Below are positions 1 to 39,036 of a stretch of DNA of 39,036 bases, piece by piece. Under the pieces are notes generated by a model. It saw only the letters and a list, made by a program, of their open reading frames with translations, ran no database searches and was not told the DNA's origin. A program made the translations under genes and the position numbers. The stretch is from a virus, in the IMG/VR virus record IMGVR_UViG_3300045988_153924; one strand, written 5' to 3'. The stretch's first letter is position 1, and each line of letters starts with the position of its first letter.

Positions 1-119
1 AACATTCCTCCGCTTATCACTTCTTCAAATATGTCAATGACCGTTAAATTATTGTCCTTTGCATAAGAAAGAAGAATTTCTTTGTGACGTTCAAGTGTTT
101 CAAGCGGATTGTTTTCGTC
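1..119. repeat. Terminal direct repeat identical to 38918..39036; indicates a circular or terminally redundant genome unit of about 38,917 bp
   Basis: Bases 1..119 read identically to 38918..39036 by direct comparison of the window start and end. Confidence 0.9.
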
Positions 120-155
120 CGCTCTCGATTTTCGTAAATACATGGCTACATTCAT
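1..155 (-). CDS. N-terminal segment of the large serine recombinase (duplicate of the portion that runs off the window end); begins MNVAMYLRKSRADE
   Basis: Minus-strand ATG at 153..155 preceded by a GGAAG RBS; the frame continues into the repeat that matches 38918..39036; the S in YLRKSRADE is consistent with a serine recombinase catalytic motif. Confidence 0.6.
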   Translation of the reverse strand, partial: MNVAMYLRKSRADENNPLETLERHKEILLSYAKDNNLTVIDIFEEVISGGM

Positions 156-275
156 CGTAAATCTTCCTTTCTTGTGTTATATTTCAACTCACACACTCCG
201 TGGGGAGCGTGACATATGTGTATAAATGCACTTTATTCTTTTTCCTCTGTCTGCTCCAACAGGCAGGGGAATTTT

Positions 276-506
276 TTACGCGGCAGAATTTGTATAGTCA
301 ATTACTGCAATATCATTTATAACGCTTTCAAGTTTGTATACTATTTTTTCAATCTGCTCGAATACTTCATCGGAATAATAAACTTCGTTGCAATGCTCAC
401 AAACCATAGCCGGAACATTTTTTATAATAATAACGCAATTTTCAAGATTTGCAACATATGTTCTGTTTTTGTTAATAGTGTCATGACCACATTCGATACA
501 TTTCAT
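276..506 (-). CDS. YgiT-type zinc-finger protein (MqsA-like antitoxin N-domain, no HTH)
   Basis: MKCIECGH...VCEHCNE shows the CxxC...CxxC spacing typical of YgiT/MqsA zinc ribbons; AGGAG RBS; start 3 bp after the DUF4258 stop. Confidence 0.7.
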   Translation of the reverse strand: MKCIECGHDTINKNRTYVANLENCVIIIKNVPAMVCEHCNEVYYSDEVFEQIEKIVYKLESVINDIAVIDYTNSAA

Positions 507-508
507 AA

Positions 509-853
509 TTAATTCTCCTTTCTTGTTTTCAAATCATCATAAAATTTTATGGTATCGGGAATATATGCTGTTATAATATAGATATATTCGTCGTCAAAAC
601 TACATACGACGTGTAACGGCTTGTCAATACCTCTATATCCGAATACAAGACAACTTGCAAAAGGTTTGTCGCTTATATAATTTTCTATAATTTCGCCGTT
701 TAAAACACATTGTATGACTTCATCTCTTAATATTTTTCTTTGCAATAGCCTTTGAGTAGCGTGTTCTTTCCAAATAATTTTTTTATTCTTACACGCATTT
801 TTCAAATCGTTTATATTATATGGAAAATCGTTAATTGTTATCAATCCTTTCAA
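509..853 (-). CDS. DUF4258 family protein (predicted toxin partner of YgiT/MqsA-type antitoxins)
   Basis: IIWKEHATQRLLQR...PLHVVCSFDDEYIYIITAYIPD matches the conserved DUF4258 core; TTG start with a weak RBS, so the start is uncertain. Confidence 0.7.
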   Translation of the reverse strand: MKGLITINDFPYNINDLKNACKNKKIIWKEHATQRLLQRKILRDEVIQCVLNGEIIENYISDKPFASCLVFGYRGIDKPLHVVCSFDDEYIYIITAYIPDTIKFYDDLKTRKEN

Positions 854-894
854 TTTTTACTTACGTTTCTCTAATTTTATATATAAAAACCCCT

Positions 895-1299
895 TTAATA
901 CTCTGAATTTTTCAAATAGTCCATATGTCTGCGGTAACGTCTTGGGACGTTAATAGGCACGTCATAACCGATTTGTTTCAGAAATTCGGTTATAGCATCA
1001 ACACCGTCATTAAAAAATTCCGTTATACGTTTTTCTTTGTTAGTTATATTTTTGTAATTAGGCGGGCATACAAAAGTCCAATCCGCACCTTCGTTATCAA
1101 AAATAATTCTAAAATATTCATCTATATTATATTTGTCGAGAGCCTTTGCCAATAATAAATGGTGTTCACAACCCTCGTCAAGCAACGAAACAACAGCGTG
1201 TGAGCGGTCGTGTGCAATTACTGCCATTAATGGCTCACTGTCATGATTTATAAATTCGGTTTTCGTTTCATCACTGCCGTAATATTTAATGATGTCCAT
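895..1299 (-). CDS. Hypothetical protein (134 aa) directly downstream of the repressor in the lysogeny operon
   Basis: ORF with an AAGGGG RBS, apparently co-transcribed with the CI-like gene; no recognisable motifs and no HExxH, so it is not ImmA-like. Confidence 0.55.
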   Translation of the reverse strand: MDIIKYYGSDETKTEFINHDSEPLMAVIAHDRSHAVVSLLDEGCEHHLLLAKALDKYNIDEYFRIIFDNEGADWTFVCPPNYKNITNKEKRITEFFNDGVDAITEFLKQIGYDVPINVPRRYRRHMDYLKNSEY

Positions 1300-1328
1300 A
1301 ATATCAATCCCCTTAAATTCAATCTTAT

Positions 1329-2009
1329 CTACAGTTTTCTTTTTATCGACCGAACCAATCCAAAAACCCGAATACGCAAAACATTTTCATTTTCAAAACG
1401 TCTGACAGGGTACATCGGATTTATCGAATGTAATTCAATAAAATTAGGACCGTATACGATTTTCTTAATAACGCCTTCTTCATCATCAATCAATACCACG
1501 GCATAACTGCCACTGTCTACCGATGACTGACATCTGACAAGTACAAGGTCACCTTCTTCAAACTTCGGATACATACTGTCGCCCTTAACTGTTAAATATC
1601 TGTACTCTTGTCCGTCTTTTACGTCATCGTAGTCTGTCGGTTCATATCCGATAATTTCATTATCAGCAAGACAACCCGTTCCGGCTGCAACAGAACCAAT
1701 AACAGGAATATTAACAAACTTTATATCATCTAACGGATATGTGTTTGATGGGGCAATTTGTTCAGCTTGCATTGGAACGTCATATCCCATAAGCCATGCT
1801 TCACTTACATTTAACGCTTTACCTAATATATATAGTTTATGTTGTCCAGGTTCTGATTTACCCGCCACATATTGACTTATATCGTTTCTGCCTAATCTCG
1901 TATTATTTTCTTTGCAATAAGGCTCTGCCAATCTTACTATATCAATCTGTTTTAAATTACGTTCTTTCATTAATTGTTTTAATCTAAGAGCAGTATTTGA
2001 ATTTTTCAA
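1329..2009 (-). CDS. CI-like repressor: N-terminal XRE-family HTH plus C-terminal S24 (LexA-like) peptidase
   Basis: An N-terminal HTH region followed by a GDSM serine motif and a downstream lysine; TTG start at 2007..2009 with an AGGAGG RBS; divergent from the cro-like gene. Confidence 0.85.
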   Translation of the reverse strand: MKNSNTALRLKQLMKERNLKQIDIVRLAEPYCKENNTRLGRNDISQYVAGKSEPGQHKLYILGKALNVSEAWLMGYDVPMQAEQIAPSNTYPLDDIKFVNIPVIGSVAAGTGCLADNEIIGYEPTDYDDVKDGQEYRYLTVKGDSMYPKFEEGDLVLVRCQSSVDSGSYAVVLIDDEEGVIKKIVYGPNFIELHSINPMYPVRRFENENVLRIRVFGLVRSIKRKL

Positions 2010-2032
2010 TTTTATCGCCTCCTCACACGATT

Positions 2033-2061
2033 ATTGTAACAGTTCTTGAACAAAAAGTCAA
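2033..2061 (-). promoter_or_regulatory. Sigma70-type promoter for the repressor operon (-35 TTGACT, 17-nt spacer, -10 TACAAT on the minus strand)
   Basis: Read directly from the sequence; a TGAACAA operator half-site lies within the spacer. Confidence 0.55.
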
Positions 2062-2102
2062 TAAGCTTTATAAAAAAAGTTCATTTTTTTTGAACAAAAG
2101 TG

Positions 2103-2131
2103 TTGACAAGTGGTGAAGAACATGGTATTAT
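2103..2131 (+). promoter_or_regulatory. Sigma70-type promoter for the cro-like gene (-35 TTGACA, 17-nt spacer, extended -10 TGgTATTAT)
   Basis: Read directly from the sequence. Confidence 0.65.
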
Positions 2132-2136
2132 ATAAT

Positions 2137-2157
2137 TGTTCAAAGATACTGAACAAA
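2137..2157. promoter_or_regulatory. Operator palindrome TTGTTCA-N7-TGAACAA overlapping the cro transcription start. Further half-sites lie at 2047..2053 and 2091..2097, a second full site at 2389..2408 and one at 3029..3035
   Basis: Perfect 7-bp inverted half-sites recurring across the CI/cro intergenic region. Confidence 0.6.
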
Positions 2158-2180
2158 AAATAGAAAGGGGGTAAATAAAT

Positions 2181-2420
2181 ATGTCATTTAAGTACGCAAA
2201 GTTGTCGGGAAGAATTAAAGAAAAGTTCAAGACGCAAGAAAGATTTGCGGAGGCGATGAATATGTCACCACGCAGTATATCATTAAAATTAAACAACAAA
2301 AGAGAATGGAAACAAAACGAAATTGATAAAGCTTGTGAACTGTTGGAAATTCAAACTTCCGAAATTGGTGAATTTTTTTTTGCCAACATTGTTCAAAGCT
2401 CTGAACAAAAATCAGCATAA
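2181..2420 (+). CDS. Cro-like small XRE HTH regulator
   Basis: 79-aa protein with an HTH-like segment, divergent from CI, with promoter and operators upstream. Confidence 0.7.
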   Translation: MSFKYAKLSGRIKEKFKTQERFAEAMNMSPRSISLKLNNKREWKQNEIDKACELLEIQTSEIGEFFFANIVQSSEQKSA

Positions 2421-2425
2421 AAAAA

Positions 2426-2453
2426 CAAGCACACAGCAAAGACTATGTGCTTG
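2426..2453. terminator. Hairpin (8-bp stem CAAGCACA/TGTGCTTG) flanked by A/T runs on both sides; possible bidirectional terminator after cro
   Basis: Stem and flanking A/T runs read directly from the sequence. Confidence 0.45.
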
Positions 2454-2745
2454 AAGAAAAATAAATATAGAGTTTCACCGAATTTACGGAGTGCAAACTA
2501 TACGTTACCGTATAGCAGGGCGAATGATTCACCGCCTTTGAATTATTAAGTGTTTTAGTTACGTTGATTAAAGAGTTGCATGAAGAAGTTGTGCAACCCA
2601 ATATTCTTGCCTTATCAGCTTTTTGCTTGTCGTAATCAAAGCCTAAGCTTATTCTATAATCATCAGCAAGCTTGCTTGCATTATGCTCTTTGGCGATTTT
2701 AGCGAGGCCTGCTGTTGCTGAAACAATATTCATGGAATTTTTCAT
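2443..2745 (-). CDS. Hypothetical protein (about 95-100 aa); the C-terminus runs through the terminator hairpin, so its reality is uncertain
   Basis: Open frame with a weak RBS and plausible globular composition. Confidence 0.3.
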   Translation of the reverse strand: MKNSMNIVSATAGLAKIAKEHNASKLADDYRISLGFDYDKQKADKARILGCTTSSCNSLINVTKTLNNSKAVNHSPCYTVTYSLHSVNSVKLYIYFSSST

Positions 2746-2990
2746 AGCAGTCCAAGTTGTTACTCCGAAAAAAATCGTGGTTATGTCATTTCTGCATAAC
2801 TCTCATAGTCGCCTATGAGTTCAGACTGTGCCTTCAACCTGTGGGAAAGGTTGCTCCGTGTCCAGTCGTTACACCTCCCCGTAGTGGGTTTGGCTCGGCG
2901 TTGTCTATATTTATTACATTTTAGCACAATATGGTTATTTACGCAAGAACAAAAATCGACGTAGGTAATATAAGAAAGTAGGTGGGAATT

Positions 2991-3140
2991 ATGAAATTTA
3001 AGAAAGATGAGTATATAAAGCTTTATTTTGAACAAAAAAGGTCATTTTTAGTTACAGAGATTATGAGTATATATACTGCAACGGAAGACCTTGAAATCAA
3101 AATAAAATGTTTGGAATTATTGAATAAAATAGAAGGATAA
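2991..3140 (+). CDS. Small hypothetical ORF (49 aa) containing an operator-like TGAACAA site
   Basis: ATG with a GGTGG RBS; below the ORF-track size cutoff. Confidence 0.2.
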   Translation: MKFKKDEYIKLYFEQKRSFLVTEIMSIYTATEDLEIKIKCLELLNKIEG

Positions 3141-3166
3141 TCTTCTTTAGACTATCCTCCTAAAAT

Positions 3167-3469
3167 TTAATTATTGCAGTATAAAATTCCGTCTTTTAAT
3201 GAAATATGTTCAAATTCAGTAAAACCAAATGATGATGAAATATTTGTAATTGTGTGCTTTTCATCAAGAGGAGATTTTACAGAAACAAAAACTTTGAATG
3301 ATGGACAAAGCAGGACATATTTACCATAAAACTTATTATTTCTTTTATCTGAACTAAGAACTCCTTCAAACCCTTCTTTTTCAGAGCCTATTATTGAATA
3401 AGAAATATTTTGTTGCTTTGCCATATCTATAAATGACAGGAATTCGTTAAGTGTTTTTACAATTATCAT
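3167..3469 (-). CDS. Hypothetical protein (100 aa), lone minus-strand gene between cro and the antirepressor
   Basis: Strong AGGAGGTG RBS 8 nt before ATG 3469; no transmembrane segment; unknown function. Confidence 0.6.
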   Translation of the reverse strand: MIIVKTLNEFLSFIDMAKQQNISYSIIGSEKEGFEGVLSSDKRNNKFYGKYVLLCPSFKVFVSVKSPLDEKHTITNISSSFGFTEFEHISLKDGILYCNN

Positions 3470-3552
3470 TATAATCACCTCCTTCCGAGATGATTATAGC
3501 ACAAATGGTTAAAAAATACAATCGACATGTATAAGAAAGGAAAATTTAAATT

Positions 3553-4347
3553 ATGGAAGAATTAAAGGTATTTGAAAATGCAGAGTTCGGCTCTGTAAGA
3601 ACAACAACAGTAAACGGAGAGATTATGTTTGTCGGTAAGGATGTGGCGGGAATACTTGGGTATAGCAATCCTCGCAAAGCTTTAGCGGACCATGTTGATG
3701 AAGATGACAAAACGGATGGGGTAACGATTCGTGACTCCATCGGTAGAGAACAAAATCCGGTATGTATCAATGAATCGGGTTTGTACAGTCTTATCTTATC
3801 AAGCAAAATGCCGAATGCGAAGAAGTTTAAGCATTGGGTTACGGCTGATGTATTACCGGCTATACGCAAAACAGGAATGTATGCGACCGAAGAACTATTG
3901 GAAAATCCCGATTTGGCTATACAGGCGTTTACGGCATTAAAATTGGAGCGAGAGAAAAATAAGAAACTAAACACCACTGTTAAAGTTCAAGAACAGCAGA
4001 TTATGGAACTTCAACCAAAGGCGTCATATTATGATTTAGTTTTAAATTGTCCCGATTTATTATCAGTCACTGTCATAGCAAAGGATTACGGTAAGTCGGC
4101 AAAATGGTTAAACAATTTCTTAAAAGAACACCAGATACAGTTTAAGCAAGGAGGGATATGGCTGTTGTATAAGGAATATGCTGAAAAAGGCTACACAAGT
4201 ACAAAGACGCATACTGTAAACGGAAATGACGGCAAGCAACATTCTAAAGTAAATACATATTGGACACAAAAAGGCAGATTGTTTATTTATGCATTGTTAA
4301 AGAGCGAGGGTATACTTCCGATAATGGAACAGGAGCAGATCGCTTAG
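3553..4347 (+). CDS. Phage antirepressor (Bro-N/ORF6N N-domain plus KilA-C/AntA C-domain)
   Basis: The N-terminal MEELKVFENAEFGSVRTTTVNGEIMFVGKDVAGILGY is Bro-N-like; the C-terminal half is KilAC-like. Confidence 0.8.
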   Translation: MEELKVFENAEFGSVRTTTVNGEIMFVGKDVAGILGYSNPRKALADHVDEDDKTDGVTIRDSIGREQNPVCINESGLYSLILSSKMPNAKKFKHWVTADVLPAIRKTGMYATEELLENPDLAIQAFTALKLEREKNKKLNTTVKVQEQQIMELQPKASYYDLVLNCPDLLSVTVIAKDYGKSAKWLNNFLKEHQIQFKQGGIWLLYKEYAEKGYTSTKTHTVNGNDGKQHSKVNTYWTQKGRLFIYALLKSEGILPIMEQEQIA

Positions 4348-4403
4348 TACAAAGTAATAGGACAAAAAATGAAATACATAGATTAAAGCAGGAGGTGGAG
4401 ATT

Positions 4404-4637
4404 ATGGAGGCGGAAAAGACCAAAAAGGCAAGAAAGCCGAGAAAGCAACCTAAAGTACATGTTGAAGTGGTAGGAAGTTGGCAAGACAGACCTGCTTATG
4501 AGCGTTTTCAGCATTGGAAACCTCATATAGAAAATATGTATCATATGCTTGGGTACGGTGATGTAACGGTTGAGCCGTCGCAGGAGATGATTGACGAGTA
4601 CAATGCTATTCAAGCAAACAAAGAAAAAGGAGCTTAA
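4404..4637 (+). CDS. Hypothetical basic protein (77 aa)
   Basis: AGGAGGTGGAG RBS immediately upstream of the ATG. Confidence 0.6.
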   Translation: MEAEKTKKARKPRKQPKVHVEVVGSWQDRPAYERFQHWKPHIENMYHMLGYGDVTVEPSQEMIDEYNAIQANKEKGA

Positions 4638-4644
4638 TGCTCCG

Positions 4645-4797
4645 ATGATGGGACAAGCTCACAGGATAAAGAGAGGTAAACTAATGAACACAATAGGAAT
4701 TGCACTGATTAGTTTCAGTATCGGACTAATCATAAGTTGGAAATTGGCAGAAAGGGACATAAAAAATGCTAAAAAGAAAACCAAAAACAGAGAATGA
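4645..4797 (+). CDS. Small membrane protein (one transmembrane helix IGIALISFSIGLIISW)
   Basis: ATG with an AAGGAG RBS 12 nt upstream; an alternative start at 4684 has a GAGAGG RBS. Confidence 0.4.
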   Translation: MMGQAHRIKRGKLMNTIGIALISFSIGLIISWKLAERDIKNAKKKTKNRE

Positions 4798-4907
4798 GAA
4801 AACGGAAGAATATTTTCACAGAGAAGTATTTCCGATGATTAACGCATTCGCCAAGGAGTGCAGAGGACACGCAAAGCAGAAAATAACGGTGAAAGGAATA
4901 TTTTCAA

Positions 4908-5078
4908 ATGAACAAATATGTAGTAATGACGGGCAGAGATGATGTTGTGGTTTTAAACGCTGATGAGAACAAGTCGGTTAAGGCATACATAGCAAAAGGA
5001 TATGGGATAACAAATCGTATCAAGTCAAAGCACCCGCTTGAAATGAGTGTTGCAAAGATTATCAGTGGAGATAATTAA
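4908..5078 (+). CDS. Small hypothetical protein (56 aa)
   Basis: AAAGGAA RBS 10 nt before the ATG; below the ORF-track cutoff. Confidence 0.35.
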   Translation: MNKYVVMTGRDDVVVLNADENKSVKAYIAKGYGITNRIKSKHPLEMSVAKIISGDN

Positions 5079-5084
5079 ACGGCT

Positions 5085-5348
5085 ATGACAAAATACGAAT
5101 TTGACGATTGGGCGTGCATAGACGATGACTTTGCTTGTCGTGATGACGACTTCGCCTGTATTGATGATGATTGGGCGTGCATAGATGATGATTGGGCGTG
5201 CATAGATGATGATGACGCAGTATGCGACGATGAACGCGACGGACTTACGGAAGAAGAAGCCGACGCATACGAAAAGGGAAAGCGTGGTATGACCTATTCA
5301 AAGAGGTATTGCAGTTCCCGTACAGTTACGGATTATCTTGGGAAATAG
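5085..5348 (+). CDS. Highly acidic heptad-repeat protein: five tandem (W/F)AC(I/R)DDD units followed by an acidic tail
   Basis: The translation shows the tandem repeats directly; the underlying 21-nt DNA repeats lie at 5109..5213. Confidence 0.6.
   Translation: MTKYEFDDWACIDDDFACRDDDFACIDDDWACIDDDWACIDDDDAVCDDERDGLTEEEADAYEKGKRGMTYSKRYCSSRTVTDYLGK
5109..5213. repeat. Five tandem 21-nt repeats (the last two identical) encoding the WACIDDD heptads
   Basis: Repeat units read directly from the sequence. Confidence 0.8.
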
Positions 5349-5398
5349 TTTCGGCATACAGACAGCCTATAAAATATCAGAATTAGGAGGTGAGAAGT

Positions 5399-5548
5399 GT
5401 GGCAGATGAGAAAACGGCGGAAATACTGAAATTGTATAGCGATTTAACACCGAATGAAAAGCATTTGGTAGGTGTTTTCGTAAATGCGATGATACTTAGT
5501 CGCAATAAAAATGACCGTCAGAGCGGCAACTCAATAACGGTCAAATAA
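5399..5548 (+). CDS. Small hypothetical protein (49 aa)
   Basis: AGGAGGTG RBS 8 nt before the GTG start; below the ORF-track cutoff. Confidence 0.45.
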   Translation: MADEKTAEILKLYSDLTPNEKHLVGVFVNAMILSRNKNDRQSGNSITVK

Positions 5549-5555
5549 CAAAAAC

Positions 5556-5576
5556 ACATAGATTATTAATCTATGT
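5556..5576. promoter_or_regulatory. Perfect 10-1-10 palindrome ACATAGATTAtTAATCTATGT about 33 bp upstream of the first replication-module gene
   Basis: Palindrome read directly from the sequence; no loop and no T-run, so it looks like a protein-binding site rather than a terminator. Confidence 0.4.
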
Positions 5577-5608
5577 CAACATTATACCACAGAAAGGAAC
5601 GAAAATCA

Positions 5609-6877
5609 ATGATAAAGATAAATGAATTACAGCTTGAAAATGTCAAGCGAATAAAGGCGGTAAAACTTGAGCCGGCACAGAATGGTTTAACTGTTATCGG
5701 AGGAAAGAACGGACAGGGTAAAACTTCTGTCATAGACAGTATAGCGTGGGCGTTGGGCGGTGACAAATACCGTCCGTCACAACCACAGCGTGACGGTTCG
5801 GTCATTCCGCCTATTCTTCATATTGAATTGTCAAACGGTTTAATTGTAGAACGTAAAGGCAAGAACAGTGCATTGAAAGTAATAGATCCGAACGGTAACA
5901 AAGGCGGTCAACAGCTTTTAAACGAATTTATCGAACAATTTGCACTGGACTTGCCGAAATTTATGCAAGGCACATCAAAGGAAAAAGCAGAGATACTACT
6001 TCAAGTAATCGGTGTCGGAGAGCAGTTATATGAAATTGAAAACAGAGAAAAACAACTTTACAACGAACGTACCGCAATCGGCAGAATAGCAGACCAAAAG
6101 AAGAAGTTTGCGGAAGAAATAGTCGATTATCCCGAAGCACCGAAAGAACTTATTTCAATCTCGGAACTTATCCTAAAGCAACAGGAAATACTTGCAAAAA
6201 ACGGCGAAAACCAACGTAAACGTGAAAAGGCACAATCACTTTTAAAGCGCTCCGAAGATTTAAAAGCACAGATTACAAATCTTCAATCACAACTTGATGT
6301 TGTACTTTCAGATCTTGAAATTGCACAAAAATCGGCACTTGATTTGCACGACGAATCAACCGAAGAACTTGAACAGAACATCAAGAACATTGAGCAGATA
6401 AACATTAAAGTTCGTGCCAATATGGATAAAGACAAAGCCGAAGAAGAAGCGAAAGAATACAAGGACAAGTATGACGAGCTTACCACAGCTATTAGTAACG
6501 TTCGTAAAGAAAAGACGAATTTATTGAAGAATGCAAATCTGCCACTTGATGGATTGTCGGTTGAGGACGGCGAGCTTACATACAAAGGCTTTAAGTGGGA
6601 TAACATGAGCGGTGCGGAGCAGATGAAAGTATCAACGGCTATTGTCAGAAAGCTCAATCCCGATTGTGGTTTTGTACTTCTTGATAAGTTGGAGCAAATG
6701 GATACCGACACATTAAAAGAGTTCGGTGAATGGCTTGAAAAAGAGGGATTGCAGGCAATAGCCACAAGAGTAAGTACAGGTGAAGAATGCAGTATCATCA
6801 TTGAGGACGGATATTCAAGCGAATCAAGCACAGCAACACCTAATGCGACAAAAACTTGGAAAGAGGGAGAATTTTAA
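5609..6877 (+). CDS. SMC/SbcC/Rad50-like AAA ATPase (phage recombination ATPase)
   Basis: Walker A GGKNGQGKTS near the N-terminus, a long coiled-coil middle, and a C-terminal ABC signature/D-loop region; AAAGGAAC RBS. Confidence 0.75.
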   Translation: MIKINELQLENVKRIKAVKLEPAQNGLTVIGGKNGQGKTSVIDSIAWALGGDKYRPSQPQRDGSVIPPILHIELSNGLIVERKGKNSALKVIDPNGNKGGQQLLNEFIEQFALDLPKFMQGTSKEKAEILLQVIGVGEQLYEIENREKQLYNERTAIGRIADQKKKFAEEIVDYPEAPKELISISELILKQQEILAKNGENQRKREKAQSLLKRSEDLKAQITNLQSQLDVVLSDLEIAQKSALDLHDESTEELEQNIKNIEQINIKVRANMDKDKAEEEAKEYKDKYDELTTAISNVRKEKTNLLKNANLPLDGLSVEDGELTYKGFKWDNMSGAEQMKVSTAIVRKLNPDCGFVLLDKLEQMDTDTLKEFGEWLEKEGLQAIATRVSTGEECSIIIEDGYSSESSTATPNATKTWKEGEF

Positions 6878-8007
6878 TGGATATTACAAGCGGAAAAATC
6901 GAATCGGCACAAAAAGTAATCATATACGGCCCTGAGGGAATAGGCAAATCAACGTTTGCGTCGAAGTTCCCAAGTCCTCTGTTTTCGGATACAGAGGGCA
7001 GTACAAAACATATGGACGTAAGACGTTTGCCTAAGCCTACCTCTTGGACATTGCTAAAAGAGGAAGTAGCATATGTCAAAGCAAATCCGACTGTATGCAA
7101 AACATACATTATAGATACATTTGATTGGGCGGAAAGACTTTGTATTGCAAAGATATGCGCAGATAATAACAAAAAAAGTATTGAGGATTTCGGATACGGT
7201 TCGGGATATGTTTACGAATTAGAGGAAATAGGCAGATTTTTAAATTCACTTGATGAATTGATTGAATTGGGTATCAATGTAGTTTTGACGGCTCATGCAC
7301 AGTTGCGCAAATTTGAACAGCCGGACGAAATGGGAGCATATGACCGTTGGGAGTTGAAACTCGGCAAAAAAACAAGTTCGCAGATTTCACCTATTTTGAA
7401 AGAGTGGGCGGATATGATTTTATTTGTCAATTATAAAACATTTTCGGTTGCGACAGATGACAAAGGAACAAAACATAAGGCACAGGGCGGTACAAGAACA
7501 ATGTACACCACACACCACCCTTGTTGGGACGCAAAGAACCGTCATAATCTTCCGGACGAAATGCCGTTTGAATATGAACGAATTGCACATTGTTTTAAAG
7601 ATAATGCACCGACACAAACGGTTACACCGACAGTCACACCACATATAGAGCCGACTGTTTCACAGGTAGTCACACCACCACAAAAAACGACAGTTGCACC
7701 GCCTGCACCGCCGATTGACAACAACGTATCAGACGAAAGAAAAGAATTTGATACACCGGCACAATCGTTTGATATGCCGAACGGAAATATACCGAAAGCA
7801 TTGTCGGATTTAATGCAGATTAATAAGGTAACAGACGCAGAAATCAGACAGGCAGTTGCGTATAAAGGATATTATCCCGAAGATACACCGATAGAAAATT
7901 ACGACGTTGATTTTATCAACGGTGTATTGGTAGGAGCATGGAATCAAGTATTTGAGATTATAAAGAAAATGAGAAATGAGAATGTATTTCAAGGAGGTAA
8001 CGAATAA
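6877..8007 (+). CDS. Sak4-like (AAA_24) RecA-fold single-strand annealing ATPase with a Pro/Thr-rich linker and an extra C-terminal domain
   Basis: IYGPEGIGKSTFA Walker A typical of AAA_24/Sak4; TAATG overlap with the upstream gene; GAGGGAGA RBS. Confidence 0.75.
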   Translation: MDITSGKIESAQKVIIYGPEGIGKSTFASKFPSPLFSDTEGSTKHMDVRRLPKPTSWTLLKEEVAYVKANPTVCKTYIIDTFDWAERLCIAKICADNNKKSIEDFGYGSGYVYELEEIGRFLNSLDELIELGINVVLTAHAQLRKFEQPDEMGAYDRWELKLGKKTSSQISPILKEWADMILFVNYKTFSVATDDKGTKHKAQGGTRTMYTTHHPCWDAKNRHNLPDEMPFEYERIAHCFKDNAPTQTVTPTVTPHIEPTVSQVVTPPQKTTVAPPAPPIDNNVSDERKEFDTPAQSFDMPNGNIPKALSDLMQINKVTDAEIRQAVAYKGYYPEDTPIENYDVDFINGVLVGAWNQVFEIIKKMRNENVFQGGNE

Positions 8008-8483
8008 TGGCAGAAGAAAGAGAATTTGGTTGGGATGATGAAATAGAAAACGACAATGAGTTTCAAATATTGCCCGATGGTGATTATAATTTTACGGTAA
8101 CAGGTTTTGAGCGTGGCAGACATCAAGGAAGTGCTAAACTTCCGCCGTGCAATAAAGCGATTATAACATTAAACGTTGCGGACGGCAAAGGTAATCAAGG
8201 TACGATTAAACACAACCTGTTTTTACATACCAAAACAGAGGGAATGCTTTGTGCATTTTTTACCGCAATAGGACAGAGAAAGCATGGCGAAAAGTGCCGT
8301 ATGAATTGGAGTGCGGTTGTCGGAGCAACAGGCAGATGTAAAATCGGTATACATGAATATACAAGCACTAAGACAGGTGAAGTCTTAAAATCCAATGAAA
8401 TCAAAAAATTCTATGAGCCGACAGGAACACAAGCCGAACCAACGCAATCACCTGCGTCGTCATTTACTCCGGGAAGTTTTTAA
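8007..8483 (+). CDS. DUF669-like protein (the putative SSB-like partner commonly adjacent to Sak4)
   Basis: Size and position downstream of Sak4; the family assignment is an inference from gene context. Confidence 0.45.
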   Translation: MAEEREFGWDDEIENDNEFQILPDGDYNFTVTGFERGRHQGSAKLPPCNKAIITLNVADGKGNQGTIKHNLFLHTKTEGMLCAFFTAIGQRKHGEKCRMNWSAVVGATGRCKIGIHEYTSTKTGEVLKSNEIKKFYEPTGTQAEPTQSPASSFTPGSF

Positions 8484-8496
8484 GGCGGTGTAATAA

Positions 8497-10068
8497 ATGG
8501 AATTAAGACCATATCAAAATGAAGCTAAATCAGCCGTTTTCCGTGAATGGGAGAACGGCTGTAATAAAACATTGCTTGTTCTTCCGACAGGTTGCGGAAA
8601 GACAATAGTATTTGCAAAAATAACAGAAGAATGTGTGAGAAACGGTCAGCGAGTGCTGATACTTGCACACAGAGGTGAGCTTTTGGAACAAGCGGCAGAC
8701 AAGATTATGAAAACAACAGGTTTAGGCTGTGCAACGGAAAAAGCAGAAGAAAGTTGTATCGGCAGTTGGTACAGAGTTGTTGTAGGTTCGGTACAAACAC
8801 TTATGCGTGAAAAACGTTTAAATCAGTTCCAAAGCGATTATTTCGATACAATCATCATAGACGAGGCACATCACTGCATATCAGACAGTTACAGACGTGT
8901 ATTAGACCACTTTTCAGAGGCAAAGGTGCTTGGAGTCACTGCAACACCCGACAGGGGCGATATGAAAAATCTCGGACAGGTTTTTGAAAGCCTTGCATAT
9001 GAGTATACACTTCCTAAAGCTATTAAAGAGGGATATTTAAGTCCAATAAAGGCTCTGACAATTCCGTTAAAGCTTGACCTAACAGGAGTGGGAACACAGG
9101 CGGGCGACTTTAAATCAAGCGATTTAAGTACGGCACTTGATCCGTATTTGTATCAGATAGCCGATGAGATGACAAAACACTGCAAAAACAGAAAAACGGT
9201 TGTATTTCTGCCACTTGTAAAGACGAGTAAAAAGTTTAGAGATATTCTGAACGAAAAAGGTTTTAAAGCGGCGGAAGTAAACGGCGAAAGCAAAGAAAGA
9301 GCAGAAATATTAAATGATTTTGAAAACAATAAGTATAATGTGTTGTGCAATTCAATGCTTTTGACAGAGGGTTGGGATTGTCCCGATGTGGATTGCGTTG
9401 TCATATTAAGACCTACAAAAGTACGCAGTTTGTACAGTCAAATGGTAGGACGCGGAACAAGACTTGCACCGAATAAGGACCACTTACTTTTACTCGATTT
9501 TTTATGGCATACGGAACGACACGAACTGTGTCACCCCGCACATTTGATTTGCGAAAATGAAGAAGTTGCCGTAAAAATGACGGAGAATATCGAAAATGCG
9601 GGTTATCCTGTTGACATAGAAGAGGCAGAGGAAAAGGCAAGCGAAGATGTAGTTGCACAAAGAGAAGAGGCACTTGCAAATCTTCTTGCGGAAATGAAGA
9701 AACGTAAGCGTAAATTGGTTGATCCTCTGCAATTTGAAATGAGCATACAAGCCGAAGATTTATCGGGATATGTACCGACATTCGGTTGGGAAATGTCACC
9801 TCCGTCAGACAAACAAATAAAGGTACTTGAAAAATACGGAATATTCCCTGATGAAATAGATAACGCAGGTAAGGCAACCAAACTGCTTGAACGATTGGAG
9901 AAAAGACGTGTGGCAGGACTTACAACTCCAAAGCAAATACGCTTTCTTGAAAGTCGAGGTTTTCAGCACGTCGGTGTTTGGGAGTTTGAAAAAGCAAAAA
10001 ATCTTATTGACAGAATTGCTGCAAACGGTTGGCGAATACCGTCGGGGATAAATCCGAGTGAATATTAA
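8497..10068 (+). CDS. SF2 DEAD/DEAH-box DNA helicase
   Basis: LPTGCGKT motif I, DEAHH motif II, SAT-like TATP, and QMVGRGTR motif VI. Confidence 0.85.
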   Translation: MELRPYQNEAKSAVFREWENGCNKTLLVLPTGCGKTIVFAKITEECVRNGQRVLILAHRGELLEQAADKIMKTTGLGCATEKAEESCIGSWYRVVVGSVQTLMREKRLNQFQSDYFDTIIIDEAHHCISDSYRRVLDHFSEAKVLGVTATPDRGDMKNLGQVFESLAYEYTLPKAIKEGYLSPIKALTIPLKLDLTGVGTQAGDFKSSDLSTALDPYLYQIADEMTKHCKNRKTVVFLPLVKTSKKFRDILNEKGFKAAEVNGESKERAEILNDFENNKYNVLCNSMLLTEGWDCPDVDCVVILRPTKVRSLYSQMVGRGTRLAPNKDHLLLLDFLWHTERHELCHPAHLICENEEVAVKMTENIENAGYPVDIEEAEEKASEDVVAQREEALANLLAEMKKRKRKLVDPLQFEMSIQAEDLSGYVPTFGWEMSPPSDKQIKVLEKYGIFPDEIDNAGKATKLLERLEKRRVAGLTTPKQIRFLESRGFQHVGVWEFEKAKNLIDRIAANGWRIPSGINPSEY

Positions 10069-10080
10069 AGGAATTAAGAT

Positions 10081-12276
10081 ATGAACGATTATAATTTGAC
10101 AGAAATTCTTGAATATATTGATCCGTCAACTTGCAGTTATCAAGAGTGGATAAACGTAGGTATGGCACTAAAACACGAGGGATATACGGTATCTGATTGG
10201 GATATGTGGAGTATGAAAGACGTAAACCGTTACCATAGCGGTGAATGTGCAAAGAAGTGGGCGACATTTCAAGGCTCATCTGCTCCCGTTACTGGCGGAA
10301 CTATCATTCAAATGGCTAAAGAAAACGGATACCATTATGAGAATGTATCAGCCGAACTTGATTGGGACAGTGAAATAGGTTCTAAAGACGAACTTGTTGT
10401 AGTAGACAGGAACTGGCTTGAACGCAGTGAGATACATATTCCCGAACAATGGAATCCGACAGAGCAGATTATCACATACCTCGAAACACTTTTTGAGCCG
10501 GATGAAAACGTAGGCTATGTTACGGAAAGTTGGGAACATGACGGAAAATTCTTGCCGTCAAAAGGCTGTTACGACAGAACGGCAGGTCAGCTTATAAAGG
10601 AACTGTACCAATGCAAAGGCGATATAGGCAGTGTAATCGGTGATTATAACAGCGAAGTCGGTGCGTGGATAAGGTTTAACCCTCTTGACGGTAAGGGCGT
10701 AAAAAATGAAAACGTAACGGAGTTCAGATATGCACTTGTCGAATCCGATACAATGGACATTTCGGCACAAAAAGCCATTATAACAGAATTGGAATTACCT
10801 GTTGCGGCACTTGTGTACAGTGGTAAGAAAAGCCTTCACGCAATAGTGAAAATTGACGCATCAACGTATGAAGAATATAAAAAACGTGTCGATTATCTGT
10901 ATAACGTGTGCAATAAAAACGGACTGAAACTTGATATTCAAAACAGAAATCCGTCACGATTATCCCGTATGCCGGGCGTAATGCGTAACGGTAAAAAACA
11001 ATATCTTCTTGATACCAATATAGGTAAAGAAAATTGGAATGAGTGGCGTGAATGGATTGAAAGCGTGAATGATGATTTGCCCGATCCCGAAAGTATGGCT
11101 GATGTGTGGGACAATTTACCCGAACTTGCACCGCCATTAATTGACGGTGTATTAAGACAGGGACATAAAATGCTTATAGCGGGTCCGTCAAAGGCGGGTA
11201 AATCATACGCATTGATTGAGTTGTGCTGTGCCATTGCAGAGGGGAAGAAGTGGCTTGAATGGAACTGTACGCAAGGCAAAGTAATGTACGTTAATCTTGA
11301 ACTTGACCGAGCAAGCTGTCTGCACCGTTTTAAGGACGTTTATACAGCACTTGGCATAGCACCCGACAATCTATCCAACATTGATATTTGGAATCTTAGA
11401 GGACGCAGTGTACCAATGGACAAGCTCGCTCCGAAACTTATACGCAGGGCAAGCAAAAAGAATTATATAGCGATTATAATTGACCCGATATATAAGGTTA
11501 TAACAGGTGACGAAAACAGTGCAGACCAAATGGCTCATTTTTGTAATCAGTTTGATAAAGTATGTACAGAACTCGGCTGTGCGGTGATATATTGTCATCA
11601 TCACAGTAAGGGTGCGCAGGGCGGTAAAAGAAGTATGGACAGAGCCTCGGGTTCGGGTGTGTTTGCACGTGATCCCGATGCACTTATCGACCTTGTAGAA
11701 CTTGAGTTGAACGACGATATATTAAAACAGGAAAAGAATAAGGCAGTATGCAAAGTATGTGAGGGTTGGTTGTATAAATACGATAAATTGTATCATGCGT
11801 CACAAGACGATTTGTGCAGTGAAACTCAAATGCTTGCATTGTGCCGAGAATACCTTGAAAACGACGCTTACGAGTGCGTTATAGAAGATGTAGGTAAGGC
11901 AAGAAAATCGGTTGAAAGCCGTAGTGCGTGGCGTATAGAGGGTACGCTTAGAGAGTTCCCGAAGTTTGCACCGGTGAACCTATGGTTTAAATATCCTGTT
12001 CATAATATTGATAATATCGGCGTGCTGAAAGATATTGCGGTTGATGACGGAATGCCAACGTGGAAGAAGAATTTTGCTAAAAAGAAAACTGACGCAGAAC
12101 GTAAAACCGAGCGTAAAAATTCTCTTGAAACGGCATTTGAAGCGTGCGGAATTGATGATAAAGTGACAGTAAAATCAATGGCGGAATATATGGGAGTTAC
12201 AGAGAAAACTGTAAGAAACAGATTAAAAGAACACGGTGGATTTTGGATTGATGAAGGTCAAGTCGGTAAGAAATAA
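10081..12276 (+). CDS. Replicative primase/ATPase: PriCT-like N-domain, a primase-polymerase region and a C-terminal AAA_25/RecA-like ATPase
   Basis: WINVGMALKHEGY...WDMWS is a PriCT-2-like motif; GPSKAGKSY Walker A; 731 aa is typical of phage and plasmid primase-helicases. Confidence 0.75.
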   Translation: MNDYNLTEILEYIDPSTCSYQEWINVGMALKHEGYTVSDWDMWSMKDVNRYHSGECAKKWATFQGSSAPVTGGTIIQMAKENGYHYENVSAELDWDSEIGSKDELVVVDRNWLERSEIHIPEQWNPTEQIITYLETLFEPDENVGYVTESWEHDGKFLPSKGCYDRTAGQLIKELYQCKGDIGSVIGDYNSEVGAWIRFNPLDGKGVKNENVTEFRYALVESDTMDISAQKAIITELELPVAALVYSGKKSLHAIVKIDASTYEEYKKRVDYLYNVCNKNGLKLDIQNRNPSRLSRMPGVMRNGKKQYLLDTNIGKENWNEWREWIESVNDDLPDPESMADVWDNLPELAPPLIDGVLRQGHKMLIAGPSKAGKSYALIELCCAIAEGKKWLEWNCTQGKVMYVNLELDRASCLHRFKDVYTALGIAPDNLSNIDIWNLRGRSVPMDKLAPKLIRRASKKNYIAIIIDPIYKVITGDENSADQMAHFCNQFDKVCTELGCAVIYCHHHSKGAQGGKRSMDRASGSGVFARDPDALIDLVELELNDDILKQEKNKAVCKVCEGWLYKYDKLYHASQDDLCSETQMLALCREYLENDAYECVIEDVGKARKSVESRSAWRIEGTLREFPKFAPVNLWFKYPVHNIDNIGVLKDIAVDDGMPTWKKNFAKKKTDAERKTERKNSLETAFEACGIDDKVTVKSMAEYMGVTEKTVRNRLKEHGGFWIDEGQVGKK

Positions 12277-12277
12277 G

Positions 12278-12530
12278 AGGGAAAATGTCGGAGGGAAAAT
12301 TACTCTTTAAAAATTCCCTAAGAGGGAAAATATCGAAATAATTTCTTTCCTTTCCTTAGAGAAAAAGTCGAGAAAAAATTAATTTTCCTTAGGGAAGAAA
12401 AACTCGGGAAAATATCGACTTTTTCCCGAGGGAAGGAAAATGTATATATACTACGTATATATAAAGGTTTCCCTTTCCCTAAGGTCAGGGGGAAGTAGTT
12501 GTGCGACAGCTTACGCACAACAACTCCTTC
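12278..12530. promoter_or_regulatory. Putative origin of replication: about nine GGGAAAAT/TTTTCCC iterons, a 10-bp inverted repeat CTCGGGAAAA/TTTTCCCGAG (12403..12430), an AT-rich palindromic tract (12440..12465) and a GTTGTGCG hairpin (12498..12521)
   Basis: Repeats read directly in the 320-bp intergenic region between the primase gene and rusA. Confidence 0.5.
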
Positions 12531-12595
12531 CCCTTACTGACTGACAAAGCAAAAATTTCAGAACAGACACAAAGTAAATAAATGGAAGTGAGAAA

Positions 12596-12988
12596 ATGAA
12601 AGTACAATTTTTTATGGCAATGATACCGCCGACAAAAACGTATCAAGAAAAAAAGGTTGCAGTTGTAAAAGGTAAGCCGGTATTTTATGAGCCGCCGGAA
12701 GTTAAAGCGGTAAGAGAAAAACTTGCGGCACATCTTTCGCATTACGCACCTAAAAAGATGTTTGAAAAGCCTGTGCGTATGGTGACAAAGTGGTGCTTCC
12801 CTAAAGGCAAGCATTCGGACGGTGAGTATAAGGCAACAAAACCCGATACGGATAACTTGCAGAAAATGCTTAAAGACGTTATGACGGAAGTGGGATTTTG
12901 GAAAGATGATGCACTTGTGGCAAGTGAAATAACAGAAAAGTTTTGGGCGGAGCAGATGGGCATATTTATAAGCATTGAGGATTTGTGA
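12596..12988 (+). CDS. rusA: RusA-family Holliday junction resolvase
   Basis: MKVQFFMAMIPPTKTYQEKK... and the ...KPDTDNLQKMLKDVMTEVGFWKDDALV catalytic-region pattern are typical of RusA. Confidence 0.8.
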   Translation: MKVQFFMAMIPPTKTYQEKKVAVVKGKPVFYEPPEVKAVREKLAAHLSHYAPKKMFEKPVRMVTKWCFPKGKHSDGEYKATKPDTDNLQKMLKDVMTEVGFWKDDALVASEITEKFWAEQMGIFISIEDL

Positions 12989-12989
12989 T

Positions 12990-13205
12990 ATGGATATTCT
13001 TGAAGTAAAACAAAATCTTAATAAAACGGTTTATTATTCGGATTTTTATAATATTCCCGAACCGACACCGTTTATCCTTAATGCGTGTATCGCACGAAAA
13101 GATCCGAGAGGATTTTTGAAATATTCACTTGAGCTTTTGGACAAAACCAAACACGCAGTAATTATTGTGCCGATTGAAAAAGTAAAATTGAAAAATGATG
13201 AATGA
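12990..13205 (+). CDS. Hypothetical protein (71 aa)
   Basis: GAGGA RBS before the ATG. Confidence 0.5.
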   Translation: MDILEVKQNLNKTVYYSDFYNIPEPTPFILNACIARKDPRGFLKYSLELLDKTKHAVIIVPIEKVKLKNDE

Positions 13206-13656
13206 GGAGGATAACGATTTGACGATTAAAGAATGTAAAGAATGGCTTTCGAGAGCGAGAAAGACGGACGAGGAGATTAACGCACTTATTGCGGAGCAGG
13301 AGAGAGCTTTGACAAACGCAACAAGCACTGTGGCTCAGTCGGGCAGTGAAAAGGTGCAGACGTCAAACGTGAATACTTCGGAGAATAAGTTCATAAGCTA
13401 TGCCGCGTATTCCGAATTGATAGATAAACGCATTGACAGACTGTATGAGATTAAAAAAGAGATTTTGGAAAACGTGAATAAACTCGACGACGCAACACTT
13501 CGGACTATATTAATTTTGCGTTATCTCAATTTTCAAACGTGGGAAATGATTGCTTGTAAAATGAATTACAGTTATAAACAAGTGTGCAGATTACATGGAA
13601 AAGCATTGAATTTAATAAAAGATGTCATAGAATGTCCTATTGCACCTGTGATATAG
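13195..13656 (+). CDS. ArpU/RinA-like late transcriptional activator with a sigma-70 region-4-type HTH. A TTG at 13219, preceded by an AGGAGG RBS, is a plausible true start
   Basis: The C-terminal RTILILRYLNFQTWEMIACKMNYSYKQVCRLHGKALNLI resembles sigma region 4; it sits just upstream of the packaging genes. Confidence 0.6.
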   Translation: MMNEEDNDLTIKECKEWLSRARKTDEEINALIAEQERALTNATSTVAQSGSEKVQTSNVNTSENKFISYAAYSELIDKRIDRLYEIKKEILENVNKLDDATLRTILILRYLNFQTWEMIACKMNYSYKQVCRLHGKALNLIKDVIECPIAPVI

Positions 13657-13828
13657 TATATCATGAAATAAGTAACATAAGCGGTGTATCATCGTGAGAT
13701 GATGGGTGAATATCTCGTGTGATTGGTGGGAGTGGAGATATTAAAAAAATTATTCTTCTAAAAAAGGAATTTTGTGTGATATTGTTGAATTATATACACA
13801 AATACAATTTTTACGGAGGATAGTGTAA

Positions 13829-14287
13829 ATGATAATATTTTTTAAAGACCGTGCACTAAAACAAAATTGTAATGATACGGTATATTTAAAATATCGGAGG
13901 AAAGCACAAAAGTTTTATTATAATAGGACTTTGGAATATTTAAAAAGCGAAAAATTGAGAATTGAAGTTCGATATGAAGATAGAAAACAGAACGATGCAT
14001 ATAGTAGCTTGAGTTGTATTGTATCAATTATAGCATTATGTATATCTATTTTGAATTTTTGCATATCGGAGAATGAAAGAGGTTCTGTACTTTGGTATAT
14101 AAAAATGATTCTTGTTATCATATTTTTTGCAAGCTTTCTGCTGGTACACTATAATTTACGAAATAATAAAGAATTAATACAATGTCGGATTGCTTTACAA
14201 GTTTTAGATGAACTGATAGCTGAAAAAGAAGAAAGCAAAACAGTCAACGGAGCAAAACAATACAATGTCACTATTGTATCAAAGTAA
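13829..14287 (+). CDS. AT-rich moron encoding a 2-TM membrane protein (N-terminal about 60-aa soluble region, two transmembrane helices and a C-terminal helical tail)
   Basis: Hydrophobic segments SLSCIVSIIALCISILNFCI and MILVIIFFASFLLVHY; composition markedly more AT-rich than neighbouring genes; its own terminator follows. Confidence 0.55.
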   Translation: MIIFFKDRALKQNCNDTVYLKYRRKAQKFYYNRTLEYLKSEKLRIEVRYEDRKQNDAYSSLSCIVSIIALCISILNFCISENERGSVLWYIKMILVIIFFASFLLVHYNLRNNKELIQCRIALQVLDELIAEKEESKTVNGAKQYNVTIVSK

Positions 14288-14295
14288 AATATAAG

Positions 14296-14322
14296 GCACT
14301 ATCGCATAGGTAGTGCTTTTTC
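14296..14322 (+). terminator. Rho-independent terminator (stem GCACTA/TAGTGC followed by a T-run)
   Basis: Hairpin and T-run read directly from the sequence. Confidence 0.6.
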
Positions 14323-14349
14323 TATACCCAAAAACAGGAGGTGAAATTC

Positions 14350-14727
14350 ATGGCAAGACCGAGAAAGATTACGAAAGAGACAGTCCAAAAACTCGAAGAG
14401 GGATTTTTAATGGGGTTAAGTGACCGAGAGGCTTGTATTTATGCGGATATAGCGGTAAGCACGTTATACGATTACTGCAAGAAACACAAGGAGTTTTCGG
14501 AGCGAAAAGAGCTACTAAAAGACAATATCAAAATGAAGTCGAAATTAAACGTTGCACACGGGATAAAAAAAGGTGATATTAATTTGTCGTTATGGTATCT
14601 TGAACGCAAATGCAAAGATGAATTTTCACCGAAACAGGAAATAACGCACAGTGGCACAATGGACATAAACAATCCTATGGCAAATCTTACGACTGACGAA
14701 TTAAGGAAGTTGATAGGTGATGGATAA
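14350..14727 (+). CDS. terS: Terminase small subunit (HTH-type)
   Basis: The MARPRKITKET...GLSDREACIYADIAVSTLYDY HTH is typical of small terminases; it lies immediately upstream of TerL; AGGAGG RBS. Confidence 0.75.
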   Translation: MARPRKITKETVQKLEEGFLMGLSDREACIYADIAVSTLYDYCKKHKEFSERKELLKDNIKMKSKLNVAHGIKKGDINLSLWYLERKCKDEFSPKQEITHSGTMDINNPMANLTTDELRKLIGDG

Positions 14728-16108
14728 AAACTTAATAATGCTTGAGGCGAAGAAAGAACTTGCACGACGCGAGTTCTTTTATTTTTGCCATTTAACCGCA
14801 CCGTTATTCTACAAGCCGGAGCGAGAATTTCTTGTACGGTTATGCAATGAAATGCAATCGTTTTACGAAAGTGACGAAAACGCATTGATTATCAATTTAC
14901 CGCCGCGTCACGGCAAGAGCCGTACTGCGTCAATGTTTGTCGAATGGGTGCTCGGCAGAAATCAAAGCGAAAAAATAATGACCGGCTCATACAATGAAAC
15001 ATTATCAACCACCTTTTCAAAAGCGGTGCGTAATGCGATACAGGAGGAAAAAGCCGATACGGAAAAGATTATTTACAGTGACATATTTCCGAATGTGAAA
15101 ATAAAGCAAGGCGACGGAGCGATGAACTTATGGAGCCTTGAGGGCGGTTACAACAACTATCTTGCCACATCGCCGTCCGGTACTGCGACAGGTTTCGGAG
15201 CGAGTTTACTTATAATCGACGACCTTATCAAAAATGCTGAGGAGGCATACAACGAAACAGTCAAAGAAAAGCATTGGGAATGGTTTACGAACACAATGCT
15301 TTCACGACTTGAAGAAAAAGGCAAGATAATCATTATAATGACACGGTGGGCTTCGGGCGACCTTGCGGGACGTGCGATTGAGTATTTCAGCGACAACAAC
15401 ATATCTCACAGAGTAATCACGATGAAAGCCGTTTGTGATGACGGCAATATGCTTTGTGACGAAATACTTTCACGGAGCAGTTACGACTTAAAGATTAAGG
15501 CAATGGGTGCGGATATAGCAAGTGCGAACTATCAGCAAGAGCCGATTGATTTGCAAGGCAAACTCTACACAACGCTTAAAACATACGACAGCTTACCGCC
15601 GATTACGCAAATACAATCATATTGCGATACCGCCGATACAGGTGCGGACTATCTCTGCAACATAATATACGGTATATACGGCAAAGAAGTATACGTCATA
15701 GACGTGTATTATACCGACGAGCCTATGGAGGTTACAGAGGGTGAAACGGCACGTAGATTATACGAGAACAACGTCAACCTTGCAAAGATTGAAAGCAATA
15801 ACGGCGGACGTTCGTTCGCAAGACGTGTGCGTGAAATCCTTGCCGAAAAATACGGCAGTAATTTTACAACGGTGAAATGGTTTCACCAAAGCAATAACAA
15901 AGAGGCACGAATATTATCCAACAGCACTTGGGTAATGGAGCATATATATTTTCCTTGCGACTGGCACATACGTTTTCCCGAATACTATAAGGCGATGACG
16001 ACATATCAGCGTGAGGGCAAGAACAAGCACGACGACGCACCCGACGCAACAACAGGTATTGCAGAGATGATGAACAGGAAAAAAGGCGGACTGTCAATTT
16101 TAAAGTAG
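14717..16108 (+). CDS. terL: Terminase large subunit (ATPase plus nuclease)
   Basis: Walker A PPRHGKS, Walker B LLIIDD, and a C-terminal nuclease region containing acidic residues. Confidence 0.85.
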   Translation: MMDKNLIMLEAKKELARREFFYFCHLTAPLFYKPEREFLVRLCNEMQSFYESDENALIINLPPRHGKSRTASMFVEWVLGRNQSEKIMTGSYNETLSTTFSKAVRNAIQEEKADTEKIIYSDIFPNVKIKQGDGAMNLWSLEGGYNNYLATSPSGTATGFGASLLIIDDLIKNAEEAYNETVKEKHWEWFTNTMLSRLEEKGKIIIIMTRWASGDLAGRAIEYFSDNNISHRVITMKAVCDDGNMLCDEILSRSSYDLKIKAMGADIASANYQQEPIDLQGKLYTTLKTYDSLPPITQIQSYCDTADTGADYLCNIIYGIYGKEVYVIDVYYTDEPMEVTEGETARRLYENNVNLAKIESNNGGRSFARRVREILAEKYGSNFTTVKWFHQSNNKEARILSNSTWVMEHIYFPCDWHIRFPEYYKAMTTYQREGKNKHDDAPDATTGIAEMMNRKKGGLSILK

Positions 16109-17479
16109 GTGATAAAATTGGATTTGGAAACAGTAAAGAAACTGATAAAGAAATATATACCCGGACACGAAAATTTTATATCAAGAGTGCAGACGGCGGA
16201 ACGATATTATCTGAACGATAATGACATTCTGCATATGACGCACAGTGACGGCGAAAAACCTTTGAGGAATGCGGACAACAGAATACCGTCTAATTTTCAC
16301 GGATTGCTTGTAGACCAAAAAGCGGCGTATATGTTTACATCACCGCCGTTATTTGATGTCGGGAATAAATCGGCGAATGAGAAAATAAGCAATATACTCG
16401 GCAGTCGATACACGAAAATATGTTCAAGACTTGCGATAAATGCGTCAAATGCGGGTTTGGGTTGGATTCACTACTGGGATAATGACGGATTTAAGTACGA
16501 CGTTATAGACAGCAAGCAAGTTATACCGATATGGAGCGATACTTTGGAACACGAACTTACGGCGTGTTTCAGAACATATCAAGAGCTTGACGATAACGGT
16601 GACACTTACCACGTTTATGAGTATTGGACTGATAAGGAATGCAGTGTATTCCGTAAGAAGATTGGCGACGGTCTTGAACGGCTTGAAATGTATAATATGT
16701 TCAACGTGTACGACGTTGAAACAAACGGAACTATATGTAACGTGTACAGTCATAATTTCGGACGTGTACCGTTTATTCCGTTTTTCAATAACGGCTTTCA
16801 TCGTGATGACCTTACACCGATAAAAGGACTTATTGATACATATGACAAAACGTACAGCGGTTTTATAAACGACCTCGAAGATATACAGGAGATTATATTC
16901 GTACTAAGCGGATATGAGGGCGAGAGCCTTTCAGAGTTTTTGACACAGCTCAAGAAGTACAAGACTATTAAGCTTGATTCGGAGGACGGAGCAAGCGGAG
17001 GACTTTCGACTTTGACGATTGATATTCCGGTTGAGGCAAGAGAGAAAATGCTCCAAATGACACGCAAGAGTATTTTTGAACAGGGCAAAGGTATTGATCC
17101 CGATCCGCAGAACTTCGGTAATTCATCGGGTACGGCATTGAAATATTTGTATTCACTGCTTGAACTCAAAGCCGGTATGGCAGAAATGGAGTTTAGGAGT
17201 GGGTTTGAAGAACTCATCAAAGCGATATGCGATTACAGCGGTATCGCTTGTGAAAATGTCACGCAGACGTGGACAAGGACAAGCGTTTCAAACGACACCG
17301 AACTTGCGGATATAGCACAAAAAAGCGTTGGTGTTATATCTCAACGCACGATTATTGAACGTCATCCGTTTGTCGAGGACGCAGATAAGGAAATGGAGAG
17401 AATTGCGGAAGAAAAGGACGACAGTGACGATATAATGGGTGGACATAATGAACGAGTATTGGAAGAAGAGGAACAGTGA
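16109..17479 (+). CDS. Portal protein (SPP1 gp6-like)
   Basis: Size, position after TerL and the NRIPSNFHGLLVDQKAAYMF region are typical of gp6-type portals. Confidence 0.8.
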   Translation: MIKLDLETVKKLIKKYIPGHENFISRVQTAERYYLNDNDILHMTHSDGEKPLRNADNRIPSNFHGLLVDQKAAYMFTSPPLFDVGNKSANEKISNILGSRYTKICSRLAINASNAGLGWIHYWDNDGFKYDVIDSKQVIPIWSDTLEHELTACFRTYQELDDNGDTYHVYEYWTDKECSVFRKKIGDGLERLEMYNMFNVYDVETNGTICNVYSHNFGRVPFIPFFNNGFHRDDLTPIKGLIDTYDKTYSGFINDLEDIQEIIFVLSGYEGESLSEFLTQLKKYKTIKLDSEDGASGGLSTLTIDIPVEAREKMLQMTRKSIFEQGKGIDPDPQNFGNSSGTALKYLYSLLELKAGMAEMEFRSGFEELIKAICDYSGIACENVTQTWTRTSVSNDTELADIAQKSVGVISQRTIIERHPFVEDADKEMERIAEEKDDSDDIMGGHNERVLEEEEQ

Positions 17480-19004
17480 GCTTTTAAAAATCCACGCACA
17501 GAAAGCCGATGATATAGAACGCGAACTCATAAAAGAGTATGAAAGGTCCTTAAACGGCATAAAAAAAGAGATTGAAACGTTTTACGCAAGGTATGCGGGT
17601 GAAAACGGTATCAGTATGGCAGAGGCACGAAAACAGCTAAGTCGTGACGAACTTAAAGGGTTTAAGCTGTCGCTTGAAGAATTTCGCGAAAAGGCACTTG
17701 ATAACGCAGACGGCAAGTGGACGACAATGCTTGATAATGAGTATATGCGTTCAAGGGTAAGCCGTTTGGAGGCACTCAAATATCAAATGCGTGGAGAAGT
17801 CGAACTCTTGAAACAAAAGCAAGAGGATAAATTTTCAACATCACTTAAAAAGGCATACAGTGATACATATTATACAACAAATAAACATATTGCCGATTCG
17901 GTTGATTATGCTGTTAATTTTGCAAAGTTCGACCGTGACACGGTAAAGAATGCGATATATGAAAAGTGGCTTGACGGAAGTAACTTCTCTGACCGAATAT
18001 GGAATGATAAGCAGAAACTTTTGAGAGAACTTAATACAAATCTTGTACATGGCATAACGAGGGGCGACAGTCCCGATAAAATGATTAAAAATATTTCTGC
18101 AAGAATGAATGTTTCAAAAAGCCGTTCCGCCGCACTGTATCAGACGGAATATACGCATATTATGGTTGACGCAAGATTGCGTTCGATAATGGACGCAGGG
18201 TGTGACGAATACGAGATTGACGAGAATATGGACAGTGATATTTGCGATGAGTGTGCAAGTATGCACGGAAAGCATTTTAAACTGTCCGAATATCAGCAAG
18301 GCATAACCGCACCGCCGTTTCATACCCGTTGTCGTGGTACAATAACGGGATATTTTGTGGAAGAAGAGGAAACACTTGAAAATGTTGAAGATACTGATAC
18401 TATGTCTTTGTCGAAAGTATTTGATGAAGATGGTGTTAGATGTAAATGCAATCCTGTAAAAAATCATAACGGTATTTATACGCAAACAAACTCGAAGAAC
18501 GCACAGAATACAATAAAGTTTGTAATAGATACTAAGAATAGTATCGATTTATTGGGTGATGTTTCAGAAATCGTAATAGCAAAATCAATAAAAGGTATAG
18601 CCGCATACAGTCACAAAAACAATCGCTTATATATCAATGAGAAATTGACAGATGAAAGCTTTTTGAATGAAATGCTAAAAGACGGGTATTTTGTCGCGGA
18701 GAACAAGCTTGATGTATTGTGGCATGAAATGTTCCATAAGAAACATTGGGATTTTGTGTTGACAAACGGTGGAGAAAGTAATAAAATGAACATAGAATCA
18801 GAGTTGCGGAAATACGTAAAGGAACAACAAAGACTTGATTATTCTTATGTGTCAAATACTGTTAGTCGAAATGCAAAAGATGGATTGAAAAGAGAGGGCA
18901 ACAGACAATTAAATGAATTAATTGCGGAAGTGCTGTTACAAGAGAAAAAGGGAATTGTAAAAGATAAGCGGTTATTGGAATTGGTAAAGAGGTGTGTAAA
19001 ATGA
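17448..19004 (+). CDS. Minor head morphogenesis protein (MuF/SPP1 gp7 family) with a C-terminal extension of about 220 aa carrying an HExxH motif (putative metallopeptidase, MPTase-PolyVal-like). GTG 17439 is an alternative start
   Basis: The N-terminal roughly 300 aa are gp7/MuF-like; the C-terminal region contains LWHEMFHKKHW. Confidence 0.7.
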   Translation: MNEYWKKRNSELLKIHAQKADDIERELIKEYERSLNGIKKEIETFYARYAGENGISMAEARKQLSRDELKGFKLSLEEFREKALDNADGKWTTMLDNEYMRSRVSRLEALKYQMRGEVELLKQKQEDKFSTSLKKAYSDTYYTTNKHIADSVDYAVNFAKFDRDTVKNAIYEKWLDGSNFSDRIWNDKQKLLRELNTNLVHGITRGDSPDKMIKNISARMNVSKSRSAALYQTEYTHIMVDARLRSIMDAGCDEYEIDENMDSDICDECASMHGKHFKLSEYQQGITAPPFHTRCRGTITGYFVEEEETLENVEDTDTMSLSKVFDEDGVRCKCNPVKNHNGIYTQTNSKNAQNTIKFVIDTKNSIDLLGDVSEIVIAKSIKGIAAYSHKNNRLYINEKLTDESFLNEMLKDGYFVAENKLDVLWHEMFHKKHWDFVLTNGGESNKMNIESELRKYVKEQQRLDYSYVSNTVSRNAKDGLKREGNRQLNELIAEVLLQEKKGIVKDKRLLELVKRCVK

Positions 19005-19159
19005 TGAGGCTTATAACAGAATATGATTTGAAGATGAGTAAAGAGTTGGACAAATGGGAAGAGTATCCCGACGGAGAATGCCACTTACGAGAAGATGCAC
19101 CTGAAGAAGTAAAAAAGTATTACGAGAAGTTACGAAAAGAATATAGTATGTTTGATTAA
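19001..19159 (+). CDS. Small ORF (52 aa) translationally coupled (ATGA overlap) to the MuF-HExxH gene; candidate immunity/partner protein
   Basis: The ATG overlaps the TGA stop of the upstream gene; acidic helical sequence. Confidence 0.4.
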   Translation: MMRLITEYDLKMSKELDKWEEYPDGECHLREDAPEEVKKYYEKLRKEYSMFD

Positions 19160-19211
19160 AGCAAAAAACACTAATGAGTATGTTTTTATTACAACAAAGG
19201 GAGTATAGGCA

Positions 19212-19529
19212 ATGGATAATTTTAAAGTTATTTATAAAATACTTAAAGTCCTTGAAAGTGCAATGGATTGTGATGAAGTTGATAGGTCTTTGCTAAAGGC
19301 AGAAAATTTCAAGATAACAGAAAATCGATTTGAGAATATTATCAGAATGCTTGCCAAAGAAGAATATATAACCGGAGTAATCATAGTTGATATGATAGGA
19401 ATACAGGGAATCAAATTCGATGATGTCCGAATAACATTAAAAGGACTTGAATATCTTAGCGAAAATTCTTTGATGAAAAAAGCGGCAAATTTAGCTAAAA
19501 GCATTAAAGAAACAATTCCCGGTATATAA
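19212..19529 (+). CDS. YjcQ-family protein
   Basis: MDNFKVIYKILKVLE...ITLKGLEYLSENS matches the YjcQ pattern seen in Bacillus and Clostridium prophages. Confidence 0.7.
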   Translation: MDNFKVIYKILKVLESAMDCDEVDRSLLKAENFKITENRFENIIRMLAKEEYITGVIIVDMIGIQGIKFDDVRITLKGLEYLSENSLMKKAANLAKSIKETIPGI

Positions 19530-19543
19530 ATTAAATATACATT

Positions 19544-19569
19544 AAGCACGTCTTAGGGCGTGCTTTTTT
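19544..19569 (+). terminator. Rho-independent terminator (stem AAGCACG/CGTGCTT followed by T6)
   Basis: Read directly from the sequence. Confidence 0.65.
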
Positions 19570-19619
19570 GATACGAAAAAGGAGAGTGGAACAAGTGAAT
19601 ATACGAGGTTTACCGCCTT

Positions 19620-19646
19620 AGCACCTATGAAACGGTGCTTTTTTTA
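19620..19646 (+). terminator. Second rho-independent terminator (stem AGCACC/GGTGCT followed by T7)
   Basis: Read directly from the sequence. Confidence 0.6.
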
Positions 19647-19735
19647 TACTCTTTTTTCAAGTGTTGCAGAGAATAAAGAACAATGCTTTTTTACAGGAAC
19701 GCACCTGAATAAAAAATTATGGAGGAGAAATAAGA

Positions 19736-20347
19736 ATGGAATGGTTAAAGGCAATATTGGAAAAGGCGAAGATTGAGGACGGCAAGTTGGATATTGACGG
19801 AGTGATGTCGACTGTAAACTCTGAATTTCCGAAGTATGCAGTACCGAAAAATGTTTTCAATGACAAAGTTACGGAGCTTAAAACGGCGAATAAAACCATT
19901 GAGGACCTTAAACAATCAAATGCCGACAACGCGGAATTGCAGAACAAAATCAAAGAGTATGAAAGCGAGATTGAAACGCTTAAAACAGATGCGTTGAACA
20001 CCGCAAAGACATACGCATTAAAGGAACAGCTTTCAAAAGCCGGTGTAACCGATGCCGACTATCTTATTTACAAGCAAGGCGGAATTGACAAGTTTACATT
20101 CGACAAAGACGGCAAGCCTGTCGGTGTGGACGATATTCTTAAACCGCTTAGGGAGGATAAGACGTACTCACACCTTTTTGCCGAAAAAGGAGGAGCATAT
20201 ACACCAAAAGGCGGAAGCGGAAGTTCAGACGTAAATCCTTGGGCAAAGGAAACATTCAATCTTACCAAACAGGGAGAAATTTATAAAAACGACCCTGCTA
20301 AAGCAAAAGTATTAATGCAAGAGGCAGGAATGACAGGAGGAATTTAA
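19736..20347 (+). CDS. Scaffolding protein (GP20-like)
   Basis: Coiled-coil-rich protein immediately upstream of the major capsid gene. Confidence 0.7.
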   Translation: MEWLKAILEKAKIEDGKLDIDGVMSTVNSEFPKYAVPKNVFNDKVTELKTANKTIEDLKQSNADNAELQNKIKEYESEIETLKTDALNTAKTYALKEQLSKAGVTDADYLIYKQGGIDKFTFDKDGKPVGVDDILKPLREDKTYSHLFAEKGGAYTPKGGSGSSDVNPWAKETFNLTKQGEIYKNDPAKAKVLMQEAGMTGGI

Positions 20348-20348
20348 T

Positions 20349-21362
20349 ATGGGAACAACTTTATCAGATATTATCGTACCGGAACTGTTTAATCCGTACG
20401 TTATTCAAAAGACACTTGAAAAATCGGCACTTGTACAAAGCGGTATAGTGCAGAATGACGCAGAATTTGACAAGCTTGCGTCACAGGCAAGTCCGCTTGT
20501 AAATATGCCGTTTTTCTCTGACCTAACAGGTGAATCGGAAACGGTTATCGAGGGCGATGACCTTACCGCCGATAAAATCAGCAGTAAGAAAGACGTTGCG
20601 GTAATTTTAAGACGTGCAAAAATGTGGAGTGCAACAGACCTTTCCGCCGCAATGTCGGGTGCTGACCCTATGGCGGCGATTGCAAGTCTTGTATCTGACT
20701 TTTGGGTGAGAGATTTACAAAAGGAACTTATCGCAGTGCTTAAAGGTATCTTCGGCACAATTCCGGCAGTCTCCGACGGTTCGCCTAAAGAGGCTGAAAC
20801 AAGACTTGCGTCAAACATTCTTGATATGTCAAGCGCAAGCGGTAACGGTGCAAAATGGAGCGGAAGTGCTTTTATTGACGCACAACAGCTTTTAGGCGAC
20901 AACAAAGCGGAACTTACCGCCGTTGTTATGCACAGTGCAGTTGAGGCGGCACTCAGAAAGCAAGACCTTATTGACGTAATTCAGCCGTCGGGGGCAAATC
21001 CGTTCAGTACATATATGGGTAAGAGAGTTATTATTGACGACGGCTGTCCTGTAACAGGTTCTGGTTCGAGTCAAGTATTTTCAACATATCTTTTCGGCAA
21101 CGGTGCGATTGCTCTCGGCAACGGTACACCGGAAAAGTTTGTTGCGACCGAAACAGACAGAGATAAGAAAAAGGGCAGCGGTGTTGACTATCTTATCAAT
21201 CGTAAGACGTATATTCTTCACCCACGCGGTATTAAGTTTACGGACGCCGATGTCGCAAATACGGAAGGTCCTACGCGTACGGAACTTGCTAATGCAACAA
21301 ACTGGACACCTGTATATGACCCTAAGCAGATTAGAATTGTCGAAATGCGTCACAAGATTTGA
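20349..21362 (+). CDS. Major capsid protein (HK97-fold)
   Basis: Position and size. Confidence 0.8.
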   Translation: MGTTLSDIIVPELFNPYVIQKTLEKSALVQSGIVQNDAEFDKLASQASPLVNMPFFSDLTGESETVIEGDDLTADKISSKKDVAVILRRAKMWSATDLSAAMSGADPMAAIASLVSDFWVRDLQKELIAVLKGIFGTIPAVSDGSPKEAETRLASNILDMSSASGNGAKWSGSAFIDAQQLLGDNKAELTAVVMHSAVEAALRKQDLIDVIQPSGANPFSTYMGKRVIIDDGCPVTGSGSSQVFSTYLFGNGAIALGNGTPEKFVATETDRDKKKGSGVDYLINRKTYILHPRGIKFTDADVANTEGPTRTELANATNWTPVYDPKQIRIVEMRHKI

Positions 21363-21373
21363 TGAGGTGACTT

Positions 21374-21706
21374 ATGGACGAGTATATAACTGTTTTTACG
21401 GATATGTACGGCATAAGCGAAGATGACAGAGGAAAAGCCGAAAGGTGTATTGAAAGCACAATCGAATATATCAAGAATTATTGCCACATTGACAGTATTC
21501 CCGATGATTTAAAGCATACCGTTATACTTATGGCGGCGGACTTGTTCCGCTATGATGTATCGGCATCGTCGGGACAATATGACAATGTAACGTCAATCAA
21601 AGAGGGCGATGTTACCGTATCGTACGGCAGTAATTCAAGCAGTATGTCGAGCGTGTTTAAAGACTACAAAGCAAGGCTTGCACGTTTCAGAAAGTTGGTG
21701 TGGTGA
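21374..21706 (+). CDS. Head-tail connector/adaptor (gp6-like, Phage_connect_1)
   Basis: Size, position and sequence pattern. Confidence 0.65.
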   Translation: MDEYITVFTDMYGISEDDRGKAERCIESTIEYIKNYCHIDSIPDDLKHTVILMAADLFRYDVSASSGQYDNVTSIKEGDVTVSYGSNSSSMSSVFKDYKARLARFRKLVW

Positions 21707-22065
21707 TGAATATGGTAAGAGAGGCGATTGAAAGACTGTATAAAGGCTTATGTTCTGTCAAAGTGAAAGTTTCAAGCGTGAATGAGGAAACAGGAGAAAC
21801 TGTATTTACCGAAAAGGCTGTTTTAACGGAACAGCCTTGCCGACTTTCGTTTCAAAGCCGAAATTCGGCGGCAAAGGACGATGGATACAGCACCATATCG
21901 CAATCGGTTGTGCTTTTTATTGCGCCGGAGGTTGAAATACAGTCGGGCAGTAAAATAACCGTTACACAAAACGGAAAAACAACTGACTATTGCCGTAGCG
22001 GTGAAAGTGCGGTTTATACATCACACCAAGAAATTGCACTGGAATTATTCGAGGATTATGCGTAA
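21700..22065 (+). CDS. Head closure / head-tail joining protein
   Basis: Synteny and size. Confidence 0.6.
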   Translation: MVMNMVREAIERLYKGLCSVKVKVSSVNEETGETVFTEKAVLTEQPCRLSFQSRNSAAKDDGYSTISQSVVLFIAPEVEIQSGSKITVTQNGKTTDYCRSGESAVYTSHQEIALELFEDYA

Positions 22066-22499
22066 TGAATGAGATTGATTTTTCACAGCTTGAGAAATTA
22101 CAAAAGCAAATGGAAAGTGTGGATTACACCAAAGCTTGTGCATCGGCTATGAATGTAATTTCACAGAGGGCATTAAAATACATCAGTAACGTAACAAAAC
22201 CCGGACATTACAAGAACGGTAAAACGGGCGGTACACTGAAAAAGAGTTGGCAAGCAGAAAGAACAACTGTAAGCGGAAGTACGGTAAAAGGCGGAATATA
22301 TACCGCACTTGAATATGCTCCTTATGTGGAGTTCGGACACCGTACAAGGCTCGGAAAGGGTACGTCCCCGAAGTACAAGCCTAAGAAAAACGGCAAAAAG
22401 TGGGTTGAGGGTAAAAAGTATCTTAACACCGTAGTACCGAAAGTCGAAAGGGATGCACCTAAAATACTTATGCAGAAAATGGAGGAAGTATTGAAATGA
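22065..22499 (+). CDS. HK97 gp10-family tail component
   Basis: The ...TALEYAPYVEFGHRT motif is typical of the gp10 family. Confidence 0.7.
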   Translation: MNEIDFSQLEKLQKQMESVDYTKACASAMNVISQRALKYISNVTKPGHYKNGKTGGTLKKSWQAERTTVSGSTVKGGIYTALEYAPYVEFGHRTRLGKGTSPKYKPKKNGKKWVEGKKYLNTVVPKVERDAPKILMQKMEEVLK

Positions 22500-22924
22500 C
22501 ATCAAAAATAAAAAATGCAGTGACGAAAGCTATTCATAACCTGTTTGGCGATGATTATGCGGTATATACGGCATACACAGAACAAGGATTTTCAGAGCCT
22601 TGCTTTATCGTTGAAATGTTTCCGCTTAACGTACAGTCGACAAATTCATTTTTGGACGATGAAACGCAGACGGTAAAAATACGATATGTTCCGAAAGAGA
22701 TAAGTCAAGACGAATTTATCGAAGTGGCTGAAAAATTGAGAGGCTTGTTTTTGTATAAACCGCTTGTACTGTCAGACGGTATGCGTGTAAGGTGCTTTGA
22801 TATTAATTTCTCTTTGGAAAACTATACGCTTGTGACGGAGCTTGTATACAATTACACCGTTAAGGTGAGAAACGAAAGTACATACGATAAGGCAGAAGAT
22901 TTGATGTTAGGAGGAGATTTATAA
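22496..22924 (+). CDS. Tail terminator/completion protein (putative)
   Basis: Synteny, immediately before the sheath gene. Confidence 0.5.
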   Translation: MTSKIKNAVTKAIHNLFGDDYAVYTAYTEQGFSEPCFIVEMFPLNVQSTNSFLDDETQTVKIRYVPKEISQDEFIEVAEKLRGLFLYKPLVLSDGMRVRCFDINFSLENYTLVTELVYNYTVKVRNESTYDKAEDLMLGGDL

Positions 22925-23970
22925 TGGGTTTACCTGAAATAAATATAGTGTTTCAGTCCAAAGCTGAAACGGCGATTAAACGAAGTGCAAACGGCATTGT
23001 TGCACTGATTTTGCGTGACGCAACCAAGAGCGATATTACATCATATTCGTATACAAATGAGAGTGAAGTTGTAAAATCGCATTGGAAAACCACAAATTAT
23101 GATTACATAAGCAAGACGTTCCTCGGCGGACCGCAAAGGGTTATTGTCGAGAGAATAGGTGCGGAAGATACTTATGACGACGCACTTGCACGATTAAAAA
23201 ATAAAAAGTGGAATTACCTTGCAATACCGTCGCTTGCCGATAACGAAAAAGATATTGCGGATTGGATTATTGCACAGAGAAATGCGAAAAAGACATTTAA
23301 AGCCGTACTTCCGTATGCGGCGAATAATGAGGGTATTATAAACTTCGCAACCAATGATATAAAAGTCGGTACAAAGGTTTATACCACTGCCGAATACTGT
23401 TGCCGTATTGCAGGACTTTTGGCAGGATTGCCTATGACAGAGGGTGCGACGTATCAAACTCTTGCGGAGGTTGAAAGCATAACGGAAAGTACAACTCCGG
23501 ATGATGATATTGACGGCGGTAAGTTTATACTTATCAATGACGGCGAAAAGGTTAAAGTCGGCAGAGGTGTCAATTCGCTTGTAACATTGTCGGGCGATAA
23601 GACGGAGGATATGAAGAAAATCAAGATTATAGACAGTCTTGACCTCATAAGAGATGATATAAAAGCATCGTTTGAGGAAAATTATATTAATGTTGTAAAC
23701 AGTCACGAAAATAAAATGTTGTTTATCGGTGCGGTTAATCAGTATTTTAAGTCGTTGCAGTCACAGGGCGTATTGTATGACGGTGCCGATTGCAGAGCGT
23801 ATATTGACGTTCAGTCGCAACGTGAATGGCTTGCTCAAAAATATGACGTGTCGGATTGGACGGACAGCGAAGTCGAAGTAGCAAATACGGGAAGTATCAT
23901 ATTTGCGGGGGCTGATATTACAATACAGGATTGTATTGAAGATTTGAGTTTTAAAATAGGATTGGAGTGA
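22924..23970 (+). CDS. Contractile tail sheath protein (XkdK-like)
   Basis: Position upstream of the tube and chaperone genes in PBSX-like order. Confidence 0.65.
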   Translation: MGLPEINIVFQSKAETAIKRSANGIVALILRDATKSDITSYSYTNESEVVKSHWKTTNYDYISKTFLGGPQRVIVERIGAEDTYDDALARLKNKKWNYLAIPSLADNEKDIADWIIAQRNAKKTFKAVLPYAANNEGIINFATNDIKVGTKVYTTAEYCCRIAGLLAGLPMTEGATYQTLAEVESITESTTPDDDIDGGKFILINDGEKVKVGRGVNSLVTLSGDKTEDMKKIKIIDSLDLIRDDIKASFEENYINVVNSHENKMLFIGAVNQYFKSLQSQGVLYDGADCRAYIDVQSQREWLAQKYDVSDWTDSEVEVANTGSIIFAGADITIQDCIEDLSFKIGLE

Positions 23971-23976
23971 TAGATA

Positions 23977-24417
23977 ATGGCTGAAAGTGTTAAACCGAGA
24001 GGTAATCAACTTTGTTCCGGTACATTCGGTAAACTTTGGATTGACGGAAGTCTTGCCTATGAAGTGTATAAGTTCGAGGCAAAGGAAAAGACAAATCGTG
24101 AGAGTGTAAGTTTTGCCGGCGATACAACGAACGATTCAAAGCTTATGGGCGTTGACTATGAATTTTCATATACCGTACGAAAGGTATATTCAAGAGGTAA
24201 AGAAATAGCCGACGGACATAAAAAAGGTAAAGATACAAGACATACGTTGGTGGCAAGACTTGAAGATCCTGATAACGGCGGTTATGAAACAATTCAACTT
24301 GATAATTGTTGGTATAATGATGTGTCACTTATGAATTTTGAAACCGGTAAGATAGTTGAAGAAGAATTCAGCGGCGGTTTTACCGACTATGACCTTACAT
24401 CTACAATGAATGCGTAA
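23977..24417 (+). CDS. Tail tube protein (XkdM-like)
   Basis: Size and synteny. Confidence 0.7.
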   Translation: MAESVKPRGNQLCSGTFGKLWIDGSLAYEVYKFEAKEKTNRESVSFAGDTTNDSKLMGVDYEFSYTVRKVYSRGKEIADGHKKGKDTRHTLVARLEDPDNGGYETIQLDNCWYNDVSLMNFETGKIVEEEFSGGFTDYDLTSTMNA

Positions 24418-24435
24418 TAACGGAGGTAAAAGATT

Positions 24436-24816
24436 ATGGATAAGAATACAAAAATTACTCTTGCGGAACTTATTAAGCGTAAGGAGCAAGTGCTTGAGGC
24501 AAAGAAAAACGTAAAAAGAGCGAGAGTTTATGTAAAAAGCCTTGGTGGCGAGATTGTTATAAAAGCACCGACAAAGTCGCTTGCAACAGAATCGGCGGAA
24601 ATGGAAAAGGACGGTGACGCTCACCTTGTTTATGAGTGTGTTGCCGAACCGGATTTACATTCAAAAGAACTTCAGGAGGCATACGGCTGTACATATCCCG
24701 AAGAAATCGTAGAAAAGATTTTTGACGACGGCGAAATCTCACCGATTGCAATGGAGTGTATGAAACTTGCGGGATATATCGACAGTGTAAAACTTGTTGA
24801 AGAAGTAAAAAACTGA
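24436..24816 (+). CDS. Tail assembly chaperone (XkdN-like)
   Basis: Size and position between the tube and tape-measure genes. Confidence 0.7.
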   Translation: MDKNTKITLAELIKRKEQVLEAKKNVKRARVYVKSLGGEIVIKAPTKSLATESAEMEKDGDAHLVYECVAEPDLHSKELQEAYGCTYPEEIVEKIFDDGEISPIAMECMKLAGYIDSVKLVEEVKN

Positions 24817-24983
24817 TAGAGGCAGATGATGAACTCTATATGATACATCATTATCTGCAAAGAGGAATATTGCCCGAAAAGGTGCTTGCAAGACCAGAAA
24901 TTGAAAAAATATTTTTCCTTGCAAGTGCCAAAAAGGCAAATGATGACGAGTACGCAAAGTGGAAGGCGTTGGGAGGTGAATAA
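24807..24983 (+). CDS. Putative -1 frameshift extension of the tail chaperone; slippery A_AAA_AAC at 24807..24813 just before the stop
   Basis: The -1 frame is open from 24801 to the TAA at 24981..24983 and would add about 57 aa. Confidence 0.45.
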   Translation, partial: KKLIEADDELYMIHHYLQRGILPEKVLARPEIEKIFFLASAKKANDDEYAKWKALGGE

Positions 24984-25049
24984 TTTTGCGGAGCAAAATT
25001 ATAGCGAGCAAATGCCGTGCATTTGTGATAGCGTAGGGGGTGAATAGTT

Positions 25050-27488
25050 TTGCAGAATAAAAGTTCGATAGTTCTGAATATGAACCTTAATGCGAGTGGA
25101 TTTGCCCGAGGGATAAAAAGTGTAATCGGCAGTGTCAAAAATATGAATGAGTCGATGAAAGACGCAACGAACAGCGCCTCAAAGATGTCTTCTGTAATGA
25201 AAGGTATAGGGAGCAGTGCCATAAAAGTCGGAAAAGGTTTAGCGGTGGCAGGAGCGGCTGCGGCGACTGCCGTAACGGCTTTGGTTTCAAAGTCTGTCGG
25301 TGCATTTGCTGATTATGAACAACTTACGGGCGGTGTAGAAACGTTGTTCGGAGCAGGCGGAAGAAGTGTTGAGGAATATGCACAGAGTGTCGGTAAAAGT
25401 GTTTCTGATATTCAAGGGAAATACGACAGTTTGATGAGTGCGCAAAATGTTGTATTAGAAAATGCAAATAAGGCATATATGACTGCCGGAATGTCGGCGA
25501 ATGAATATATGGATACTGTTACGGGATTTTCAGCGTCATTAATATCAAGCTTAGGCGGAGATACAAACAAGGCGGCGGATTACGCAAATTCGGCATTGGT
25601 TGATATGTCCGATAATGCAAATAAAATGGGTACGGATATGGAGTCCATAAAAAATGCGTATCAGGGATTTGCAAAACAGAATTATACTATGCTTGACAAC
25701 TTGAAGTTAGGTTACGGCGGTACACAAGAGGAAATGAAACGACTTCTCAGTGACGCAGAAAAACTTACGGGACAGAGGTACGACATTTCATCATTTGCCG
25801 ATATTACACAGGCTATTCACGCAATTCAAACTCAAATGGATATTACCGGCACAACCGCAAAAGAGGCAAGCACGACAATAAGCGGATCGTGGGGGTCACT
25901 GAAAGCGGCATTTCAAAACGTGTTGGTGGGACTGACAACAGGCGGAGATATGTTTGACCAAAGTTTAGACGCATTGATTAATACAGCCGTAACATTCGGA
26001 CAGAATATTATACCCGCCATTAAAGGTGCTTTGAGTGGTGTCGGCTATTTAATTGAGGGGTTGGCACCGGTAATCGGCGAAACAATTCCACCGTTAATTA
26101 ATGACCTCGCTCCTACATTGGCAAACAGTGCCGTATCGCTTATATCGTCTTTGGTAAATGGTCTGACACAGAACGCAACGCAATTTTCAGAGTGCTTGAG
26201 CAATATGATTATTGTAGCGGTCGCCGGTATTTCAACCGTAGTGCCACAGTTATTAGATGCGGCATCAAAAATAGTCAGCAATTTAATGCAAGGATTAACT
26301 AATTCTATGCCTCAAATTGTGAACGGAGCAGTAACTTTGATAGAGGGGTTAGTCAATGGATTAGTGAACAACATACCATTGCTTATTATGGGAGCCGTTC
26401 AGCTTGTTGCGTCATTAGCTAACGGTTTGATAGCAAATTTACCGAGAATAATAGATGCAGGTGTAAATCTGATAACAGGAATTGTTAGCGCGTCATATTC
26501 GATGATGCCCCAAATTATACAAAACGGAATGCAGTTGGTCGTAAACTTAGCAGTCGGACTTGTACGGGCAATTCCGCAGTTGATAGCGGCTTTACCGCGA
26601 ATAACGGGTGCAATCGTAAAAGGATTTAAGTCTGTTAATTGGTTTGATTTGGGTTTGCAGTTGATAAAGTCAATTTGGGAAGGTATCAAATCAATCGGAA
26701 GCGAGATGTGGAACGGAGTCAAAGAAAAAACGTCAGAATTATGGGGCGGTGTTAAAAATGTTGTATCGGAAAAACTGAACAACATAAAAAGTGCCTATGA
26801 CGCGCACGGCGGTGGACTGAAAGGTGCTACATTTGCGGCAATAGAGGGTGTCAAGGAATACTACAGGACAGGCTATGACGCAATTAATCAATTAACAGGC
26901 GGTAAGCTCGGCGAGGTTGTCAATGCAGTCGGTGAAAAGATGGAAGTCGTAAAAGGTAAATTCAGCGAAGCGTTTGGCAATGTGAAAAACACCGTAATGA
27001 CTATTTTTGAAAACATTAAAAATGGTATTACTGAAAAAATCAGTGCGGCGGTGAACAAAGTCAAGGAGATATTCGGCAGTATTGCCGACAAGGTATCGGA
27101 AGTTTGGGGTAAGATTAAAGGAATTATCAAAGCGCCTAAGATTGTACAAAAAGGTACGGTAAGTATAGCCGGTGTCAGTACACCGATTCCGAAACTTGGA
27201 CTTGAATGGAATGCAAAAGGCGGTATTATGACACGTCCGACAGCGTTCGGATATGCAAACGGAAAAGTTCAAATGGGCGGAGAGGCAGGAGCAGAGGCGA
27301 TACTTCCGCTTAGAACATTTTGGAACAATTTAAGTCAATACATAGCCGAAAGCAACAAAGGCGGCAATACTATAACGAATGAAATTAAGATAGTTATAAA
27401 CGCCGACAACAAAACCACCGATGAAATCGCCGACGACGTTATAAACGTAATAGTTCCTAAAATTCAAAAATGTATGGCAAATATGTAG
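25050..27488 (+). CDS. Tape measure protein
   Basis: 812 aa, Ala/Gly-rich helical repeats; TTG start with a GGGGGTG RBS. Confidence 0.85.
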   Translation: MQNKSSIVLNMNLNASGFARGIKSVIGSVKNMNESMKDATNSASKMSSVMKGIGSSAIKVGKGLAVAGAAAATAVTALVSKSVGAFADYEQLTGGVETLFGAGGRSVEEYAQSVGKSVSDIQGKYDSLMSAQNVVLENANKAYMTAGMSANEYMDTVTGFSASLISSLGGDTNKAADYANSALVDMSDNANKMGTDMESIKNAYQGFAKQNYTMLDNLKLGYGGTQEEMKRLLSDAEKLTGQRYDISSFADITQAIHAIQTQMDITGTTAKEASTTISGSWGSLKAAFQNVLVGLTTGGDMFDQSLDALINTAVTFGQNIIPAIKGALSGVGYLIEGLAPVIGETIPPLINDLAPTLANSAVSLISSLVNGLTQNATQFSECLSNMIIVAVAGISTVVPQLLDAASKIVSNLMQGLTNSMPQIVNGAVTLIEGLVNGLVNNIPLLIMGAVQLVASLANGLIANLPRIIDAGVNLITGIVSASYSMMPQIIQNGMQLVVNLAVGLVRAIPQLIAALPRITGAIVKGFKSVNWFDLGLQLIKSIWEGIKSIGSEMWNGVKEKTSELWGGVKNVVSEKLNNIKSAYDAHGGGLKGATFAAIEGVKEYYRTGYDAINQLTGGKLGEVVNAVGEKMEVVKGKFSEAFGNVKNTVMTIFENIKNGITEKISAAVNKVKEIFGSIADKVSEVWGKIKGIIKAPKIVQKGTVSIAGVSTPIPKLGLEWNAKGGIMTRPTAFGYANGKVQMGGEAGAEAILPLRTFWNNLSQYIAESNKGGNTITNEIKIVINADNKTTDEIADDVINVIVPKIQKCMANM

Positions 27489-27496
27489 GAGGCAAA

Positions 27497-28330
27497 ATGT
27501 TAGATTTCTATTTAAGTATAAACAACAGTGAAGAAGTTATACATATTCCTGTCACGCCGTCCGAATTTACCGTATCAAGTTCACAAGGTACGGAAACTTT
27601 TGAAACGGCAAATTACGGTTGGATAAAAATTATCGGAAATCCCGAACTTAAAACTGTATCGTGGAGCAGTTTCTTACCGATGACCGACTATCCGTATTTA
27701 AGGGACAGAAGTATGAAAGGACAGGAATATGCGGACAAAATCGAAAACTGGCGTAAGCGTAAACTTCCGATACGGCTTGTCATTACGTCTTCGGGTATCT
27801 GCAATGTAGATATAAATATAGCGGCGGCAATAGATAAGTTTGATTACAGTGTCGGCACAGGCGGCGACTTAAATTATTCAATCGAACTCGGCGAGGTTAA
27901 TCTTTTAAACGATGAACAGGAGGGACTGACAGTGGCACAGTATGATGAAATAATGGCAAGAATTGATAATATAGAAGAAAGGCTTAGCAGTGTTGAAAAC
28001 ACAATGATATATAACTATATGGACGATAATATGCCGTCTTGGGCTAAACCGACTATTCAAAAGCTGATGGACAGAGGTATTATAAGCGGTACAGACGATA
28101 ATGAACTCGGTCTTACAATGGATATTATTCGTACACTTGTTATTATTGACAAAACAGACGGATTTGAAAATTATACGGTTGACATTATGCCGTCATGGGC
28201 AGAGGCGACTATTGAAAAGGTAAAAAGAAAAGGCTATCTAAACGGTGACGGCGAGGACGGATACGGTTTGACAAAGAGTATGATACGTTTGCTTGTTATT
28301 ATGGATAATGCCGGTTGTTTCGGTGATTAA
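27497..28330 (+). CDS. Tail protein (XkdP-position) with two C-terminal SLH-like cell-wall-binding repeats
   Basis: MPSWAKPTIQKLMDRGIISG... and MPSWAEATIEKVKRKGYLNG... resemble the SLH motif; the same module is present in the endolysin. Confidence 0.65.
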   Translation: MLDFYLSINNSEEVIHIPVTPSEFTVSSSQGTETFETANYGWIKIIGNPELKTVSWSSFLPMTDYPYLRDRSMKGQEYADKIENWRKRKLPIRLVITSSGICNVDINIAAAIDKFDYSVGTGGDLNYSIELGEVNLLNDEQEGLTVAQYDEIMARIDNIEERLSSVENTMIYNYMDDNMPSWAKPTIQKLMDRGIISGTDDNELGLTMDIIRTLVIIDKTDGFENYTVDIMPSWAEATIEKVKRKGYLNGDGEDGYGLTKSMIRLLVIMDNAGCFGD

Positions 28331-28337
28331 AAAACTA

Positions 28338-28365
28338 TTGAAATATTTTCCTTTTGTGATATAAT
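28338..28365 (+). promoter_or_regulatory. Strong sigma70-like promoter (-35 TTGAAA, 16-nt spacer, extended -10 TGaTATAAT) internal to the tail module
   Basis: Read directly from the sequence. Confidence 0.55.
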
Positions 28366-28382
28366 AAAACAAAAGGGAGGTT

Positions 28383-29129
28383 ATGAATATGAAGAAATAT
28401 ATAGCAGGTATTGCAACAGGTGTGATTTTATCATGCTCGGTAGCTTTGGCAGTAAATTATACTGCGACAGAGAATACGTTTCCTATTCAATTAAACGGCG
28501 AAAACGTTAATGTAGAGGGATATAATATTGACGGCAGTACATATTTTAAACTTCGTGATATAGCTGATACGGTAGGCGGTTTCAATGTTGATTTTAACAA
28601 CAATACTATTCAGCTTTCAAAAGACGGATATGTATATGAAACAAAACCGAGTAAAAATGATTTTGTTTTAGACGATAATGCAAAATCGTTTCTTGCGAAG
28701 CAAGGTTATGTGATACCGTATTTTACTCAGAACGATTTAAAAAGTGAAGATTTTGTAAAGAGCTTTATCTTCTATTATTACACAGAGGGTTATGGCGCGG
28801 ATATGTCCACTCAATATAAAAACGGATATTTTGAATGGTCTGAAAATTCCGTAAGAGATACTTATAAATCGCTTTTCGGAGTAGATATGCCTGAATATCA
28901 TCCGACCGATAACAGCAGTGTTTTATATGAAAACGGTAATTATAAAATCAGTGTTTCAAATCGTGGAGATGGCAGATATGAATTTATAAGTGCCGAGAAT
29001 GTCAATGACGGAATGAATGTAATGTTTAAAGAAACCGATTCAACAGGAACAGACTTCGGAACAGTTACATTCCACCTTGTTCCGGCAGATAACTCAAACG
29101 GATATATAATAACCCAAAAAACAAATTAA
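28383..29129 (+). CDS. Secreted protein with a signal peptide and a copper-amine-oxidase-N-terminal-like domain; a moron inside the tail gene cluster
   Basis: MNMKKYIAGIATGVILSCSVALA signal peptide; the FPIQLNGENVNVEGYNIDGSTYFKLRDIA pattern; its own promoter and terminator. Confidence 0.65.
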   Translation: MNMKKYIAGIATGVILSCSVALAVNYTATENTFPIQLNGENVNVEGYNIDGSTYFKLRDIADTVGGFNVDFNNNTIQLSKDGYVYETKPSKNDFVLDDNAKSFLAKQGYVIPYFTQNDLKSEDFVKSFIFYYYTEGYGADMSTQYKNGYFEWSENSVRDTYKSLFGVDMPEYHPTDNSSVLYENGNYKISVSNRGDGRYEFISAENVNDGMNVMFKETDSTGTDFGTVTFHLVPADNSNGYIITQKTN

Positions 29130-29146
29130 TTTTAACTATGGCTTAA

Positions 29147-29176
29147 AAAGTACATCGGATACGGTGTACTTTTTTT
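29147..29176 (+). terminator. Rho-independent terminator (stem AAAGTACA/TGTACTTT followed by a T-run)
   Basis: Read directly from the sequence. Confidence 0.65.
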
Positions 29177-29198
29177 GTACGCAAAAATGGAGGTATAT

Positions 29199-31124
29199 AT
29201 GGGTGTAATTGATAATGCAGTTCAATGGGCGACAGATATTGCAAATGACGACAGTCATTGGTACAGTCAAGACGTGAGATGGGGACCGCATTATGATTGT
29301 TCTTCTTTTGTTATAACGGCATATCAAAATGCGGGAGTGCCTGTAAAAGATAATGGTGCTACATATACGGGGGATATGTATAACGTTTTTATTTCGTGTG
29401 GATTTAAAGACGTAACATCGTCCTGTAATCTGTCAAACGGAGCAGGTATGTTAAAAGGTGATGTGCTTTTAAATAAAGCAGACCATACCGCTTTGGTACA
29501 GGCAGACGGCGGAACAACCGTTGAGGCAAGAGGAACATCATTCGGTATTGTTACCAACGTGCCTTACAGAAATTATCCGTGGGATTGTGTACTCAGATAT
29601 ACCAAAGACGGAGGCGGTTATATTGCAAACTGGGTTGAGAGAGAAATACCGAACATCGGAAAGTCGCTCGCAACTAAATCATATATGGCATACCAAACAT
29701 ATACGAACAGTCAAGCAAGCGGATATAAATACTTGTGGGGCAGTGACAGCAGTACGTCAAATGGCGGATTGCGAAAGTACAAAGATTTTATTTGTATGGC
29801 ACTCGGTTCGTATTACGGACCGGACGGCACGTTTGTTAAGATTGAATTTGACGACGGTAAAGTGATATACGCAGTCAAAGGTGACGAAAAGAAAGATAGC
29901 GAAACCGACAGCCGACATATGTATCACACAGGCAGTGACGCAAATATGACGGAGTTTATCATTGACGGAAATGTTGTGATAGGCAATGAAAAATTCACAT
30001 CTGCATTAGAGGCTGAAGGGATTAACCGCTCTGCCCGTGTTGTGAGAATTTGGACAAGCGATACAGAGCCGACATACGGAAGTACAGGAAGTACATCCGG
30101 TGAAAAAGAATATCATTTTGCGGATACCAACGAAAAAATACCTATCCACAATTCGATTTTCAAACAAGCACCTATGCTGTTAGACGGTGCTTTGAAAGTA
30201 GTGGTAAATGATACAGACGTATCAAAGCATATAGGAGATATATCGTGGACAAATACAAAAAATACACTTGCGACAACGATGTCTTTCAGCACTCCGAAAC
30301 CTAAAGAAATGAAGTATATGAATATATACATACCAAAAATGGGCGATATTATGAGGTACAGCGGAGGAGATAAAGAAGATTTCAGAGGTGTAATAATCGA
30401 GGTTGACGACGGAGCAATGTATGAAAACAAATATACTGCCGTTGATGTAGGGTGGTATCTGAACAAAACCACCGACACATATCAGTTTACATCTATGCGA
30501 GCCGATGACTGCATAAAGAAAATATGCAACGATTTATACATTCCGATTGTGCTTATTCCCGAATTGAGTACGCTTATAACGCAAATATATATTGACAAGC
30601 CTGTATCGGACGTTATCAAGGATATTCTTGATAAGTGCGGAAACGGGTATAACTTTGACTTTGTACCCGACGGTATGCGTATATATTTGTGCAGTGATAT
30701 GTCGGTCGAGCCGAAGTTTAGAATATCGCCGAATACCGAACTCAAAAACTCAGTACAGTATATGGGTAATATTGAGCATAAAGGCAGTATTGAGAATATG
30801 AAGAACAGTGTTAAGGTGATAACCGATACGGACGTTATGACTACTCTGAAAGCCGAGGAGAGTATATCAAAATACGGCTTTCTGCAAGAAGTGGTAAAAA
30901 TGAATGACGGAGATAATGCGTCGGACTTGGCAAAGAAAAATCTTGGCGAGCTGAATAAGGAAGATGAAACGTATTCCGGTGAAATAATAGAGGAGCTGAC
31001 AAGCTATACACGAGCCGGAAGTACGATAGAAAAAGACGGTGTTAAATATGTGATTACAAGCAGTCAGCACAGTATAAAAAACGGTGTTCACTACAATAAA
31101 ATTGATATGGAGAGATTAGTATGA
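29199..31124 (+). CDS. Tail-associated peptidoglycan hydrolase (NlpC/P60-like Cys/His peptidase N-domain) fused to an XkdQ-like baseplate hub region
   Basis: N-terminal Cys...His arrangement (DCSSFV...ADHTALV); GGAGGT RBS. Confidence 0.65.
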   Translation: MGVIDNAVQWATDIANDDSHWYSQDVRWGPHYDCSSFVITAYQNAGVPVKDNGATYTGDMYNVFISCGFKDVTSSCNLSNGAGMLKGDVLLNKADHTALVQADGGTTVEARGTSFGIVTNVPYRNYPWDCVLRYTKDGGGYIANWVEREIPNIGKSLATKSYMAYQTYTNSQASGYKYLWGSDSSTSNGGLRKYKDFICMALGSYYGPDGTFVKIEFDDGKVIYAVKGDEKKDSETDSRHMYHTGSDANMTEFIIDGNVVIGNEKFTSALEAEGINRSARVVRIWTSDTEPTYGSTGSTSGEKEYHFADTNEKIPIHNSIFKQAPMLLDGALKVVVNDTDVSKHIGDISWTNTKNTLATTMSFSTPKPKEMKYMNIYIPKMGDIMRYSGGDKEDFRGVIIEVDDGAMYENKYTAVDVGWYLNKTTDTYQFTSMRADDCIKKICNDLYIPIVLIPELSTLITQIYIDKPVSDVIKDILDKCGNGYNFDFVPDGMRIYLCSDMSVEPKFRISPNTELKNSVQYMGNIEHKGSIENMKNSVKVITDTDVMTTLKAEESISKYGFLQEVVKMNDGDNASDLAKKNLGELNKEDETYSGEIIEELTSYTRAGSTIEKDGVKYVITSSQHSIKNGVHYNKIDMERLV

Positions 31125-31396
31125 AAAACGGAGTCGAAACACTTGCAAAGATGTTTAAGGACCGTGAAAACGCAACGAGTGATTTTGTCGTATTCGGTAA
31201 AATAATTGAGCTACCGAACCTTAAAATACAATTCACCTCTAAAATAATTCTGACTAAGGACCATATAAAAAGTCTTATTGATTTATACAAACAGGATATT
31301 GACGGACGATATGTTTATAAAGGCAGAGAAGTTGCAATGATTCCGTACAGAGGCAATAACAGATATTTGGTGTTGGGGGTGACGGAGAATGGCTGA
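31121..31396 (+). CDS. XkdR-like small baseplate protein (DUF2577-like)
   Basis: Synteny and size. Confidence 0.5.
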   Translation: MKNGVETLAKMFKDRENATSDFVVFGKIIELPNLKIQFTSKIILTKDHIKSLIDLYKQDIDGRYVYKGREVAMIPYRGNNRYLVLGVTENG

Positions 31397-31775
31397 TTAC
31401 ACAAAAACAGAACCTGCATTTGATTTTCAAAAGGGCGATTTTATTATTATAAACGGTCGTCCGAAAATGACGGTCGGCAGGGAACGTATAAAAAATTGGG
31501 TGCAAAAAATACTCAATACGCAAAAGGGCAGATATAAAATTTATAACGGTACAGGATACGGTATAAATATAGAAGATACTTTTGTCGGAAAGAATTACAA
31601 TCGTGACTACATCCGTTCGGAAGTCAAGCGCGAGATAACCGAAATGCTTACCGCAAATGAAGATATAGTGAGTATTGATAACTTTAATATGGAAGTAGAC
31701 GGCTCACTGCTTACAGTATCTTTTACCGTAAACAGCGTGTACGGCGATATAAATGACGTTAAGGGGGCGATATAA
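31389..31775 (+). CDS. XkdS-like baseplate protein (DUF2634-like)
   Basis: Synteny. Confidence 0.55.
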   Translation: MADYTKTEPAFDFQKGDFIIINGRPKMTVGRERIKNWVQKILNTQKGRYKIYNGTGYGINIEDTFVGKNYNRDYIRSEVKREITEMLTANEDIVSIDNFNMEVDGSLLTVSFTVNSVYGDINDVKGAI

Positions 31776-32800
31776 TGGCTGAAACTATTGATACAATACT
31801 TGAACGTATGCTTTTGCAGATACCGTCAAGATATGATACGTCATCGGGAACTTATACATACGATATAGAAAAATCAACGGCAACGGAGTTTGAGAATGTT
31901 TATGATATTATATCATCTCTTGACTCCTATTTTTATGCGTCAACCGCTACGGGTAAGTATCTTGATATGCGTGTAGGCGAGTTCGGATTGGAACGCAAAG
32001 AGGCAAGCTATGCAACAGGATATGTGACTGTAAGCGGTAACGTCGGAGCAAAAGTGTCTGTCGGTGAAAAGGTGGCGGCGGGTAATGTTATATTTAATAT
32101 AACCGAAAATGCGATTATACCAAACGGCGGAAGTGTAACGGTACGAATTGTGTGTGACAGTGCCGGAGTAAAAGGCAATGTTGAAAAAGGGAAAATAAAC
32201 AGATTTCCGGTTACGATTCAAGGACTTGTATCCGTAACAAATGAAATTTCAACCACAGGAGGCAGTGACAAAGAAAGTGATGTTGAACTGCGAAAGCGTT
32301 TTACCGAATATGTTTCGCATCCTATAACAAGCGGGAATAAGTGGCAGTATATCTCTTGGGCAAAATCAGTTGACGGAGTGGGTGACGCAAAATGCTTGCC
32401 GTTGTGGAACGGGGCGGGAACGGTTAAAGTGATAATCGTTGACAGCGAAAAACAACTTGCGGGAAGTGAGCTTATAAATAAGGTACAGAGTTATATAGAT
32501 GAACAATGCCCAATAGGTGCAGATGTAACAGTTACAACTGCAACGACAGTAAGTATAAATGTTACGTTTTCGGCAGATGTGGACGAAAGTACAATTGAAA
32601 GTATTAAAGCGAATATCAGAAATTATTTGCGTGATGTGTCTTTTGCAAACGGATATGTGTCGTATGCAAAAATAGGTCAAACCATATTGAATACAGACGG
32701 TGTTGACGATTATTCAAATTTGAAAATCAATTCAAAAACAGAAAATATCGCAATATCCGAAACTGAAATCGCTGTCCTTGGGGGTGTTACCGTTGGCTGA
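31775..32800 (+). CDS. Baseplate J-like protein (XkdT-like)
   Basis: Size and sequence pattern. Confidence 0.75.
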   Translation: MAETIDTILERMLLQIPSRYDTSSGTYTYDIEKSTATEFENVYDIISSLDSYFYASTATGKYLDMRVGEFGLERKEASYATGYVTVSGNVGAKVSVGEKVAAGNVIFNITENAIIPNGGSVTVRIVCDSAGVKGNVEKGKINRFPVTIQGLVSVTNEISTTGGSDKESDVELRKRFTEYVSHPITSGNKWQYISWAKSVDGVGDAKCLPLWNGAGTVKVIIVDSEKQLAGSELINKVQSYIDEQCPIGADVTVTTATTVSINVTFSADVDESTIESIKANIRNYLRDVSFANGYVSYAKIGQTILNTDGVDDYSNLKINSKTENIAISETEIAVLGGVTVG

Positions 32801-33332
32801 TGTAGGACAGAATTTACCGTCGTACTATAAAAAGTCACGGTATATAAAAGCATTAAATACACCCGTCAATGCGGAATTTGAACGTTTGTATGAGTTGATA
32901 GAAATGTTTATGAAAAACAGATTTATTGACAGTGCCGATGAAGATGCCGTAAGAGAATATGAAAAAAGTTTGGGTATATCAGAAATCGGCAATACCCTTG
33001 AGGCACGAAAGAGCCTTATTAAAATAAGAATGAGAGGGTCGCAAACCTCAACAAAGGCGAATTTGCGGGCGGTAATTGAGAGTTACGGTGTATTGGTTGA
33101 TATAACCGAAGATATTAAGAATTACAGTTTTACGGTGATTTTTCATCAACCGAATGTGCCGGAAAGTGTGATTAAGAATATTATCGAGGATCTGAAACCG
33201 GCACATTTGTCGGTATTATATGCGTATGAATATAGCGGAACATTTGAATTTGCCGACCACGAAAATGACTATAACATTGAAACAGGATTTGCCGATGGTA
33301 ACGGTCACGGCGGTTACTTAGGAAATATTTAA
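32778..33332 (+). CDS. XkdU-like tail protein (DUF2313-like); the start is uncertain (TTG/GTG at 32778..32793)
   Basis: LPSYYKKSRYIKAL region; synteny. Confidence 0.55.
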   Translation: MGVLPLADVGQNLPSYYKKSRYIKALNTPVNAEFERLYELIEMFMKNRFIDSADEDAVREYEKSLGISEIGNTLEARKSLIKIRMRGSQTSTKANLRAVIESYGVLVDITEDIKNYSFTVIFHQPNVPESVIKNIIEDLKPAHLSVLYAYEYSGTFEFADHENDYNIETGFADGNGHGGYLGNI

Positions 33333-33349
33333 GAGGGGAGAATAAATGT

Positions 33350-35233
33350 ATGAATTTTAATAATAGTTTGCCTGAATGGAAGAATACAGGCACCGAGCCG
33401 AGCGATAGTCTGAAAAATGACGGATTTAAAGCCGGATATAAACCGTCGGCAAATGTTTTTAATTGGTTTTGGAGTTTGGTAAGTAAGTGCATTACTGAAA
33501 TTCAGTCAAAACTGTCAAACGAAGAAACCGCAAGAACAGAGGCGGATAAGAATTTGCAACAACCGACATTTACAGAGGCAAGCACACGAGTAAATATAGC
33601 GAGTGGTGAAACGCTAAGCACATTGTTCGGAAAAATAAAGAAATTCTTTACCGATTTAAAAACGGTAGCGTTTACAGGTTCATATTCTGACCTATCCAAC
33701 AAACCAACGTCAATGCAAAATCCGAATTCATTGACACTGACAATGAACGGCTCAGCAACGAGCTATAACGGTTCGGCAACGGCAAGCAAGTCGTGGTATG
33801 CGCCGACAAGTGCGGGAACGACCGGATATAATTTAATCAGCAACGGAAGCGGTGCTCCGATATGGCAACAACCGCCTTATGCAGTATGCCCCGACAGTCC
33901 ATCAATAAGCGATAGAAGATTGAGCATTACTAATTTTAAACTACTAACAGGAGTGAGGGTTTTAGTAAGGTTTACTTATCCTTTCGCCGGAACACAAGGT
34001 AAAGTTACGCTAAATGTAAATTCAACAGGAGCAAAAGAAGTAAAGCTATTACGAGCAGACGGTTCATATGATGCTATAACTCAATACAATTCTTGGTCGA
34101 CGAATGAAATTGTTGAATTTGTGTATGATGGTACATACTGGGTAGCACTATCATCTGATAAGCAGTTTGTTTCAGGTAAGCCATCTGTTATAACAGTCGG
34201 TTCATCGACGGTGACAAGGTACTGTGACTTTAAATGTTCGGGAACAGATGACGATATAGTTATTCAAAAAGCAATGGACTCTTTAACAGACGGGGGAAAA
34301 ATTATCCTTTTAGAGGGGACATATAATTTGTCGAGCAGACTTCTGCAAAAGAAGAATGTTGTAATTGAGGGACAAGGTAGGGGTATTACTAAAGTCAACA
34401 CAAGTTATATTTTTCTTATATCAAACCTTGTGGGTACAAGTCCAACATTACATCTTACAAATATGGATATAAATTTTTTATCCACAAGTAATATTAGTCC
34501 TAATGCAGGTGCTTTTAACGATTATGACGTACTGCAAATTGATAATTGTTCAATCAGTTATGCAAACACAATGCACAACACAGATTCAATATTCTTTAAT
34601 TGTAAAGTGAAGTTAAAGAATAGTAGAATATCTGTAACATTGCCTGCAAAACGCTATGATAACAGCCATCCTTGTTGGTGGATATTTAGAGATTGTACTG
34701 CCGAAATTATTGACACAGATATAATATTTCCTACAACAAGTAATAACACACTTAGCAATGGTGTTTTTTACAGGTGTGAGGGTAGTATGGTTGGCGGTTT
34801 TATAAAGCATATAGGCACAACTGTTAGTAGCAATCATAGCTATATTGAGGACGACTCTACAATGAATATTATTGGCACACAAATTGAATGTAGGCGATTT
34901 AGTCAATCAGAAACGACAACAGGAAACTTTAACAGTCTTGCTAACTGCCGAATTAAGATACTTCAAGCAGAAGGCTATTTTAGTGCATCTCATATTAACC
35001 ATTGTGACTTGTATATATCGGCGTCAGTGATTTTCTGTGCTTATTGTATGGCATCTAACTGTAAGTTATGGTTTTCGGCGGCGAGTTTGGCTACATTGAA
35101 AAATTATTGTTTCTTTGAGGCTTGCTATACAAATCAATCAACTTGGATAGGCACAAATGGTACGGGCACGTCAACAACAGATACTAAGACAGTTTCGGGA
35201 ATGGCAGCACCGTCATTTAGAAGCGTAAGTTAA
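33350..35233 (+). CDS. Tail fibre / receptor-binding protein: conserved XkdV-like N-terminus plus an AT-rich, cysteine-rich C-terminal beta-helix-like domain
   Basis: LPEWKNTGTEPSDSLKNDGFKAGYKPSANVFNWFW at the N-terminus; repeated NxS/T- and Cys-rich segments in the C-terminal region. Confidence 0.7.
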   Translation: MNFNNSLPEWKNTGTEPSDSLKNDGFKAGYKPSANVFNWFWSLVSKCITEIQSKLSNEETARTEADKNLQQPTFTEASTRVNIASGETLSTLFGKIKKFFTDLKTVAFTGSYSDLSNKPTSMQNPNSLTLTMNGSATSYNGSATASKSWYAPTSAGTTGYNLISNGSGAPIWQQPPYAVCPDSPSISDRRLSITNFKLLTGVRVLVRFTYPFAGTQGKVTLNVNSTGAKEVKLLRADGSYDAITQYNSWSTNEIVEFVYDGTYWVALSSDKQFVSGKPSVITVGSSTVTRYCDFKCSGTDDDIVIQKAMDSLTDGGKIILLEGTYNLSSRLLQKKNVVIEGQGRGITKVNTSYIFLISNLVGTSPTLHLTNMDINFLSTSNISPNAGAFNDYDVLQIDNCSISYANTMHNTDSIFFNCKVKLKNSRISVTLPAKRYDNSHPCWWIFRDCTAEIIDTDIIFPTTSNNTLSNGVFYRCEGSMVGGFIKHIGTTVSSNHSYIEDDSTMNIIGTQIECRRFSQSETTTGNFNSLANCRIKILQAEGYFSASHINHCDLYISASVIFCAYCMASNCKLWFSAASLATLKNYCFFEACYTNQSTWIGTNGTGTSTTDTKTVSGMAAPSFRSVS

Positions 35234-35247
35234 TATGGAGGAAGACT

Positions 35248-35667
35248 ATGAATATAAGTGAATTTTTTAGAATTACACCTAACAATATAGTACAGTGTGT
35301 AAATTATATAGTGACTTTGAAAACGTTAAAGTCAGTAAAATTTTTGGACGAAGGTTTTGATAATCCAGATAACTTTGACCTAACACTTGAGTATTTCTTG
35401 GACGAGGAAGAAGTAAACGGTTTTAAAACAAATTATGTTGACAAGCATAAATTGTTAAGTGTTCAGAATGTAGAAGAATTGGACAACCCATATAAATGGG
35501 CAGAGGGGATAGTGTTACGCACAGATGACCCATATACTGAATTAGCCGAAATAGTCAAGTATGGCAGTAAAGAAGCATATGAAGCGTCTTTGCCTGAATA
35601 TACGGACGAGTTTATGCTTGATGTTGATGTGCGATTGTCAATGTTGGAAATGGGAATAACGGAATAG
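35248..35667 (+). CDS. Hypothetical acidic protein (possible tail fibre chaperone)
   Basis: Position after the fibre gene. Confidence 0.45.
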   Translation: MNISEFFRITPNNIVQCVNYIVTLKTLKSVKFLDEGFDNPDNFDLTLEYFLDEEEVNGFKTNYVDKHKLLSVQNVEELDNPYKWAEGIVLRTDDPYTELAEIVKYGSKEAYEASLPEYTDEFMLDVDVRLSMLEMGITE

Positions 35668-35679
35668 GAGGTATGAAAT

Positions 35680-35838
35680 ATGAATCACGGACGTTCATAC
35701 GGATTGTGTAAGAAGATTGTAGCTGTTGGAAAGATGGGCAAAGAACAAATGCTTGAAAAATTTGATGTGCTTGTCTTATCTGGTGGATTAACAGAAGATG
35801 ATTACACAGAGTTGGTTGCAGAAATCAATAAAAATTAG
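35680..35838 (+). CDS. XkdX-like small protein (52 aa)
   Basis: AGGAGGT RBS; LTEDDYTELV motif; PBSX-like synteny. Confidence 0.5.
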   Translation: MNHGRSYGLCKKIVAVGKMGKEQMLEKFDVLVLSGGLTEDDYTELVAEINKN

Positions 35839-35850
35839 GAGGACATTATA

Positions 35851-36135
35851 GTGGAAACAGAAAATGAAAAAGAGTTATGGGAGAGACTGACTGCGGTAGA
35901 ACAGTCCACAAAGTCGGCGCACCACCGTTTAGACAGCTTGGACAAGCTGACTGAAAGCGTCCACATCATAGCTACGGAAACTAAAGCAATGCGTGGGGAC
36001 GTAAATGATATAACCGAACGTGTGGACGAAATAGAAAAACGTCCTACAAAGCGATACGAAACAGTCGTTACCGCCATTATTACGGCAATAGTGGGCGGTT
36101 TGATAGGTTATTTTGTTAAAATGTTAGGATTTTAG
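35851..36135 (+). CDS. XhlA-like haemolysin/lysis accessory protein (coiled coil plus C-terminal transmembrane segment)
   Basis: GTG start with an AGGAGG RBS; a C-terminal hydrophobic helix. Confidence 0.6.
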   Translation: METENEKELWERLTAVEQSTKSAHHRLDSLDKLTESVHIIATETKAMRGDVNDITERVDEIEKRPTKRYETVVTAIITAIVGGLIGYFVKMLGF

Positions 36136-36156
36136 TATTTTAGGAGGTACATAAAA

Positions 36157-36345
36157 ATGAAAGAATGGTTTAAAGCGGCAGGAATAAGAGCAATCAAGAC
36201 GATTGCACAGACAGCGATTGCGACAATCGGTACGGCCGCCGTACTGGGTGACGTCAACTGGGTAATGGTTGCGTCAGCGGCGGCATTAGCAGGCGTACTG
36301 TCGTTGCTGACCTCGGTTGCCGGTTTGCCGGAAATTAAGAATTGA
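36157..36345 (+). CDS. Holin
   Basis: 62 aa, two hydrophobic segments, immediately upstream of the endolysin gene. Confidence 0.7.
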   Translation: MKEWFKAAGIRAIKTIAQTAIATIGTAAVLGDVNWVMVASAAALAGVLSLLTSVAGLPEIKN

Positions 36346-36355
36346 GGTATAAACA

Positions 36356-37147
36356 ATGGATATTCAAATCAAACAAGGTCCGCAGTGCCACACGTCTAAT
36401 TGCTACACATACAGGAATGGCGATATTAAATATATCGTCATTCATTTTACGTCAAATAACGGCGATACGGCATTGAACAACTGCAATTATTTCAGCGGCG
36501 CAAATCGTGGTGCGTCTGCACATTATTTTATCGGTGATGACGGAATATATCAATCTGTACCCGATAAATGGGCGGCGTGGGCTGTCGGTGGTACAAAAAT
36601 TTACAAACACCCGTATTGCAGGAATATGAACAGTATTTCGATTGAAATGTGCAGTCGTATTGGTGCGGACGGTAAATACTATATTCGTGACGGGATTGTG
36701 GAACAGACGATTAAATTGACAAGATATTTAATGAATAAATACAATGTTCCGGTAGAAAACGTATTGCGCCATTATGATGTGTGGGATAAAAAGTGTCCTG
36801 AGCCGTTTGTACGTCAGCCGGAGCTATGGGAAGATTTTAAAAGACGATTAACAGGAAGTGAGGATTTAACTATGTCACAATATACAGAATTAAAAGAATT
36901 AATCGAAAAACAGGCGGCAGAAATTGCCGATTTAAAAAACATCAACAAACAGTTGGTGAATGTAGTTCAAACTACAATGATTTACGATTTCAATGATGAC
37001 AATATGCCGTCGTGGGCAAGAACGGCAGTACAAGCCGCGCAAGATTACGGCGCATTGGTCGGTGACGAGCAAGGGAGATTAGGTCTGTCCTATAAGGACC
37101 TGCGAACTATTTGTAGGGAGTACAGATGTGGTATGTATGATAAGTAG
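36356..37147 (+). CDS. Endolysin: N-acetylmuramoyl-L-alanine amidase (Amidase_2/PGRP) plus a C-terminal coiled-coil and SLH-like binding module
   Basis: An amidase_2-like N-domain containing His and Cys residues; the C-terminal MIYDFNDDNMPSWARTAVQ is nearly identical to the tail protein's repeat. Confidence 0.8.
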   Translation: MDIQIKQGPQCHTSNCYTYRNGDIKYIVIHFTSNNGDTALNNCNYFSGANRGASAHYFIGDDGIYQSVPDKWAAWAVGGTKIYKHPYCRNMNSISIEMCSRIGADGKYYIRDGIVEQTIKLTRYLMNKYNVPVENVLRHYDVWDKKCPEPFVRQPELWEDFKRRLTGSEDLTMSQYTELKELIEKQAAEIADLKNINKQLVNVVQTTMIYDFNDDNMPSWARTAVQAAQDYGALVGDEQGRLGLSYKDLRTICREYRCGMYDK

Positions 37148-37152
37148 TTTTG

Positions 37153-37184
37153 AGGGTGGTGTAATGCCACCCTTATTTTTTTTC
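37153..37184 (+). terminator. Rho-independent terminator (stem AGGGTGG/CCACCCT followed by a long T-run)
   Basis: Read directly from the sequence. Confidence 0.7.
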
Positions 37185-37221
37185 GGCAATTTACAATTTA
37201 TTTACAAAACATCAAACAATA

Positions 37222-37250
37222 TTGTAATTTAGTGGCATATGTTGTATTAT
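37222..37250 (+). promoter_or_regulatory. Sigma70-like promoter (-35 TTGTAA, 17-nt spacer, -10 TATTAT with an upstream TG)
   Basis: Read directly from the sequence. Confidence 0.45.
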
Positions 37251-37284
37251 ATAACATAGGATAAGAAAGGACTAAGATATAACT

Positions 37285-37482
37285 ATGTATACAATTACGC
37301 AAGACAAAAAGAATATTGACGGAGTAGTAAAGACCACATACGGCATTAAGTGTGACGAAGTGTCTGTCAAAGATGTGTCGCCGAATAAGGAAGAAGTGGC
37401 GGAATTAATAGACAGGCTGAACAAATACGGATTGTCACCCTGTCATTTGCAAGATGTGATTGAAGATTTTATTCAAGAATAA
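37285..37482 (+). CDS. Hypothetical 65-aa protein in its own promoter-terminator unit next to int
   Basis: ORF with upstream promoter-like sequence and a downstream terminator. Confidence 0.5.
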   Translation: MYTITQDKKNIDGVVKTTYGIKCDEVSVKDVSPNKEEVAELIDRLNKYGLSPCHLQDVIEDFIQE

Positions 37483-37498
37483 CCCATACAAATTAAGA

Positions 37499-37531
37499 AA
37501 GAACATAGGCAAAATGCTTATGTTCTTTTTA
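37499..37531 (+). terminator. Rho-independent terminator (9-bp stem AAGAACATA/TATGTTCTT followed by T5)
   Basis: Read directly from the sequence. Confidence 0.65.
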
Positions 37532-37532
37532 G

Positions 37533-37580
37533 TTATGTATCTTGTTGCTATCTATACAGCTATGGCAACAAGATACATAA
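37533..37580. other. Perfect 16-bp inverted repeat TTATGTATCTTGTTGC/GCAACAAGATACATAA with a 16-bp spacer, 13 bp from the integrase stop; candidate attP core
   Basis: Read directly from the sequence; there is no U-run on either strand, so it is unlikely to be a terminator. Confidence 0.45.
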
Positions 37581-37593
37581 GGCGGGTAAAAAG

Positions 37594-39036
37594 TTATTTA
37601 TAATAGATTTTCAAGAAGATATCGCCCTCGGGAGCGGATTTTTCACGTTTATATTCAATTTTTTTCACAAAATTTTTAAGAATGGAATTTTTTTCTGTTG
37701 CTGAAAGAGAGTTATAATTAGTGAGAAGTTCACGCAAAAGGGGAAGTCGTTCTTCGATGGAAGATGTATCCACAAGTTTAAATTTTTCACGTTCCTGTGC
37801 TATCGTGGCATTAATTTTTTTTCTTCTATCCGAAATTGCGTTATTGCGTTCAAGGAAAAGTTCTTTTGTATAGACTTCCTGTTCGAGCAAGTCATACAGA
37901 CGGAGTTGTTGTTTATCAAGTTTTTTTAATTCTGTTTCCAAAGTGGCTATTGTATCAAGGCAGGAAAGTTTATCTTTATTATGCGATTGACGGATATTTT
38001 TCAAAGACAATTCAATATCTTTAAATTCCTTTGTAAGCACTTCAAATACTTTATCTTCTACAATGCTCAATGCAGATGCCTTATTACAACCGAGTGTACG
38101 GCAACAAAGACGGTATTTTTCAACAGTTTCGTTAGAAGTATTGATAACTATTGCCCGACCGCAATTAGCACACTTTAAAAGCCCTGCAAACGGATTTTGC
38201 AACGTGCCTGTACGCATAGGCGGTTTATATTTCAGATTTATAATATCTTGTGCTTTATTGAACGTGTTCTCGTCAATTATCGGCTCGTGCAGTCCGGGAA
38301 CATATAACCAATCATCTTTACTCGTTTTTTCTTGCGTATTTTTGCCTTTAACAGACTTTGATTTGTTCCACACTATTTTACCTATGTAAGTATGATTTCG
38401 GAGCATACGGGCGATTGTGGTGGGGTGGAGCGGTGTATTTTTCTTGCTCAAGACACCCAAATTTGCAAGCTGACGGCTTATTGAAGTAATACCCATACTT
38501 TGATTTACGTACATATCAAATATCATACGAACATATTTTGCCTCCGGTTCATATACTTCCAACGTGTGCTTTTTATTTATTACGGCATTTCGATAACCAA
38601 ACGGAGCACCCGACACAAAACAACCGTCGTTGATTGATTTGATACGTCCTCTGTTCATTCTGCGAGTGATGAATTTAAGCTCCTTACGAGCCATAAACAT
38701 CTCAAATTCACTGTAATCTTCGTCGTACTCGTTGTTGAGGTCATATATTTTTTTGAGTGTAATAATTTTCACGTCATTTTCTTTAAGAACGTCAAAGATT
38801 TTTTCACTGTCTGCGGCACTTCCGCGCCCTAAACGGTCAAGGTCAATACATAATACCGCATCATATATGTGCGAGGGAATAGCGTCAAGTAGTTTCAGCA
38901 TTTCCGTTCTGTTGTATAACATTCCTCCGCTTATCACTTCTTCAAATATGTCAATGACCGTTAAATTATTGTCCTTTGCATAAGAAAGAAGAATTTCTTT
39001 GTGACGTTCAAGTGTTTCAAGCGGATTGTTTTCGTC
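37594..39036 (-). CDS. Large serine recombinase (integrase), 5'-truncated by the window end; the N-terminus continues as in 1..155
   Basis: About 490 aa; an N-terminal resolvase-type catalytic domain (..YLRKSRAD..., DAIPSHIYDAVLCIDLDRLGRG), a recombinase domain, a Cys-rich zinc ribbon (CANCGRAIV...CC) and a C-terminal coiled coil. Confidence 0.85.
   Translation of the reverse strand, partial: DENNPLETLERHKEILLSYAKDNNLTVIDIFEEVISGGMLYNRTEMLKLLDAIPSHIYDAVLCIDLDRLGRGSAADSEKIFDVLKENDVKIITLKKIYDLNNEYDEDYSEFEMFMARKELKFITRRMNRGRIKSINDGCFVSGAPFGYRNAVINKKHTLEVYEPEAKYVRMIFDMYVNQSMGITSISRQLANLGVLSKKNTPLHPTTIARMLRNHTYIGKIVWNKSKSVKGKNTQEKTSKDDWLYVPGLHEPIIDENTFNKAQDIINLKYKPPMRTGTLQNPFAGLLKCANCGRAIVINTSNETVEKYRLCCRTLGCNKASALSIVEDKVFEVLTKEFKDIELSLKNIRQSHNKDKLSCLDTIATLETELKKLDKQQLRLYDLLEQEVYTKELFLERNNAISDRRKKINATIAQEREKFKLVDTSSIEERLPLLRELLTNYNSLSATEKNSILKNFVKKIEYKREKSAPEGDIFLKIYYK

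Follow-up and report, generated by a model that had tools for sequence, protein, structure and literature searches.

The DNA examined here, to which we refer as "the window", is the whole 39,036-nucleotide stretch of IMG/VR virus record IMGVR_UViG_3300045988_153924. In the early region of this prophage a CI-like repressor, a Cro-like ORF, an antirepressor and several small ORFs precede the gene that is the subject of this report, a short ORF for a highly acidic protein, which is followed by genes for an SbcC-like ATPase, a Sak4-like annealing protein, a helicase, a primase and RusA (Table 1). The location between the antirepressor and the replication genes given in a preliminary description of the window, which was made from the sequence alone, is thus correct. 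Between the integrase and the repressor, the minus strand (276-853) also carries ORFs of 114 and 76 aa, whose counterparts in the related loci L001 and L044 show DUF4258 and YokU-like (weak) similarities; this pair may be a toxin-antitoxin-like unit within the lysogeny module.

Table 1. Features of the acidic gene and of its surroundings in the window
Feature	Position	Strand	Remarks
CI-like repressor	1329-2009	-	
Bro-N/ANT antirepressor	3553-4347		
Upstream 56-aa ORF	4908-5078	+	Ends 6 nt before the ATG of the acidic gene
Acidic heptad-repeat ORF, 87 aa	5085-5348	+	ATG start; residues 1-66 are family sequence, residues 67-87 (RGMTYSKRYCSSRTVTDYLGK) an out-of-frame reading
Five 21-nt units, (W/F)AC(I/R)DDD heptads	5109-5213	+	Four units in most relatives
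Heptad unit 1, WACIDDD	5109-5129	+	
Heptad unit 2, FACRDDD	5130-5150	+	
Heptad unit 3, FACIDDD	5151-5171	+	
Heptad unit 4, WACIDDD	5172-5192	+	
Heptad unit 5 (extra), WACIDDD	5193-5213	+	DNA an exact copy of 5172-5192
Degenerate sixth unit, DAVCDDE	5214-5234	+	
Degenerate terminal unit with the most conserved family motif (DAVCDD-ERDGLTEEEADAYEK)	5214-5275	+	From alignments and AlphaFold
Slippery heptamer G_GGA_AAG	5276-5282	+	Site of the 1-nt deletion; X_XXY_YYZ register, codons 65-66 GGA AAG
Family C-terminal domain in the -1 frame, AWYDLFKEVLQFPYSYGLSWEIVSAYRQPIKYQN + TAG	5282-5386	+	Intact; predicted helical hairpin, pLDDT ~88
Downstream 49-aa ORF, GTG start	5399-5548	+	Strong Shine-Dalgarno sequence AGGAGGTG at 5385-5392
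SbcC-like ATPase	5573-6877		
Sak4-like (annealing) protein	6856-8007		
Serine integrase	37594-38937		

The translation of the acidic ORF is MTKYEFDDWACIDDDFACRDDDFACIDDDWACIDDDWACIDDDDAVCDDERDGLTEEEADAYEKGKRGMTYSKRYCSSRTVTDYLGK, and the preliminary description had seen in it an 87-aa product with five tandem heptads encoded by 21-nt repeats, the last two of them identical, and with an extreme negative charge. The ORF itself and Tandem Repeats Finder agree with the first of these statements: a 21-nt period was detected at 5102-5213 (5.3 copies, score 110), and this array outscores every other tandem array of the window. The DNA of the fourth and fifth units is the same throughout, and the product has 29 acidic (D+E) against 10 basic (K+R) residues, for a net charge of -19, a pI of ~4.05 and a D+E share of 33%; between residues 7 and 52, acidic residues occupy 22 of 46 positions and basic residues only two. 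Seven Cys residues occur alongside the many Asp residues. A separate 21-nt tandem repeat lies within the helicase gene (9639-9678, 1.9 copies, score 52). Since the fifth heptad unit is missing from all 34 of the other fully aligned loci, it is a recent 21-nt duplication. The preliminary description had allowed for collapsed or otherwise misassembled repeats, but the array is no assembly artefact, because alleles with five heptads are present in several independent assemblies (P0001, P0086-88, P0104, P0117, P0005) and a typical read exceeds the 105-nt array in length. The variation in repeat number for which it proposed to look is evident among the close relatives, which have one (P0107, P0085, P0090), three (P0112), four (most of them), five (the window, P0001, P0086-88, P0104 and P0117) or about seven (P0119) heptads.

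Comparisons among the repeat units and among related loci support the view that 5085-5348 is a real coding gene. Units 1-4 differ from one another at 38 sites, distributed as 3, 7 and 28 over the first, second and third codon positions, and the codon differences between them are synonymous in 22 cases and non-synonymous in 7. For the repeat half of the gene, 32 intact alleles from related loci give a pN/pS of 0.13, and for the C-terminal (helical) half one of 0.33, as compared to 0.06-0.07 in the neighbouring genes; judged by these ratios, the acidic protein is under purifying selection that is somewhat more relaxed than in its neighbours and that is strongest in the N-terminal array, the part that the frameshift allele described below has kept. 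Such selection at the protein level counts against the notion that the repeats work as DNA, i.e., as iterons or a replication origin beside the replication module, with the ORF being incidental. The 21-bp period would correspond to two helical turns, and the replication genes do start just downstream of the array, but the units are identical at only 12-16 of 21 positions, save for the pair formed by units 1 and 4 (19/21) and the recent duplicate, and distant homologues maintain the amino-acid pattern on unrelated DNA and elsewhere in the genome. With differences concentrated in this manner at third codon positions, the DNA-level conservation of units that marks iterons and origin repeats is missing, and we regard a role as DNA as exceedingly improbable.

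The acidic gene belongs, by sequence comparison, to a rare and phage-restricted family of proteins from phages, prophages and satellites of gut Clostridia. A search of 5.8 billion proteins returned 34 relatives and a profile search 58, and an exhaustive HMMER scan of 1.84 billion representatives yielded 44 clusters (50% identity) at E <= 0.001. True members are all 60-120 aa long, with a median net charge of -16 and 29% D+E; the few long HMMER matches are unrelated low-complexity repeats. The host genus is Hominilimicola: one RefSeq copy is named "hypothetical protein [Hominilimicola sp.]" (Oscillospiraceae, Clostridia), and another copy resides on a Clostridia MAG. None of the family members found carries an informative name or a Pfam domain. 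Scans of the window protein and 19 relatives against Pfam, PHROGs and PADLOC gave nothing above noise, PDB sequences searched by profile yielded nothing beyond a chance match (E = 1.4), and with the AlphaFold model Foldseek retrieved nothing from BFVD and nothing from the PDB at E <= 0.001 (a chance match had E = 8.8), all of which is in keeping with the earlier impression that the protein resembles no common family. Likewise, tblastn with P0009 and P0036 against 50,697 GenBank phage records produced no match, and in a megablast search with positions 3500-8000, all that GenBank phages shared was a short stretch within the antirepressor gene, in two Streptococcus phages.

From the N-terminus to the C-terminus, members of the family consist of a variable N-terminal segment, one to seven heptads, a terminal unit that serves as a linker, and a helical region. 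The heptads follow the consensus [F/I/W/L/Y]-[A/S/T]-[C/V/I]-[I/V/C/Y]-D-D-D, a pattern of the form phi-small-phi-phi-D-D-D in which "small" denotes a small residue. The terminal unit, D-x-V-C-D-D-x-R-D-G-L-T-(P)-E-E-x-x-x-Y-x-x-E, carries the invariant and near-invariant columns of the family alignment; in its DxVCDDxRDGLTxEE motif the D, G, L and E hardly vary, if at all, from one family member to another, and the AlphaFold models place this motif as the N-cap and beginning of a long helix. The helical region has conserved aromatic residues and often ends with P-I-K-Y-Q-x at the extreme C-terminus, even at ~40% identity. When an intact member was modelled with AlphaFold2 from a 34-sequence alignment, pLDDT was below 50 over most of residues 1-28, ~50 in the remaining repeats and 88-89 at residues 50-80, with helices at 49-70, 72-75 and 79-85, and a second run with a longer natural variant reproduced the pattern of low confidence in the array and high confidence in the tail. 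The array is accordingly predicted to be disordered, with the reservation that low pLDDT does not prove disorder, and the C-terminal region to fold as a helical hairpin, which is, according to the models, the only part of the family that is both confidently folded and widely conserved. In a different subfamily, P0048, P0052 and P0056 diverge or are truncated directly after the Y-x-x-E-x-K-E motif, which hints at repeated loss or replacement of the C-terminal domain at the same boundary. We also observed that a small Cys-rich protein (..YIDADKL..ADVVEVKHGEW..CPYCGAKMDG) is encoded upstream of the acidic gene in L039 (4464-4817) and L041 (681-977), and that P0073 is a natural chimera of the N-terminus of this Cys-rich protein and the C-terminal half of an acidic-family protein (VCDD..DGLT..PIKYQK), which points to modular shuffling.

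We translated and aligned the DNA of 35 related loci, of which IMG/VR supplied 33. A 93-aa protein with four heptads and the tail AWYDLFKEVLQ[F/Y]PYSYGLSW[E/G]IV[S/L]AYRQPIKYQN is encoded by 32 of these. The window copy departs from most of these relatives by two changes, namely the extra 21-nt unit and a 1-nt deletion at an A-rich junction, where the family sequence GAAAAG-GAAAAA-GCG (or GGAAAA) has become GAAAAG-GGAAA-GCG. As a consequence of the deletion, the product described earlier stands only in part: residues 1-66 are family sequence, and the last 21 residues, from R67 onwards, are read out of frame, a frameshift that the preliminary description had missed. The helical domain of intact members is therefore absent from the zero-frame product of the window and lies in the -1 frame, where its 34 aa are identical to those of intact alleles and are conserved in distant homologues. 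The intact counterpart of the window allele is P0117, a protein of 100 aa with five heptads. Deletion of a nucleotide within GGGAAAAG automatically creates the slippery heptamer, and the zero-frame codons across the junction are AAG GGA AAG CGT. Ribosomes that slipped by -1 at this site would produce the junction peptide ...AYEKGKAWYDLFK, i.e., ...EKGK-AWYDLF..., which is the sequence of the L034 protein. The family codon 58 (5277-5279 in the window), directly before the junction lysine, is a hypervariable position among close relatives, where it codes for E, G, K, R or A (EKEK, EKGK, EKKK, EKRK and EKAK) in a motif that is otherwise invariant.

The frameshift junction of the window is by no means confined to it. 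P0092, an 80-aa protein with four heptads and the same junction, is represented by 184 contigs (214 index blocks) and is commoner than any intact sequence listed (50, 37, 21 and 14 contigs); the prophages that contain it are otherwise intact and represent two different immunity regions. Because the loci with the GGAAA junction form one clade on both flanks, this junction probably had a single origin, and it is now found with at least four N-terminal and three tail haplotypes, all of them also known as intact alleles. Further independent 1-nt deletions at the junction have given GAAAA (L036, P0003, P0090) and GAAAG-GAAAAA (P0099, P0103), making three such deletions at the A-rich junction, each of which leaves A_AAG before the -1 frame. 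DNA was read for six loci with the junction of the window, namely the window itself and L044-L048, and in each of them the -1 tail is undamaged and exactly that of intact alleles. The heptamer is not conserved as a route of expression: the frameshift alleles are one clade plus the independent events, and 27 of 37 scored loci have GAAAAA in frame, so that no shift is needed. GGGAAAG occurs in the window at chance frequency (3 found, 3.95 expected). No stimulatory RNA structure was detected after the slip site, the 5270-5360 segment folding at -15.1 kcal/mol (z = +0.73 relative to shuffled sequences); the lambda G/GT site, reportedly since Levin et al. in 1993, may need no stimulatory element. 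A search of this phage's candidate tail-chaperone ORFs for a slip site of the G/GT type, as a positive control for slippage in this host, found none: the ORFs at 23977-24417 and 24436-24816 are in the same frame, with TAA TAA between them and no in-frame slippery heptamer, and from their sequences the usual G/GT frameshift arrangement seems to be missing from this phage. The tape-measure gene (25050-27488) follows these two ORFs. Lesions of other kinds were also seen in the C-terminal domain, including a +1 C insertion in L001 (~6200; CAGTATCCCG), a TGG-to-TAG nonsense mutation in L004 (~6230, on a 118-kb Clostridia MAG contig) and P0127, and a 47-nt deletion plus a 1-nt deletion in L036. Taken as sequence comparisons, the facts at the junction would fit a tolerated and freely recombining lesion or a maintained switch between short and long products alike.

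The acidic gene is flanked by two small ORFs. The upstream 56-aa ORF is conserved alongside it both in L004 and in this phage lineage, and translational coupling of the two is likely. Downstream, the 49-aa ORF shares its frame with the family-frame stop TAG (5384-5386); in three protein clusters (P0012-P0014) the stop has been replaced by Q, Y or L to give 145-aa fusions, and in P0007 a deletion has fused the acidic protein to the downstream ORF. The acidic protein and the 49-aa product may therefore act together; an AlphaFold model of the natural fusion P0012 gave no confident packing (pTM 0.30). The 49-aa ORF itself has a pN/pS of ~1.1 and N-terminal indels among relatives. Distant members of the family occur in varied settings: a prophage accessory region near YopX, HNH and ParB genes (L039), a site upstream of terminase near RtcB and ProQ-like genes (L041), a small integrative element in which the gene stands between the repressor/Cro pair and a DUF927 primase (L042), and a group of unannotated genes (L043). 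No neighbour is conserved across these four loci, which is typical of mobile accessory genes and provides no functional assignment. In L042, an element with a tyrosine integrase and the DUF927 primase, an unrelated hyper-acidic 59-aa ORF (MIYRAEFEDDEIEVFDCDDDIEAMEEAEDLEADHGELY...; 4803-4982) lies beside the family member. The early or accessory position in phages, prophages and a satellite-like element, the lack of a fixed neighbour and the variation in repeat number fit, without proving, a host-directed accessory or anti-defence gene.

The acidic family shares features with several known systems. Ocr (T7 gp0.3) and ArdA are, like the window protein, small, early and highly acidic products of mobile elements, and their strong negative charge has its equal here (net -19 and 33% D+E, with a family median of -16), but they are rigid folded dimers with a DNA-like charge geometry (PMC3439906, PMC2731889), whereas the acidic part of the window protein is repetitive and predicted to be disordered, and neither this protein nor its 19 relatives have a Pfam match. 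A rigid DNA mimic of the Ocr kind, the analogy drawn in the preliminary description, finds no support in the two AlphaFold runs, and the Asp spacing that this description proposed to compare with the periodicity of DNA phosphates has no fixed value that could be derived from an array with pLDDT below 50. With a flexible protein in place of a rigid one, the anti-defence or DNA-mimic idea is still a reasonable hypothesis. TifA (Orf65 of Enterococcus phage phi47), an inhibitor of type IV restriction enzymes, is another small acidic protein of a Firmicutes phage and has anti-restriction activity; it contains 21% D+E, has no repeats and has a predicted compact fold that its authors compared with other domains (PMC11322646). 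No similarity of the acidic family to TifA was detected.

The nearest precedent appears to be Gp44 of phage SPO1, as an analogy and not a homology. In Gp44, an acidic domain built of repeats, disordered and 57% D/E, mimics ssDNA and binds the beta/beta' subunits of RNA polymerase (PMC8208478). Like the intact members of the acidic family, Gp44 is a protein from a phage of Gram-positive bacteria (Bacillota) in which a folded domain is combined with a disordered acidic repeat segment nearly devoid of basic residues, and its proposed mode of action is that of a decoy for nucleic-acid-binding surfaces. Gp44 differs in being a 27-kDa protein with an N-terminal DNA-binding domain, as compared to the 60-120 aa and C-terminal helical hairpin of the acidic family, and the family in turn has strict heptads with four hydrophobic or small residues each. 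No Gp44 homology emerged from tblastn with P0009 and P0036 against the 50,697 GenBank phage records, a collection that may not hold SPO1. For the junction, the model is the lambda G/GT site, where GGGAAAG is the slip site and ribosomes stay in the zero frame ~96% of the time (PMC3296357); G_GGA_AAG has been described as highly shift-prone in E. coli (PMC5009743). The heptamer of the window is identical to that of lambda, lies in the correct register and is followed by an open and conserved -1 frame, and the short and long products would share their N-terminus, as in lambda and in cases of a "saviour indel plus compensatory frameshifting" (PMC3296357, PMC5009743). The differences are that the heptamer of the window came from a deletion, that most relatives have a single uninterrupted ORF, and that no stimulator was found.

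With these comparisons in mind, the reading toward which we lean, tentatively and at somewhat less than even confidence, is that the acidic protein is an early inhibitor directed at the host, a flexible polyanionic decoy composed of arrayed motifs and a helical domain. Its Asp triplets would imitate the phosphates of a nucleic acid or the acidic tail of a protein, and the hydrophobic residues between them would add multivalent contacts, strand-like in form, to a basic groove with which a host protein binds DNA or ssDNA; candidates for this protein include RNA polymerase, nucleoid proteins, recombination nucleases and nucleases of restriction or defence. The helical domain would serve as an anchor or oligomerisation module. 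Judged by its reading frame, the window copy has as its main product the acidic array followed by 21 out-of-frame basic residues, and the helical domain can be made only if ribosomes slip by -1 at the heptamer; heptad copy number and the frameshift would then tune the valency of the protein and the ratio of short to long product. This reading draws on the hyper-acidic nature of the family, on selection at the protein level, on the combination of a predicted disordered array with a folded tail, on the early or accessory context, on the intact -1 tail and wide occurrence of the frameshift junction, and on the precedents of SPO1 Gp44 and the lambda slip site. Weighing against it are the circumstantial nature of the genomic position, the lack of homology to characterised inhibitors in the sequence comparisons, the chance frequency and automatic origin of the heptamer, the missing stimulatory structure and the other C-terminal lesions of relatives.

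The decoy reading has to be weighed against the possibility, a doubtful but serious one, that the window copy is broken and dispensable, the deletion having inactivated the gene, the 87-aa product being functionless and the allele hitch-hiking in a prevalent prophage or host lineage. The frameshift takes out precisely the only confidently folded and most conserved part of the protein, stimulatory RNA structure is absent, the GGAAA loci form one clade on both flanks as would be the case in clonal spread, and the other independent C-terminal lesions (L001, L004/P0127, L036 and P0006/8/10/11) also fit a decaying dispensable gene, those of L001 (+1 nt), L004 (nonsense) and L036 (deletion) in particular. 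Harder to reconcile with a dead gene are the standing of the frameshift allele as the commonest single allele on record (184 contigs), the strongest purifying selection falling on the very array that is retained, the presence of the junction on at least four N-terminal and three tail haplotypes with a -1 tail almost without frameshift-specific lesions, and the occurrence at one junction of three independent 1-nt deletions that all leave A_AAG. The opposite and, in our estimation, unlikely proposal is that the frameshifted junction is an evolved expression switch in an arms-race locus with heptad copy-number changes, the product being a multivalent disordered anti-defence decoy of a new type. 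According to this proposal, loss of one nucleotide from the A-run, recurring as a "saviour indel", would make the acidic array the main product, and low-level -1 slippage would supply a few per cent of full-length protein, thereby dosing or hiding a C-terminal domain that is sensed by host defence or costly in lysogeny.

Other explanations concern the array itself. The alternation of an Asp triplet with a hydrophobic tripeptide recalls the DDDIPF tail of SSB (PMC5872125), which also has an Asp triplet followed by hydrophobic residues, displayed in several copies on a disordered segment, and the gene lies directly upstream of the recombination/replication module in this lineage, so the array could be imagined as a set of SSB-tail-like short linear motifs that titrate host proteins of genome maintenance, to the advantage of the neighbouring Sak4/ATPase recombination module. 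The heptad motif has another hydrophobic pattern, however, and is not part of an OB-fold protein. In solved SSB-Ct complexes the free C-terminal carboxylate matters, and the heptad motifs, being internal and repeated, lack one; moreover, recombination genes do not adjoin the distant homologues, and a phage SSB with this kind of tail did not turn up (FTPGSF is the C-terminus of the 158-aa neighbour), which leaves this idea improbable. A still fainter chance attaches to an acidic zipper of the coiled-coil type, with W/F/L at a, I at d and Asp at e, f and g, which would pair with a basic helix of its target, for the hydrophobic a and d positions are in heptad register but position 3 is hydrophobic too, the Asp-rich, beta-branched composition disfavours helices, and neither of the two AlphaFold runs formed a repeat helix (residues 1-48). 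The metal-binding inhibitor entertained in the preliminary description, for which the seven Cys and many Asp residues and the fairly well conserved Cys of the VCDD motif could be cited, has fared worse and is now very improbable: no set of Cys residues is common to the whole family, Pfam zinc or calcium motifs are absent, and in distant members the heptad Cys gives way to V, I, L or M (position 3 is C in 45 cases, V in 37, I in 36, L in 10 and M in 8), so that this appears to be a hydrophobic position and not a conserved ligand.

If the acidic gene of the window is only a decaying accessory gene, the value of these comparisons lies in a correction of annotation, the true family product being 93-100 aa in length and not 87. 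The widespread frameshift allele on the heptamer of lambda is a testable case of compensatory or programmed frameshifting outside the tail-chaperone genes, and the natural allelic series, with one to seven heptads, with or without the helical domain and with fusions to the downstream ORF, provides ready variants. If the protein is indeed a flexible polyanionic decoy, phage proteins for counter-defence or host takeover would gain a new sequence family, one that uses an array of short acidic-hydrophobic motifs in place of a folded, DNA-shaped surface, in phages of the gut Clostridia of the genus Hominilimicola, hosts that are abundant in the human gut and have barely been studied.
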